Below, one piece after another: positions 1 through 64,000 of a DNA stretch of 64,000 bases. The notes under the pieces were generated by a model. That model worked only from the letters and a program-made list of their open reading frames with translations, was not told where the DNA came from and ran no database searches. Each line of letters starts with the position of its first letter. The stretch's first letter is position 1. This DNA is from an uncultured Chitinophagaceae bacterium (GTDB lineage Bacteria; Bacteroidota; Bacteroidia; Chitinophagales; Chitinophagaceae): positions 218,123 to 282,122 of the forward strand of contig CAVWQJ010000005.1 of assembly GCA_963756945.1 (NCBI GenBank), written 5' to 3'. The position numbers were made by a program, and so were the translations under genes.

Positions 1-42
1 ATGCAAAGGGGTTATTTTTAAGGGCAGGGTTCATACGTTAGT

Positions 43-675
43 TTAGGGAAGTTGCAGGTAATGCTGGCCGTCATCATAATCATTATTAAGAGCTTCCAAT
101 ACGGCATTCAAATGTTTCTCGTTTCCTAAAAAATCGGCTTCAGTTACATCTATAAATAGCGTGGTAATGTTATGCTGCCTTATGTATTGGGTATACGTTT
201 CCTGCAATGCAAAAAGATATTCCGTTGCGATGGATTGTTCGTAAGATCGATTGCGTTTCCTGATGTTTTCTTTCAGCTTTGTTACCGGTGCGTGTAAATA
301 AATAAGCAGGTTGGGCTGTACCAGTTGTGGATTGATAATATCAAATAATTTCTGGTACAACAAAAATTCCTCTTCCGGCAAATTCACTTTCGCAAACAAT
401 AGGCATTTCGTAAATAAATAGTCTGAAATGGTTACATTCTGAAACATATCTTTTGTTTGCAAAAGATCTTTCAACTGCTTGTACCTTTCTGCCATAAAAA
501 AAAGTTCAAGCGGAAAAGCGTACTGCTGTTGGTTTTCATAAAACTTAGGGAGGAAAGGGTTATCAGCAAACTCTTCCAAAATTAATCTTGCATTCAGGCG
601 TTTGCTGAGCAAATGCGCCAGAGTTGTTTTGCCTGCTCCAATATTTCCTTCAATAGTTATGAAATTATATTTCAT
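43..675 (-). CDS. Deoxynucleoside kinase (dNK family)
   Basis: P-loop IEGNIGAGKTT, EEFADNPFL and RNRSYE motifs of the dCK/dGK family. Confidence 0.9.
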   Translation of the reverse strand: MKYNFITIEGNIGAGKTTLAHLLSKRLNARLILEEFADNPFLPKFYENQQQYAFPLELFFMAERYKQLKDLLQTKDMFQNVTISDYLFTKCLLFAKVNLPEEEFLLYQKLFDIINPQLVQPNLLIYLHAPVTKLKENIRKRNRSYEQSIATEYLFALQETYTQYIRQHNITTLFIDVTEADFLGNEKHLNAVLEALNNDYDDGQHYLQLP

Positions 676-954
676 GTGTAATTCATCAAATTTTAGAAAG
701 GGATTTATAATTAACCGTTTCTAAAAGTGATTTATGAATATTTTAAAAATCAAAAATAACAACTGAAACACTAAATATCAGAAATGAATTTGCGAATACT
801 TACAACAGATGTTAATAAGTATTTGAGATAATATTTCTTTATTAGTTGTGTCCATAAGATGATGATAGGAATGTTTGCAAAATATGAGGTTACAAACAAT
901 TTTTTTGTTTTATAATTTCTCGAATAGATTTGCTTTTTTTCAATAAACCTTTTC

Positions 955-2067
955 ATGAAGCCATACAACCAGTTCAGGGCTATGTTTGCAATAACAAAAG
1001 CCAGTCTGCGTGCAATTTTCAGAAGCCCGTCTGCGGTAATCTTTGGATTCGCTTTTCCGCTAATTTTTATTCTTGTATTTGGGTTTATTGGTGGAAATGG
1101 CAGAACACAAACTTATAAAGTTGCTATTGAAGAAAATGCAGATACTGCTAATGCATTGTACAAAGCATTGATAAATACGCAGGGAGTTTCTATAATAAGA
1201 TATCATGATAAAAATTCGTTGATGGATGACATGGAAAAAGGAAAATTGGCAGGAATTATCAATATTCAAAAAAACGCATCAGGAAATCCTCCCTATAATT
1301 TTGCACTAAAAAGTACCAATTCAAGTAACGATAAATGGCCACAATTTAAAACGTTGGTTGAAAGTTTAATTAACCAATTAAGTAATCAATTTTATAAAGG
1401 TCGCCCGACTTATGCCAATTTCGATTTTGATCCTAAAAGAGATATTTCTGAAATAAGACAATACAAAACCATTGACTTTATTCTTCCCGGCCAGCTTGGA
1501 TTTTCTTTGCTGGCCTCAGGAGTGTTTGGTGTTGCATTTATGTTTTTTAATCTTAGGAATACGTTGGTATTAAAGAGATTTTTTGCAACACCTATCAGCA
1601 GAACTTATATTATTTTGGGAGAAATGCTAAGCCGGGTTTTATTTCAACTGCTAACAGCTATTGTGATAATTTTAATTGGCAGGTATTTCTTTGGTTTTAC
1701 CTTGATAAATGGCTTCCAAACTTTTCTTAATATGCTTGTGTTGAGTTTTATCGGGCTTGTTGTGTTTATGGGATTTGGTTTTATAGTAAGCGGACTTGCG
1801 AAAAGCGACAACACAATTCCCCCCTTTGCTAACCTCATAACGCTTCCGCAATTTTTAATTGGCGGAACTTTCTTTTCAGTAAGTGTTTTCCCGGTGTGGC
1901 TTCAATGGATTGCTAAAATAATGCCGCTTACTCATCTTAATGAAGCGCTTCGTGATATTGCCTTTGAAGGAAAAAGCCTTTGGGATGTAAAAATGGAAAT
2001 TGGCATTTTACTACTTTGGGGAGTTATTGTATATGCAGTAGCAGTAAAAGTTTTTAAATGGGAATAA
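955..2067 (+). CDS. ABC-2 type transporter permease
   Basis: N-terminal TM, extracytoplasmic domain, LKRFFATP motif, 5 C-terminal TMs ending FKWE. Confidence 0.85.
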   Translation: MKPYNQFRAMFAITKASLRAIFRSPSAVIFGFAFPLIFILVFGFIGGNGRTQTYKVAIEENADTANALYKALINTQGVSIIRYHDKNSLMDDMEKGKLAGIINIQKNASGNPPYNFALKSTNSSNDKWPQFKTLVESLINQLSNQFYKGRPTYANFDFDPKRDISEIRQYKTIDFILPGQLGFSLLASGVFGVAFMFFNLRNTLVLKRFFATPISRTYIILGEMLSRVLFQLLTAIVIILIGRYFFGFTLINGFQTFLNMLVLSFIGLVVFMGFGFIVSGLAKSDNTIPPFANLITLPQFLIGGTFFSVSVFPVWLQWIAKIMPLTHLNEALRDIAFEGKSLWDVKMEIGILLLWGVIVYAVAVKVFKWE

Positions 2068-2606
2068 ATTATCTTACCAGTATGCGCCGGGCTAAATTAT
2101 TTTTTATTGCTATTTTAATATTGACTGGGTTTCTTTGTTTGATTACAGTTTTTCTTCCATCTAATCTTACAGTTTCAAAATGGGTTACAGTTAATGCAAA
2201 TGAAAATGCAATAGCAACCCAAATAAATAATTTTAAAAACTGGAAAAACTGGTACCCTGCTTTTCAAAGTAAAGCTGTAACTGTAAATATATCGGAACAC
2301 GACAATAAACTTTTTGCTACGCTTACTAATGAAAATAAAAAAAGGATATCGTTGTCTTTATTGAAATCTTCAACAGAAAAAATAATTATTCGTGTATCTG
2401 AAGAAAAGGGAAATTCAAAAACATACGAATTTGTTTTATCACCTAACGGCGCAGGGCAAACGCAACTTACCTGGAACGTAAATATGGAGTTGGGTTGGTA
2501 TCCCTGGAGAAAATTTGCCGGTATTTTTCTTGATAAAGTTACGGGACCGCAATACGAAGCAACTTTGCAAAATTTGAAAACAGCTGCAGAAAAAAATGTT
2601 CCTTAA
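2058..2606 (+). CDS. SRPBCC/polyketide cyclase family membrane-anchored protein (start may be 2082)
   Basis: N-terminal TM, NFKNWKNWYP motif, C-terminal helix LQNLKTAAE. Confidence 0.65.
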   Translation: MGINYLTSMRRAKLFFIAILILTGFLCLITVFLPSNLTVSKWVTVNANENAIATQINNFKNWKNWYPAFQSKAVTVNISEHDNKLFATLTNENKKRISLSLLKSSTEKIIIRVSEEKGNSKTYEFVLSPNGAGQTQLTWNVNMELGWYPWRKFAGIFLDKVTGPQYEATLQNLKTAAEKNVP

Positions 2607-3892
2607 TCTTTCTTAACGATTGATTCCAGGAAACCTTCTACCACACTATATACTTTTCTTAATTCTTTTTTGGTGATGCAATAAGGGGGCATTATATAAA
2701 TTGTATTCCCTAACGCCCTAAGGTAAACGCCGTGTTGTAAACAATGCTCCGTAAATGAAGAACCTATATTGTGAAGATAATTATCGCTTTCATTTGTATT
2801 GATTTCAAAAGCGCAAATAGTTCCCAAATGGCGTAAATTTTTAATGATATTTTTTTCTTCAAATGATTTAATCTCTTTTAAGAAATTCTTTTGCTGATTT
2901 ACAATTTCTTCAATTTTCCCCAAACACTTCTTCTTTTGAAGTAGCCTGAGACTTGCCAGCGCTGCCGTACACGCAAGTGGATTGGCTGTGAAGGAATGTC
3001 CATGAAAAAAGGTTTTCATTTTATCGTCACTCACAAATGCCTCATATATATTTTGAGTACATGCTGTTATTCCCATTGCCATTGTTCCGCCGGTGAGCGC
3101 TTTGCTAAGACAAATTATGTCGGCATTATTTTGTAAATAATTTCCTGCAAAAAAACTTCCCGTTCTGTAAAATCCGGTGAGCACTTCATCAGCAATGCAA
3201 ACGATATTTTCTTTTTTCATAAAAGATAAAAGTTCATCCAAATCATTTGCATCATACATTCTCATTCCGCCGGCGCCTTGTAATAAAGGCTCATAGATAA
3301 AACAGGCAATTTCATTTTTATACTTTTCAATTTCCTGCTGTAGTTTATCAATGTTTTTTTCATCAGGCGGATCAATAAAAATCACTTCGAATAATTTATC
3401 TCTGAAAGCCAAAGTAAATGTTCCTCTTTCACTGATGCTCATTGCGCCGAACGTGTCACCATGGTACGAATGATGAAAGGCAAGAATTTTATTCCTGTTT
3501 GCTTCGCCCTTATTCATCCAATATTGAAGAGACATTTTTATGGCTACCTCCGTGGCGGTTGATCCATTATCACTATAAAATATTTTTGAGAAATTGCCCG
3601 GCAGGATCTTCAATATTTTTTCGGCAAGCCTAACCGCAGGTTCATGCGTAAAACCTGCGAATATAACCTGCTCTAATATTTTTGCCTGCTCATATATTTT
3701 TTTTGCAATGTATTTATTGCCATGGCCGTGAATATTTACCCACCAACTACTTATTGCATCAATATATTTATTTCCTTCTTCATCGTATAAAAGGTTTTTT
3801 TTCCCTTTGACAATTGGAATAGAGAGTGGGCGGTTTTTTTGATGTGTGTAGGGGTGCCAAATCAAGTCAAAATCTTTTTCAGTCAAATTCAT
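2603..3892 (-). CDS. bioA: Adenosylmethionine-8-amino-7-oxononanoate transaminase
   Basis: IWHPYT, SSWWVNIHGH, DEVLTGF, SKALTGG, FFHGHSFTANPLAC motifs. Confidence 0.95.
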   Translation of the reverse strand: MNLTEKDFDLIWHPYTHQKNRPLSIPIVKGKKNLLYDEEGNKYIDAISSWWVNIHGHGNKYIAKKIYEQAKILEQVIFAGFTHEPAVRLAEKILKILPGNFSKIFYSDNGSTATEVAIKMSLQYWMNKGEANRNKILAFHHSYHGDTFGAMSISERGTFTLAFRDKLFEVIFIDPPDEKNIDKLQQEIEKYKNEIACFIYEPLLQGAGGMRMYDANDLDELLSFMKKENIVCIADEVLTGFYRTGSFFAGNYLQNNADIICLSKALTGGTMAMGITACTQNIYEAFVSDDKMKTFFHGHSFTANPLACTAALASLRLLQKKKCLGKIEEIVNQQKNFLKEIKSFEEKNIIKNLRHLGTICAFEINTNESDNYLHNIGSSFTEHCLQHGVYLRALGNTIYIMPPYCITKKELRKVYSVVEGFLESIVKKD

Positions 3893-3964
3893 CCTAATAA
3901 ATTTATCATTGATTCAAAGTTACTTAATCAGAAATTCCTTCATCTTCAATAAAAAATTTACCGG

Positions 3965-3996
3965 ATGCAACGATATTCATATACTTGTTGTCAACA
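3965..3996 (+). promoter_or_regulatory. Putative ECF sigma autoregulatory promoter ATGCAACG-N17-GTCAACA
   Basis: Same two boxes with the same 17-nt spacing recur at 5914-5945; AAC/GTC boxes are typical of ECF promoters. Confidence 0.7.
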
Positions 3997-4011
3997 TGCT
4001 GTAATACGTAT

Positions 4012-4572
4012 ATGGATTATAAAAAGCTGGTAGCAGATTGTATTAAATGTATCCCGGATGCACAACGGCAATTGTATGAGCAATTTGCTCCTGCCATGCT
4101 GGGCGTCTGTTTCAGGTACACCAAAAGCATTGCTGATGCTGAAGATGTTTTGCAGGATGGTTTTGTAAAAGTATTTAAACATTTACACGGTTATAAATTT
4201 GAAGGCGAATTGGGCGGGTGGATAAGAAAAATAATGGTGAATACTGCGCTGAATTTTTTAAAGACAAACAAGAAATACCAATATGATTTGTCATTTAGTG
4301 ATATGCCTCTGCATCCTGTATCTGTAAATGATCCGCTGGTTGAATTACAAACAAAAGAATTATCGGAGTTGATTCGCCAGTTGCCTACCGGCTTTCAAAC
4401 GATTTTTAATCTTCATGCCGTAGAAGGATATTCTCATGTTGAAATTGCGTCTATGCTTGGCATAAGTGATGGCACTTCAAGATCGCAATATTCACGTGCA
4501 AGAGCTTTATTGATTGATTGGATTGAAAAGTTTTCATTAAAAGAACAAACAGAGCGATATGGAAGAAAATAA
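4012..4572 (+). CDS. ECF RNA polymerase sigma factor (start moved to ATG 4012)
   Basis: AEDVLQDGF region 2, GWIRKIMVN, EGYSHVEIA...GTSRSQYSRAR region 4. Confidence 0.92.
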   Translation: MDYKKLVADCIKCIPDAQRQLYEQFAPAMLGVCFRYTKSIADAEDVLQDGFVKVFKHLHGYKFEGELGGWIRKIMVNTALNFLKTNKKYQYDLSFSDMPLHPVSVNDPLVELQTKELSELIRQLPTGFQTIFNLHAVEGYSHVEIASMLGISDGTSRSQYSRARALLIDWIEKFSLKEQTERYGRK

Positions 4573-5905
4573 ATTTGAAAAACAGGTTCAACAGAAAATG
4601 GATGAATTGAAAATTCAGCCTTCTGAAGCTGTTTGGCAAAAAATTGAGTTACAAATAGAAAAAAAGAAAGACCGCAGGTGGGGATTGATTGTTTTGTTTT
4701 TATGTGTAGTTATTCTCTTATCGGGAAGTTATTGGCTGTGGAATGCGGGGCAGCAAAAAAAATTGGAGAACGCTATTTCCGCAAAAAGTAAGTTAGAAAA
4801 AAATAGCAATTCATCTTCTGCAATAAAAGAGGATACAATTGTTCAACAACAAATCAATGGAGCTTCCGGATCAACAAATAGAAAAAACAACGATGTTGTA
4901 AGAGATGGAGAAAAAAGAAAGGCAAAACAGGATACATCTTTTAATAATTCAAAGTCAAATCGACCATTCAATTCCGATGATAGAAGTTCAATAACATTTT
5001 CAGGCAGGGAAAAAATAGAAAATGAAATGCCTGGTAAAACTGAAATGGAAATATCGCCCGCAGAAATATCGAAAGATGAAACCGCGAATGAAAATGCAGT
5101 ACCAGATTCTTTTACTGTAAACAATGAAAAGATGAAAGTTGATACATTGTCAAAATCGGATGTTTTGGATGAAATACAAAAACAGAAAGACACTGCTACA
5201 CAGCAAACTGTTGTTACATCGCTAAAACCTTCCACCAGGAACAAATGGAACTTTGGGTTCTTGTTTGTTGGCGGAATTTCTGGAGCGGGTAAAGATTTTT
5301 TGTCACTCAGCGCTCCCGCTGTTAGTTACGATCCCGGTTCCTTGAATTCAGGAGGGCAACCGCAACAAGGATTTTCATCGTCAGCAACAAAGGCCGGCTT
5401 TGGGTTTATAGCAGGCGTATCAGCCGAAAAAAATATCTCCAAAAAGATAGAATTCGTTTCAGGAATAAATTTCAAATCCTTCAGTACATCTATTAAATTA
5501 TATGATTCGGCCGGTACTTATTATGCACGAACTACTTCCAATAAATACGTCAATCATTTTAATTTCATTGAGGTCCCTTTGTCTTTAAAATTCCAGCTTG
5601 GAAACGGAAAACATCCGCCGTTATCATGGCAGGCAGGTATTACAATTTCGCGGTTGATCAGCAGCAATGCACTACAGCTTAATTCATCAACCGGATATTA
5701 TTATAATGAAAATTCTTTATTCAATAAAAGCCAAATTGGATTTAACACAGCCTTTTTGCTGACTTTATTTTCAAAACAAAAAAATTCGGTTTTGATAGGC
5801 CCTTACTTCTATTATGATGCAACTCAAATTGCCAATAAAGGATTGTATAATAAAAAGCATTTTGCATTTACGGGGTTACACACGTCAATAATTTTCGGTA
5901 AATAA
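4559..5905 (+). CDS. Putative anti-sigma factor with C-terminal outer-membrane beta-barrel-like domain
   Basis: Overlaps the sigma stop; short N-terminal domain (PSEAVWQKI), one TM, low-complexity linker, amphipathic beta-strand C-terminus. Confidence 0.7.
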   Translation: MEENKFEKQVQQKMDELKIQPSEAVWQKIELQIEKKKDRRWGLIVLFLCVVILLSGSYWLWNAGQQKKLENAISAKSKLEKNSNSSSAIKEDTIVQQQINGASGSTNRKNNDVVRDGEKRKAKQDTSFNNSKSNRPFNSDDRSSITFSGREKIENEMPGKTEMEISPAEISKDETANENAVPDSFTVNNEKMKVDTLSKSDVLDEIQKQKDTATQQTVVTSLKPSTRNKWNFGFLFVGGISGAGKDFLSLSAPAVSYDPGSLNSGGQPQQGFSSSATKAGFGFIAGVSAEKNISKKIEFVSGINFKSFSTSIKLYDSAGTYYARTTSNKYVNHFNFIEVPLSLKFQLGNGKHPPLSWQAGITISRLISSNALQLNSSTGYYYNENSLFNKSQIGFNTAFLLTLFSKQKNSVLIGPYFYYDATQIANKGLYNKKHFAFTGLHTSIIFGK

Positions 5906-5913
5906 ATTTTTAA

Positions 5914-5945
5914 ATGCAACGCTTTTTTTAAATGTGTGGTCAACA
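5914..5945 (+). promoter_or_regulatory. Putative ECF-dependent promoter ATGCAACG-N17-GTCAACA
   Basis: Matches the motif upstream of the ECF gene; 17 nt before ATG 5963. Confidence 0.7.
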
Positions 5946-5962
5946 CCTAAAAATCTTTCGTC

Positions 5963-7225
5963 ATGAAAAAATATTTATTTCTTTTTAGCAGAAGTTTCGC
6001 CTTTATTTTTATTGCTGCTTTATTCAGCGGATGCTTAAAAGATACAGCTACGCACAAGTATACTTATTCATGGTATGAACCTCTTTACAAATCGAAAGCG
6101 GAAGTAATTGCCGATATCAAAAGTAATCCTCCGCATGATATAGAGAATCCTGCTAAAATATTTATTAATGGAAAATATATTTTCCTCAACGAAACAGCCA
6201 AAGGCATTCATATAATTGACAACAGTATTCCTTCATCACCAAAAAATATTGCCTTTATAACTATCCCCGGAAATGTGGATATGGCTATAAAGGGAAATAC
6301 TTTATATGCAGATTTGTATAATGATCTCGTAACAATTGATATAACAAATCCGCTGCAAGTTGTTACAACTAAAATTATTGAAAATGCATTTCCCGAAAAC
6401 CCTTACGCTTATTATGCCGCAGACAGCAATATAGTAATTTACGACTGGAAACGGCATGACACAACTATTTTCGCTACTAACAATCAACCCTTGCCGGTAT
6501 GGCCCGGGGGTATTTATTATACGGCCAATGCGTCCATGCAAAATTCTAATAATAGTTCGGCACAACCAGGCATAGCGGGCTCTATGGCGAGGTTTGCCTT
6601 AGTTAATAATTATTTATACACCGTTGGTTCCACCAGTTTAAATGTTTTCAATGTTTCAGCACCACAGCAACCAGGCTTTGATAACAAGGTAAATATCGGT
6701 AGTTGGAGCATTGAAACCATATTTCCACTTAAAAACAAACTATTCATTGGATCGCAAAATGGAATGTATATATTCAATATCAACAATCCTGAACAACCTG
6801 TGGCCGATGGCCAGTTCGGGCATTTACAAAGCTGCGATCCGGTGATAGCCGACGATTCGCTGGCTTATGTTACTTTGCGGTCTGGTACTTCCTGCCAGGG
6901 ATTCAGCAATCAATTAGATATTTTGCAACTAAATGATTTTACAAATCCTTCCTTAGTAAAATCATATAATCTTACAAATCCGCATGGTTTGTCAAAAGAT
7001 GGCAACCTGTTATTTATTTGTGACGGAGCAGATGGATTAAAAGTTTACAATGCGAGCGATGTAAATAATTTAGATCTGTTAAAACATTTTACTGGTATAG
7101 AAACTTATGATGTAATTGCAAGTGATAAGATTGCATTGGTAGTTGCAAAAGATGGATTGTATCAATTTGGTTATTCCAATGCTAATGATATTCATTTAAT
7201 AAGTAAGATAAATATTGCAAAATGA
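5963..7225 (+). CDS. LVIVD-repeat lipoprotein
   Basis: Lipobox FSG-C; GSMARF, SCDPV and repeated L/V-I-I-D strands. Confidence 0.8.
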   Translation: MKKYLFLFSRSFAFIFIAALFSGCLKDTATHKYTYSWYEPLYKSKAEVIADIKSNPPHDIENPAKIFINGKYIFLNETAKGIHIIDNSIPSSPKNIAFITIPGNVDMAIKGNTLYADLYNDLVTIDITNPLQVVTTKIIENAFPENPYAYYAADSNIVIYDWKRHDTTIFATNNQPLPVWPGGIYYTANASMQNSNNSSAQPGIAGSMARFALVNNYLYTVGSTSLNVFNVSAPQQPGFDNKVNIGSWSIETIFPLKNKLFIGSQNGMYIFNINNPEQPVADGQFGHLQSCDPVIADDSLAYVTLRSGTSCQGFSNQLDILQLNDFTNPSLVKSYNLTNPHGLSKDGNLLFICDGADGLKVYNASDVNNLDLLKHFTGIETYDVIASDKIALVVAKDGLYQFGYSNANDIHLISKINIAK

Positions 7226-7815
7226 ATCTGAATCTGAATCTGAATAAAAAAATTATCATCTTGTCGTTTATAAGCCTGAGTATATGCTGTACAGTCCCGG
7301 CGCAGAAAAAAGCTGAATTTTCTTCGGCGTTCAAGGCAGGTTTATTGAATGGAGAAGCCGATAAAGCAGGTGCAGAATTACAGATGATTAGTGGCATTGT
7401 TTATGAGACATGGTTTAGCGGAATCGGCTCTGGTATTGACTATTATTCGGGCTTTAAAAGTATTCCTGTTTTTATCGAGGTAAAAAAAGATTTACAACAA
7501 AAAAGAAATGCTTTATTTGTAAGTGCTGATTTCGGCTACAACTGGGCGTTAGTAAACAAAGATTATAAGTTGAATTATGGCTTGAAATATAAATTTCAAG
7601 GCGGCCCGTATTACGAAGTAAGTGCCGGATATAAATTCGTTTTGAGTAATTCACTGAGCATAGCTCTTTCCGCAGGTTATTCTTATAAAAATTTCAAGGA
7701 AAAAGACTCAGCTTATTATGGTGTTGGCCCATTGGATCAGCCTGTTCCGCCACGTATTGATTTGTACGATTATAAATTCAGGCGTCTGAGTATAAAGATG
7801 GCCTTTTGGTTTTAG
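7222..7815 (+). CDS. Hypothetical small outer-membrane beta-barrel protein
   Basis: Signal peptide, alternating beta strands, terminal aromatic (MAFWF). Confidence 0.6.
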   Translation: MNLNLNLNKKIIILSFISLSICCTVPAQKKAEFSSAFKAGLLNGEADKAGAELQMISGIVYETWFSGIGSGIDYYSGFKSIPVFIEVKKDLQQKRNALFVSADFGYNWALVNKDYKLNYGLKYKFQGGPYYEVSAGYKFVLSNSLSIALSAGYSYKNFKEKDSAYYGVGPLDQPVPPRIDLYDYKFRRLSIKMAFWF

Positions 7816-7819
7816 AAAG

Positions 7820-8748
7820 TCATGAAAGAAATTTTAAATTTCTTTTTATTCCCTGGTATTTTGCCCTTTTTAATGGTGAATTTTTAAAAATAATTTTGAA
7901 AGATTCTTCTGTCATTTCTTCCCAATCATTTTTAGTGAAATTTAGTATCTCACGTAGAGGAGCAAACGCAGTTTCATTGGTCGGTTTTGAAAAGCGGTTC
8001 CATGGACATACATCCTGGCAGATATCGCAACCAAACATTTTGTTTTCAAATTTCCCTTTCATTTCATCAGGAATCAACAAATCTTTTAATTCAATAGTAA
8101 AATAAGAGATGCATTTACTGCCATCGATAACTTTATCCGGCAGTATTGCATCTGTGGGACAGTTATCAATGCATTTTGTGCAACTCCCGCAGTAATCTTT
8201 AATAAATGGATCATCGGGTTGCAGATCTAAATCGGTTATTAACGTAGCAATAAAAAAAAATGAACCATTTGTTTTTGTAATCAGGTTTCCGTTTTTCCCT
8301 ACCCATCCCAGCCCGCTTTTTTGTGCCCAGCTTCTTTCGAGAACAGGTGCACTGTCTGTAAATCCTCTGCCATGAACATCGCCGATATTATCTTTTATCA
8401 GTTGCAAAAACGTTTTCAATTTTTCTTTAATTACTTCATGATAATCTTTTCCATAAGCATATTTTGAAACCTGCGGAGTTTGTCCATTCTGTTTTTGGGC
8501 CGGATAATAATTCAGCAATAAGGTAATCACCGATTTTGCACCGGGGACTAATTTTGTAGGATCAATTCTCAGGTCAAAATAATTGTTCATATATGACATG
8601 TGCCCTGGAATCCCTTATTTAGCCAGTTTTCAAGTCTTCGGGCATCATCATCTAATTTTTCTGCTTTCGCTATTCCACAATAGTCGAATCCTGACTGTGC
8701 CGCCAGTCGTTTTACTATTTGAGCAGATTTATTTTCTTTATTATCCAT
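7820..8748 (-). CDS. queG: tRNA epoxyqueuosine(34) reductase; one frameshift near 8600
   Basis: Upstream frame reads MDNKENK...[10 protein letters not shown]...WLNKGFQG and joins MSYM; DYH, DSAPVLE, CGSCTKC...[14 protein letters not shown] motifs. Confidence 0.92.
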
Positions 8749-8812
8749 TTATATTTTATTTCAGAAAAATAAATATATTCACTGAACGTTAATTATAACC
8801 AAAACTACAAAT

Positions 8813-10867
8813 ATGCTTACCAAACTAAATTTTTGCATTTTATTACTGTTTCTATTTAATCAAAACCATTTATTTGCCCAGGATAAACTAAAAGTAAAAT
8901 TCGGCAAAGTATCCGTAGCTGACTTCGATGTTAAGTCGTCACTTATTGATTCAAGTACTAACGCTGTTGTTGTCGCTGATGTAGGCACATCGCAATTTGT
9001 TGCAAATACAAGCGATCTCACATTTTCGTTAATGTTTACGGAGAAAAAAAGAATTAAGGTCATAAATAAAAATGGATTTGATGCAGCTACAATTATTATC
9101 CCACTTTATGTGCAAGCCAGTAAATCTGAAAAATTAGAGCAACTAAAAGCTTCAACCTATAATATAGAAAATGGGCAGGTGATAGAAACCAAAATTGACA
9201 AGGGATCTGTTTTTACTGAAAATCATAGTAAAAATTGGGTCTATAAAAAGTTTACGTTCCCCGCACTCAAAGAAGGAAGTATTATTGAATATTCGTACCA
9301 GATAAAATCTGATTTCTATTTTAATCTGCAACCATGGACATTCCAGGGCGATTACCCGGTGTTATGGAGTCAATATGAAGCAGCTATCCCGGAATTTTTC
9401 AAATTCGTAATTCTTTCCCAGGGTTACCAACCTCTATTTATAAACAAGAACGACCGTTCAATGCAAAGTTTCTCTTTTGTGGAACATGCGGAAGCCGGTT
9501 CTGACTTCGTAAATGATCAGGGACAATCTTCAAGGACAAATAGTTTTAAGGTAGATGGTTCAACCGATTACCACACGTGGGTTATGAAAGATGTTCCTGC
9601 CTTAAAGGAGGAAGCGTATACAACCACTATCAGTAACGCCGTTGCTAAAATTGAATTTCAATTGAACCAGGTTGCTTATCCTAATTCGATTCCCCGAAAC
9701 GTCATGAATACCTGGGAAAAAGTAGCAAGCGACCTTACTGAGGATGAACAGTTTGGCGGTGCTATTACCAGGCCCAACAACTGGCTTGACAAAGATATTA
9801 ATGAGATGGTTACCGGGGCAAAAAATGACAAAGAAAAGGCACAAAAGATATTTGAATTTGTAAGGGATAATTTTTCCTGCAATGAAAATAACAGAATGTT
9901 TATCACAACAGGTTTAAAAGATGTATTTAAAAACAAAGGCGGTTCGGTTGCAGACATTAATATGTTGTTGATAGCAATGTTGAAAAACCAGGGTATTGAA
10001 GCCAACCCCGTTATTCTGGCCACAAGAGCTCATGGGTATACTCATGAATTATATCCGCTCATGGACAGGTATAATTATATTATTGCACAAGTTGTTATTG
10101 ATAATAACATATTTTATCTGGATGCCACTATACCAAAACTGGGATTTGGTATTCTTCCACCGAAAATATATAACGGCCAGGCGCGGATTATTACAAAAAA
10201 CTTAGCCCCGCCTGTATATTTCGTTGCAGATTCAATTAAGGAATCTAACTTTTCAAGTGTGTTTTTAACAAACCTCGATAATGGCACATTTGGGGGTACT
10301 GTTAATCATGATTTCGGAACTTATGAATCTGTCCAAATCAGGCAACAACTCGCAAAAACATCTCTTGATGATTACAAAAAAAATTTAGGGAAGGACTTGC
10401 CCGATGGTATTGTAATCGATAGTTTAAAAATGGATTCTTTAAAGCTATTGAATGAGCCCGTATCTGAAAAGCTTGATATAACATTTAAATCCTTTGGTGA
10501 TGATGATGTCGTTTATTTTAGTCCAATGCTGGATGAAGTGATCAAAAAAAATCCATTTGCTGCAGCACAAAGATATTATCCGGTGGAAATGCCATACACT
10601 ATCAACAACGTGTACACGCTGAATATGGAAATACCCAAGGGCTTCCGGGTAGATGAACTTCCTAAATCAGTCCGGTTTAGTTTAAACAACGATGATGGCA
10701 TGTTTGAATATTTAATTTCCGCCGACAAACAATATATACAAATGAGGTGCAAGCTGATATTGAACAGGGCTAATTTTCTGAACGAAGATTATCAATTCCT
10801 GCGGGAATTGTATGCTTCAATTGTAAAAAAAGAATCAGAGCAAATTGTGTTTAAGAAAGTGAAATAA
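8813..10867 (+). CDS. DUF3857/transglutaminase-like domain secreted protein, probably catalytically inactive
   Basis: GSIIEYSY, ELPKS motifs; GSVADIN in place of the catalytic GDC. Confidence 0.75.
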   Translation: MLTKLNFCILLLFLFNQNHLFAQDKLKVKFGKVSVADFDVKSSLIDSSTNAVVVADVGTSQFVANTSDLTFSLMFTEKKRIKVINKNGFDAATIIIPLYVQASKSEKLEQLKASTYNIENGQVIETKIDKGSVFTENHSKNWVYKKFTFPALKEGSIIEYSYQIKSDFYFNLQPWTFQGDYPVLWSQYEAAIPEFFKFVILSQGYQPLFINKNDRSMQSFSFVEHAEAGSDFVNDQGQSSRTNSFKVDGSTDYHTWVMKDVPALKEEAYTTTISNAVAKIEFQLNQVAYPNSIPRNVMNTWEKVASDLTEDEQFGGAITRPNNWLDKDINEMVTGAKNDKEKAQKIFEFVRDNFSCNENNRMFITTGLKDVFKNKGGSVADINMLLIAMLKNQGIEANPVILATRAHGYTHELYPLMDRYNYIIAQVVIDNNIFYLDATIPKLGFGILPPKIYNGQARIITKNLAPPVYFVADSIKESNFSSVFLTNLDNGTFGGTVNHDFGTYESVQIRQQLAKTSLDDYKKNLGKDLPDGIVIDSLKMDSLKLLNEPVSEKLDITFKSFGDDDVVYFSPMLDEVIKKNPFAAAQRYYPVEMPYTINNVYTLNMEIPKGFRVDELPKSVRFSLNNDDGMFEYLISADKQYIQMRCKLILNRANFLNEDYQFLRELYASIVKKESEQIVFKKVK

Positions 10868-10869
10868 AT

Positions 10870-12771
10870 ATGAAAATTGCCAGTCTGTTTTTTTTATTGA
10901 CTATATCCGGATTTGCAAAAGCGCAGGAGTATGATGCGTTGTTTATTCCTGATAGTTTGTTAAAAGGCGCTACTGTAGTAAATCGTGACGAAGAATATAT
11001 TCTAACGATAAAATCCTCTTCAAAATATACACTTTACGAAAGGCATGTCTATACTATTTTAAATGAGGGAGCCAATGAATACGCCGGTTATAAAACCTTT
11101 TACGATAAGTTTTGCAACATCAATTTTGTAACGGGTAAGATGTTTAATTTGTTGGGTAAAGAAATTAAGCATACAAAGAAAAGTGAATGGACAGATAATA
11201 GTGCTTACGATGGATTTAGCTTACTATCAGATGCCCGGTATAAAAAGAATGAGTTTTATTCCTCTGATTATCCATACACGATTGAATATGAAGAAGAGGA
11301 TGACTATGATGGTACGCAATCATTTCCAGGATGGATGCCACAGCGAAGTCCGTTGATGTCAGTTCAAAATAGTAAGTTCACCGTTATTGCTCCGGCAGAT
11401 TATATTTTAAGGTATAAAAAAATAAATTTTAACGGGGATCCAGCGGTAACCCAAAAGGGCGATGTAAAGACCTATACCTGGGAGATTAAAAATATCAGGG
11501 CAAAAAAAAATGAAGCATCTGCGCCTCCATTTAGTGAGATTACTCCGGTTATTTATTTTGCTCCGTCCAAGTTTGAAGTGCAGGGCTATAGCGGCGAAAT
11601 GTCTACATGGAAAGGATATGGCGATTTTATGTATCAACTCATTAAAGGCAGAGATGTGTTACCCGAAGAAATTAAAACTAAAGTACATGAGCTAACGGAT
11701 AATATTAAGAGCGATACGGGGAAAATATTTGCATTGTATAAATTTCTTCAACAAAATACAAGGTATATCAGTATTCAATTGGGTATTGGTGGTTGGCAGC
11801 CCTTTGAAGCATCGTATGTAGCAGAAAAAAAATACGGTGATTGCAAAGCGCTTTCAAATTATATGATCGCTTTGCTGAAAGAAGCCGGCATTGCAGGAAA
11901 ATATGTTGAGATTTATGGTGGCAGTTCGCCACCGCCCTTAGTTGAAGATTTTTCTTTTTCACAGTTCAATCATGTTATTGTATGTGTACCGTTACAGAAA
12001 GATACTGTATGGCTTGAATGTACGAGTCAGACAGTTTCTCCGGGTTACATGGGAAGTTTTACGGGAAACAGAAAGGCGCTCCTTATTGATGAAACCGGCG
12101 GGCATGTGGTACAAACACCTTGTTATAACATCGACGATAATGTAAGGTTAAGAAAAGTGACGGCAATTGCGGATGAACAAGGAAATCTTAATGCAGAAAT
12201 TTCCAATAAGTACACTGGTTTGCAACAAAATTTTCCGCATGCGCTCATGTATGAAGCGTCAAAAACTGACAGAGATAAATATTTGAATCAAATGTTTAAT
12301 CTTCCAACTTATGAAGTTACAAAGAGTGAGTATGAAGAGCATAAAGGAATTGTTCCTTCTGTTAACGAACACCTGCAGATTCAATTAAATAACTATGCTA
12401 TCCTTACAGGCAGGCGATTATTTATTACTCCAAATATATTTGGTGAAGAGTCAGAAAAACTCTTACCCAATGACTCGAGACAATACGATTATGTTATACG
12501 GGATGCTTATAGAAATATTGATTCGGTTGAAATAAAAATACCTGTCGGCTATAAACCCGAAAGTGTTCCAAAAGACATTTCCCTTGAAACTGAATTTGGA
12601 AAATATATATCGACGTCAAAAGTATTAGACAATAAGATTATTTATTACAGGCTTATGGAACGATATAACGGGCGGTTTGCTGCTAAGAAATTCAATGAAC
12701 TTGTAAGCTTTTACGAACAGTGTTACAATGCAGATAGAAAAAAAATAGTGTTAATTAAGAATGATGAATAG
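10870..12771 (+). CDS. DUF3857/transglutaminase-like domain secreted protein
   Basis: RYISIQLGIGGWQP, GDCKALSN (Cys), FNHVI (His), WLECT. Confidence 0.8.
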   Translation: MKIASLFFLLTISGFAKAQEYDALFIPDSLLKGATVVNRDEEYILTIKSSSKYTLYERHVYTILNEGANEYAGYKTFYDKFCNINFVTGKMFNLLGKEIKHTKKSEWTDNSAYDGFSLLSDARYKKNEFYSSDYPYTIEYEEEDDYDGTQSFPGWMPQRSPLMSVQNSKFTVIAPADYILRYKKINFNGDPAVTQKGDVKTYTWEIKNIRAKKNEASAPPFSEITPVIYFAPSKFEVQGYSGEMSTWKGYGDFMYQLIKGRDVLPEEIKTKVHELTDNIKSDTGKIFALYKFLQQNTRYISIQLGIGGWQPFEASYVAEKKYGDCKALSNYMIALLKEAGIAGKYVEIYGGSSPPPLVEDFSFSQFNHVIVCVPLQKDTVWLECTSQTVSPGYMGSFTGNRKALLIDETGGHVVQTPCYNIDDNVRLRKVTAIADEQGNLNAEISNKYTGLQQNFPHALMYEASKTDRDKYLNQMFNLPTYEVTKSEYEEHKGIVPSVNEHLQIQLNNYAILTGRRLFITPNIFGEESEKLLPNDSRQYDYVIRDAYRNIDSVEIKIPVGYKPESVPKDISLETEFGKYISTSKVLDNKIIYYRLMERYNGRFAAKKFNELVSFYEQCYNADRKKIVLIKNDE

Positions 12772-12848
12772 GATCGGCATCTTCCAAAATCGGATTGTAT
12801 TTGTCAATTGTTTACAATGCGTTTCTTAGGTGATAAAAGGGTGTAACG

Positions 12849-13979
12849 TCATTTATAGTCTCCCACTTCTTGATCTACAATTGATTTTAACTCTTTATAA
12901 ATTTTACTTCGGCCTTTGTTTTTCAAATTAAACACAAAAAGAAAGCCTGCATATTGTCGCTCATTATCAACCCAGGGAAAACTGCCAAATAAGCCGGGGC
13001 TGGTAACTGCATTAGATCTTTCACCGGAGTCATCCATAACCCATTCGCCAAGCCCATATCCCCAGTTGCCAGCTTCGGCCGGAGAATAAGCAACTTTTGC
13101 ACCTTTTACGTAATTTGTTTGCATTTTTATTATAGATTCTTTCGATAGAATTTGTTTCCCTTTGTAATATCCATTTTGCAATATCATCTGGAGAAAATGA
13201 ATGTAGTCTTCCGGCGTGCTGTATGCTCCTCCGGCAGCCAAAGGAATGTTACCACTGCCAAAATCAGTATTTTTCATGTCACATGGTATAGCAATCCTTT
13301 CCTGGAATAATGTCTTAAAATCTTTGCCGCTAATTTTCTCTATAACGGCAGCGGCTACCTGTAAACCAATGCTGCTGTAATGAAACACTTTTCCTGGTTC
13401 GCCTTCCATTGATTGCTCCGCAATTTTTTCCATTGTTTCATCCAACGACGAAGCCTGGTTAATTATTTTCCTGGATTCTTTAAGATCACCGCCGTTTATT
13501 GCCGTCGTATGTGAAAGACATTCCTGGATTGTGATATTCCCTTTTTGATGGGCCGTCATTACCGGTAAAAACTTTCCGATGGTGTCATTAAGGCTTAATT
13601 TACCTTCATCAACAAACGTCATTACCAGGGCTGCGCTTAACCACTTGCTGCAACTTGCAATGGCTGCCTTTGTAGTAAAATTGTAATCTTTCAGAACTTG
13701 TTCAGGATCTTTGCCCTGTTTTTTTGCAATAAATTTTCCGACCATTTTCTGTTTGGGTGAAAGATCATTTTCAGCATTTTCATAGATAATTTTTCCATCT
13801 TTTAAAATAACGAGAACAGCTCTTCCTCCTAATTTATTGAGATTCTTTTTCAACCAGTTATCGGCTTGATTAAAATTGTACTGTTGTGCAAATGAAACCT
13901 GAAATAATAACAGGAGAGAACCAATAAAGCTGCATTTGCGGCAGAACTGTGCTGGATTTTGAGACAATATATCTTTCAT
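12849..13979 (-). CDS. Serine hydrolase, beta-lactamase class C/PBP family
   Basis: SxxK (ASCSK), LSHT, FHYS, GLFGSFPWVD. Confidence 0.85.
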   Translation of the reverse strand: MKDILSQNPAQFCRKCSFIGSLLLLFQVSFAQQYNFNQADNWLKKNLNKLGGRAVLVILKDGKIIYENAENDLSPKQKMVGKFIAKKQGKDPEQVLKDYNFTTKAAIASCSKWLSAALVMTFVDEGKLSLNDTIGKFLPVMTAHQKGNITIQECLSHTTAINGGDLKESRKIINQASSLDETMEKIAEQSMEGEPGKVFHYSSIGLQVAAAVIEKISGKDFKTLFQERIAIPCDMKNTDFGSGNIPLAAGGAYSTPEDYIHFLQMILQNGYYKGKQILSKESIIKMQTNYVKGAKVAYSPAEAGNWGYGLGEWVMDDSGERSNAVTSPGLFGSFPWVDNERQYAGFLFVFNLKNKGRSKIYKELKSIVDQEVGDYK

Positions 13980-14035
13980 TTTTGTTGGATTAATATTTGC
14001 GGCTTTGGTTTAAATTAAAAAAAACGAATTGTATA

Positions 14036-16657
14036 ATGAATCCAAACAATTTAACTATAAAATCACAGGAGATTTTTCAGAAGGCTCAACAATTGGCTTT
14101 CAATGAAAAAAATCCAAATATTGAAACCGAGCATTTGCTTAAGGCATTGCTTACTGATGAAGATAGTCCTGTCGATTATCTTCTTAAAAAGAATAACATC
14201 AATGTAAATTTTGTTGAAAGTAAAGTTGATGAAAGTTTGCATAAGTTGCCAAAAATGGGTGATGGTGAACCTGCACAGGTTATAAGCAGAGATTTAAACA
14301 ATGTGTTGTTGCGTGCCGCGAATACATTAAAAACATTCAATGATGAGTTTGTTAGTGTTGAACATCTTTTGCTTGCAATCGTTCAGGGAAATGATAATGC
14401 GGCAAAGATTTTGAAAGATGCCGGACTTACTGAAAAGAGCTTAATTGTGGCAATTAAAGAATTGAAAAAAGGATCAACTGTTTCTTCTCAAACTTCGGAA
14501 ACACAATTTAATGCATTAAACAGGTATGCTAAAAATCTCAATGAATTAGCAAGGAGTAATAAGCTTGATCCTGTTATTGGAAGAGATGAAGAGATAAGAA
14601 GAACTTTACATATTTTATCGAGAAGAACAAAAAATAATCCCATATTGGTTGGTGAGCCGGGTGTTGGTAAAACGGCCATAGCAGAGGGTTTAGCTCATCG
14701 TATTGTTAACGGCGATGTTCCCGAAAATTTAAAATCGAAAATAATTTTTGCATTGGATATGGGGCTGTTAATTGCAGGTGCAAAGTATAAAGGAGAATTT
14801 GAAGAAAGGTTGAAATCTGTGATTAAAGAAGTAGGAGATAGCAATGGGGAGATCGTTTTATTTATTGATGAGATACATACATTGGTAGGCGCCGGAGCTG
14901 GCGAAGGCGCTATGGATGCTGCCAATATTTTAAAGCCTGCGTTGGCACGCGGCGAGTTAAGAGCTATTGGTGCAACCACATTAAATGAGTATCAGAAATT
15001 TTTCGAAAAGGACAAAGCACTTGAAAGGAGATTTCAAAAAGTATTGGTTGACGAACCAAGCGTAGATGATGCCATTTCAATTTTACGGGGAATAAAAGAT
15101 AAGTATGAAACCCATCACCATGTTCGTATTAAAGATGAAGCCATTATTGCTGCGGTAGAACTGTCTCACCGTTATATCACTGATCGTTTTTTGCCAGATA
15201 AGGCAATTGACCTGATAGATGAAAGCGCCGCGAAATTAAGGCTGGAGATGAATTCAATGCCGGAAGAATTGGATAAACTAGAAAGGGCTATCAGGCAACT
15301 TGAGATAGAAAGAGAAGCAATTAAGAGAGAAAAAGACGCCGGTAAATTGAAAGAACTTAACACGGAAATTTCCAATCTCTCTGTTCAACGTGATACGTTT
15401 AAGGCCAAATGGCAACAGGAAAAAGAGATTGTTGAAAAAGTTCAAAATGCCAAAGCCGAAATAGAAAGGCTTAAGATGGCGGCTGAAAAGGCTGAGCGTG
15501 AAGGCGATTATGGGAAGGTAGCAGAGATAAGATATGGTAAACTGCAGGACCAGGAAAAAGTAATAGCAGATTATACTGCCCAGCTTGATGAAATAAGTGA
15601 AAAAAGATTATTGAAAGAAGAAGTAGATGCAGAAGATATTGCAGAAAGCGTTGCAAAGGCTACCGGGATACCTGTAAGTAAAATGATGCAGAGTGAAAAA
15701 GATAAACTATTGAATCTCGAAGACGAATTGCATAAAAGAGTAATTGGGCAAGATGAAGCGATAGAAGCCGTCGCAGATGCTATACGCAGGAGCAGCGCTG
15801 GTTTGCACGATCCTAAAAAACCGCTTGGTTCTTTTATTTTTCTTGGTACAACGGGCGTGGGTAAAACTGAATTAGCAAAGGCTTTGGCTGAATATCTTTT
15901 TGATGATGATAGCATGATGACGAGAATAGATATGAGTGAATACCAGGAAAAACATTCTGTAAGCAGGTTGGTGGGTGCGCCTCCGGGATATGTAGGTTAT
16001 GACGAAGGAGGCCAACTAACCGAGGCGGTTAGACGCAAACCTTACAGCGTAATACTGCTGGATGAAATTGAAAAAGCTCACCCGGATGTATTTAATATTT
16101 TATTGCAGGTATTAGATGATGGAAGACTTACGGACAATAAAGGCAGAGTTGTGAACTTTAAAAATACCATCATAATAATGACAAGTAATATGGGCAGTCA
16201 TATTATACAAGCCAACTTTGATAATGTGACCGAAGAAAACAAAGAAAAGGTGGTTGAAGAGACCAGGAGAGAGGTGTTAGAATTATTGAGACAAACAATT
16301 AGGCCTGAATTTTTGAACAGGATAGATGAGATTATTATGTTCCAGCCTTTGCTCAAAAATGAAATTAAAGATATCATCAGAATACAGTTGAATGATCTTA
16401 AGAATCAACTGGCAAAAAATGGGGTCGTCCTTGAGTTCAGTGAATATGCGTTGGATTATCTTGCCGAAAATGGATTTGATCCGCAGTTTGGAGCAAGACC
16501 GCTGAAAAGACTTATTCAAAAACAAATTGTGAACCAGTTGAGCAAAAAACTGTTAAGTGGTACTATTGACAAATCACATCCTGTATTGGTAGACGTTTTT
16601 GACAGAATGGTGGTATTTAGAAATGACGTTAATATGCACGAAAAAACTGTCGTATAA
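14036..16657 (+). CDS. clpB: ATP-dependent chaperone ClpB (start moved to ATG 14036)
   Basis: Two AAA+ modules (GEPGVGKT, GTTGVGKT) with coiled-coil middle domain. Confidence 0.97.
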   Translation: MNPNNLTIKSQEIFQKAQQLAFNEKNPNIETEHLLKALLTDEDSPVDYLLKKNNINVNFVESKVDESLHKLPKMGDGEPAQVISRDLNNVLLRAANTLKTFNDEFVSVEHLLLAIVQGNDNAAKILKDAGLTEKSLIVAIKELKKGSTVSSQTSETQFNALNRYAKNLNELARSNKLDPVIGRDEEIRRTLHILSRRTKNNPILVGEPGVGKTAIAEGLAHRIVNGDVPENLKSKIIFALDMGLLIAGAKYKGEFEERLKSVIKEVGDSNGEIVLFIDEIHTLVGAGAGEGAMDAANILKPALARGELRAIGATTLNEYQKFFEKDKALERRFQKVLVDEPSVDDAISILRGIKDKYETHHHVRIKDEAIIAAVELSHRYITDRFLPDKAIDLIDESAAKLRLEMNSMPEELDKLERAIRQLEIEREAIKREKDAGKLKELNTEISNLSVQRDTFKAKWQQEKEIVEKVQNAKAEIERLKMAAEKAEREGDYGKVAEIRYGKLQDQEKVIADYTAQLDEISEKRLLKEEVDAEDIAESVAKATGIPVSKMMQSEKDKLLNLEDELHKRVIGQDEAIEAVADAIRRSSAGLHDPKKPLGSFIFLGTTGVGKTELAKALAEYLFDDDSMMTRIDMSEYQEKHSVSRLVGAPPGYVGYDEGGQLTEAVRRKPYSVILLDEIEKAHPDVFNILLQVLDDGRLTDNKGRVVNFKNTIIIMTSNMGSHIIQANFDNVTEENKEKVVEETRREVLELLRQTIRPEFLNRIDEIIMFQPLLKNEIKDIIRIQLNDLKNQLAKNGVVLEFSEYALDYLAENGFDPQFGARPLKRLIQKQIVNQLSKKLLSGTIDKSHPVLVDVFDRMVVFRNDVNMHEKTVV

Positions 16658-16678
16658 AAAGTGTGAATCAATATTTTT

Positions 16679-16704
16679 AAAACCCGGCCAGTACCGGGTT
16701 TTTT
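16679..16704 (+). terminator. Intrinsic terminator after clpB
   Basis: AAAACCCGG-ccagta-CCGGGTTTTTT. Confidence 0.75.
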
Positions 16705-16810
16705 GTTTGGCGGGAGTGTAAAATAAAACTGTGTCAGTTAATAATAATATTAGTAGAACAGAGTCAGCTGCGAAGTTCAATTAACTGGCTCTTTTGTTGT
16801 TTCGTCAAAT

Positions 16811-16883
16811 TGAGGCTGTTCATTGTTTCATGTCGTTCGCTTCTCTTGCTTGAATTAGACACAACATTTTATGAATCAGTCGC
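16811..16883. repeat. Imperfect long-hairpin element, candidate MITE/REP-like repeat
   Basis: Ends GGCTGTTCAT / ATGAATCAGTC are imperfect inverted repeats with nested TGTT..TGTC / GACA.AACA pairing; single copy in the window. Confidence 0.35.
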
Positions 16884-16946
16884 TCTTTCTATTTGGCCAT
16901 TTACCTTAATGGCAAACAAGCCAGCAGTAAAAACTATAGCCAATAA

Positions 16947-16971
16947 AAAACCCTGTTAAGGACAGGGTTTT
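16947..16971 (-). terminator. Intrinsic (bidirectional) terminator after the GSIII gene
   Basis: AAAACCCTGT-taagg-ACAGGGTTTT. Confidence 0.75.
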
Positions 16972-16994
16972 AATTCAAATAACCTAAAATCATT

Positions 16995-19187
16995 TTATCT
17001 TAAGAAAAGCATCTCACGATATTTTGGTAATTCCCAATATTCATCGTCTACCAGGAGTTCCAGTTTATCAACATGATATCTTATTTTATCAAAATGACTT
17101 TTCACCGTATCGCAATAAGCGATGGCTTTTTCACGGGTGTCTTCAATTTTGTTGGCAGTTTTTCTTCCCTCGATCATTGCTTCCACACTTGAGCTGATGT
17201 TGGAAATATGCTTTGAAATGTTACTGGCTATATGTTTTTGATTTGCATATGCACTTTCGTCCATGCCAATATCTTTTAAGCCCTGGATGTTCTGTATTAA
17301 AACATTTTGATATTTTATGGCTGCAGGAAGGATGTAAGTACTGGCCAAATCACCAATAACCCTTGCTTCGATTTGAACTTTCTTCACATAATTTTCAAGC
17401 ATAATTTCATGCCTTGCTTCCAGTTCGCTATGCGTGTAGATATTATGATGTTCAAATAACTTTTTAGCTTTATCTGTTACAAAAGCATCCAGTGCAAGTG
17501 GTGTTGTTTTTACGTTTGGTAAACCTCTTTTTTCGGCTTCTTTTTCCCACTCATCACTGTAGTTGTTACCTTCAAACAAAACAGATTTGCTTTCAACAAT
17601 ATATTTCTGAATTATTTGCATAATGGCAACCTCTTTCTTTTCGCCACTATCAATAAGCCCATCAACATCAACCTTAAACTGAGCCAGAGTTTCACCTAAT
17701 ATAGTATTTAAAACAGTCATTGGCTGAGCACAATTAGTGGCAGAACCTACTGCTCTAAATTCAAATTTATTGCCTGTAAACGCAAAAGGAGAAGTCCGGT
17801 TCCTATCGGTATTATCCAGCAATAGTTCCGGAATGCTTTTATGAATATCCAGTTTTAATATTGCTTCATCCTGTTCATCAAATTTGTCGCCAACTCTTTT
17901 TTCAATCTGGCTTAGTACATCAGTTAAGTATTTGCCGATGAATATTGAAATAATGGCAGGAGGCGCTTCATTTGCACCCAAACGGTGATCGTTTCCCGCA
18001 GAGGCAATAGAAGCTCTTAGAAGATCAGCATTATCGTGAACGGCTTTAATAGTATTCACAAAAAATGTCAGAAACATTAAGTTCGTCTTTGGCGTTTTGC
18101 CGGGCGATAAAAGATTGACACCGGTGTTCGTAGCCATACTCCAGTTATTGTGCTTACCACTTCCATTAATCCCGGCAAATGGTTTTTCATGCAGCAAAAC
18201 CATAAGGTTGTGTCTTTTTGCAACACGGGTCATAACATCCATTAATAAAGTATTATGATCCACGGCAAGATTTACTTCTTCAAAAATTGGAGCGCACTCA
18301 AATTGTGAAGGAGCCACCTCATTATGTCTTGTACGAAGGGGAATACCCAGCTTATAGGCCTCTTCTTCGTAATCTCTCATAAACGAGTAAATCCTTTCAG
18401 GGATAGACCCAAAATAATGATCTTCCAATTGCTGACCTTTAGAAGGAGCATGCCCAAAAACTGTTCTACCTGTCATAACAATATCGGGACGGGCATTTGC
18501 AAGGCCTGCATCTACTACAAAGTATTCCTGTTCCCAGCCAAGTGTTGGTGTTACAGCCGTTACATTTTTATCAAAGTACTGGCACACATCAATTGCTGCC
18601 TTATCAAGAGCCACAAGGGCTTTTAAAAGCGGCGTTTTGGCGTCAAGTGATTCGCCGGTATAAGAGACAAATATAGTAGGAATACATAATGTTTTGCCCT
18701 GGCCTATTTCAATAATAAACGGAGGAGACGACGGATCCCATGCAGTATATCCGCGTGCTTCAAACGTTGTTCTTATTCCTCCACTCGGGAATGATGAAGC
18801 ATCAGGCTCCTGTTGAATTAATGCATCTCCATCAAATTCTTCAAGTGCAGATCCATCACTTTTTAAAGTAAAGAAAGAGTCATGTTTTTCAGCAGTTGCA
18901 CCAGTCAATGGTTGAAACCAATGGGTAAAGTGAGTTACTCCTTTGGTTTCCGCCCAGGCTTTTAAACCGGAAGCAATCTGGTCACCCATATTGCGATCTA
19001 TCTTATTTTGACTTTTGATTGAAGATTTGAGGCTTTTATAAGCATCATCACTTAGAAATTCCCGCGCCTTTTGTAGTGTGAAAACGTTTTCGCCGAAAAT
19101 TCCCGTTATTTTTTTTGATTTTGGAGCGTGTTCTGCCCCAGGATTGGAAATCAATGTGTAAAGAGCATTTAGTCTTAAAGATTGCAT
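16995..19187 (-). CDS. glnN: Glutamine synthetase type III (start moved to MQSLR)
   Basis: THFTHWFQPLTG, EPDASSFPSGG, HEKPFAGINGSGKHNNWS, DRNRTSPFAFTGNKFEFR. Confidence 0.93.
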   Translation of the reverse strand: MQSLRLNALYTLISNPGAEHAPKSKKITGIFGENVFTLQKAREFLSDDAYKSLKSSIKSQNKIDRNMGDQIASGLKAWAETKGVTHFTHWFQPLTGATAEKHDSFFTLKSDGSALEEFDGDALIQQEPDASSFPSGGIRTTFEARGYTAWDPSSPPFIIEIGQGKTLCIPTIFVSYTGESLDAKTPLLKALVALDKAAIDVCQYFDKNVTAVTPTLGWEQEYFVVDAGLANARPDIVMTGRTVFGHAPSKGQQLEDHYFGSIPERIYSFMRDYEEEAYKLGIPLRTRHNEVAPSQFECAPIFEEVNLAVDHNTLLMDVMTRVAKRHNLMVLLHEKPFAGINGSGKHNNWSMATNTGVNLLSPGKTPKTNLMFLTFFVNTIKAVHDNADLLRASIASAGNDHRLGANEAPPAIISIFIGKYLTDVLSQIEKRVGDKFDEQDEAILKLDIHKSIPELLLDNTDRNRTSPFAFTGNKFEFRAVGSATNCAQPMTVLNTILGETLAQFKVDVDGLIDSGEKKEVAIMQIIQKYIVESKSVLFEGNNYSDEWEKEAEKRGLPNVKTTPLALDAFVTDKAKKLFEHHNIYTHSELEARHEIMLENYVKKVQIEARVIGDLASTYILPAAIKYQNVLIQNIQGLKDIGMDESAYANQKHIASNISKHISNISSSVEAMIEGRKTANKIEDTREKAIAYCDTVKSHFDKIRYHVDKLELLVDDEYWELPKYREMLFLR

Positions 19188-19251
19188 TTTTTTAAATTTA
19201 GTTAGCAAAAAAACGAGTAATACGTTAGAAAAACAAAGATTTTTTTGCAAA

Positions 19252-19281
19252 TGTGGTTAAATTTTCCACAACTGTGGATAA
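19252..19281. promoter_or_regulatory. Cluster of three DnaA-box-like 9-mers
   Basis: TGTGGTTAA, TTTTCCACA, TGTGGATAA within 30 nt; two fit TTWTNCACA exactly. Confidence 0.5.
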
Positions 19282-19296
19282 AAAATAAACATAAAA

Positions 19297-20562
19297 TTAT
19301 ATTTTAATGTGAAATATTTCTTTAAGCCTTTTCCAGTCGGTATAGCAAAGTAACGGAATCACTAATAACGGCAGGTATATACTTCTGTATCTAACAATAG
19401 CACCTATTATGGGAATCGTATATCCAATTACAAGAAACATCGTGCAGGAGAAAAAAACTGAAAAGTAAATTAACGGTGCAGCCGCTTTATTTTTTCTTCG
19501 GAAGAAAATGAATGCCAAAAAAAGTACCTCATAAAATAAAACTTCTAATGCGGAAGGGATGTACAAAAAATTATTATGTTCAGTGAGATAAGGCCTCATC
19601 AAACTATGATTAATTGCTTGCGGAATATTAGTTAAGAAACTTCGAAAATTAGGGTGAAGTGGGCGAGCATTTATTGCAGAAGCACCACCTTTTGCTATCT
19701 CGATGAAATCTGACTGTCGGCTCGAAACATGAGCGGGTAAATTAAAGGCAGGTGGCAGATATGCGGAACAAAAGAATAGCACGCCGACAAAAAGATATAT
19801 GCCGGAAAAGATCGCAAGCGAATATTTAACCCTTTGTTCAGCAAAGACCCATGCTATTATTGCTGGCATCAATGTTATAAAAACAAAATTTCGCAGAAGC
19901 AATATCAACCCCAAATAGACAATACAAATGAAAATATTTTTAAATGAATATTTTTTGTTCTTCATCATAAAATATAAAAAGTAAATAACCATGGAGAGGC
20001 ATAAATAAATAAGCCCGTCACGATGAATGCTACTACTAAAGTAAATGACTGATGGAAGCAAAAAGATGCATGCACATAAAACCAATCTTTGGGAGGGAAA
20101 TTCTTTTATAAAAACTCTATATAGCCCTACTGTACCAAAAAAGATTAAAAAGTTATAAAACAGGGAGTTGATGAAGAAATTCGTACGGCTGAAAATATTA
20201 AATAAAGAAAGCAATTTTACAATCAGGTTGCTCCTTGTGTCGTTCCAGTACGAATTAGAACTTTCCAAAAAATTACCATATCCGATATTTTGGTAATTAC
20301 TATGAAAAATGTTAGTAAGATACTCCATTGGGTTTTGAAAGAGAAGGTGATATTCATCGATTCCCTGCAAATGAAAAGTTACCGAGTCTGAAACTGGATA
20401 ATAGTATAAATTGATGTAGCTGTTCACCAATCCGGCAAGTACTCTAATTAAAAATAATGCTATAAGAATACGATTTTCCAGTTTGGATTCTTTAATAAAT
20501 GGTATTCGCGTAATTAGCCAGCAAAAAAGGACAAGATAAAATGTGAAGAGTAGATAAAACAA
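19297..20562 (-). CDS. Polytopic membrane protein, possibly Wzy/GT-C-like
   Basis: About 10 TMs with periplasmic loops; GAIVRYR C-terminal motif. Confidence 0.55.
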   Translation of the reverse strand: MFYLLFTFYLVLFCWLITRIPFIKESKLENRILIALFLIRVLAGLVNSYINLYYYPVSDSVTFHLQGIDEYHLLFQNPMEYLTNIFHSNYQNIGYGNFLESSNSYWNDTRSNLIVKLLSLFNIFSRTNFFINSLFYNFLIFFGTVGLYRVFIKEFPSQRLVLCACIFLLPSVIYFSSSIHRDGLIYLCLSMVIYFLYFMMKNKKYSFKNIFICIVYLGLILLLRNFVFITLMPAIIAWVFAEQRVKYSLAIFSGIYLFVGVLFFCSAYLPPAFNLPAHVSSRQSDFIEIAKGGASAINARPLHPNFRSFLTNIPQAINHSLMRPYLTEHNNFLYIPSALEVLFYEVLFLAFIFFRRKNKAAAPLIYFSVFFSCTMFLVIGYTIPIIGAIVRYRSIYLPLLVIPLLCYTDWKRLKEIFHIKI

Positions 20563-20657
20563 GAGTAGAATTTAATTGTGGGAAGTTAGTTAAAATAATT
20601 ACACCAGTTTTCTTATATAAAGTTCAGGAGATTGTAAGTTTGCGCTTCTAAGTAATT

Positions 20658-22893
20658 ATGGAAATAACATTTGAAACTGCCGAAAAGCTGGGTCTCACAA
20701 AAGATGAGTTCGATAAGATTGTTCAAATTCTCGGACGAACGCCCAATTTTACAGAACTCAGTGCCTATTCAGTGATGTGGAGTGAACACTGCAGTTATAA
20801 GAATTCAATAAAATGGCTGAAAACTTTGCCCCGCGAAGGTTCTAAACTTCTGGTGAAGGCAGGTGAGGAAAATGCGGGACTCATGGATATCGGCGATGGC
20901 TGGGGAGTAGTGTTTAAAATTGAAAGCCATAACCATCCATCTGCGATTGAGCCTTTTCAAGGTGCGGCAACGGGTGTAGGTGGAATACACAGAGATATAT
21001 TCACAATGGGGGCCCGTCCAATTGCCTCTTTAAACTCCCTGAGATTTGGGAAACTTGAGCATGAAAAAACGAAACACTTGTTAAGTGGAATTGTTCACGG
21101 AATAGGCCATTATGGTAATTGCTTCGGTGTGCCGACTGTTGGAGGCGAGGTATATTTTGAAGATTGCTATCATACTAATCCATTGGTAAACGCCATGAGT
21201 GCCGGAGTCGTTCGTTTAGGGCATACCGTTAGTGCCACCGCCGTCGGGGAAGGAAATCCGGTTTTTATTGCCGGCAGTGCAACTGGTAAGGATGGAATGG
21301 GGGGTGCTGCATTTGCTTCTGCAGATATAACTGAAAATAGCATGGAAGACCTCCCGGCTGTACAGGTGGGAGATCCTTTCCAGGAAAAAAAACTGTTGGA
21401 GGCTTGTCTTGAAGTAATTGCAACCGGTGCTGTTGTGGGTATGCAGGATATGGGTGCGGCAGGCATTATCTGCTCAACTGCAGAAACCAGTGCTAAGGGT
21501 GGCGTAGGAATGAATATTCATCTTGAAAAAGTTCCCACCCGTCAAAAAAAATCTGCAGGTGGTGCAACAGGCATGAAAGCCATGGGAACTATTGCTAAGT
21601 GAAAGCCAGGAGAGGATGCTGTTGACAGTTCAAAAAGGAAGAGAAAAAGAAGTAATTGATATATTTGAGAAATGGGACTTGCCTTGCTCGCAGATTGGTG
21701 AAGTTACTTCGGGCAAAATGCTTCGTTTTTACATGAATGATTTGCTGGAAGCAGAAATACCTGCAGAAAGCCTCGTACTTGGCGGCGGGGCGCCTGTATA
21801 TGACAGGCCGTATAAAAAACCAGCCTATTTAGAAAAAAATAATGCATTTGATATAAATAGTATTCCGGTTCAGGGAGATCTAAAAACAATAGCGGAGAAA
21901 ATAATTACGCTTCCTAACATAGCTTCAAAAAAATGGATTTTTAATCAATACGACAGCATGGTTGGTGCGGCCAACTTAAATACGAATGCTCCGTCTGATG
22001 CAGCGGTTGTTGCTATCAAAGAAACTTCAAAAGCTTTAGCCCTAACTACAGATTGCAACAGCCGGTATGCATTTGCCAATCCATATGTTGGTTGTATGAT
22101 TGCAGTAAGCGAAGCGGCCAGGAATATAGTTTGTAGCGGCGGTTCACCGTTAGGTGTTACTAATTGTCTCAACTATGGTAATCCATACGATCCTGAAGTC
22201 TACTACCAGTTTGTAGAAAGTATAAAAGGAATGACAGAAGCCTGTAATACATTTAATACGCCTGTTACAGGAGGAAATGTGAGTTTTTATAATCAATCTC
22301 CCTCTGGTTCAGTATATCCAACTCCTACAATTGGTATGGTTGGGCTGTTAGAAGATTCCAATAATAAAATGACACTCGATTTTAAAAATGATGGTGATAT
22401 AATTTATCTATTGGGCCACATAAAAAATGATATTAATTGCTCTGAATACTTGAATAAAATATGTGGAATTGAATTTTCACCTGCTCCTTATTTTAATCTC
22501 GATGAAGAAGTTCGTTTACACGACGCAGTTAGTGACATGATTTCTGGAAAATTAATTGAATCTGCTCATGATATAAGCGAAGGCGGGCTTTTTGTAACTC
22601 TTGCTGAGTGTGGCTTTAACAGGCTGTTGGGCTTTAACGTTTCACAAAATAATGACATTATTCGCAAAGATGCTTTCTGGTTTGGGGAAGCCCAGGGTAG
22701 AGTAGTTGTTACTGTAAAACCTGGTAATATAGATAATTTTGAAAGCGCTTTGAATATTCCATTCCAAAAATTGGGAACGGTAACTTCACAGGAAATAATT
22801 ATTGACGGAAATAGTTGGAGGAGCATTAAAGAATGGAGCGAAAAATATGACAATGCTATCGGGAATAATTTTAAAAGCTATATGCCTGAATAA
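20658..22893 (+). CDS. purL: Phosphoribosylformylglycinamidine synthase subunit PurL; frameshift near 21580
   Basis: [18 protein letters not shown] in ORF1; [26 protein letters not shown] in ORF2; removing one base restores MK(A/P)[13 protein letters not shown]. Confidence 0.93.
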
Positions 22894-23939
22894 TGGATAA
22901 AGAGTTAAATATTGTTGTGACGGGCGCTGCAGGCTTTATAGGAAGTTGCCTTGTTTCATTTCTAAACACAAAAGGATACAATCGACTTATTTTGGTAGAT
23001 GATTTCTCTCAAAAAGAAAAAGACCCCAATCTTGATGGAAAAAAATTTTCGAAAAAAATTGAAAGGGAGTTATTTTTTGAATGGCTGCAAAATGAAAAGC
23101 CAAAAATAGATTTTGTATACCATATTGGGGCACGCACTGATACGGCAGAATTTGATTATTCCGTTCATGAACATCTGAATGTAGAATATTCAAAAAAAAT
23201 ATGGATGTATTGCAGTGAAAATAAAATCCCATTGGTATATGCATCTTCGGCTGCTACTTACGGCGCTGGCGAATTGGGTTACAAAGATGACGAGAAAGTA
23301 ACTGAAAAATTAAAGCCATTAAATCCTTATGGCATATCTAAAAATGAATTTGATAAATGGGCCCTTCGTCAAGCTCAGGATGACAAACTTCAACAAGCTC
23401 GGGAGGACAGCTCAATTGAATTAAAATCGCCGCCCGTATGGGCCGGATTAAAGTTTTTTAATGTATACGGCCCTAATGAATATCATAAAGGAAGAATGGC
23501 CAGCGTAATTTTTCATTCGTATAATCAAATACTCAATAATGGTTTTGTAAGATTATTCAAATCGCATAAACCTGGGTATAAGGATGGAGAGCAATTAAGA
23601 GATTTTATTTATGTAAAAGATGTTCTTAAAATTTGCTTCTGGTTTTTGGATTGCTGGCAAAAGGCTGATGAGTCATTTATTACCGGAATTTATAATGTTG
23701 GCACGGGTAGTGCGAGAAGTTTTAATGATTTAGTAAAAGCAACTTTTTCCGGCATGGATCTCAAACCTGAAATACAATACATTGATATGCCGGAGGATAT
23801 CAGAAATACTTATCAGTATTATACCCAGGCCGAAATGCAAAAAATAAAAGATGCAGGATATAATGAAATGTTTTTTTCGTTGGAAGACGGGATAGATGAT
23901 TATGTAAGGGGTTATCTTTTAAAGAATAGATATTATTAA
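22893..23939 (+). CDS. rfaD: ADP-L-glycero-D-manno-heptose 6-epimerase
   Basis: TGAAGFIGS, YASSAATYG, YGISK, FFNVYGPNEYHKGRMASV, YQYYTQA. Confidence 0.92.
   Translation: MDKELNIVVTGAAGFIGSCLVSFLNTKGYNRLILVDDFSQKEKDPNLDGKKFSKKIERELFFEWLQNEKPKIDFVYHIGARTDTAEFDYSVHEHLNVEYSKKIWMYCSENKIPLVYASSAATYGAGELGYKDDEKVTEKLKPLNPYGISKNEFDKWALRQAQDDKLQQAREDSSIELKSPPVWAGLKFFNVYGPNEYHKGRMASVIFHSYNQILNNGFVRLFKSHKPGYKDGEQLRDFIYVKDVLKICFWFLDCWQKADESFITGIYNVGTGSARSFNDLVKATFSGMDLKPEIQYIDMPEDIRNTYQYYTQAEMQKIKDAGYNEMFFSLEDGIDDYVRGYLLKNRYY
23362..23409 (+). repeat. Two tandem 24-nt REP-like units inside rfaD, in frame
   Basis: CCCTTCGTCAAGCTCAGGATGACA / AACTTCAACAAGCTCGGGAGGACA, 18/24 identical, encoding LRQAQDDK-LQQAREDS. 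Confidence 0.6.
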
Positions 23940-24157
23940 TAAATTTTTTGATGGTGGTTATGAAAGATATGCATTAGATAATCATATCCATATCTTTTCC
24001 ACAATAACATAATCTTTACCCTTTCCACTCAAAATTTTCTGTATGTTTGCATGACCTCACGGATTTTTTTTATTCTCACTTTTCCGCTGGTCAGTTTTTA
24101 AGTCGTTCAAACAGCATATATTTTTCAAGTTGCTTTGAATGGCATTTTATTTTTTAA

Positions 24158-25825
<1,668 letters not shown>

Positions 25826-26016
25826 TAAAATGTAACATCTGCATCTGCGTTTAACAATGCAACATCTGCAGGATTAACTATCATTGCTTTTCAAATATTT
25901 TGATTGACAGGTTAGGTAAGTTAAAAAAGTGATAAGTCTCATTCTTATTTATAAGTTGATTAAATCTCTTGTATTTATTTACTGAAATAATATTAACAGT
26001 TTGCTTTGCATTGTGC

Positions 26017-26058
26017 TTAAACCCTTTCCGGCTAAACAGTGTCTATAATGTATATTTG
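26017..26058 (+). promoter_or_regulatory. Putative ECF promoter TTAAACC-N17-GTCTATA followed by housekeeping -7 box TATATTTG
   Basis: Same two boxes recur upstream of the Spy/CpxP-like gene (40795-40824, minus strand). Confidence 0.6.
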
Positions 26059-26091
26059 CAACCTTTAAAAAAGTCTTTTAATTCACGAATA

Positions 26092-26754
26092 ATGATTAAA
26101 AAATTACTGTCTCTTATATTCATGTTTGCTGGTCTTACTTCATTCGCGCAAAGCAATTCTCTTGGTAAAAGCGACCCTGATGCAAAAAAAATACTGGATA
26201 ATGTAAGTGCCAAATTTCAAACTTATAAAACGGTTGAAGCCCATTTCACTCTTAAAATTGAAAATTCTGCGGGAAAAACTCTCGGCACAAAATCAGGGGT
26301 TGTTAGTATGAAAAATTCCAAATATCGAATAAGTGTTTCAGGCCAGGAAATATACAGCGATGGAACTAATATATGGACATACGATAAATCTGCGAATGAA
26401 GTTCAGATAACCAAATTTGACGCTTCAACCAGCACCATCACTCCTCAAAAAATGTTTACTAATTTTTATGATAAGGATTTCTTGTATAAACTGAATGGCG
26501 AATCAAAGCAAGGAAATAAAACTCTCCAGGAAATTGAATTAACCCCTGTTGACAAGACAAAGGCTTTTTTTAAAGTGCTTGTGGAAGTTGATAAAAGAAC
26601 GAAATCCATTGTGAGCACAAAAGTTTTTCAAAAGACGGGCGATAGATATATCTATACAATTACTAACATGAAAACGAATACTAATTTGCCTGATGGATTG
26701 TTTGCATTTAACCCTGCTGATTACCCCAAGGTAGAAGTTATAGATCTTAGATAA
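26092..26754 (+). CDS. lolA: Outer-membrane lipoprotein carrier LolA family (start moved to 26092)
   Basis: Signal peptide MIKKLL, YSDGTNIWTY...NEVQI, C-terminal EVIDLR typical of Bacteroidota LolA-like proteins. Confidence 0.8.
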   Translation: MIKKLLSLIFMFAGLTSFAQSNSLGKSDPDAKKILDNVSAKFQTYKTVEAHFTLKIENSAGKTLGTKSGVVSMKNSKYRISVSGQEIYSDGTNIWTYDKSANEVQITKFDASTSTITPQKMFTNFYDKDFLYKLNGESKQGNKTLQEIELTPVDKTKAFFKVLVEVDKRTKSIVSTKVFQKTGDRYIYTITNMKTNTNLPDGLFAFNPADYPKVEVIDLR

Positions 26755-26777
26755 AGTTCTCTCGAAACTGCTCTGAA

Positions 26778-26806
26778 AAAAAGCGCCTCTTAATGGGGCG
26801 CTTTTT
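26778..26806. terminator. Bidirectional terminator between lolA and ubiX
   Basis: AAAAAGCGCCTC-ttaat-GGGGCGCTTTTT. Confidence 0.8.
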
Positions 26807-27362
26807 ACTTTCCCCAACGGTAGGTGTCGATCTTTATTCCAGCCAGGTCCAGCACCCGATCCACGACCGTAGAGGCAACTTCGTCAATGGTTTTTGGTTT
26901 GCTATAAAATGACGGTGTAGCAGGACAGATAATACCTCCGGCAAGTGTAACTGCTTCCATATTGCGCAGATGGATAAGATTGTAAGGAGTGTCCCTCACA
27001 ACACAAATAAGTTTTCGCCTTTCCTTTAATACAACATCGGCAGCCCTGGATATCAAATCGCTGGAAATACCGCCAGCAATTCTTCCAAGTGTACCCATAC
27101 TACATGGAATAATTACCATAATATCGTAGTCTCCTGAGCCGGATGCGAATGGAGCCATAAAATCAATCTTTGAATAATACCTGGCTTCATATGAATCATA
27201 GCTATTATTTTCCAATTCGGTTTGCCAAACTAATTTGGCATTATCTGTGATTATTATGGCAAGCGATTCCCATTGTTCTTTGACAAGCTGCAACTTATTG
27301 AGCAGAATTTTTGGATATATTGAGCCGCTGGCCCCGGTTATTGCTATAACTATTTTATGCAT
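26805..27362 (-). CDS. ubiX: Flavin prenyltransferase UbiX
   Basis: ITGASG, APFASGS, PCSMGTL, RAADVVLKERR, PSFYSKP. Confidence 0.92.
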   Translation of the reverse strand: MHKIVIAITGASGSIYPKILLNKLQLVKEQWESLAIIITDNAKLVWQTELENNSYDSYEARYYSKIDFMAPFASGSGDYDIMVIIPCSMGTLGRIAGGISSDLISRAADVVLKERRKLICVVRDTPYNLIHLRNMEAVTLAGGIICPATPSFYSKPKTIDEVASTVVDRVLDLAGIKIDTYRWGK

Positions 27363-27445
27363 TGATGAAAAAATTACACAGTGGTGAAAAATCGAAATCT
27401 TATTAGCAAATATTTAAAATAATTTTTTAATAGAAATCCAATAAA

Positions 27446-28003
27446 ATGAGATTAATGTACGTTTACTGTTTAATGGTAAAGAGTGCCAAATTTATTTTAC
27501 TAGGTTTATTTGTTGTTTTGTGCTCCTTCAAAGTTACATTAACCGCCCATGATAAATTAACCTGGATGAATATGAGTGAATTAAAGCAAAAAATGAAATC
27601 TGATCCTAAACCTGCCTTAATTGATTTATATACTAACTGGTGTTATTGGTGTAAAGTAATGGATAAAAAGACATATAATAACCCGAAAGTGATTGCTTAT
27701 ATAAATGATCACTTTTATGCCGTAAAATTAAATGCGGAAACTAAAGATACCATACATTGGAAAAATAGCTCTTACAATTATAATGAAACTTATAAGGTCA
27801 ATGATTTTACTATGTACGTAACATCAGGTCAACCGGGATTTCCAACAACAGTGATATTAACGGATGATCACAGCGATCCTATTTCGATACAAGGATTTAT
27901 GGAACCAAAGGAAATTGAACCTATTTTGAAATATTTTGGAGATGGGGCGTACAAAACGGAAAGTTTTGAGGTTTTTAAGACAACTTTTAAAGCATCATGG
28001 TAA
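27446..28003 (+). CDS. Secreted thioredoxin-like protein (DUF255/SoxW-like); start may be 27473
   Basis: Signal peptide, YTNWCYWCKVMD CxxC, VKLNAE, cis-Pro GFPT. Confidence 0.8.
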   Translation: MRLMYVYCLMVKSAKFILLGLFVVLCSFKVTLTAHDKLTWMNMSELKQKMKSDPKPALIDLYTNWCYWCKVMDKKTYNNPKVIAYINDHFYAVKLNAETKDTIHWKNSSYNYNETYKVNDFTMYVTSGQPGFPTTVILTDDHSDPISIQGFMEPKEIEPILKYFGDGAYKTESFEVFKTTFKASW

Positions 28004-28106
28004 AGCCCATGTAAAAATATTAAGAAGCTGCAATAGCGGTTTCAAACTCGGTTTTTCATAGGATATTGGATTATAACAGGGGTGGATTTCCATCCGGCCC
28101 CTTTTT
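27996..28106 (+). ncRNA. Candidate structured sRNA, copy 1 (overlaps the thioredoxin stop)
   Basis: Three hairpins, 34-nt invariant core and U-tailed terminator; covaries with copy 2. Confidence 0.65.
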
Positions 28107-28129
28107 ACTTTTATTTAGAAGTAGATTCA

Positions 28130-28161
28130 ATGCAACGTCTTGTGAAAAAATATCGACTTAG
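28130..28161 (+). promoter_or_regulatory. Putative ECF-type promoter ATGCAACG-N17-GACTTAG for sRNA copy 2
   Basis: -35 octamer identical to 3965 and 5914, same spacing; -10 is GAC rather than GTC. Confidence 0.4.
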
Positions 28162-28173
28162 ATTTTAAACCCA

Positions 28174-28286
28174 TATGGTGAGAATCATATCAAAATATTA
28201 AGAAACTGCAATAGCAGTTTCAAACTCGGTTTTTCATAGGATATTGGATTATAACAGGGGTGGATTTTTATCCGGCCCCTTTTTTT
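28174..28286 (+). ncRNA. Candidate structured sRNA, copy 2
   Basis: Ungapped paralog of 27996-28106 at offset 178; GNRA-capped 5' hairpin, perfect middle hairpin, terminator. Confidence 0.7.
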
Positions 28287-28421
28287 GTTAATTAAATCTC
28301 AATAAAATTTTATATACAACCTCTCAGCAAAAAATCAAGACTATAATATTAGATTCTCAGTGTTAAGATTTAATGGTTAAGATTTTTGATAATCCCGGGC
28401 TTCTTTTTAGTTGCCCGGTTT

Positions 28422-29702
28422 TTACATATCTCCTTTTTGTCCAAATCCTACCAGATCTGCCATATCCGGTATCTCATCGGCTTTATAGGCGCCTGCATCC
28501 AATTTCTTTTTAGTCTCTTCAAATGCACGAAGGGTAATCTCAGTGTCTTCATCAGTATGTGCGGCAGTAGGTATCAGGCGATAAATAATCTGGCCTTTTG
28601 GAATAACCGGAAAAACTACAACCGAACAAAAAATATTGTAGTTCTCCCTCATATCCATTACCATGTTGGTTGCTTCAGGTAAATCTCCTTTCATGTATAC
28701 AGGGGTTACAGGACTATTGGTTGAACCAATATCAAATCCTTTTTCTCTAAGACCACTCTGTAGTTTATTTACATTATGCCATAATTTTTCACGAAGTTCA
28801 GGCATGGTTTTCAGCATGTCCATTCTTTTCAGCATTCCCTCAACTACTATAAGAGGTAAACTTTTCGCAAAAATCTGAGAACGCACATTGTACCGCAAGT
28901 ATGTCATTATACTTTTTGGCCCGCTGATAAAAGCTCCTATGCTGCCCATACTTTTTACGAACGTGCTAAAATATAAATCAACACCATATTGGCATCCTTG
29001 TTCTTCATCGGCTCCAGCGCCGGTTGGACCCATTGAACCAAAGCCGTGTGCATCATCGATCAATAAACGAAAATTATATTTTTCTTTTAAAACGACAATC
29101 TCTTTTATTTTCCCCTGGTTTCCGCTCATTCCAAAAACGCCTTCAGTAATTAATAGAATACCACCTCCATTTTTATCTGCCATCTTCACAGCTCTTTGTA
29201 ACTGCTTTTCACAATCTTCAATATCGTTGTGCTTATATTTATAACTAAACCCAATGTGTAGACGCACTCCGTCAACAATAGATGCATGTGCTTCGCCATC
29301 ATATACGATCACATCATGCCGGTTTACCAATGCGTCAATACAGCTCATGATACCCTGGTATCCAAAATTCAGCAGCATGGCATCTTCGCGACTTACAAAT
29401 GCGGCAATAATTTTTTCAAGCTCTTCATGCATCGCGGTATTTCCACTCATCATGCGGGCTCCCATAGGGTTTCCCATTCCCCAATGCGCAGCGGCTTCTG
29501 TATCTATTTTCCTCGTTTCAGGATGGTTCACCAATCCTAAATAATTATTAAGGCTCCAAACAATTTTTTCTTTTCCTCTGAAGGACATTCTGCTTCCAAG
29601 TTCTCCTTCCAACTTTGGAAACGCAAAATAGCCATGAGCTCTCTCAACATGTTTCCCAATCGGTCCTCCATCTTTTATCATCTTTTCGAATACATCTACC
29701 AT
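28422..29702 (-). CDS. PLP-dependent alpha-oxoamine synthase, likely cysteate acyl-ACP transferase (SulA/CapB-like; start moved to MVDVF)
   Basis: GPIG..AHGYFAFPKLEG, WSLNNYLGL, MGARMMSG, DDAHG, STFVKS; resembles Bacteroidota SulA as I recall it. Confidence 0.7.
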   Translation of the reverse strand: MVDVFEKMIKDGGPIGKHVERAHGYFAFPKLEGELGSRMSFRGKEKIVWSLNNYLGLVNHPETRKIDTEAAAHWGMGNPMGARMMSGNTAMHEELEKIIAAFVSREDAMLLNFGYQGIMSCIDALVNRHDVIVYDGEAHASIVDGVRLHIGFSYKYKHNDIEDCEKQLQRAVKMADKNGGGILLITEGVFGMSGNQGKIKEIVVLKEKYNFRLLIDDAHGFGSMGPTGAGADEEQGCQYGVDLYFSTFVKSMGSIGAFISGPKSIMTYLRYNVRSQIFAKSLPLIVVEGMLKRMDMLKTMPELREKLWHNVNKLQSGLREKGFDIGSTNSPVTPVYMKGDLPEATNMVMDMRENYNIFCSVVVFPVIPKGQIIYRLIPTAAHTDEDTEITLRAFEETKKKLDAGAYKADEIPDMADLVGFGQKGDM

Positions 29703-29868
29703 ATAATTATTATTATTTCGTTGTGAATGTTGGCAAAAATACAGCAATAACAATTAGGAAATTTCACAGTAAAATATTACCCGGGATAAGATGGCAAATC
29801 AATTTGAAATGGCCGGTTACAGCATAAAAGAAGTAATAAAGAAATATTAAAATAGAATTTTTTCCCTT

Positions 29869-31239
29869 TTAATTGTTACCCTCCGCGAAGTATTTATGAA
29901 AATATGGAATGGTCTCTATGCCCTTGTAAAAATTTTCAATTCCGTATTTTTCATTTGGTGAATGAAGATTGTCACTATCAAGTCCAAAGCCCATAAAAAT
30001 AATTTTTATTCCAAGTTCTTTTTCAAGTATAGAACAAATAGGTATACTTCCACCGCCGCGAACAGGTATTGGTGATTTGCCAAATGTTTTTTCAACTGCT
30101 TTCGATGCTGCCTTATACCCTCTGCTATCTATCGGTGTCATATAAGGCTCGCCTCCATGATGTTCAAATGCATTCACCGTTACTGATGGAGGTGCAATGC
30201 TTGTAAAATAATCTATTAACAACTTTGTCATTTTTGCTGATGACTGATTGGGAACTAACCTTGCAGAAATTTTAGCTGTGGCTTTTGAAGGTAAAACTGT
30301 TTTTGCTCCTTCGCCCATGTAACCGCCCCAGATTCCGTTTATTTCAAGTGTGGGACGAATACCGGTTCGTTCATTTGTAGTATATCCTTTTTCGCCCCAT
30401 AACTCTTTCACCCCTACTTCTTTTTTGTACTCTTCTTCATCATAAGGAGCTTTCTTCATTAAGTCTCTTTCCTCCGGGGCAACTTCAAGTACATCGTCAT
30501 AAAATCCAGGGATCGTAATATGATTATTTTCATCATGGCACGACGCGATCATTTTGGAAAGTATAGTAATTGGATTAGCAACTGCCCCGCCATACGTACC
30601 GCTATGTAAGTCTCTATCGGCGCCGGTTATCTCAACTTCAATATATGATAAGCCACGCACGCCGATATCCAGTGATGGGTTTTCCATACTTAGCATTGAA
30701 CTGTCGCTTATTAAAATAACATCCGCTTTCAAAAGGCCTTTATTTTTTTCAACGAATTTGCCCAAATTGGGCGAACCAACTTCTTCTTCACCCTCAATCA
30801 AAAATTTAATATTAGTACTCATGGTATTTGTCTCCACCATGGTCTCCAAAGCTTTCACATGCATAAAAAACTGGCCCTTATCGTCTGCAGAACCTCGTGC
30901 GTAAACTTTTCCATCTTTTATTACCGGTTCAAAAGGCCCGCTGTGCCATAGTTCCAGCGGTTCGGCAGGTTGTACATCGTAATGGCCATATACAAGAATG
31001 GTCGGTTTATTTGCCTCAATTATTTTTTCTCCATATACAACGGGATGCCCATCGGTTGACATTATCTCGGCTCTATCAGCTCCGGAATCAAGTAAGCTTT
31101 GCCTGACAGCCTGGGCGCAGGCAAGCATATCTTTTTTGTGTTCGGTTTTTGCGCTTACGGAAGGTATTCGCAATAATTCCATCATCTCATTTAGAAATCT
31201 TTCCTTATTTTTTTGCTGATAATCTTTCCAGGAGTCCAT
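29869..31239 (-). CDS. M20 family dipeptidase
   Basis: YGHYDVQP, RGSADDKGQ, EGEEEVGS, HSPNE. Confidence 0.9.
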   Translation of the reverse strand: MDSWKDYQQKNKERFLNEMMELLRIPSVSAKTEHKKDMLACAQAVRQSLLDSGADRAEIMSTDGHPVVYGEKIIEANKPTILVYGHYDVQPAEPLELWHSGPFEPVIKDGKVYARGSADDKGQFFMHVKALETMVETNTMSTNIKFLIEGEEEVGSPNLGKFVEKNKGLLKADVILISDSSMLSMENPSLDIGVRGLSYIEVEITGADRDLHSGTYGGAVANPITILSKMIASCHDENNHITIPGFYDDVLEVAPEERDLMKKAPYDEEEYKKEVGVKELWGEKGYTTNERTGIRPTLEINGIWGGYMGEGAKTVLPSKATAKISARLVPNQSSAKMTKLLIDYFTSIAPPSVTVNAFEHHGGEPYMTPIDSRGYKAASKAVEKTFGKSPIPVRGGGSIPICSILEKELGIKIIFMGFGLDSDNLHSPNEKYGIENFYKGIETIPYFHKYFAEGNN

Positions 31240-31370
31240 GTCTATTGTTTAGTTTTTTATTGAATTAAAACGAATATATAACATTTGAAGAACACAAATA
31301 ATCTATGTTTTGTGGCGAGAAAAATAACCAGAGGAAAATTAACAGACGTATTTAAAATAATCTATTTTTT

Positions 31371-31403
31371 TTTGGATTACATAATTCTTAATATATACAT
31401 TTG
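31371..31403 (+). promoter_or_regulatory. Consensus Bacteroidota housekeeping promoter with no downstream + strand ORF
   Basis: TTTG (31371-4), 21-nt spacer, TACATTTG (31396-403). Confidence 0.65.
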
Positions 31404-31405
31404 CA

Positions 31406-31516
31406 TCAGATTGCTTTTCAATTCATCAGCCTTTGTTTAGTTGCATCAATATTTTTCTGTGGTGCTTCTTTGCAAAGGCTGAGTCAATTTGAAGATGTTC
31501 GTTCGGAGATTTTTTT
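31406..31516 (+). ncRNA. Candidate rod-shaped ncRNA (~110 nt)
   Basis: TCAGCCTTTGT/GCAAAGGCTGA 11-bp stem, GCATCA/TGGTGC apical stem, outer TTCAATT/AATTTGAA pairing, T7 tail; directly after the promoter. Confidence 0.55.
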
Positions 31517-31518
31517 CA

Positions 31519-32976
31519 TTATTTTTTTGGACCAAATGGATTTATCCTGCTATGTTTAATGTTTTTAATAAGTCTGTAATAAAATTCTTTATTAAATAAT
31601 TGTGAGTCGTGCATAGCTTTATACGTCAAGAAAAAACCTACAGGACTAAGAACAATCACAGGAAGCCACATTCCAATTGTGGGATCAAGAAGATGATCTT
31701 TGGTAAATTTTTCACCAAAAATATTGAGCAGATAAAAAATCATAAAAAATATTAGGGCAACCACTAAAGGAAGACCCAGTCCGCCTTTTCGTATTATAGA
31801 ACCCAACGGGGCGCCAATAAAAAATAAAACCATGCAGGCGATAGAAAGGGATAGTTTCTTATGCCATTCAATCTTGTGCTGTATTATGTCATCAATCTGG
31901 TTTTCATATAAACTGGCGTTAACCTCCATTATTCCCCGAATGCTCGAAACGGTAGCCGCTGCCTGTTCTCTTACTGTTGTTTTTAAACTGTCTGGTATAA
32001 GTTCATTAAAGGATTTTACTTTTTTACCTGGAATTTTTTTTTCTGCCACTTCCATTTGTTTCCTCGTCCTTGCAGTATCCTTATATTTTGTATAACGAAT
32101 ATATATTTTCAAATCGTTGCGATTTTGCCTTACGAGCGAGTCAGGGATTTTTTTTAATGAATCAATATCCTTATCGAGCAAACGTAAAGTTTTCATACGC
32201 ATGTTATTCATGAAAAGACTGTCCGAGGTCCTTTGAATATTCAATTGAGTAAGATCAAATAATTTATTGTACTCTTTAAATCCCATTTGTACATATTCAT
32301 TCTTTGGAGAATTATATTCCCCTTTTTCTGAATAACGATTCCCGTTTTGTAAATGGAATTCCAAAAATTTCTTGTCCTTGCTCACAGTCATTTTACCACT
32401 TTCCGATATAATGGTATTATCCTGGATTCCATTTGACTGCTCGTAAATTAATACATTGTGCAGTGTGCTTTTATCTTTTTCTTTTTTACCTACTTTAATT
32501 GCAAACCCCCGAAATCCACTATAAAAAACGCCATCTTTTAAATCGAAAGCGGGACTTTTCCTATAGATATCATTATAGATTACAGCAAATTTTAAGTTAG
32601 CAACTGGAGCAATATAATTAGCAAATAGAAACGCAACTCCTGTAAGAATTATAGAAACAAAAAATAGTGGCCTCATAAAACGTAATAACGAGATACCAGA
32701 CGATTTAATAGCAACTAACTCAAAATTTTCGCCCAGCTTTCCGAAAGTCATTATTGAGGAAAGTAAAATGGCGATGGGCAAAGCAAGCGTTACTAAAGTT
32801 GCGCTTGCATAAATAAGAAATTTAGTAAGGGTAATAAAATCAAGACCTTTGCCCACAAGGTCATCGATATATTTCCACAATATTTGCATCATAAATACAA
32901 ATAATGTTATAAAGAATGTGGCTATGAAAGGCCATATAAAAGCTTTAAGAATGAGCTTGTCAAGTTTTTTAAACAT
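31519..32976 (-). CDS. lptF: LptF/LptG family LPS export permease
   Basis: ALPIAILLSSIMTFGKLGENFELVAIKSSGIS, IGAPLGSIIRKGGLG. Confidence 0.85.
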   Translation of the reverse strand: MFKKLDKLILKAFIWPFIATFFITLFVFMMQILWKYIDDLVGKGLDFITLTKFLIYASATLVTLALPIAILLSSIMTFGKLGENFELVAIKSSGISLLRFMRPLFFVSIILTGVAFLFANYIAPVANLKFAVIYNDIYRKSPAFDLKDGVFYSGFRGFAIKVGKKEKDKSTLHNVLIYEQSNGIQDNTIISESGKMTVSKDKKFLEFHLQNGNRYSEKGEYNSPKNEYVQMGFKEYNKLFDLTQLNIQRTSDSLFMNNMRMKTLRLLDKDIDSLKKIPDSLVRQNRNDLKIYIRYTKYKDTARTRKQMEVAEKKIPGKKVKSFNELIPDSLKTTVREQAAATVSSIRGIMEVNASLYENQIDDIIQHKIEWHKKLSLSIACMVLFFIGAPLGSIIRKGGLGLPLVVALIFFMIFYLLNIFGEKFTKDHLLDPTIGMWLPVIVLSPVGFFLTYKAMHDSQLFNKEFYYRLIKNIKHSRINPFGPKK

Positions 32977-33030
32977 GCTGATATCCCTTGTCGGGTAAAA
33001 TGTTATTCTCTTTTATTGTAAATTCCATAA

Positions 33031-33699
33031 ATGAACACTGAAACAAAAATACATCTTTCAAAACATGAAATGGAACTGGTACAAAACCGGGAATGGATTT
33101 TAACGAAACACGCAATAATAAATAAGGTGTACCAACTTTTCGGCGAATTACTGGCAACTTATAAAGAAATATCCCGGCAACAAACTCAATCAATTATTGA
33201 TTTTTATAAGCACCTGGGAGGTAAGATTTCGAAAGGAGAAAATTATCAGGGTCTCCCTTATGTTATATTGGATTATCCTGCTTCATTTAGCAAAGAAAAT
33301 ATTTTTGCCATAAGAACCTTTTTTTGGTGGGGCAATTTTTTTAGTATTTCACTTCACTTATCAGGAAAAAAAATTTTAGCAGAAAAAGATTTTTCAAAGA
33401 TCTTTTTATTTCTAAACGAAAATAAATTTTATGTCTGTATAAATAAAGATGAATGGCAGCATGATTTTGAGCCTGGCAATTATATAAGCGTATCCGACTT
33501 AAGCGAGAATTCATTTAAAGAAATTTCAAAAAAAGATTTTTTTAAAATTTCAAAAAAACATGAATTAAATAAATGGGATGAAGCTCCTGAATTTTTGAAG
33601 GGATCGTTTGAAGAAATAATAGAATTTTTAAAAATCAGTTTCCCAACCGGTGAAAAAGATCCTTCACCTGGGTTTCCCATAATTGGCTCTGATCTTTAA
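33031..33699 (+). CDS. Conserved hypothetical protein
   Basis: 222-aa ORF with KISKGENYQGLPYVILDYP and FWWG motifs; function unknown. Confidence 0.65.
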   Translation: MNTETKIHLSKHEMELVQNREWILTKHAIINKVYQLFGELLATYKEISRQQTQSIIDFYKHLGGKISKGENYQGLPYVILDYPASFSKENIFAIRTFFWWGNFFSISLHLSGKKILAEKDFSKIFLFLNENKFYVCINKDEWQHDFEPGNYISVSDLSENSFKEISKKDFFKISKKHELNKWDEAPEFLKGSFEEIIEFLKISFPTGEKDPSPGFPIIGSDL

Positions 33700-34015
33700 T
33701 TTCTTTTTTGTCAGCAAAATCATTTATTACCAGAATAGTTTGATTTGTCACTTCTGATTTGTCTATGCTAAATTCAAAGTATTCGTCCTTTGGCGAATTT
33801 AGCCAATGAAAGCGTATAGACTTATTTTCTTCACTTTCTATCACTTCAGCTTCTTCGCTGGAGCCATTCCATGCAAAGCTAAAATGCCCATCCTTATCTT
33901 CAACTTTATCGGCAAACCATTCCTGCAAGCCGGTTGAGGTAGATAAAAATTCATATAATATTTGCGGTGAGCATCTAACCGGGTATTCCAACGTATATCT
34001 TACTTTCTTACTCAT
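33635..34015 (-). CDS. START-like (START_2) domain protein
   Basis: LYEFLST..GLQEWFADKV and YFEF motifs; near lptF as in other Bacteroidota. Confidence 0.8.
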   Translation of the reverse strand: MSKKVRYTLEYPVRCSPQILYEFLSTSTGLQEWFADKVEDKDGHFSFAWNGSSEEAEVIESEENKSIRFHWLNSPKDEYFEFSIDKSEVTNQTILVINDFADKKEIKDQSQLWETQVKDLFHRLGN

Positions 34016-34262
34016 TTTTTAAATTAAATCTGGTCTGTATATGTGCAATAATAGAAAATAAATTAACTAACTAACCTAATTTATTATTTTTTTTATTAAT
34101 TATTTTTTTGGAATGATTTAATGGATTGAGTACTCGCGTATTATTACAAAGAAAAATTAACATTTTATTTGGCCACATACTTAAAACTGTCTAAATTACG
34201 TTACTCTATAGATTTATTGAACTACCACGCCAAACTAAGTTTTAAATTTTAAAATAAGTCTT

Positions 34263-35138
34263 ATGAGTATGCGTCAGCTTAAAATCTCAAAATCTATAAC
34301 GAATCGCGAAAGCGAAAGTTTGGAGAAGTATCTTCAAGAGATAGGTAAGGTAGATCTTATTTCTCCTGAAGAAGAAGTGAAACTTGCCCTTAAAATAAAA
34401 CAAGGCGACCAGCAGGCACTTGACAAACTTACAAAAGCTAATTTAAGATTCGTAGTTTCTGTTGCAAAACAATATCAAAACCAAGGTCTTACATTGCCTG
34501 ACTTAATAAACGAAGGTAATCTTGGGTTAATTAAAGCAGCTCAGCGTTTTGATGAAACCAGGGGATTTAAATTTATTTCTTACGGCGTATGGTGGATACG
34601 TCAAAGTATTATGCAAGCGCTTGCCGAGCAATCACGGATAGTAAGGCTTCCCTTAAATAAGGTTGGCTTAACTAACAGAATCGCCAGGGCATACACGCAT
34701 TTGGAGCAGGAATTCGAACGTACTCCAACAGTAGAAGAGCTTGCTTTTTTTCTTGATATTGAAACCGAAGAAGTTGCTGCAACGTTAAATGTTGCCGCAA
34801 GGCACGTGAGCATGGATTCTCCTTTAAGTGATGGGGAAGAAAGCACATTAATAGATGTTTTGGTGAATGGAAATGCAGATAGTGCTGATAAACAAATTAT
34901 GTTTAACGATTCTCTAAAAAAAGAAATAGCAAGATCGTTAAGTATATTAACTGAACGCCAAAAGGAAGTGATCTGTTTATTTTATGGTATTGGTATTGAT
35001 CAGCCCTTAAGCCTTGAAGACATAGGCGTGAGATTTTGCCTCACACGCGAGAGGGTAAGACAAATAAAAGATAAAGCTCTAACGAAACTTCGTTCCGCTT
35101 CGAGATCTAATCTTTTAAAAGAATACATGGGAGTATAG
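34263..35138 (+). CDS. Short RpoD/SigA-family sigma factor (Bacteroidota type, no region 1.1)
   Basis: [50 protein letters not shown]. Confidence 0.92.
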
Positions 35139-35157
35139 ATTTTGTAATAATAATTTG

Positions 35158-35190
35158 AGTGGACATTTCAAAAAAATGTTCACTTTTTTT
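35158..35190 (+). terminator. Intrinsic terminator
   Basis: AGTGGACATTT...AAATGTTCACT followed by a T run. Confidence 0.7.
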
Positions 35191-35294
35191 GTGCCTGTCT
35201 CTCAATATTTCTTTGGTTAAGCCAGCTTTATTAATACCCATCTTTTCCATCTTTAATAAAAATTATTTTTTCTCAAATATCTTTGCCACCACTC

Positions 35295-35816
35295 ATGGGC
35301 AATTATTTCAAAATAGGTAAGCTGGCGGCAACTTTTGGTTTAGAAGGACAATTAATTCTTGAACATAACCTTGGGAAAAAAACTTCTTTAAAGGGGCTTG
35401 AAAATATTTTTATCGAGGAAATCAACAATTCATTTTTGCCATACTTTATTGAATCAGCCAAAATAAAAAATGAAAAAGAAATTTATCTAAAACTAGAAGG
35501 CCTTGCTTCAAAGGAACAGGCCAGGAAATTCGTAAAGAAGGAAGTATGGTTATTGGAAAATGATTTTAAAAAATTTTCCGGAAGTTCAGCGCCTATTTCA
35601 CTGCTTGGTTTTATGGTCATTAATGAAAATGATGAATTGGGTGAAGTGGTTGAAGTGATCGAGCAACCTCACCAGATTTTATGCAAAATTATGCTGAATG
35701 GCAAAGAAGCGTTTATTCCGGTTCATGAAGATTCTTTAGAAAAAATTGACAAGAAAAACCGGAAATTGTTTTTGACCTTGCCAGACGGTTTGCTGGATAT
35801 TTATAGAGATGCCTGA
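35295..35816 (+). CDS. rimM: Ribosome maturation factor RimM (start moved to 35295)
   Basis: IGKLAATFGLEG, PRC barrel, LPDGLLDIY; TATCTTTG box just upstream. Confidence 0.88.
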   Translation: MGNYFKIGKLAATFGLEGQLILEHNLGKKTSLKGLENIFIEEINNSFLPYFIESAKIKNEKEIYLKLEGLASKEQARKFVKKEVWLLENDFKKFSGSSAPISLLGFMVINENDELGEVVEVIEQPHQILCKIMLNGKEAFIPVHEDSLEKIDKKNRKLFLTLPDGLLDIYRDA

Positions 35817-35847
35817 TAAATGAAAATGTAATTTTGCATATAATATT

Positions 35848-37026
35848 ATGCAAGTCTCAGCCTCAAATCTTATTGCTCATTTCGATCTCGATTCTTTTTT
35901 TGTTAGCGTGGAGTTCATGAGAGATCCTTCGTTAAAAGGTAAGCCCGTTATTGTAGGTGGCAGCAGAGAACGAGGCATTGTTACCACATGCAGTTATGAG
36001 GCAAGGAAATTTGGTGTTCATTCTGCAATGCCCATGGCAACAGCAATGCGGCTTTGCCCGCAAGCTATAGTTATAAAAGGAACTTACACTGAGTACGGCA
36101 AATACTCAAGATGGGTAACACAGATTATAGCATCAAAAGCGCCATTATTTGAAAAGGCTTCAATTGATGAATTTTACATTGACCTAACGGGCATGGATAA
36201 GTTTTTTAATCCTTTGCAATGGACCATTGACCTGCGGGAATTAATAATAAGGGAAACCGGCCTTCCAATATCTTTTGGTATCGCAAAAAATAAGATGATC
36301 GCCAAGATGGCAACCAACGAAGCAAAACCTAATGGATTTTTGCAGGTGCCGATGGGAAAAGAAAAAGAATTTCTCGCTTCTTTGGAACTTAATAAAATTC
36401 CCGGTGTTGGAGAACAAACCAACCAAGTTTTGCAATACCATGGATTTAAATTCATCAGAGATATTCATGGCAGCACTCCCGAAAAACTGGAGAAAATTTT
36501 AGGCAAGTGGGGGATTGATTTGTGGCATAGACTGCAGGGAAATCATCATTCTACCATTTCTGCTTACCACGAATCAAAATCAATTTCAACGGAAAATACT
36601 TTCGAGGAAAATATAACCGACGTAAATAAATTGATGAGCGAAATTGTGAGAATGACGGAAAAGATTGCGTTTGAGCTTAGAAAGGGGGAAAAAGTTGCGG
36701 GATGTGTTACGGTAAAACTTCGCTATCCTGACTTTGAAACCACCTCCCGGCAAACAAGCATTCCTTATACAAGTGCCGATGATGAAATAATTCCAGTAGC
36801 GAAAAACCTGTTTCATAAGTTATATAAAAAAGGCCAACCGGTCAGGTTGCTTGGCGTTCGACTGAGTGATCTGACTAACGATGCCTTACAAACAAATCTT
36901 TTTCAAAATATAGAAAGAAAAAATATTTTATACAAAGCCATAGACGATGTAAAAAACAGGTTTGGAAGTAATAGCGTAAATAGGGCGTCGGGTAAATCAA
37001 ATCTTGGCAAAAATAATATCGTGTAG
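35848..37026 (+). CDS. dinB: DNA polymerase IV
   Basis: HFDLDSFFVSVE, SYEARKFGV, SIDEFY, VRLLGV. Confidence 0.93.
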   Translation: MQVSASNLIAHFDLDSFFVSVEFMRDPSLKGKPVIVGGSRERGIVTTCSYEARKFGVHSAMPMATAMRLCPQAIVIKGTYTEYGKYSRWVTQIIASKAPLFEKASIDEFYIDLTGMDKFFNPLQWTIDLRELIIRETGLPISFGIAKNKMIAKMATNEAKPNGFLQVPMGKEKEFLASLELNKIPGVGEQTNQVLQYHGFKFIRDIHGSTPEKLEKILGKWGIDLWHRLQGNHHSTISAYHESKSISTENTFEENITDVNKLMSEIVRMTEKIAFELRKGEKVAGCVTVKLRYPDFETTSRQTSIPYTSADDEIIPVAKNLFHKLYKKGQPVRLLGVRLSDLTNDALQTNLFQNIERKNILYKAIDDVKNRFGSNSVNRASGKSNLGKNNIV

Positions 37027-37413
37027 GGTTTTCTTTTCTAAGATTTTTAATGTTGCATCCCTTGTAATAGTCATAACCTTTCGAATACCACAATGTGTCT
37101 CATCGCAATCTTCGCACTTTTCATAAAAATTTAAACTCACACATGGCAATAGAGCGATAGGCCCGTTGATAACGCGTATCACTGTTGCGAGGTTTATTTT
37201 TTTTGGAGAAACTTTTAAAAAATAGCCGCCTCCTTTTCCTTTTTTGCTTTCCAGCAGGTCTACTTTTTTTAATTCATTCAAAATATTCTCAAGAAATTTT
37301 AGCGGAATCTTTTTTTCTTTCGAAATGTCAGAAATCAGGATAGGCCCTTTTCCATAATTTTCTGCGAGAAAAGAAAGTGCACGAAAGGCATATCTTGTTT
37401 TTTTAGAGAGCAT
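36997..37413 (-). CDS. Rrf2 family transcriptional regulator with C-terminal Cys cluster
   Basis: IPLKFLENIL, SKKGKGGGYFL, PCVSLNFYEKCEDC...C. Confidence 0.9.
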   Translation of the reverse strand: MLSKKTRYAFRALSFLAENYGKGPILISDISKEKKIPLKFLENILNELKKVDLLESKKGKGGGYFLKVSPKKINLATVIRVINGPIALLPCVSLNFYEKCEDCDETHCGIRKVMTITRDATLKILEKKTLHDIIFAKI

Positions 37414-37462
37414 TATTTAAAAATATAGGTTGAATATTATGACAGATGTTTTCTCAATTATG

Positions 37463-37512
37463 CAAATTTATAAAATATCCCCTACTAAATTGGTAGGATA
37501 TTAATATCTTCG
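37463..37512. promoter_or_regulatory. Divergent promoters with a central palindromic operator
   Basis: Minus -7 TAAATTTG (37463-70), CCTAC-N7-GTAGG (37481-97), plus -7 TATCTTCG (37505-12). Confidence 0.65.
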
Positions 37513-37540
37513 CAAAATCTTTAAAATAAAATCTATAATT

Positions 37541-38179
37541 ATGAGTTTACAATTAGGCGATACAGCACCAGATTTTACCGCAGAAACAACTGAAGGTAAA
37601 ATAAATTTTTATGAATTTCTTGGCAATAGTTGGGGAGTTCTCTTTTCGCATCCGGCAGACTTTACACCGGTTTGCACAACAGAACTTGGTAAAACGGCTT
37701 CATTAAAAAAAGAGTTTGAAAAGCGCAATGTAAAAGTGCTTGCCGTAAGTGTTGATCCTTTGGATAAACATAACAGCTGGAAGAACGACATTAACGAAAC
37801 GCAGCACGTATCTGTTGAGTTTCCGATAATTGCCGATGAGGATAAAACGGTAGCCAATCTTTACGGAATGTTGCATCCCAATGCGTCTGCAACCGCAACT
37901 GTTCGTTCACTTTTCGTTATTGGTCCTGATAAAAAGATCAAACTGATGATTATTTATCCTGCATCAACAGGTAGAAATTTTGTTGAAGTTTTACGGGTGA
38001 TAGATTCTTTGCAACTTACAGCGGATTACAGCGTAGCAACACCGGCAGACTGGAAAGAAGGAGAAGATGTAATTGTTGTTCCGTCCGTTAGTACAGAGGA
38101 TGCTATCAAGAAATTTCCTAAGGGAGTAAAAGTTATCAAACCTTATTTACGATATACTCCTCAACCGAATCTGAATTAA
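37541..38179 (+). CDS. 1-Cys peroxiredoxin (Prx6 type)
   Basis: FSHPADFTPVCTTE, YPASTGRNF, YLRYTPQP. Confidence 0.93.
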   Translation: MSLQLGDTAPDFTAETTEGKINFYEFLGNSWGVLFSHPADFTPVCTTELGKTASLKKEFEKRNVKVLAVSVDPLDKHNSWKNDINETQHVSVEFPIIADEDKTVANLYGMLHPNASATATVRSLFVIGPDKKIKLMIIYPASTGRNFVEVLRVIDSLQLTADYSVATPADWKEGEDVIVVPSVSTEDAIKKFPKGVKVIKPYLRYTPQPNLN

Positions 38180-38182
38180 CAT

Positions 38183-38918
38183 TTAAACTTTTAACCCCCT
38201 GTTCTTTTTTAATTGCTGCAATAGCGCTTTTATATCTTTTGGAACAGGTGCTTCTAAAGTCATGCTGATTATTATTTGCATCTTTAAAGTTTAATTGGTA
38301 AGAATGTAAGGCCAGTCTGTTTAAGATTGGCCTTTCTTCTTCTTCGCTTTTGCTCAATTTATATTTCTTTTTAAATGATGAAAGCAATATTGGCTTCCCA
38401 TCCCCATACACCGGATCGCAGGCAATGGGATGGCCTGCAAATTTCATGTGAACCCTTATTTGATGTGTTCTCCCGCTATGAATATTAAATTGAACTGCTG
38501 AATAAATTCCATAATCTTCGATTACTTCATATTCGGTCAGCGATGGTTTCCCTTTTTTATTTACAGTCATTTCTCCTTTGCGAAACGGATGCTCTGCAAT
38601 AGGTTCATCAATTGATCCCGATTTATCGGGCAGGCTTCCACGGATAATGCCAAGGTAAATTTTTTCAATGTTTCTTTTTTCAAATAATTGGGAAAGATAT
38701 TTATGACTCGTTTCATTTTTAGCAAATAATACAAGCCCACTGGTATCGCGATCGAGCCTGTGAACAATAAAGATTTTTCCGTATTTGTCTGTTAATATTT
38801 TGTACAATGATAACTGCGTCTCATCGTGCCTGTCAGGTATCGTTAGCATACCCGCAGATTTGTTTACGGCAATAAAATCTTCATTTTCAAATATTATTGA
38901 TACTCCCTTTAACTCCAT
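38183..38918 (-). CDS. RluA family pseudouridine synthase; frameshift near 38255
   Basis: HRLDRDTSG, GRTHQIRVH; shifted frame gives the expected ..EAPVPKDIKALLQQLKK ending. Confidence 0.85.
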
Positions 38919-38925
38919 TTGTATC

Positions 38926-39969
38926 TTAATTGAATTCGGCTGCATCGGTGGATTTATTTTCTCTTGAAGCTGTGCGTATTGATTTTTGTTTATTCATGTA
39001 TTTCAATAAACGTATTTCTTTTTCGCTTAGATAACGCCACTTTCCACGTTCTACTTTTTTTTTGGTGAGGTTGGCATACATAACCCTGTCCAATCCTTTT
39101 ACATCATAGCCTAAATGCTCAAATATTCTGCGAACGATACGGTTACGTCCACTGTGCAGTTCTATTCCAATAACGCTTTTATCTTTCGGGTCGGCATAGG
39201 CCAAAGCATCGGCAAAAATTTCTCCGTCTTCCAACTTCAGACCATTCAATATTTTTTCAAAATCATTTTTGGTCAGCGGTTTATCTAATTTAGCTTCATA
39301 TACTTTTTTTACGTTGAAACTTGGATGGGTAAGTTCTTGCGTAAGTTGTCCGTCGTTAGTAAGTAGTAAAACACCTGACGTGTTTCTATCTAACCTGCCA
39401 ACAGGATATATTCTTTGATCGGTCGCATTTTTAGTGAGTTGTAAAACAGTTTTTCTATTCAGCGGATCATCAGTAGTTGTGATGTAATCTTTAGGTTTAT
39501 TCAATAAAATATAGACAAGATTTTTCGTTACAAATAATTTCTTGCCATTAAAAACGACTTCGTCTTTATCGGTCACTTTAAATGCAGGTTGTGTGACAAT
39601 TTTTTTATTCACAGACACCTTGCCTTCAATAATTAACGTCACCGCATCACGCCTCGAAGTAACGCCGCAGTGTGCTAAATATTTGTTCAATGGCATTTCA
39701 GGCGCAGCTAAATTTTTTTTTAGGACAGAAGAAGGTACCGCTTGCTCTTTTTTTTGTTGTGGATATTTTTGTCTTTTATCTTTTTTATCATTTTCAATTG
39801 AAGTGTTTGCAGAAAATGCCCTTTGGCGCATTGCTCTCTTTTCTTCAAAATGTTTTTCGATTGCTGCCGCCCGTTCTTTCTTGACATTTTTTTTATCCTG
39901 CTTATGCTTTTCCTTTATTGCAGCGTTGTTTTTTGGGTTGATAAATTTTTTAAATGGTTGCTGGCTCAT
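38926..39969 (-). CDS. RluB/RsuA family pseudouridine synthase with S4 domain
   Basis: LNKYLAHCGVTSRR, GRLDRNTSG, GRNRIVRR. Confidence 0.88.
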   Translation of the reverse strand: MSQQPFKKFINPKNNAAIKEKHKQDKKNVKKERAAAIEKHFEEKRAMRQRAFSANTSIENDKKDKRQKYPQQKKEQAVPSSVLKKNLAAPEMPLNKYLAHCGVTSRRDAVTLIIEGKVSVNKKIVTQPAFKVTDKDEVVFNGKKLFVTKNLVYILLNKPKDYITTTDDPLNRKTVLQLTKNATDQRIYPVGRLDRNTSGVLLLTNDGQLTQELTHPSFNVKKVYEAKLDKPLTKNDFEKILNGLKLEDGEIFADALAYADPKDKSVIGIELHSGRNRIVRRIFEHLGYDVKGLDRVMYANLTKKKVERGKWRYLSEKEIRLLKYMNKQKSIRTASRENKSTDAAEFN

Positions 39970-40025
39970 GTAGAAGTGATTTGCTGTTTTTTCAACAGTA
40001 GTGAGGCGCAAATATAAAAATAAAA

Positions 40026-40052
40026 CAGGTGAACCAACATTTGATTCACCTG
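40026..40052 (-). terminator. Intrinsic terminator after the Spy-like gene
   Basis: CAGGTGAA...TTCACCTG with a T-rich tail on the minus strand. Confidence 0.6.
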
Positions 40053-40073
40053 CAATTTTCAGAGGGAAATATT

Positions 40074-40766
40074 TTACGATTCCTTATATGCTCTTTTATT
40101 TTTCCAATCGTTCATTCGGTTATTTCTCATCTCATCCCGTTTCTTTATTTGATCTGCTGTAAGAATGCTGTTCATACTTTCATGCATACTTTTATGCAGG
40201 TCCCTTAACTGTTCTCTCTTTTGATCTTCAGATAAGGAAGAATTATCCCTGATGGCTTTCATTTTTTCCATAGAAGCGTTCCGTTGTTCGTGGATCTTAG
40301 CAACCTGTTCATCGGTTAGATTCAGGTCAGTCTTCATCTTATCCATTCTTTTTTGGGACATCATTTTCATCTTTTCACTCCTTGCTTCTTTCGCCTGGGC
40401 AATTTTATCTTTTTGTTCCGGTGTAAGAAGTGCCTGGAATTTTGACTTTCTTTCCTGCTCAAGACTTGCTTTTTTAGCCCGATAATCTTTCAGCGTTATA
40501 TTTTCATCTTTCTCCAAATTTTTTACTTTGGCATTATACTCCTCGTTCAATGATTTGGCTTGCTGCTTTTGTGTGTCAGTGAGATTAATTTCTTTCATCA
40601 TCGAAAAGTTTCCTCTGTGGCTGTTCATCTTATATCCTTGCCCGTGCGGGTGCATTTTTGTATTCTGTTGATCTGGCGAGGCTTTCGCGGAGTTATCGGG
40701 GGATTGTGCATTAGCGCCTACAGCTATTATTGTAAATGCTGATAAGGCAATCAAATATTTTTTCAT
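40074..40766 (-). CDS. Spy/CpxP-like periplasmic protein (LTxxQ repeats)
   Basis: Signal peptide; LTDTQ, LTPEQ, LTDEQ, LTADQ; Met/Lys-rich helices. Confidence 0.75.
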   Translation of the reverse strand: MKKYLIALSAFTIIAVGANAQSPDNSAKASPDQQNTKMHPHGQGYKMNSHRGNFSMMKEINLTDTQKQQAKSLNEEYNAKVKNLEKDENITLKDYRAKKASLEQERKSKFQALLTPEQKDKIAQAKEARSEKMKMMSQKRMDKMKTDLNLTDEQVAKIHEQRNASMEKMKAIRDNSSLSEDQKREQLRDLHKSMHESMNSILTADQIKKRDEMRNNRMNDWKNKRAYKES

Positions 40767-40794
40767 GTGTATATTGTTTGTTTAATAATAGCAA

Positions 40795-40824
40795 TATAGA
40801 CGTGCTACTATACCCTTGGTTTAA
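40795..40824 (-). promoter_or_regulatory. Putative ECF promoter TTAAACC-N16-GTCTATA
   Basis: Both boxes identical to those upstream of lolA. Confidence 0.6.
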
Positions 40825-40857
40825 TAGTTGGAAATAATAAATTGTTAAAGAGGTAAA

Positions 40858-41919
40858 TCAATCAATGGAGGCAGCCTCAAGATTTTTATTAGCAAGCTGT
40901 CCACAGGCAGCATCAATATCTTTACCGCGGCTTACCCTTAGCCTCACGTTTACGCGGTGTGCAGCAAGATAGTCCATAAATTTCTGCGTGGCATCTTTGT
41001 CGGGCTTAACAAACGATGCCTTATCGATAGGATTGTACTCAATAATATTTACCAGGTGAACAGGAACTTTTTTGTAGATCTTTATAAGATCATCTGCGTC
41101 CTGGATTGAATCATTTTCTCCTTTGAATAAGATGTATTCGAAAGTGATATCGTTTTTGGTTTTTTCGTAAAAATAATTAAGTGCCTCAATCAATGCTTTA
41201 ATGTTATTGGTTTCATTAATGGGCATTATCTCGTTTCTCTTTTTATCGTTTGCGGCATGAAGCGATAAGGCCAGATTAAATTTTACACCATCATCGCCCA
41301 ATTGCCTTATCATTTTGGCTACGCCCGCGGTTGAAACAGTTATTCGTCTTGAACCCATGCCCAGTCCATCATGCGCTGTAATGCGCTCTATGGCTTTCAA
41401 TACATTTTTATAATTAAGCAATGGCTCGCCCATTCCCATAAAAACAATATTGCTTAATTTTTTACCATAAGTTTTTTCAGCCATCTGATTTAGTAGAACA
41501 ACTTCATCATATATTTCATCAAAATGAAGATTGCGTTTCCGGTCCATATAACCTGTGGCACAAAATTTACAACTCAGGCTACAGCCTACCTGTGATGATA
41601 CGCAAGCAGTTTGCCGGTCTTCCACCGGTATAAGAACGCCTTCCACCAAATGTCCGTCAAAAGTTTTAAACCTTGTTTTTACAGTTCCATCGCTGCTGTA
41701 TTGTGAGGCATCTGTTTTAATTACAGGCAAAGAAAAATTGGCCGATAGATGTTGCCTTAGCTCTTTACTTAGGTTGGTCATGTCTTCAAAACTAGTTGCA
41801 TGTTTTTGCCAAAGCCATTCCCACACTTGTTTTGCCCTGAATTTCTTTTCATTGATAGTTGCAAAATATGCTGTGAGTTCATCCAAAGAAAGTGTCCTGA
41901 TATTTTTATTAGAATCCAT
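40858..41919 (-). CDS. rlmN: 23S rRNA m2A2503 methyltransferase (start moved to MDSNK)
   Basis: CVSSQVGCSLSCKFCATG, MGMGEPL, DIDAACGQL. Confidence 0.95.
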   Translation of the reverse strand: MDSNKNIRTLSLDELTAYFATINEKKFRAKQVWEWLWQKHATSFEDMTNLSKELRQHLSANFSLPVIKTDASQYSSDGTVKTRFKTFDGHLVEGVLIPVEDRQTACVSSQVGCSLSCKFCATGYMDRKRNLHFDEIYDEVVLLNQMAEKTYGKKLSNIVFMGMGEPLLNYKNVLKAIERITAHDGLGMGSRRITVSTAGVAKMIRQLGDDGVKFNLALSLHAANDKKRNEIMPINETNNIKALIEALNYFYEKTKNDITFEYILFKGENDSIQDADDLIKIYKKVPVHLVNIIEYNPIDKASFVKPDKDATQKFMDYLAAHRVNVRLRVSRGKDIDAACGQLANKNLEAASID

Positions 41920-42027
41920 TTTGCAAAGATAGCTATTGTGGGGATGGATAAAGGAGTCTGCAGATAATTTGGCCAATTGTAAATTGGCTAAGTTTTGAGC
42001 TAACCGTTATCTTGCAGAATTATTAAA

Positions 42028-43287
42028 ATGTTGGATATGGAAACTGTGTATGTTATTGATGCGCTAAGAACAGCCATAGGCAGGTATGGCGGCGCTTTAA
42101 GCACTATTCGCCCTGACGATTTGCTGGCTTATGTAATGGAAGCTTTGTTAAAAAGAAATGGCAAAATAGATGTAAACGATATTGAAGATGTTATTGCGGG
42201 AGATGCTAACCAGGCAGGAGAAGATAATCGCAATGTAGCCCGCATGTCGGCGCTGCTTGCTGGTCTACCAGTTTCAGTTCCGGGCAATACGGTAAACCGC
42301 TTGTGCGCAAGTGGGTTACAGGCTATAATGGATGCTGCCCGTGCCATTATGTGCGGAGATGGTAACCTTTTCCTCGCCGGTGGTGTAGAAAGCATGACGA
42401 GAGCTCCTTTTGTAATGAGTAAGGCAGATGGTGCTTTCAGCAGGCGCTCAGAAATATATGATACGACAATTGGATGGCGATTTCCTAACAAAAAACTTAC
42501 TGATAAATATTATCCCTATTCAATGGGCGAAACAGCAGAAAATGTGGCAAAGCAATGGAAGATTTCCAGGCATGCGCAGGATGAATTCGCCCTGGCAAGC
42601 CAGCTAAAATATTTTGAAGCGCTTGCTGCGGGTAAATGGAAAGATGAGATTGTTCCGGTTGAAATCACTCCCAATAAAACAGAGCAAATAATTTTTGATA
42701 AGGATGAACACCCAAGAAAAACTTCATTGGAAAAGCTTTCACAACTCAGGCCTGCATTTGTAAAAGAGGGTACAGTAACTGCAGGTAATTCATCAGGTAT
42801 CAATGATGGCGCCGCAATGTTGTTACTTGCCAATGAAAGCATGGTAAAGAAATACAATCTTAAACCAATGGCTAAAATAATAAGCATGGCTGTTGCAGGT
42901 GTTGATCCTGCCATAATGGGGATTGGTCCGGTACCTGCCACAAGAAAAGCATTACATCGTGCAGGGCTCACCGTTAGTGATATTGATTTGATAGAATTAA
43001 ATGAGGCTTTTGCTTCGCAATCTATTGCCTGTATTCATGAACTTGGGCTTGATCTTGAAAAAGTAAATGTAAACGGCGGGGCTATATCTATTGGCCACCC
43101 CTTGGGATGCACCGGCGCACGCATTTCCACTACGTTATTATATGAAATGAAGAGGAGAGGAGCGCATTATGGACTTGCCACAATGTGTGTTGGTGTGGGG
43201 CAAGGCGCTGCAATGATTTTTTCGAAAATGTTTTGTAGAGACGCGATGCATCGCGTCTCTAATCAAAAAAAGATGCATCATCTCTAA
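42028..43287 (+). CDS. Acetyl-CoA C-acyltransferase (thiolase, PcaF/PaaJ-like); true stop may be TAG 43236-38
   Basis: [25 protein letters not shown]. Confidence 0.9.
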
Positions 43288-43314
43288 TCAAAAAAGATGC
43301 ATCGCGTCTCTAAT
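43235..43314. repeat. REP palindrome plus two tandem truncated copies
   Basis: GTAGAGACGCGATGCATCGCGTCTCTA then GATGCATCATCTCTAAT and GATGCATCGCGTCTCTAAT. Confidence 0.85.
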
Positions 43315-43858
43315 TAAAAAATTTATCATCCTTCCAATTTCGGGGATTAGTCTTGATGTAATTTGAAATACGAATTAATTCATCATGGTTGTCGAATAAT
43401 ATGATCATGAAACCTTGCCTGCCAGCCAAATTCAATATTTAATTTTTTTGATGCCGTGGTTACTGCTGATTTGAAACCACGCATAATAGAACCTAAATTT
43501 TTTGATTGCGGTCCGAATTTGTTAGTCGCCGTAGAGACGCGATGCATCGCGTCTCTACCATTACCGCGTTTATTAAATTTATTTTCTCCAATCATAATAA
43601 TTGCGTGAAAATGGTTAGGCATTGTTATAAATTCCCCTAATTCCAAATTCATATCAGGCCTTATTTCCAGTGTCTTTTCCCATTCAGTATTTACAATTAA
43701 TCCTAATTCATTTAAAACCATTTCATCATTTTCTATTTCTCCAAAATAATGTTTCGGTCTTTTGTACAGATGGTAATGAAATATAATCCCGGCGAACCAT
43801 AATCCCAATTTTGCAATCGTGCTGATGGTATGCGATATTTATTTTTGAATTTATCCAT
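43310..43858 (-). mobile_element. REP-associated tyrosine transposase (RAYT, Y1 HUH family); two frameshifts
   Basis: MDKFKNKYRIPSARLQNWDY..YFITICT; MPNHFH (HUH); WQARFHDHIIR; shifted tail NYIKTNP with the catalytic Tyr. Confidence 0.88.
43531..43558. repeat. 28-bp perfect REP palindrome inside the RAYT gene
   Basis: GTAGAGACGCGATGCATCGCGTCTCTAC, read as (G)RDAMHRVST. Confidence 0.9.
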
Positions 43859-43880
43859 TTGTATTGTTCGTTTGTTTATG

Positions 43881-43914
43881 TCTGTAGAGACGCGATGCAT
43901 CGCGTCTCTACAGA
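43881..43914. repeat. 34-bp perfect REP palindrome
   Basis: TCTGTAGAGACGCGATGCATCGCGTCTCTACAGA; contains the TAG stop of the permease gene. Confidence 0.9.
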
Positions 43915-45095
43915 ATGTTATTCAATTCCTTTGTTACCAATCGTGAATTAATGTATGCAGTTAATAGCAATAATAAAATGGCAATTAGCCAAACGCTCCA
44001 GTGTAGTAGATATGAAAGGTCTCCTTTACCCACGAATGAAAGCTGAAGAAATAATAAATGCAGCAATTGGGTAAAAATCAAAGCGCCGATAATAATAAAC
44101 AAGTATACAGGTAACCAGGTTTTAGCAACACTGTTGGCGAGCCAGCGTGGTGAATAACCTAACGTAAGCAATAAACGAAGATTATCCTTGCTCCTGGCAA
44201 TCATCAATTGCAGGTAAAATGAAAAAAGCATCAATGCCATTACAATTACGAGTATGCCGAATACTCCTAATGCGCTTACAATATTTTGGAGGATACTTTT
44301 TACACGGCCGAATTTTACTTTGTCTTTGTTAAGATGATAATCTTGTTGATCTAAAAATGAAAGGAGCTTCGGATCATTGGCATCTTTAGTTTTTATATAA
44401 ACCCTTGAAACCCGAGCCGTAGTATCTCCGGTGAAGTGAAGGTTGCCCCAGTTCATAAAAGATTTGGGAACCAGCAATGAGTTGATGCGATCACTTAATG
44501 CAACAATATTGCCCCTGAAATTTAGGGTTCCATTTGGCCCCGAACATTCCAATATAATATTGACAGATGAAAGTGTTTGCTCGGAGAGCTGTGGTAACCC
44601 TTGGGCCGGAGCAAATACATTATAGATTTCTAAAAAATCAGATGAAAAAATAATTGGCACAACAGGTTGTCCTGGTTGCCATGTAAACGAAGGAGGAAGT
44701 GTATCTATAAAATCGTTGTCGATACTTTCCAAAAAAAGATCGGTGCTGAAGGGAATAACGTCGCCTGCCGTGGCCCGTACACGAAATTGATTAGAAATTA
44801 ACGGAGAGATAGCATCTATAGCAGGATTAGTTTTAAGTTTCGTTAAATCAGCGTTAGTAAAACTATTGTCCTTTCCCATATTTTCATTGGTAATACTTTT
44901 AGAGATGGAAATAAAATCAAAACCATTTTTACGCGGACTGCTTTCTTTCAGTAATTGCTGAATGTTGATAAACATTTGCATGGAAACCAATAAAAGCAAC
45001 ACACCTATTCCCAATCCAAAATAGCCCAGCCATTTGGAAAATTTATTTTTACCGGAGATAATTAAAGGTTGAATATTTTTATATGATAAGTCCAT
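43908..45095 (-). CDS. FtsX-like ABC transporter permease (start probably MDLSYK)
   Basis: TM, large periplasmic domain, LLLTLGYSP, 3 C-terminal TMs; in an operon with an ATPase. Confidence 0.75.
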   Translation of the reverse strand: MDLSYKNIQPLIISGKNKFSKWLGYFGLGIGVLLLLVSMQMFINIQQLLKESSPRKNGFDFISISKSITNENMGKDNSFTNADLTKLKTNPAIDAISPLISNQFRVRATAGDVIPFSTDLFLESIDNDFIDTLPPSFTWQPGQPVVPIIFSSDFLEIYNVFAPAQGLPQLSEQTLSSVNIILECSGPNGTLNFRGNIVALSDRINSLLVPKSFMNWGNLHFTGDTTARVSRVYIKTKDANDPKLLSFLDQQDYHLNKDKVKFGRVKSILQNIVSALGVFGILVIVMALMLFSFYLQLMIARSKDNLRLLLTLGYSPRWLANSVAKTWLPVYLFIIIGALIFTQLLHLLFLQLSFVGKGDLSYLLHWSVWLIAILLLLLTAYINSRLVTKELNNIL

Positions 45096-45179
45096 TCTTA
45101 TGTACGATGTACTTAGTTTGATGTTCAATGTTTGAAACAATTGCGCATGATGTACTCAACCGCAGATTAAGCAAGTCAT

Positions 45180-45213
45180 GTCCCTCTCCACTTGGAGAAG
45201 GGTTGGAGTGAGG
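45180..45213 (+). repeat. Dispersed 34-nt REP-like repeat, copy 1
   Basis: GTCCCTCTCCACTTGGAGAAGGGTTGGAGTGAGG, similar to 60927 and 62810. Confidence 0.7.
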
Positions 45214-45216
45214 TTT

Positions 45217-45858
45217 TTATAACATCAACACCTTTTCTCCCTTCAAAAAATCAAGTTCCTTTAAGTCGGCAAATATCATGGCAGCATTGCGCTTCTCACA
45301 TTCTTCATAAATAAGTTCTGTTGCTTTCTTCCTGTTTACTTCATCAAGGTGACTGTATGGTTCATCTAACAATATAAAATCAAAAGGCTGCATTAAAGAA
45401 CGAATGATTGCGATGCGCTGCTGCTCGCCATAGCTGCATGATTTTACGAGTTGATTTAATTTTGATTCAATACCAAGTCTTCTTGCCATATCATCGATTT
45501 TTTCGGTTGGATAATAAGGATCCAAAATTCTTTTTATTTCAATATTTTCCTTCGCTGTCTGGTCTTCAAACAACCTTAAATCCTGGAAAATGATGCTTAT
45601 TTTATTTTGGCGAAAAGAAGAAAAGCTTTCCGTAGAAAGCTTTTTAATATTTGTTGCATCATAGGAAATGTTGCCGGTAAAATCTTTTCTTAAACCATAG
45701 ATAAAATGTATTAAAGAAGTTTTTCCTGTGCCTGAAGGTGCAACTATATGTAAGTGCTCGCCTTTCTTAATTATTATTTTTTTGCCCCATACCTGCGATC
45801 CGTCAACATTTTTTTTATCAATATAGTCAGGTACAATCTCCTGCAGGTTGATCTGCAT
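45217..45858 (-). CDS. ABC transporter ATP-binding protein
   Basis: APSGTGKT, SYGEQQR, LLDEP. Confidence 0.9.
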   Translation of the reverse strand: MQINLQEIVPDYIDKKNVDGSQVWGKKIIIKKGEHLHIVAPSGTGKTSLIHFIYGLRKDFTGNISYDATNIKKLSTESFSSFRQNKISIIFQDLRLFEDQTAKENIEIKRILDPYYPTEKIDDMARRLGIESKLNQLVKSCSYGEQQRIAIIRSLMQPFDFILLDEPYSHLDEVNRKKATELIYEECEKRNAAMIFADLKELDFLKGEKVLML

Positions 45859-45893
45859 AATTTCAGCTTCTTTTTTAAATAAGATTTAATAAG

Positions 45894-47600
45894 TTATTTA
45901 TGACCCACTGTATCAATTGGCGGAGGCATCATCAAAGAATCCATGTTGTTCATGTCAGACTTTTCTTTGTCTTTTTTCTCTTTTATCACTTTTGCAATTG
46001 TATCAAAGTAGTGATTCAATTGTTTCAAGCTGTTTGTATTTTGATCAATAAAGTTTATTTCAGTATGCCCCGTTAATGCACCATCCTTAAAGTCGCCGGT
46101 GGTTACATAAATATTATTCCATAAGTTGAGACTTGCATCCATAATTTGTTTATGATCCGGATCATCCATTTTTTCAGTGGATAGTGCCGAAAGTATTTTA
46201 TGAATATCTATATAGGCACCGACAGCATGGCCGCTTATTTTGTCTACAAAATCGTATTTGTTATTTGCATTTCCGGCGAGGTAATCGTTTAAAAAATGTT
46301 GGTGATTGGTTATCGCAAATACTTTATCGTTTTGGCCGTAAGCAATGGAGGTATCATTTTTTCCCATTTCGCCGCTAATAGTTTTACCAGCATTAACCAA
46401 TTTTTGGAAGCTTGATTTATCACCAATTGAAACGGAAAATAAAACATTAAAATCGGGCTTTGTAAATGCAGGCACTGTTGAATCGGCTGAAACTGCCTTG
46501 TTTGCATTAAGATCAGAGAACGAAAGCAAAAGATCTCCTTTATTGGCTTTTACAAAATCATCAAGATTAAATCCAATTTTATCGGAATATGAATTCAGCA
46601 TTCCATCCATGCCTATTAATTTAATGAGGTCTTTTATGGCTTCGGGTTTATAATTCATCGCCAAAACACCCAATATATCCTGTGATGGAATGGTTTTAAT
46701 CATATCAGTATTAATACTTCCGCCACTATATTTTTTCAGAAAATCACTAAATTCTTTTCCTGCGTAACCCTTATGGTCTATATCGATTTTTCCATTATCG
46801 AAGTTTACGGTGTAAGTGCTAACGTTATCTTTAAAAAACACATCAAGCTTTAGCATCCCGAGCATTCCGAGCGAAGAAGAACTCTTCATAATTTCTTCAC
46901 TGTTTATCCATGTACGTATATCGCCTTTTTCTTTAAGAAGGTTTGAGAATTTTTCATTTCCTGCCAGGCTGCTGTCCGACTTTAAGGAAAAGAGATTTTT
47001 ACAAACCGAAGTGAGCGTAACACTTTTATCTACTAACGGAGCTACATTACTTTGGTTGTATGCTCCATTATTCATAGGATTAAATTTTAATTTTGCTTCG
47101 CCTGCGTCAAAGGCATAAACAAAATGTTTATCATTCCATGCAACTACCGCCTGATCATGCAATGTGAGCAAGCTTAGATCTCCGTCTTTTTTTATCGTTG
47201 CTGAAGAATCTATCGTTTTATTGAATGCGGCAAAATCATCTCCGTTTTTAATACTTCCTTCTAAAACCAGTTCACCATCAGAACCCGAATTTTTTGCTAC
47301 AAAAAAAATGAGGTTACCATTTAGATCGATCCCTGTTTTATCGGGATTATCAAGAATTTGTTTCACCTGCGTTGCAGCCGCTCCATGTCTTTCCTCTAAA
47401 TGTGCATTAAGTTGCCCATACCAGTAAGATTGTTTTATATCATCCCATGTAAGTTTTTCTTTAAGAGATTTGGTGTCGAGCTGAACTACAAACATTGCAT
47501 TTTTGGGTATCATTTTACCCTCTTCATTTTTTTTGCTGCAGGAAGAAAATAAAAATGCAGCTCCAACAAATAATAACGTGAGCCTCAAAAAAGATTTCAT
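45894..47600 (-). CDS. DUF4836-like lipoprotein
   Basis: Lipobox FSS-C, IPKNA, TGID, NSLKQL; upstream of the ABC genes. Confidence 0.65.
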   Translation of the reverse strand: MKSFLRLTLLFVGAAFLFSSCSKKNEEGKMIPKNAMFVVQLDTKSLKEKLTWDDIKQSYWYGQLNAHLEERHGAAATQVKQILDNPDKTGIDLNGNLIFFVAKNSGSDGELVLEGSIKNGDDFAAFNKTIDSSATIKKDGDLSLLTLHDQAVVAWNDKHFVYAFDAGEAKLKFNPMNNGAYNQSNVAPLVDKSVTLTSVCKNLFSLKSDSSLAGNEKFSNLLKEKGDIRTWINSEEIMKSSSSLGMLGMLKLDVFFKDNVSTYTVNFDNGKIDIDHKGYAGKEFSDFLKKYSGGSINTDMIKTIPSQDILGVLAMNYKPEAIKDLIKLIGMDGMLNSYSDKIGFNLDDFVKANKGDLLLSFSDLNANKAVSADSTVPAFTKPDFNVLFSVSIGDKSSFQKLVNAGKTISGEMGKNDTSIAYGQNDKVFAITNHQHFLNDYLAGNANNKYDFVDKISGHAVGAYIDIHKILSALSTEKMDDPDHKQIMDASLNLWNNIYVTTGDFKDGALTGHTEINFIDQNTNSLKQLNHYFDTIAKVIKEKKDKEKSDMNNMDSLMMPPPIDTVGHK

Positions 47601-47712
47601 AATAATAGTTTTAAGATTTTTAATTCGGTATTTATTAGTTGACAGTAAGGATAATTTTAGAAAAACTAATTCATTTTTTTATTAATGGCAAATTTTAAAG
47701 AAAGTAACCTGT

Positions 47713-49124
47713 TTATAAGTGAAAATATGAAGAAAGGTCTTGTAGCCGGATGGTCTGCTCTTCTCTTTTTACAAGATCCTTTATAACGCATGTTTGTTCT
47801 TCCAGTTCCCGGGAGCCTATAATTATTGCAAATGGTATATTTTTTTTTGATGCGTATTTAAATTGCTTATCCATTTTTACGTTTTCATAAAACAGCTCGC
47901 AACTTATTCCATTATTTCTGAGGGATTGCATTTCCTTGAATGCAATTTCGGATTCCTTTTCGCCAAGATTGAAAAATAATACTTGTGTTGATTTATTTAT
48001 TTCTTCAGGAAATATATTTAACTCAGTCATTACATCGTAAATACGATCTACGCCAAAGCTAATACCGACGCCGGGAATATTTGGTAGGTCCAAATAAGCC
48101 GGTAAGGTCATCATATCTTCCACCTCCGCCAATGCTTCCTATTGCAAGATATGCTGGCATTTTTACTTCGATAAATAACTCCAGTATAATAATTCAGACC
48201 TCTCGCAAGAGAACATTAATTTGATATAAAATCATCTGGTGGACATGACTGGTCTATGTGTATCGAGAATCTTAGTTCTTCGATTCCCTTTATGCCATTT
48301 TCATTATGACCTAATAACTTCTCCAGCTTTGCAATAATATATCTTCATTGTATCTTCCATCTATTGAAAGATAATTTTCAATAAGACCAATTTGATAATT
48401 ACTGATAAATTTCTTTTGCCTAATTCTTCTTTCACTTTGAGAATTCCAATTTTATCAAGTTTATCAATCGTAGTGGTGATTGCGGTATGTTTATCTGGTC
48501 GCTCCGCATATTTCGGCGAGTGCGGTTAAAATTTTACGATTATTGATGTTTATAACATGCCATTATGTTCCGAGGTATAATTAAATTTGGAGATATTCAA
48601 TTTTTTAAAGACCAGTAATATAAATGCTAATTAAGTTCTGCGTCACTTATTAAAGAGTTGCTTCCCACTACATCTGCGTCGCACTGATAAAACTCCCGGT
48701 ATCTTCCTTTCTGTGGCCGGTCGGCCCGCCACACAGGCTGCATCTGGTAGCGTTTAAACGGCATCGTTAGTTTACCAAAGTTCATTGAAACATAACGGGC
48801 AAAAGGAATTGTAAGATCATAGCGTAGCGCTCTTTCCGTAATACTCTTTTCATTTTTTCCTTCAAGAATTTTTTCAAAGCCTTTTTGAGCTTCTTCTTTT
48901 TTTGCCGGATTGTCGAGCCCGTTATTTAGTATTTTAAAAATAAGCTTATCGCCTTCGTCACCATATTTACCCATCAATGTTTCCAGGTTTTCCATCGCTG
49001 GAGTTTCTAACGGCTCAAAGCCATACAACTCAAAAACATCTTTAATTGTATTGAGGATAAATTGTCTTTTGCGAATCGTTTCAGCATTAAAGTCGCGTGT
49101 ACCCTGTGGTAATAATGGTTTCAT
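47713..49124 (-). CDS. hisS: Histidine-tRNA ligase, broken by many indels at ~48090-48630
   Basis: [30 protein letters not shown]; fragments [30 protein letters not shown] in shifting frames; GISFGVDRI and anticodon domain. Confidence 0.9.
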
Positions 49125-49358
49125 TTTTTTCCTTCGCCCGGGATTTAATTTTTAAGCCGCAAAAATATGGTATTCAATTTTACCTGTCGACATATCATAT
49201 CTAACAGTATGTCGGATCATTTGGTAAAAAATAAAATAATTATGCGATGGGTTTATGAAAACAAATCAATCGTGCATCTTACCTGAAACGGTACCGCACT
49301 TCGATTTAATTAATTTTTTAAACCTCGAATGCAATGCATTTCTGCAAAAAATATTATC

Positions 49359-50174
49359 ATGAACCAACATGCCATTTTAAGCAGTAACTTATTGGATATT
49401 CTTTTTGATAATCGAAATAAAGAATACGGAGCATACACGCTGAGAAAATCATACAATAAACGGTTACAGGTTGCTTTACTTTCAATGTTGACGTTGTCTT
49501 TATTACTTTGTTTGTTGTTTTTAAAAGGATCGGCACCTGTTTCGAATGCGCGTACTACTGTCATTACAATTCCGGATGCAATCCCTTTTAGTTACCATCC
49601 AACGTCTAAACCTAAATCTAAGGTTGCGATAACAATTGCCCATTCAAAAAAAGCAAATCAAATTGACCTGCCTCCTCGGATTGTAGATTCAATTAATATT
49701 AACAATTTCTCTGCAACACCAATCGAAACAACGCCGTCTTCAATTTCAGCAGACAGTTCAGGAATAAGTTATGAACCTGGCGGGGAAGGAAATAGTAACA
49801 GTTCCATTACAGGTCCTCCAGGTATAGATTCAAGATTAACAGAATCAAAAATTACCAAACGGGGCCCTGTTGATGTTGCTGAAATTATGCCCCAATATCC
49901 CGGCGGAATCAAGGCCCTGCTTGATTTTCTTAAGAAAAATCTTCATTCGCCCGAAGATATCGAAGGTGGAGAAGTATCGGTTAAAATAAAATTTGTTGTA
50001 AACTACGATGGAAAGCTTGAAAGTTTTGATGTGATAAAATCGGGTGGTATTGCTTTTGATAATGAAGTAATGAGAGTGTTGAAGAAAATGCCTTTGTGGA
50101 TTCCGGGAAAAAGTAATGGAGAAAACGTATCAGTTTATTACGTGGTTCCTGTAAAGTTTACCAGTGAATTTTAA
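49359..50174 (+). CDS. Energy transducer TonB-family protein
   Basis: LDILFDNRNKEYGAYTLR, TM, MPQYPGG, TonB C-terminal domain WIPG..NG. Confidence 0.85.
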   Translation: MNQHAILSSNLLDILFDNRNKEYGAYTLRKSYNKRLQVALLSMLTLSLLLCLLFLKGSAPVSNARTTVITIPDAIPFSYHPTSKPKSKVAITIAHSKKANQIDLPPRIVDSININNFSATPIETTPSSISADSSGISYEPGGEGNSNSSITGPPGIDSRLTESKITKRGPVDVAEIMPQYPGGIKALLDFLKKNLHSPEDIEGGEVSVKIKFVVNYDGKLESFDVIKSGGIAFDNEVMRVLKKMPLWIPGKSNGENVSVYYVVPVKFTSEF

Positions 50175-50267
50175 AAATATTTGGATAAATATTTGTTATG
50201 TCAAGTTTTTTAAATGCATTTTCTTCATTTTATTTTATCTTGCCGCCGGCCAATATAAATTTTTAAT

Positions 50268-50522
50268 ATGAGTCTTGAAGAATTTGAAAATACTGAGGAT
50301 AAAAGAACGAAGCGTTACATTTTAATGAAAAGCATAATGGATTTTGGCATGGGATTTTTATATGTTGGAGTTGGGGTTTTCATAATTTTTTCCAAACAAC
50401 TTCATTTTAGTAATAATTTTACGGAGAGTACCACAGCTAAAATTTTTGCTGGATTAATTATTATTTACGGTGTGTGGAGGTTTTACCGGGGAATTAAAAA
50501 AGATTATTTTAGAGAAAGATGA
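50268..50522 (+). CDS. Small two-TM hypothetical protein
   Basis: MDFGMG, IYGVWRFYRG. Confidence 0.65.
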   Translation: MSLEEFENTEDKRTKRYILMKSIMDFGMGFLYVGVGVFIIFSKQLHFSNNFTESTTAKIFAGLIIIYGVWRFYRGIKKDYFRER

Positions 50523-51454
50523 TAAGCAAATTAATAAATGGCAAAATGAACTGGACTCTGGTAATTGCTGCTTTTGCTGTGATTCTTCTTTCAGGGTGTT
50601 CGGGGCGTAACGTGCGGACGGATCTTGATACCACCAATAGCGGAACCATTCATATAAGTGTCGATGAGTCTTTTAAACCGGTTATCGATTCACAGATACA
50701 GGTTTTTGAGGCATTATATCCTAAGGCAAAAATTATTGCTGACTATAAGCCCGAGGCGGAATGTTTTAAGGATTTAATAAAGGATAGCACGCGAATGATC
50801 ATAGTAACGAGAGGACTAACAGACGAAGAAGAAAAATTTTATAAGGACAGCTTATCGTTCTATCCGCAATATGATAAAATTGCGCTAGACGCAGTAGCAG
50901 TTGTTGTTAATAATAGCGATCCTGATTCTCTTTTTTCGATGGAGCAGATTCGTGGCATATTAGGCGGTACAACGGGTGATAAGCAATTGGCAGTTTTTGA
51001 TGGGCTAAAGGAAACGAGTACGGTGCGATATGCAATTGATTCTATTTTAAAAGGAAAACCTTTTGATGCTAAAAAGGTATTTGCTGAGAAGAATAGTATG
51101 GGAGTTATAAATTATGTTGCTGATCACAAAAATGTGCTTGGGTTTATAGGTGTAAGCTGGATAGGAAATAAAGAAGATACATCGCAAATGAGCTTTCTAA
51201 AAAAAGTAAGAATTGCCGCAATAGGTTGCACCTGTCCGGAACAAACTTATGTGAAACCCTACCAGGCTAATATTGCAAAGAGGCGTTACCCAATGGTACG
51301 AGGCTTGTATTATATTTTAAAAGAAAATTACAATGGCCTTGGCGGAGGATTTGCAAATTTTCTTACTTATGAAAAAGGTCAACTAATTTTCATGAGGTCA
51401 TATTTATGGCCCGCAAAAATGAATTTCACCATACGTTCTGCAACTTTAAATTGA
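50519..51454 (+). CDS. PstS-like substrate-binding lipoprotein
   Basis: Lipobox LSG-C, SVDESFKP, YPMVRGLYYI, GFANFL..EKGQLI. Confidence 0.8.
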   Translation: MISKLINGKMNWTLVIAAFAVILLSGCSGRNVRTDLDTTNSGTIHISVDESFKPVIDSQIQVFEALYPKAKIIADYKPEAECFKDLIKDSTRMIIVTRGLTDEEEKFYKDSLSFYPQYDKIALDAVAVVVNNSDPDSLFSMEQIRGILGGTTGDKQLAVFDGLKETSTVRYAIDSILKGKPFDAKKVFAEKNSMGVINYVADHKNVLGFIGVSWIGNKEDTSQMSFLKKVRIAAIGCTCPEQTYVKPYQANIAKRRYPMVRGLYYILKENYNGLGGGFANFLTYEKGQLIFMRSYLWPAKMNFTIRSATLN

Positions 51455-51485
51455 AAATATAAGTAATTAATCTAAATCTAGTAAA

Positions 51486-53207
51486 ATGCGAAAAATGAAA
51501 CATTTCTTCCTCTTATCTTCTTTTATTTTTTTGGGCAACACTTTATTTGCCCAGAGCGTCGATGACGGTAAAAAATTCATAGACTATGAGAGATTTACCA
51601 GTGCGCAGAATGTATTAAGCAAATTAGTTGCAGCTAATCCCAATGATATAGAAGCTGTGTATTGGTTGGGGCAAACTTATATAAAGAATGGCGACAACCC
51701 TGATACGGCCGCAGCGAAAGCTTTGTATCAAAAAACTTTGCAGGCAAACCCCAACACTCCATTGCTAATGGTTGGTATGGGAGAAATTTCTTTAATGGAA
51801 GGTCAGAAAGAAGATGCCCGTAACAAATTTGAGGCAGCGATGAGCATTCCTAAAAAAAGAGATTTACCTGAAATACAAGAAGCTGTTGGCCGGGCAAATG
51901 TAGATACAAAAGGTGGAGACCCGGTGTATGCAATAGGCTTATTAAACCAGGCTGCAGACAGGGATAAAAAAAATCCTGAAGTACAAATATTATTAGGTGA
52001 TGCTTATAGAAAAATGATTGATGGGGCCAATGCTACAACAGCTTATACCAATGCATTATCGCTGGATTCTAAAAGCGCGAGAGCCGATTTCATGATTGGC
52101 CGAATTTATGAAACCCAGGGTTACGGCCAGGAGCCAATTTATATGAAGTATTATAACGCAGCAATTGCCGCCGACCCAAATTTTGCCCCTGTTTATTATT
52201 GGCTATATAACTATTATTATAAGCGTGATGTAAATAAATCCAGGGAATATCTTAATAAATATATTGCTGTTGCTGACCCTGACTCAAAAAACTGTTATGC
52301 GGAAGCTTCTCTTTTGTATGTTTCCAAGTTATATCAACAGGCAATTGCAAAATCTGATGAATGTATTTCAACCGGCGGTACAAAAGTATATCCAAACGTT
52401 TATGGTTTGAAAGCTTATTCTTACGATAAGCTTGGTGATTCGCTAAACGCTAAAAAATATTTTGACGAATTTTTCGCAAAAGTAAATCCTGATAAAATAG
52501 GGCCAAACGACTACGCCACTTATGGTAGGGTTCTTTTAAAAATTCCCGCCAAAGATTCTATCGAGCAGATGCATAATGATTCTCTTGCAGAGGTAAATAT
52601 TGACAAAGCGATAGCGCTTGATACAGTGCCTGCAAACAAATTAGATTACGTTAAATCAACGGCAGAAAGCCTTATTGCGTCTAAGAAATATGCTGATGCC
52701 GGTAAATGGTATGCAAAAATATTAACCCTTAAGCCTGATTATGGCAAAGCCGATCTGTATTATGCAGGTTACAATGATTATCGTGGTGGAGACTATGCAA
52801 GTGCAGATTCAATCTGGGGCCTATATACTCAAAAATACCCTGAGGATATTTTTGGATGGTATATGAAGGCTCATGCCCAGGAGGGAATAGATTCTACTGG
52901 TATTAACGGCTTGGCAAAACCTTCTTATGAAAAAGTAATTTCCATTGCTGATACATCCGCAGACAAAGACAAAGTAAAAGCCAATGAAATTACCGGCTAC
53001 AGGTACATGGTTGCATATTACTATAATACTAAGAAAAATGTGGATTCCGCACTTAATTATAATAGCAAAATACTTACACTTGATCCTAATGACACCCAGG
53101 CTCAAGCTAACGATAAGGCACTGAAAGCTGTACAGCAACAGCAGAATTCACAACCTGCAAAAGCATCCAAAGGTGGGGGTTCGACGGCCCCACCCGCTAA
53201 AAAATAA
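51486..53207 (+). CDS. Tetratricopeptide repeat secreted protein
   Basis: Signal peptide and many TPR-like helical repeats. Confidence 0.85.
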   Translation: MRKMKHFFLLSSFIFLGNTLFAQSVDDGKKFIDYERFTSAQNVLSKLVAANPNDIEAVYWLGQTYIKNGDNPDTAAAKALYQKTLQANPNTPLLMVGMGEISLMEGQKEDARNKFEAAMSIPKKRDLPEIQEAVGRANVDTKGGDPVYAIGLLNQAADRDKKNPEVQILLGDAYRKMIDGANATTAYTNALSLDSKSARADFMIGRIYETQGYGQEPIYMKYYNAAIAADPNFAPVYYWLYNYYYKRDVNKSREYLNKYIAVADPDSKNCYAEASLLYVSKLYQQAIAKSDECISTGGTKVYPNVYGLKAYSYDKLGDSLNAKKYFDEFFAKVNPDKIGPNDYATYGRVLLKIPAKDSIEQMHNDSLAEVNIDKAIALDTVPANKLDYVKSTAESLIASKKYADAGKWYAKILTLKPDYGKADLYYAGYNDYRGGDYASADSIWGLYTQKYPEDIFGWYMKAHAQEGIDSTGINGLAKPSYEKVISIADTSADKDKVKANEITGYRYMVAYYYNTKKNVDSALNYNSKILTLDPNDTQAQANDKALKAVQQQQNSQPAKASKGGGSTAPPAKK

Positions 53208-53225
53208 TATGAACTATTTAAAGAC

Positions 53226-53251
53226 AATCCCGTTATTGCAACGGGATTTTT
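53226..53251 (+). terminator. Intrinsic terminator
   Basis: AATCCCGTT-attgc-AACGGGATTTTT. Confidence 0.75.
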
Positions 53252-53369
53252 ATTGCGGCAAACGTTGGATTTAGCTAACTGAAATTCTTGTTTTAAAATT
53301 TTCGGGCAATTACAATCAATATGGAAAATTGAATGTTGCGTTGTATTTTTGCAAATAATATTTTTATAA

Positions 53370-53771
53370 TTGATACATACATTCTTTTTGCAGGCCGCTT
53401 CATCCGGCAATAGCACATTGGATTATCTTCCTATCGGTATTCAGTTAATATTTGCAATTGTTTTGGTTGGCGGAATAATGGTATTAACTCATGTATTCGG
53501 CCCAAAAAGAAAAACATCCGAAAAACTCGAAAATTTCGAGAGCGGTATTGAAGGGCATGGAAATGCACGCCGCCCTATGGCGATTAAATATTTTTTAATA
53601 GCGATACTATTTGTTTTGTTTGACGTAGAAGTTATTTTTTTCTATCCTTACGCTATTAATTTTCGCGAATTAGGCTGGCATGGATTTCTTGCTATCGTAA
53701 TGTTCGTTGCCTTCTTTTTATCCGGCTTTATCTATATAATTAAGAAAGGAGCATTGCATTGGGAAGAATAA
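53370..53771 (+). CDS. nuoA: NADH-quinone oxidoreductase subunit A
   Basis: FESG, YFLIAILFVLFDVE, KKGALHWE. Confidence 0.93.
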   Translation: MIHTFFLQAASSGNSTLDYLPIGIQLIFAIVLVGGIMVLTHVFGPKRKTSEKLENFESGIEGHGNARRPMAIKYFLIAILFVLFDVEVIFFYPYAINFRELGWHGFLAIVMFVAFFLSGFIYIIKKGALHWEE

Positions 53772-53898
53772 AAAATTAGCCAATTAACTGATGTGATAAT
53801 GTGATAATTGACTATGTAAGCAATATTAAAGAGAGATGACTTTAAAAATGAAAACCTGAATTAGCACATTAGCTAATTATCAAATTATAAAATTAATT

Positions 53899-54483
53899 AT
53901 GGCCCGTCCGGTTCAATATAATATTACAAACAAGCGTGTAGAAGCGCCTATTGCTTTGGCCACTGCGCCGGAAGGACTTACCGGTGAAGGTTTTTTTGCG
54001 ACCAAATTAAGTGATGTGGTTGGCCTTGCAAGAAAAAATTCTATCTGGCCTTTACCATTTGCTACAAGTTGTTGTGGGATAGAATTTATGGCGCTTATGG
54101 CTTCTCATTATGATCTTGCAAGGTTTGGTTCAGAGAGGGTAAGTTTTTCTCCGAGACAATGTGATCTTTTAATGGTAATGGGAACTATTGCCAAAAAAAT
54201 GGCGCCCATTGTAAAGCAGGTTTATCTTCAAATGGCTGAGCCACGCTGGGTTTTAGCTATGGGTGCCTGTGCAAGCAGTGGTGGAATATTCGATTCTTAT
54301 GCTGTATTACAGGGCATTGACCAGATTATTCCGGTTGATGTGTATGTGCCCGGTTGTCCTCCAAGGCCTGAGGCAGTATTAGACGGCTTTATGAAAGTGC
54401 AGGATCTGGTAGGAAAGGAGAATTTAAGACGCAGGAATTCTGACAGGTACAAAGAATTGATGAATAGCTATAACATTCAGTAA
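53899..54483 (+). CDS. nuoB: NADH-quinone oxidoreductase subunit B
   Basis: ATSCCGIE, SPRQ, GACASSGG, PGCPPRPE. Confidence 0.95.
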   Translation: MARPVQYNITNKRVEAPIALATAPEGLTGEGFFATKLSDVVGLARKNSIWPLPFATSCCGIEFMALMASHYDLARFGSERVSFSPRQCDLLMVMGTIAKKMAPIVKQVYLQMAEPRWVLAMGACASSGGIFDSYAVLQGIDQIIPVDVYVPGCPPRPEAVLDGFMKVQDLVGKENLRRRNSDRYKELMNSYNIQ

Positions 54484-54559
54484 AATGTAAAATTCAGATG
54501 AAGCTCGGATGAAAAATTATAACCCTGCATGTACCATTTTGCATTTTGAACTTTAAATT

Positions 54560-55066
54560 ATGGCATTAACCAACGAAACAATCAGGCAACAATTAACGGA
54601 GAAATTTGGTGATGATATTTATGATTGGAACGAACCTTACGGAATGCTGACTTTTACGGCTCATAAGGATTTAAATCTTAAAGTGCTCCAGTTTCTTTTC
54701 GATGATCCAACTCTTCAGTTTAGGTTTCTTACCGATCTCTGCGCTGTTCACTATCCTGAAAAAAAAGGCCAAGAATTGGCAGTGGTTTATCATCTTCATA
54801 ACCTCGTTGAAAATATTCGCATACGTTTTAAAGTTTTTACCGACGTTAGTAAGCCTGACGTATTTAGTGCAACGGCATTGTATGCTTCTGCCAACTGGAT
54901 GGAAAGAGAAACTTACGATTTTTATGGCGTAAATTTTATTGGACATCCTAATCTTGTACGGATTTTAAATGCAGATGAAATGGATTATTTTCCAATGCGC
55001 AAAGAGTATCCTTTGGAAGAACAAACAAGAGTTGATAAAGATGATGAGATGTTTGGAAGGGATTAG
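54560..55066 (+). CDS. nuoC: NADH-quinone oxidoreductase subunit C
   Basis: ANWMERETYDFYG, GHPNL, PMRKEYP. Confidence 0.93.
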   Translation: MALTNETIRQQLTEKFGDDIYDWNEPYGMLTFTAHKDLNLKVLQFLFDDPTLQFRFLTDLCAVHYPEKKGQELAVVYHLHNLVENIRIRFKVFTDVSKPDVFSATALYASANWMERETYDFYGVNFIGHPNLVRILNADEMDYFPMRKEYPLEEQTRVDKDDEMFGRD

Positions 55067-55087
55067 AAAATTTTAAATAATAAATTT

Positions 55088-55297
55088 ATGACTAAACTAT
55101 TTTTAAATTACAGGCCTGTTATCATAAATGCTATAGTCCTCTTTTCTTTATTAACTGCAATGATTTTAAAGAATGGAGATGCAAGAGATTTTTTTGTGGG
55201 GATTGCAACTGGTGCTGCCCTAATTACTTTCGGACAAAGTATAGCAAAAGTAAAATCAAAGGAAAAAAATAAGTATGCAATTGAAGATGAGGATTGA
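55088..55297 (+). CDS. Small two-TM hypothetical protein between nuoC and nuoD
   Basis: 69-aa ORF filling the spacer, A-rich initiation context. Confidence 0.55.
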   Translation: MTKLFLNYRPVIINAIVLFSLLTAMILKNGDARDFFVGIATGAALITFGQSIAKVKSKEKNKYAIEDED

Positions 55298-55364
55298 ACC
55301 TTTCAAAATTATTTTTACAAATCGGTATATAGACTTAATAAGGACAAGATCGATATCTTAAAAT

Positions 55365-56594
55365 ATGGCAGAAAACCAACATCATATTATATTACCGGAA
55401 CATTCTCTCGAAAAAAGAACAACCACTTTAAATCTTGGACCCACCCACCCTTCAACTCATGGTGTTTTTCAAAACGTTGTTGAGCTCGATGGAGAAAAAG
55501 TTGTAAGCGCTGAGCAAACTGTCGGCTACATCCACCGGGCATTTGAAAAAATTGCAGAGCATAGGCCCCTGTACCAAATTACGCCGCTCACAGATCGGTT
55601 AAACTATTGTTCTTCGCCTATTAACAATATGGGATGGCACATTTGCTGCGAAAGACTATTAAAAGTTCAAACACCAAAGCGTGTAGATTATTTGCGAATC
55701 ATCATAATGGAGTTAGCAAGAATTTCTGATCATTTAATTTGTAATTCAATCGTAGGTGTAGACTCCGGAGCTTATACAGGATTTCTTTATGTGATGCAAT
55801 ATCGTGAATTGATATATGAAATCTATGAAGAAATTTGTGGCTCACGACTAACAACAAATATTGGTAGAATTGGAGGCTTCGAAAGAAATTTTACGAATGA
55901 AGCTTTTCAGAAGCTTGAAAAATTCATTAAAGAATGGCCGGTTGTTCTTGACGAATTTGAAAATCTTTTTAACAGGAATAGAATATTTATGGATCGTACA
56001 ATAGATGTAGGGCCAATAAGTGCTGAGCGTGCATTAAATTATGGATTCACTGGTCCAAATTTACGTGCTGCGGGCGTGGATTATGATGTACGCATTCATA
56101 ATCCATACAGTAGCTACGAAGATTTTGAATTTACCATTCCGGTAGGTACTACCGGTGATTGTTACGACAGATTCCTTGTGAGAAACCAGGAGATGTGGCA
56201 AAGTTTGAAATTGATTAAGGACGCCTATCAAAAAGTTCAGGAATTCAAAGGAAAAGATGCTGAAGTTTTTCATGCAGATGTTCCTGAATATTATCTTCCT
56301 GATAAAAAAGATGTTTATACAAAAATGGAGGCACTCATTTATCACTTTAAAATTGTGATGGGTGAAATTGAAATGCCCGCGGGAGAAATCTACTCGGCAG
56401 TAGAAGGAGCAAACGGCGAATTAGGATTTTATTTAATAAGCGATGGTGGAAGAGCACCATACCGGCTGCATTTCAGAAGGCCTTGTTTTATTTATTACCA
56501 GGCCTATTCAGAATTAACCAAAGGTGGAATGTTAAGTGATGCAATTATTACCATGAGCAGTTTAAATTTAATCGCAGGTGAAATGGATGCTTAG
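55365..56594 (+). CDS. nuoD: NADH-quinone oxidoreductase subunit D
   Basis: NLGPTHPSTHG, GYIHRAFEK, DRLNY, GELG, IAGEMDA. Confidence 0.95.
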   Translation: MAENQHHIILPEHSLEKRTTTLNLGPTHPSTHGVFQNVVELDGEKVVSAEQTVGYIHRAFEKIAEHRPLYQITPLTDRLNYCSSPINNMGWHICCERLLKVQTPKRVDYLRIIIMELARISDHLICNSIVGVDSGAYTGFLYVMQYRELIYEIYEEICGSRLTTNIGRIGGFERNFTNEAFQKLEKFIKEWPVVLDEFENLFNRNRIFMDRTIDVGPISAERALNYGFTGPNLRAAGVDYDVRIHNPYSSYEDFEFTIPVGTTGDCYDRFLVRNQEMWQSLKLIKDAYQKVQEFKGKDAEVFHADVPEYYLPDKKDVYTKMEALIYHFKIVMGEIEMPAGEIYSAVEGANGELGFYLISDGGRAPYRLHFRRPCFIYYQAYSELTKGGMLSDAIITMSSLNLIAGEMDA

Positions 56595-56617
56595 AGAATA
56601 ATTGAAATAATCTTTTT

Positions 56618-56824
56618 ATGAATAAACAAAGAAAAATAGCTTTAGTTGTAAAAAAATATAGTTTTAAAGAAGCGGAGGATGCCGATGATAAGTACTGGTC
56701 AGAAACAACTGCAGAATATAGGTTGAGAGCTTTAATGGATTTAAGAGAGATGTCCCATGGAGAGCTGGTTTACCAACCGATGAAAAAAATTGTTTTTAAA
56801 TACAAAAGAAATAAGAACCAATGA
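56618..56824 (+). CDS. Small hypothetical protein (antitoxin-like), coupled to nuoE
   Basis: 68 aa, D..YW..T...RL pattern; TGA overlaps the nuoE ATG (ATGA). Confidence 0.55.
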   Translation: MNKQRKIALVVKKYSFKEAEDADDKYWSETTAEYRLRALMDLREMSHGELVYQPMKKIVFKYKRNKNQ

Positions 56825-57318
56825 TTTTTTCCGAAGAACAATTAAATAAAGTTGATGCGATAATTAAACGTTATCCCGAAGGGAAACAAAAAAGCGCTAT
56901 ACTTCCCATATTGCATATAGCTCAACAACAAGGTGGAGGGTGGCTCGATGTATCTTCAATGGATTACGTTGCATCACTATTAAGTATCAAACCTATTGAA
57001 GTATACGAAGTAGCAACTTTCTATTCAATGCTGAATACAAAACCTGTTGGTAAATATGTTTTTGAAGTTTGCCAAACCGGGCCTTGTATGCTTAATGGCA
57101 GTGATGAAATTATAAACTATATCGAAAATAAATTATCAATTAAAAGGGGAGAAACAACAGCGGATGGATTGTTTACTTTAAAGGTTGTGGAATGTTTGGG
57201 AGCGTGCGGCTATGCGCCTATGATGCAATTTGGAAAAACTTACAGAGAGCATCTTACAAAAGAGAAGGTAGATAGTATAATTGAGGAATGTGTATCGAGA
57301 ACTGTGGCTAATAATTAG
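56821..57318 (+). CDS. nuoE: NADH-quinone oxidoreductase subunit E
   Basis: VATFYSM, CQTGPC, ECLGACGYAP. Confidence 0.93.
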   Translation: MIFSEEQLNKVDAIIKRYPEGKQKSAILPILHIAQQQGGGWLDVSSMDYVASLLSIKPIEVYEVATFYSMLNTKPVGKYVFEVCQTGPCMLNGSDEIINYIENKLSIKRGETTADGLFTLKVVECLGACGYAPMMQFGKTYREHLTKEKVDSIIEECVSRTVANN

Positions 57319-57351
57319 AAAAAATTTTATTTAAACATAGATTTTTAAATT

Positions 57352-57759
57352 ATGAAACTTATCCCATATCTGCATTTTGCCGGTAATGCAAGAGAAGTAC
57401 TCAACTTTTACAAAGATGCCTTAGGTGGCGATATTGTTCAATTAGGAACCTACGGTGAAAGCCCCATGCTAAGCGACGAAGATTATAAAGATAAAGTGAT
57501 GCATGCAAGATTTGTTTTTGATGGAAATATGATTATGGTTTCAGATGTTTTTAAAGGTCAACCTGTTTCGACCGATGGGAATATACAGTTGTCAGTTGAT
57601 GTAGATAATGAAAGTAAATTGGACGAAGTGTTTAATAAAATGGCTGAAGGTGGAAGAGTAACGATGCCTTTGGCTAATCAATTCTGGGGAGCAAAATTTG
57701 GAATGCTCCAGGATAAATTTGGAGTAAGCTGGATGTTTAATTGCGAGAAGAAAGTGTAA
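57352..57759 (+). CDS. VOC/PhnB family protein
   Basis: PYLHFAGNA, VMHA, QFWGAKFG, DKFGVSW. Confidence 0.88.
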   Translation: MKLIPYLHFAGNAREVLNFYKDALGGDIVQLGTYGESPMLSDEDYKDKVMHARFVFDGNMIMVSDVFKGQPVSTDGNIQLSVDVDNESKLDEVFNKMAEGGRVTMPLANQFWGAKFGMLQDKFGVSWMFNCEKKV

Positions 57760-57770
57760 ATATTTTAATA

Positions 57771-58068
57771 GTGAATAAAATCATTCCATATTTAAAGTCG
57801 GCGGTAGCATTGCCCGATTATAAATTAAAAGTAGAATTTGACGATGGAATTGCGGGTATTATTAACTTGGAAAAATGGAAAGAAAAGGGGGCTTTTTACT
57901 TACTGGAATGATTATAAAAATTTTCAATCTTTTCGTATAACAGAAAATAAAAAAATTGAATGGAATGAAGAGATAGATATGGATTCTGACGCATTTTATT
58001 TAGAATTAATAAATAAATCATTTTCTGAATATGCTGGTGATCAGCAGTTTTTACGGTATACTCATTAA
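57771..58068 (+). CDS. DUF2442 family protein (putative antitoxin); frameshift near 57890
   Basis: GTG start, PDYKLKVEFDDG, then shifted F.YWND..F...IEWNEEIDMD; overlaps the next gene. Confidence 0.7.
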
Positions 58069-58296
58069 AATGTATTTTGGAGATCATGTGCCTACGCATT
58101 TTCATGCAGTTTATGCTGAATTTTCTGCTCAAATATCAATTCTTGACACGGGATTTTGGAAGGTTATCTTCCACCCAAAGCATTAGCGTTAGTTGTTGAA
58201 TGGGCCAGTATTCATAGAGAAGAATTGATTGAAAACTGGCAAAGTTTAAGTGAAAATGAAACGGGTTCATTTAAAAAAATAGAACCATTAAAATAA
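58031..58296 (+). CDS. DUF4160 family protein (putative HicA-like toxin); frameshift near 58155
   Basis: MLVISSFYGILIKMYFGDHVPTHFHA, then EGYLPPKALALVVEWASIHREELIENW..KKIEPLK. Confidence 0.8.
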
Positions 58297-58312
58297 TTTT
58301 TTTTTAATACGC

Positions 58313-59659
58313 ATGAAAAAATTGTTGTTGGATAAAATCAATATAGCCGGTATCAAAGGCTTTGAGGTATATCGTCGCGAAGGTGGTTATAAAAGTGTGG
58401 AGAAAGCTTTGACTATGCAGCCAGGTGATATCGTGGAAGAAGTTAAAAGGAGTGGGCTGAGAGGGCGTGGTGGTGCAGGTTTTCCAACAGGCATGAAATG
58501 GAGCTTTTTAGCAAAGCCGGAAGGTGTTGCACGATATCTTGTATGCAATGCAGACGAAAGCGAGCCGGGTACTTTTAAGGACAGGTATTTAATGGAATTT
58601 ATTCCTCATCTTTTAATAGAAGGGATGATTGCTTCATCGTTTGCGTTAGGAAGCAATATTTCGTATATCTATATCCGTGGTGAATACGATTGGATAACAG
58701 ACATTCTTGAAAATGCAATTGAAGAAGCGAGACAAAACGGGTTTCTTGGTAAAAATATTTTGGATAGTGGATTTGATTGTGAAATATATGTACATCGTGG
58801 CGCCGGTGCTTATATCTGCGGCGAAGAAACTGCGCTCCTTGAGAGTTTGGAAGGTAAGAGAGGACTGCCAAGAATTAAACCGCCTTTTCCGGCAGTAAGA
58901 GGAGTGTGGGGATGCCCAACTGTTGTTAATAATGTAGAAACTATTGCTGCAATTGTTCCGATTATTAATGATAGCGGAGAAGCCTACTCGAAGATTGGAG
59001 TTGGAAGATCTACAGGTACAAAACTTATTTCTGCATGTGGCAATATTAATAAACCCGGTGTTTATGAAATTGACATGACGATATCCGTTGAAGAATTTAT
59101 TTTCAGCAACGAATATTGTGGTGGTATTCCAAATGGGAAAAAATTGAAGGCATGTATTCCTGGTGGATCATCGGTTCCGATATTGCCCGCAAATCTTTTA
59201 TTAAAAACTGCCAAAGGCGAAACAAGAATGATGAACTATGAAAGTCTTTCTGACGGCGGTTTTGCAACGGGCAGTATGATGGGTTCAGGAGGTTTTATAG
59301 TGCTGGATGAAGATCAATGCGTAGTAAAACATACGTTAACGTTGGCAAGATTTTATCATCATGAAAGTTGTGGTCAATGTTCACCCTGCCGTGAAGGAAC
59401 TGGATGGATGGAAAAAATATTTGCAAAGATTGAAAATGGAAAAGGTGAAATGAAAGACATTGATTTGCTTTGGGATATTCAGCGAAAAATAGAAGGCAAT
59501 ACAATTTGCCCGTTGGGAGATGCAGCAGCATGGCCCGTTGCAGCAGCCATCAGGCATTTCAGAGATGAGTTTGAATGGCATGTGTTAAATCCCGAAGAAT
59601 GTTTAAAAAGAAATTTTGGGTTGGCTCATTATGCTGATCCTTTGGAAGTAGCAGTTTAA
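58313..59659 (+). CDS. nuoF: NADH-quinone oxidoreductase subunit F
   Basis: GRGGAGFPTG, NADESEPG, GAGAYICGEET, ESCGQCSPCREG. Confidence 0.96.
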   Translation: MKKLLLDKINIAGIKGFEVYRREGGYKSVEKALTMQPGDIVEEVKRSGLRGRGGAGFPTGMKWSFLAKPEGVARYLVCNADESEPGTFKDRYLMEFIPHLLIEGMIASSFALGSNISYIYIRGEYDWITDILENAIEEARQNGFLGKNILDSGFDCEIYVHRGAGAYICGEETALLESLEGKRGLPRIKPPFPAVRGVWGCPTVVNNVETIAAIVPIINDSGEAYSKIGVGRSTGTKLISACGNINKPGVYEIDMTISVEEFIFSNEYCGGIPNGKKLKACIPGGSSVPILPANLLLKTAKGETRMMNYESLSDGGFATGSMMGSGGFIVLDEDQCVVKHTLTLARFYHHESCGQCSPCREGTGWMEKIFAKIENGKGEMKDIDLLWDIQRKIEGNTICPLGDAAAWPVAAAIRHFRDEFEWHVLNPEECLKRNFGLAHYADPLEVAV

Positions 59660-59689
59660 TTAGTGAAAAATTAAAACCGAAAATGGAGA

Positions 59690-60862
59690 ATGGCTGACGA
59701 ACAAAAATTATTTAAAATAACGGTAGACAATATCACTATTGATGTTCCGGCAGGGACAACCATTCTAAATGCTGCTCGGATGATAGGCCACGAAGTAGCG
59801 CCACCAGCTATGTGCTATTATAGTAAATTGAAAGATAGTGGTGGTAAATGCAGAACGTGTTTGGTGGAAGTAGCCGCAGGCTCAACTGCAGACCCAAGGC
59901 CAATGCCCAAATTGGTAGCATCTTGCAGAACCAACGTAATGGATGGAATGGTGGTAAAAAATGTAACCAGTGATAAAGTGCAGGATGCGAGAAAAGGAGT
60001 TGTTGAATTTTTGTTGATTAATCATCCCTTAGATTGCCCTGTTTGCGACCAGGCAGGTGAATGTCAATTACAGGATTTGGGATATGAACATGGAGCAGTT
60101 CAAACCCGCTATGAATTTAAACGTCGAACTTTTGTAAGGGAGGATATCGGGCCGTATATTCAGTTGCACATGACACGATGCATTCTTTGTTACCGTTGTG
60201 TGTATGTTGCAGATCAACTAACTGATAATCGCGTGCATGGTATTTTAGATAGGGGAGATCAATCAGATATTTCCACCTATATTTCAAAAGCAATTGATAA
60301 TGATTTCAGCGGCAATGTGATTGATGTTTGCCCGGTTGGGGCGCTTACCGACAGAACATTCAGATTTAAAAACCGGGTGTGGTTTTTAAAACCAATGGAT
60401 GCTCATCGTGATTGTGATAAATGTTGCGGTAAAGTTACTTTATGGAACCGTGGAGACGAAGTATATCGTGTTACATGCGCGTAAAGATCAATGGGGTGAG
60501 GTGCAGAGCGATGAAACTGGAAAAGCCAATGTGGATCTGCAATACGTGCCGCTTCGATAAAAAGAAAACTTCTGATTGGGTTATTGAAAAGCCAACATGC
60601 TATCAACAGGCATTCTGTAATTTCAAGCAATCATTACGAAGTAAAAGTGATACCTCACGATCCACTGGATAAATTATTAAATGGAAGAAGCCCATTGTTA
60701 TTAATGGACATTCATGAAAACAGCAAAGTGAATCAGCCCGAAGTTCATTTAGACGAACTATTTGGACCGGCAACCGGCAAAACTTTTAATGGTGAACCTT
60801 TTGCAACAGGACATAATGTAACCGATATTAAAGAAGATGAATCAATAGACAATAAAAAATAA
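59690..60862 (+). CDS. nuoG: Short Bacteroidota-type NuoG; three single-base insertions at ~60477-60597
   Basis: CRTC, HPLDCPVCDQAGEC, CILCYRC, CPVGAL; corrected frame continues RVTARKDQWGEV..WICNTCRF..HSVISSNHY. Confidence 0.88.
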
Positions 60863-60926
60863 GAATAGACAATAGCAATTGACAACAAAATAAATAATCT
60901 TAACTAAAAATCTATATATACATCTT

Positions 60927-60960
60927 GTCCTTCTCTTTCGGAGAAGGATTTGGATGAGGC
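60927..60960 (+). repeat. Dispersed 34-nt REP-like repeat, copy 2
   Basis: GTCCTTCTCTTTCGGAGAAGGATTTGGATGAGGC. Confidence 0.75.
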
Positions 60961-60997
60961 TTTATACTTTTATATTTTGAATTTTACATTTTCGTTT

Positions 60998-62065
60998 ATG
61001 CATTTATTAGCAATTGATTGGGTTGTATTTACTGAAAAACTTGTTCTGATAATTGTAGTGGTAAGTGCTTCTCTTCTTATTGCTATGTATTCTACTTATG
61101 CTGAACGTAAAGTGGCTGCAATAATCCAGGACAGGCGGGGACCAAATCGTGCAGGCCCTTTTGGAATATTGCAACCTGTGGCCGATGGTATAAAATTATT
61201 TTTTAAAGAAGAGATTATTCCGAGATACTCATCAAAGTTTCTTTTCATTCTTGGCCCAAGCATTGCTATGCTCACAGCAATAATGATTGGTGCAGTAATT
61301 CCATGGGGAAATAAAATTCATCTTTTTAACCGCGATATTTCATTGCAAATCGCAGATGTAAACATTGGCATCTTGTATGTTTTTGGAATAGTGAGTCTTG
61401 GCGTTTATGGCATAATGATTGGCGGCTGGGCAAGTAATAATAAATTCTCTTTGTTGGGCGCCATGAGAGCAGCTTCTTCAATAATAAGCTATGAGCTTGC
61501 GATGGGCATCACCCTTATTGCGCTTTTAATGCTTTCAGGAACCTTAAGCCTTAGAACAATGGTTGATCAGCAAATGGATCATTGGTGGTATATTTTCAAA
61601 CAACCGTTAGGCTTTTTAATTTTTCTTATTTGCGCCTTTGCTGAAACAAACCGTACACCTTTTGATTTATCTGAAGCTGAGAACGAATTGATAGGTGGTT
61701 ATCATTCTGAATATTCATCTATGAAATTAGGCTTCTATTTATTTGCCGAATACGTGAATATGTTTTTGAGCAGCGCTGTTATGGTCACTTTATTTTTTGG
61801 AGGATATGACATTCCTTTTGTGAATGATCATACCTTAATAAATGCAGTAGGAACCAACTGGATGGCGATTTTGCAGGGAGGGGTGTTTTTTATAAAAATT
61901 GTTTGCTTCCTGTTTTTGTTTATGTGGGTGCGTTGGACGATTCCTCGTTTCCGGTATGATCAGTTGATGAATCTTGGCTGGAAAATATTACTGCCGTTGG
62001 CGTTATTTAATATGCTCGTGACTGGTGCCATTATTTTGTTACATCAAAACAATTGGCATTTTTAA
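60998..62065 (+). CDS. nuoH: NADH-quinone oxidoreductase subunit H (start moved to MHLLA)
   Basis: ERKVAA.IQDRRGPN, ETNRTPFDL.EAE, PRFRYDQLM. Confidence 0.95.
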   Translation: MHLLAIDWVVFTEKLVLIIVVVSASLLIAMYSTYAERKVAAIIQDRRGPNRAGPFGILQPVADGIKLFFKEEIIPRYSSKFLFILGPSIAMLTAIMIGAVIPWGNKIHLFNRDISLQIADVNIGILYVFGIVSLGVYGIMIGGWASNNKFSLLGAMRAASSIISYELAMGITLIALLMLSGTLSLRTMVDQQMDHWWYIFKQPLGFLIFLICAFAETNRTPFDLSEAENELIGGYHSEYSSMKLGFYLFAEYVNMFLSSAVMVTLFFGGYDIPFVNDHTLINAVGTNWMAILQGGVFFIKIVCFLFLFMWVRWTIPRFRYDQLMNLGWKILLPLALFNMLVTGAIILLHQNNWHF

Positions 62066-62176
62066 AAGAGTAGATAAAAATCATTTTTAAATGAATTGCA
62101 GTTATAAATTAAAATATACTTTTGCGAACAATAAATTTAAACTTGTTTATAACAGGAATAAAAGAAGGAGGTCGCT

Positions 62177-62743
62177 ATGCAGGCACTAACTAACAGAGTA
62201 AAACCTGTTGACAGAAGAAAAATGAACGCCTGGGAAAGAATGTATTTACCTGAAATTCTCAGGGGGATGTTCATTACTTTCAAACACATCTTCAGAAAAA
62301 AAGTTACTATAAATTATCCCGAACAAACAAGACCTTTCAGTCCGGTATTTAGGGGTTTGCAAATTTTGAACAGGGATGAAGAAGGCCGTGAGAATTGCAC
62401 TGCATGCGGCCTGTGTGCAGTTGCCTGCCCGGCAGAAGCGATAACTATGGAAGCGGCTGAGCGCCAGCCCGGTGAAGAGCATTTATACAGGGAAGAAAAA
62501 TATGCGGCTAAATACGAGATCAATATGTTGCGCTGCATATTTTGTGGTTTATGCGAAGAAGCATGTCCTAAAGATGCTGTTTATTTAAGTGAAACTTTTG
62601 CTCCTGCCAATTATCAGCGCAAGGGATTTATTTACGGTAAAAAAGATTTGTTGATTCCTCATCCTAAAGAAGATCCGGAAGCTTATGCAAAAGCAAAAGG
62701 CAGCCGTAAGTTGCATCCTGAAGGACACGGAAATGAAAAGTAA
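62177..62743 (+). CDS. nuoI: NADH-quinone oxidoreductase subunit I
   Basis: Two CxxCxxCxxxCP motifs. Confidence 0.94.
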   Translation: MQALTNRVKPVDRRKMNAWERMYLPEILRGMFITFKHIFRKKVTINYPEQTRPFSPVFRGLQILNRDEEGRENCTACGLCAVACPAEAITMEAAERQPGEEHLYREEKYAAKYEINMLRCIFCGLCEEACPKDAVYLSETFAPANYQRKGFIYGKKDLLIPHPKEDPEAYAKAKGSRKLHPEGHGNEK

Positions 62744-62809
62744 TGAATAGACAATGACCAATAGGCAATAAAATAAACAACTGAACCTGAAAACTTTATT
62801 ATACATCAC

Positions 62810-62843
62810 GTCCTTCTCCTTCGGAGAAGGGTTGGGATGAGGC
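62810..62843 (+). repeat. Dispersed 34-nt REP-like repeat, copy 3
   Basis: GTCCTTCTCCTTCGGAGAAGGGTTGGGATGAGGC. Confidence 0.75.
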
Positions 62844-62855
62844 TAAAAAAAGTAC

Positions 62856-63368
62856 ATGGCAACTACGCAAATTTTATTCTGGTTTTTATCTGCGCTGGCA
62901 GTAGCGGGAGCCATTGGAGTTATTTCCTGCAAAAATCCACTGTATGGCGTTCTATGGCTCATCATCGTTTTCTTTGCAATTTCCGGCCACTATGTTTTAA
63001 TGAATGCACAATTTCTTGCTATTGTAAACATTATCGTTTATGCCGGGGCAATTATGGTGCTCTTCACCTTTGTGGTTATGTTTATCGATTTAAATGAACA
63101 TCCTGAAATTCCTAAAAATATTTATATAAAAATTGCCGGGCTAATCGCAGGCTTGTGTTTGTTGATTGTATTAGTAGCTGCACTTGCACATTCATCAAGC
63201 ACTAAAATTGAAATGGGAATTGGATCTGGCGTAGGTTTAATTAAATATCTTGGAAGAACTTTATTTAATGATTATGTTGTTCCTTTTGAAATAAGCAGCG
63301 TATTGTTTCTGAGTGCGATGATTGGTGCTGTAATTATTGGTAAAAAAGAAAAAGAACTAAAAGCTTAA
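62856..63368 (+). CDS. nuoJ: NADH-quinone oxidoreductase subunit J
   Basis: IVYAGAIMVLF, PFEISSVL. Confidence 0.92.
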   Translation: MATTQILFWFLSALAVAGAIGVISCKNPLYGVLWLIIVFFAISGHYVLMNAQFLAIVNIIVYAGAIMVLFTFVVMFIDLNEHPEIPKNIYIKIAGLIAGLCLLIVLVAALAHSSSTKIEMGIGSGVGLIKYLGRTLFNDYVVPFEISSVLFLSAMIGAVIIGKKEKELKA

Positions 63369-63370
63369 GT

Positions 63371-63697
63371 ATGCAAATTGAGTGTTACATAATTTTATCA
63401 ATTGCTTTGTTTTGCATAGGTGTTGCGGGTGCGCTTACACGTCGTAACGCTATTATTGTATTTATGTGTATTGAGCTTATGCTCAACTCGGTGAATTTGT
63501 TACTAGTTGCATTTTCCAAAATGCATCTTGGCGATGCGGTACCCAATCCCCAGTCGGCAATCAACGCACAAATATTTGTCTTCTTTATTATGATTGTTGC
63601 TGCTGCGGAAGTAAGTGTGGGGCTTGCGATAATTGTAATGATGTACCGAAATACAAAATCTATTGATATTAATTTTTTAAACAGGCTTAAAAACTAA
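63371..63697 (+). CDS. nuoK: NADH-quinone oxidoreductase subunit K
   Basis: RRN, ELMLN, VAAAEVSVGLA. Confidence 0.93.
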   Translation: MQIECYIILSIALFCIGVAGALTRRNAIIVFMCIELMLNSVNLLLVAFSKMHLGDAVPNPQSAINAQIFVFFIMIVAAAEVSVGLAIIVMMYRNTKSIDINFLNRLKN

Positions 63698-63748
63698 TTG
63701 AGGATAAAATAATTTAGTTTTCTTTTCATTTTTATACCGGCTGTATTT

Positions 63749-64000
63749 ATGATGAATATATTTGATGAAGCTTATTTAATTCCTTTATTGCCTTTTCTCG
63801 GCTTTCTCATTATCGGGCTTGGAAGAAAAGTTATTCCAAAAAAAATTACAGCAATTATAGGAAGCGGTGTAATATTTATTTCTTTTTGTATAAGTATATT
63901 AATATTTATCGGCGTTTCAAAAGAAGGGTTTACCGCCCAACATATCAGTTATTTTTCATTTATTGATATTGGAAAATTAAAGATTCCATTCGAATTTCAA
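63749..64000 (+). CDS. nuoL: NADH-quinone oxidoreductase subunit L, 5' part (runs off the window)
   Basis: MMNIFDEAYLIPLLPFLGFLIIGLG, follows nuoK. Confidence 0.8.
   Translation, partial: MMNIFDEAYLIPLLPFLGFLIIGLGRKVIPKKITAIIGSGVIFISFCISILIFIGVSKEGFTAQHISYFSFIDIGKLKIPFEFQ

What the first reader, a model, noticed from the sequence alone, without database searches (positions are those of the whole stretch)
27996..28286. Tandem pair of structured small RNAs with covarying hairpins and an invariant core
Seen: two ungapped ~111-nt copies at offset 178, each built as hairpin 1, A-rich linker, hairpin 2, a 34-nt identical core (AAACTCGGTTTTTCATAGGATATTGGATTATAAC) and a terminator (AGGGG-TGGAT-loop-ATCCG-G-CCCCT-Tn). 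Over 28014-28102 there are only 4 differences. Two convert G.U wobbles to Watson-Crick pairs in hairpin 2 (GAAGCTGC-AATA-GCGGTTTC vs GAAACTGC-AATA-GCAGTTTC) and two lie in the terminator loop (TTCC vs TTTT). Hairpin 1 shows a true double compensatory change (C-G vs T-A), a G-C/G.U change, and a GAGA GNRA loop in copy 2. The wobbles work only on the + strand. Inference: these are paralogous sRNAs under selection for structure. Copy 1 overlaps the thioredoxin-like stop (3'UTR-derived?) and copy 2 may be independently transcribed. I do not recognise the family.
Basis: partly seen in the sequence, partly recalled or inferred. Interest (0 to 1): 0.85.

Follow-up and report, generated by a model that had tools for sequence, protein, structure and literature searches.

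The report
FopS-like start-codon-blocking small RNA pair
These two repeats are conserved copies of a multicopy element of Chitinophagaceae bacteria that likely encodes small regulatory RNAs related to the FopS RNAs of gut Bacteroides, predicted to block translation by pairing over start codons, with a conserved predicted target in the mRNA of an outer-membrane barrel protein.

Summary
In detail: two copies at offset 178, with four differences over 28014-28102. The conserved unit is the seed core plus terminator, not the whole 111 nt. It has 5 exact copies in this genome and occurs in 35 of 36 genus relatives and 16 of 21 family genomes. Its core resembles the start-codon-pairing seed of Bacteroides FopS/GibS sRNAs but scores 14.5 bits against Rfam's 56 cut-off, so it is a relative, not a member.

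Hairpin 2 covaries; hairpin 1 is poorly conserved. Copy 1 follows a thioredoxin-like stop codon. Copy 2 follows an ECF-type promoter motif (19 of 20 loci). Other family copies follow sigmaA-, ECF- or sigma54-like motifs.

The best predicted target is a PorG-like 8-stranded outer-membrane barrel mRNA. Pairing across its start codon is kept in 16 of 19 other genera, against 1.5% of starts in this genome. A second candidate failed the same test, and susC genes are not enriched. Transcription and repression are untested.

Earlier scan notes found this family on other DNA. The target appeared in none of the notes my look-ups returned. New variant of a known kind.

The parts
27446..28003 (+). Thioredoxin-like ORF with a signal-peptide-like N-terminus (probable start 27473); likely parent mRNA of copy 1
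   Evidence: PF03190, PF13899, PF13098; Trp-stop lies 35-47 nt before the copy-1 seed in 20 of 20 tandem loci
27996..28011 (+). Copy 1 hairpin 1; overlaps the last codons and stop of the ORF; weakly conserved
   Evidence: 59% of cells paired
28024..28043 (+). Copy 1 hairpin 2, ending 6 nt before the seed; covarying
28050..28072 (+). Copy 1 seed core (23 nt), antisense to AUG-AAA-AA starts and the preceding ~13 nt; FopS R1-like
28078..28106 (+). Copy 1 intrinsic terminator (bulged G/C stem plus T-run); likely also ends the thioredoxin-like mRNA
   Evidence: not called by the strict scan, probably because of the bulge
28131..28158 (+). ECF-type promoter-like motif TGCAAC-N17-CGACT; start of copy 2 inferred near 28164-28166
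   Evidence: (19 of 20 tandem loci); ECF assignment recalled, not from a call
28174..28189 (+). Copy 2 hairpin 1 (GAGA loop)
28202..28221 (+). Copy 2 hairpin 2
28228..28250 (+). Copy 2 seed core, identical to copy 1
28256..28286 (+). Copy 2 intrinsic terminator
28422..29753 (-). Convergent class I/II aminotransferase gene (context only)
   Evidence: PF00155

Best explanation
The two repeats are conserved copies of a Chitinophagaceae-wide multicopy seed-plus-terminator element that likely encodes FopS-like trans-acting small RNAs, predicted to repress translation by pairing across AUG-AAA start regions, with the mRNA of a PorG-like outer-membrane barrel as a conserved predicted target. Shown: the copies, their conservation, covariation of hairpin 2 and the terminator, likeness to the FopS seed, promoter-like motifs, and conserved complementarity in the barrel gene's start region. 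Inferred: copy 1 is cut from the 3' end of the thioredoxin-like mRNA, whose terminator it shares. Copy 2 is made as a ~120-nt RNA from an ECF-sigma promoter. Hairpin 2, held 6 nt before the seed, either shields the 5' end or sets a cut site that releases the ~58-nt short form made directly at the other loci. The seed then covers about -13 to +11 of the target mRNA and blocks ribosome loading, as shown for FopS-10 on susC. Different sigma factors at different copies would feed several signals into one seed to limit envelope-protein synthesis.
For: Five exact core copies in this genome, each followed by a terminator-like hairpin; a covariance model finds these and 2 diverged copies, plus one terminator-only match. 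DNA match in 35 of 36 genus relatives. Pattern in 16 of 21 family genomes, reversed control 0. One degenerate pattern over GTDB genomes returned two main words: 74 loci with this core (plus 1 variant), titled almost all Chitinophagales, and 47 with the FopS core; four of the five FopS-core loci scanned score 78-81 bits on RF04319. The FopS consensus shares 11 identical nt and the downstream UAUU-R-GAUU (PMC11697453 supplement file 3). RF04319 aligns end to end on copy 2. Hairpin 2: 7 of 8 pairs with two-sided change; 35 of 37 fold with z<-1.5 and 33 of 37 end 6 nt before the seed. Terminator: 6 of 7 pairs with two-sided change in 63 family members. Promoters: of 90 upstream regions 49 sigmaA-like, 10 ECF-like, 6 sigma54-like (shuffles 1.9, 0.0, 0.1). 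Target G000:C2:166664-167665(-): best of 4799 starts. Orthologues in 16 of 19 other genera pair at <=-17 kcal/mol vs 73 of 4799 starts here; UTR shuffles 0 of 200; tail shuffles 2 of 2000. Transitions fall where G.U rescues pairing (45 of 152 vs 6 of 53), and a second upstream site occurs in 13 of 19 vs 2.4% background. Controls: second-best candidate 0 of 23, neighbouring starts 2 of 50. The target is an 8-stranded barrel (pLDDT 89.7, OmpA-like) with a C-terminal Cys in 20 of 20.
Against: No transcript evidence: 8 RNA runs held only low-depth contigs of relatives, several running through the terminator. Rfam score 14.5 bits, E 9.1, against a cut-off of 56. Genome-wide, starts pair no better than internal ATGs (-10.2 vs -10.8) and the tail shows no excess over shuffles. 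susC starts are not enriched, unlike FopS. In this genome alone the top target is only marginal (score 20 vs shuffled maximum 17.7+-1.3); within the genus only 12 of 26 reach -17. The ECF motif is not enriched genome-wide (5 sites at spacing 17, 3-10 at other spacings). Promoter and upstream-site patterns were written after seeing the data. Genera are related, so p-values overstate. No intermediates were found in other orders. The target is below the PorG cut-off (83.7 vs 130 bits) and has at least four paralogous loci here.
Confidence: 0.72

Rival explanations
1. The RNAs are real but act mainly as protein-binding decoys, for example for an RRM protein like RbpB or for initiating ribosomes; the invariant core is a protein site and mRNA pairing is secondary.
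For: The core is invariant over 23 nt family-wide, longer than most seeds. The FopS 5' motif is the RbpB CLIP motif (PMC11697453 section 7). Two RRM_1 genes are in this genome. There is no genome-wide target excess.
Against: Conserved, G.U-tolerant complementarity in one mRNA family across 19 genera, absent in controls, is not predicted by a decoy role. The two roles can coexist.
Confidence: 0.12
2. The RNAs work like FopS but arose independently: selection to pair with AUG-AAA-AA starts produced a similar seed twice, with no common ancestor.
For: The shared 11-mer is the antisense of the commonest start here (ATGAAAAA, 335 of 4799). Terminators differ. No convincing intermediates in other orders: 21 pattern hits vs about 20 control hits in 201 class genomes; weak model hits were mostly bare terminators.
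Against: Likeness extends past the AUG complement into UAUU-R-GAUU, and the sigmaA box-seed-terminator layout is the same. This rival concerns ancestry only; the mechanism is that of the best explanation.
Confidence: 0.25
3. The element is a cis-acting DNA site or terminator module (repeated protein-binding site, REP-like unit or attenuator) that makes no trans-acting RNA.
For: No transcript shown. Copy 1's terminator is the natural end of the upstream gene.
Against: Most family copies are free-standing promoter-seed-terminator units with no gene between. Covariation keeps RNA pairing including G.U. The target sites vary in a G.U-tolerant way.
Confidence: 0.08
4. The core is the start region of a small minus-strand ORF (M-K-N-R-V here).
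For: The reverse strand reads like a Bacteroidota initiation region.
Against: ORF length ranges from 4 to 81 codons across copies with no common length; promoters and T-runs face the + strand.
Confidence: 0.02
5. Recent neutral duplication of a terminator region.
For: High identity of the two copies.
Against: The pair is present at the same place in 20 of 20 loci with diverged hairpins and spacers but an invariant core.
Confidence: 0.01

Closest known systems
FopS, family of paralogous sRNAs of Bacteroides thetaiotaomicron (Rfam RF04319; PMC11697453)
   Same: Multicopy; ~60-70-nt single-stranded 5' seed plus intrinsic terminator; 11 identical seed nt then UAUU-R-GAUU; many copies behind a sigmaA -7 box; one member 3'UTR-derived (FopS-14); seed antisense to start-codon regions of envelope-protein mRNAs.
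   Different: Two-base insertion after the shared 11-mer, no UAAGG extension, different terminator; 14.5 bits vs cut-off 56; Chitinophagaceae rather than Bacteroidaceae; copies also behind ECF- and sigma54-like motifs (FopS reported as all sigmaABfr); window copies carry covarying 5' hairpins; predicted target is a PorG-like barrel, and susC is not enriched.
GibS (Rfam RF04182; PMC7366714)
   Same: Same R1-type 5' seed; driven by a non-canonical promoter (PM2); pairs over start codons.
   Different: GibS is single-copy, ~145 nt, with a second seed R2 and hairpins after the seed; no RF04182 match on the window. I could not see the PM2 logo, so its relation to the motif here is untested.
sigmaE-dependent OMP-repressing sRNAs MicA, RybB, MicL of enterobacteria (recalled, no call)
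   Same: Functional analogy: ECF-sigma-driven sRNA predicted to repress an OmpA-like barrel at its start region; MicL is also processed from a longer 3'-end transcript.
   Different: No sequence relation (no Rfam match); those depend on Hfq, which Bacteroides lack (PMC11697453 discussion).

Membership tests
FopS (RF04319) | Score above the Rfam gathering cut-off (56 bits) | tested here: not met
   14.5 bits on copy 2; best 22.5 bits in the whole genome; four of five Bacteroidales FopS-core loci scanned score 78-81, the fifth 48
FopS (RF04319) | R1 seed (G-UUUUUCAUAG) shared with GibS | tested here: met
   11 nt identical to the published 70% consensus and to the FopS-10/GibS primers; aligned by the Rfam model
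FopS (RF04319) | 3'-extended seed R1' (UAUUAGAUUUAAGG) | tested here: not met
   Only UAUU-R-GAUU is kept, shifted by a 2-nt insertion; the rest is absent. The exact R1' boundaries are in a figure I could not see
FopS (RF04319) | [quoted passage not shown] | tested here: met
   Terminator covaries; the seed has only a weak invariant 4-bp helix and is nearly open in the centroid fold; the window copies add upstream hairpins
FopS (RF04319) | Many paralogues per genome (12-15) | tested here: inconclusive
   5 exact and about 2-3 diverged copies in a genome 80% complete; 1-6 exact copies in 16 of 21 family genomes; 9 in G628
FopS (RF04319) | Canonical sigmaABfr promoter directly before the seed | tested here: not met
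   Absent at both window copies; present at 49 of 90 other family copies
FopS (RF04319) | Pairs with susC/PUL initiation regions | tested here: not met
   None of the candidate starts listed for the 29 susC loci submitted pairs better than -14.0 kcal/mol (best at the 8th percentile)
FopS (RF04319) | Bound by the RRM protein RbpB | not testable with these tools
   Two RRM_1 genes are present; binding cannot be computed
FopS (RF04319) | Discrete transcript, induced by bile salts | tested here: inconclusive
   Only contigs of relatives in 8 RNA runs
GibS (RF04182) | R1 plus R2 seeds, ~145 nt, Rfam match | tested here: not met
   No RF04182 match at E<=10 on the window; the terminator follows the seed directly
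PorG (NF052316), for the predicted target | Score above cut-off 130 | tested here: not met
   83.7 bits, E 1.4e-23; none of 6 matches in the genome passes
PorG (NF052316), for the predicted target | 8-stranded OM barrel with a C-terminal Cys | tested here: met
   Model with 8 long strands, OmpA-like matches; Cys near the C-terminus in 20 of 20; PorG features from passages of PMC12365241

The most novel reading that the evidence does not exclude
An ancient Bacteroidota anti-start-codon sRNA family, older than the Bacteroidales/Chitinophagales split, has become in Chitinophagaceae a multi-sigma hub. One invariant seed is fired from sigmaA, ECF and sigma54 promoters and from a 3'UTR. Through two docking sites it sets the level of a PorG-like barrel that anchors the type IX secretion/gliding ring: sRNA control of T9SS/gliding and an Hfq-free counterpart of the sigmaE-MicA/RybB circuit.
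Probability: 0.3. Interest if true: 0.72.

Novelty: new variant of a known kind. Interest (0 to 1): 0.52.

Why it matters
FopS was described as conserved within Bacteroidaceae. A FopS-like family across soil and freshwater Chitinophagaceae would show that start-codon-covering multicopy sRNAs are a general Bacteroidota device in bacteria that lack Hfq. The conserved, G.U-tolerant site on a PorG-like barrel mRNA gives one concrete sRNA-target pair that a reporter and compensatory changes can test directly, and may tie an sRNA to type IX secretion or gliding. Copies behind different sigma-type motifs address the open question, raised in the FopS paper's discussion, of why bacteria keep many copies of one sRNA.

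Tried and rejected
1. Rfam: no match over the repeat in 6 kb; only sub-threshold matches in 321 nt.
2. RNA evidence: 24 runs listed, all with shares under 0.1; 8 of 24 were laid; all were contigs of relatives at depth 2-11 and show no start, end or strand.
3. Genome-wide target enrichment: none by duplex energy, tail shuffles or 6-mers. susC starts not enriched.
4. Second-best target (G000:C13:86560): not conserved, 0 of 23. The perfect-site pattern over 41 genomes mostly refound the sRNA loci; 11 other loci read gave no second recurring target.
5. True PorG of 5 Bacteroidales genomes shows no strong FopS pairing (best -15.4).
6. ECF regulon and cognate sigma: not identified. Passages read in PMC7826278 and PMC7366714 gave no matching motif. 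I did not check for rpoN.
7. Phylum-wide spread: model hits outside the family were mostly terminators (20 weak hits read); promoter+seed pattern was at control level. The three variant pattern hits outside the two groups look like antisense gene starts.
9. A single-sequence fold of the target was useless (pLDDT 30); no PDB sequence match.
10. One search used a structure that I had misregistered; it was redone.
11. Literature: no paper on this family in searches (the exact core words hit two unrelated papers); subscription papers are not covered.

Full report
OBSERVATION. The window holds two ungapped copies, 27985-28115 and 28163-28293, offset 178. They lie between a thioredoxin-like gene (27446-28003, +) and a convergent aminotransferase gene. 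Each has hairpin 1, an A-rich linker, hairpin 2, the core and a bulged terminator stem with a T-run. Copy 1 folds better on the + strand; copy 2 folds about equally on both.

THE CONSERVED UNIT. Core plus terminator, without hairpins, recurs at three more places in this genome (C2:126885+, C2:157647-, C14:20059-). A model built from 63 family members returns 8 matches: these five, two diverged copies (C7:78272, C34:53348) and one bare terminator. A DNA search hits 35 of 36 genus relatives and 1 of 24 genomes of other families of the order, the latter weakly. All 20 loci fetched (of 37 genomes with a match) carry the tandem pair behind the same gene end. A pattern search found the core in 16 of 21 family genomes, 5 of 379 others (two FopS-type, three that look like antisense gene starts), and never in the reversed control. 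Titled loci with this core are almost all Chitinophagaceae/Chitinophagales; a Hanamia locus (L122) has the same hairpin-bearing tandem form, which suggests that genus.

STRUCTURE. Hairpin 2 is real: 7 of 8 pairs show two-sided changes and 94% of cells pair. Of 37 distinct versions, 35 fold with z<-1.5 and 33 end exactly 6 nt before the seed. Hairpin 1 is only 59% paired. The terminator is near-invariant in the genus and covaries family-wide (6 of 7 pairs). The small helix inside the core never varies, so it says nothing. Hairpin-2 regions are more alike within a genome than between genomes (score 21.3 vs 16.0), though only 8 of 40 copies are closest to their own partner. Some concerted evolution is therefore likely.

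RELATION TO FOPS. Rfam gives no hit above cut-off, but RF04319 FopS aligns end to end on copy 2 at 14.5 bits (cut-off 56). In PMC11697453 I read the abstract, sections 7-10, 12-14 and 28, and a term search of the supplements; figures were not visible, so exact R1/R1' limits come from legends only. Its FopS consensus shares 11 nt exactly and, after a two-base insertion, UAUU-R-GAUU. Of five FopS-core loci scanned, four score 78-81 bits and one 48. My model also marks the 22 FopS-core loci tried at E 0.004-0.06, but these were picked by the shared pattern, so that is circular. I found no intermediates in other orders. It works like FopS by layout and seed; it is not a member by score, R1' or promoter; homology is likely but unproven.

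PROMOTERS. Of 90 distinct upstream regions of family copies, 49 have a sigmaA-type -7 box right before the seed, 10 a GCA(A/G)C-N15-18-(C/G)(A/G)(T/C)CT motif, 6 a sigma54-like motif and 25 none; shuffles give 1.9, 0.0 and 0.1. The patterns were written after seeing the data. The -7 consensus is from passages of PMC7366714; the ECF and sigma54 labels are recalled. TGCAAC-N17-nG(A/T)CT precedes copy 2 in 19 of 20 tandem loci (window 28131-28158). It is not enriched genome-wide, so no regulon or sigma factor was identified. Copy 1 has no such motif and starts at the stop codon of the upstream gene, like the 3'-derived FopS-14.

TARGETS. The seed is antisense to ATGAAAAA, the commonest start in my crude gene calls (335 of 4799). 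Of these 71% look like signal-peptide proteins against 19% of the rest, by my own heuristic; that reflects signal-peptide chemistry and does not prove targeting. Genome-wide there is no excess pairing and susC starts are not favoured. One start stands out: G000:C2:166664-167665(-), a 21-bp duplex of -21.3 kcal/mol over the AUG, only marginal in this genome alone.

The independent test is conservation. The protein matched 39 of 60 family genomes; I used the 19 best non-self loci as orthologues and set aside 10 weaker ones as probable paralogues, one of which (L243) also has the site. In 16 of 19 the start pairs at -17 or better, against 73 of 4799 starts here; shuffling the UTRs gives -11.4+-0.6 against -18.3 observed (0 of 200), and shuffling the seed's tail 2 of 2000. 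Transitions sit where G.U rescues the pair (45 of 152) more than where it cannot (6 of 53). Thirteen of 19 have a second upstream site matching both halves of the seed (background 115 of 4793; post-hoc pattern; this genome lacks it). In the genus 12 of 26 reach -17 and 22 of 26 reach -14; of 29 relatives found, one unpublished was left out and two gave no start. Controls: the next candidate 0 of 23, neighbouring starts 2 of 50, and distant paralogues in five genomes lacking the exact core 0 of 14, a weak control. Genera share ancestry, so the statistics overstate.

THE TARGET PROTEIN. It resembles PorG below cut-off (83.7 vs 130 bits) and PF13505. From a 56-row alignment it folds as an 8-stranded barrel (pLDDT 89.7) matching OmpA/OmpW, and it keeps a C-terminal Cys in 20 of 20. 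PorG of Porphyromonas is an 8-stranded barrel disulphide-linked to PorK through a C-terminal Cys (passages of PMC12365241). Here the gene lies one gene upstream of gldK-L-M-N (gldK and gldL named by sequence likeness and order). The genome has other PorG-like genes, so a T9SS role is a lead only. Bacteroidales porG shows no strong FopS pairing in 5 genomes.

MECHANISM. Shown: sequence, conservation, covariation, motifs, conserved complementarity. Inferred: transcription, processing, pairing, repression. Most likely copy 1 is released from the thioredoxin-like mRNA and copy 2 is made from an ECF promoter; hairpin 2 protects the 5' end or measures the cut; the seed covers the start region of the barrel mRNA, and probably of some other MKK-start envelope mRNAs, and blocks initiation, as FopS-10 does on susC in vitro. 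RNA-seq could not test this.

NOVELTY. Searches (listings only, beyond the papers named) found no description of this family; subscription papers are not covered. Earlier notes of this scan reached a FopS-like reading on other genomes, after I had reached mine; they are not independent support. None of the notes my look-ups returned names this target. Verdict: new variant of a known kind; interest 0.52.

Noticed in passing
G000:C2:157590-167665 (L217); also G004:C12, G021:C15, G018:C1, G002:C34: A dispersed copy of the sRNA lies about 9-10 kb from the predicted target gene, just after gldN here (order: PorG-like gene, uvrA, gldK-L-M-N, sRNA); the same spacing is seen in four genus relatives.
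   Followed up: partly
G000:C7:225224-225279 (L144): A perfect sigmaA -7 box followed by a FopS-identical 5' 13-mer, a different tail and a strong terminator; a similar unit occurs in another family (L183, G236). Possibly a sister sRNA.
   Followed up: no
G000:C34:53348-53404 (L175) and C7:78272-78330 (L173): Diverged paralogues with altered seeds but family-type terminators; the C34 copy follows a sigma54-like motif, and the C7 variant recurs in G061 (L188).
   Followed up: partly
L179, L180 (G067): A family genome with two copies of a variant seed and a different terminator; its PorG-like genes lack the site, so seed and targets may have shifted together.
   Followed up: partly
L369:301-355: One 236-kb IMG/VR contig carries a complete short-form copy with promoter box and terminator; the FopS paper also reports a phage-borne copy.
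   Followed up: no
window 20658-22893; susC loci: purL is split into two frames and many susC genes show frame breaks, which suggests assembly indels; gene calls and start statistics are noisy.
   Followed up: no
G000:C33:44581-45369 and C33:47756-47965: The best-scoring PorG-like gene of the genome lies 2.4 kb from one of the two RRM_1 (RbpB-like) genes.
   Followed up: no
window 28290-28400: The AT-rich stretch after copy 2 stays partly conserved in relatives and in metatranscriptome contigs; it may belong to the 3' end of the convergent aminotransferase gene.
   Followed up: no
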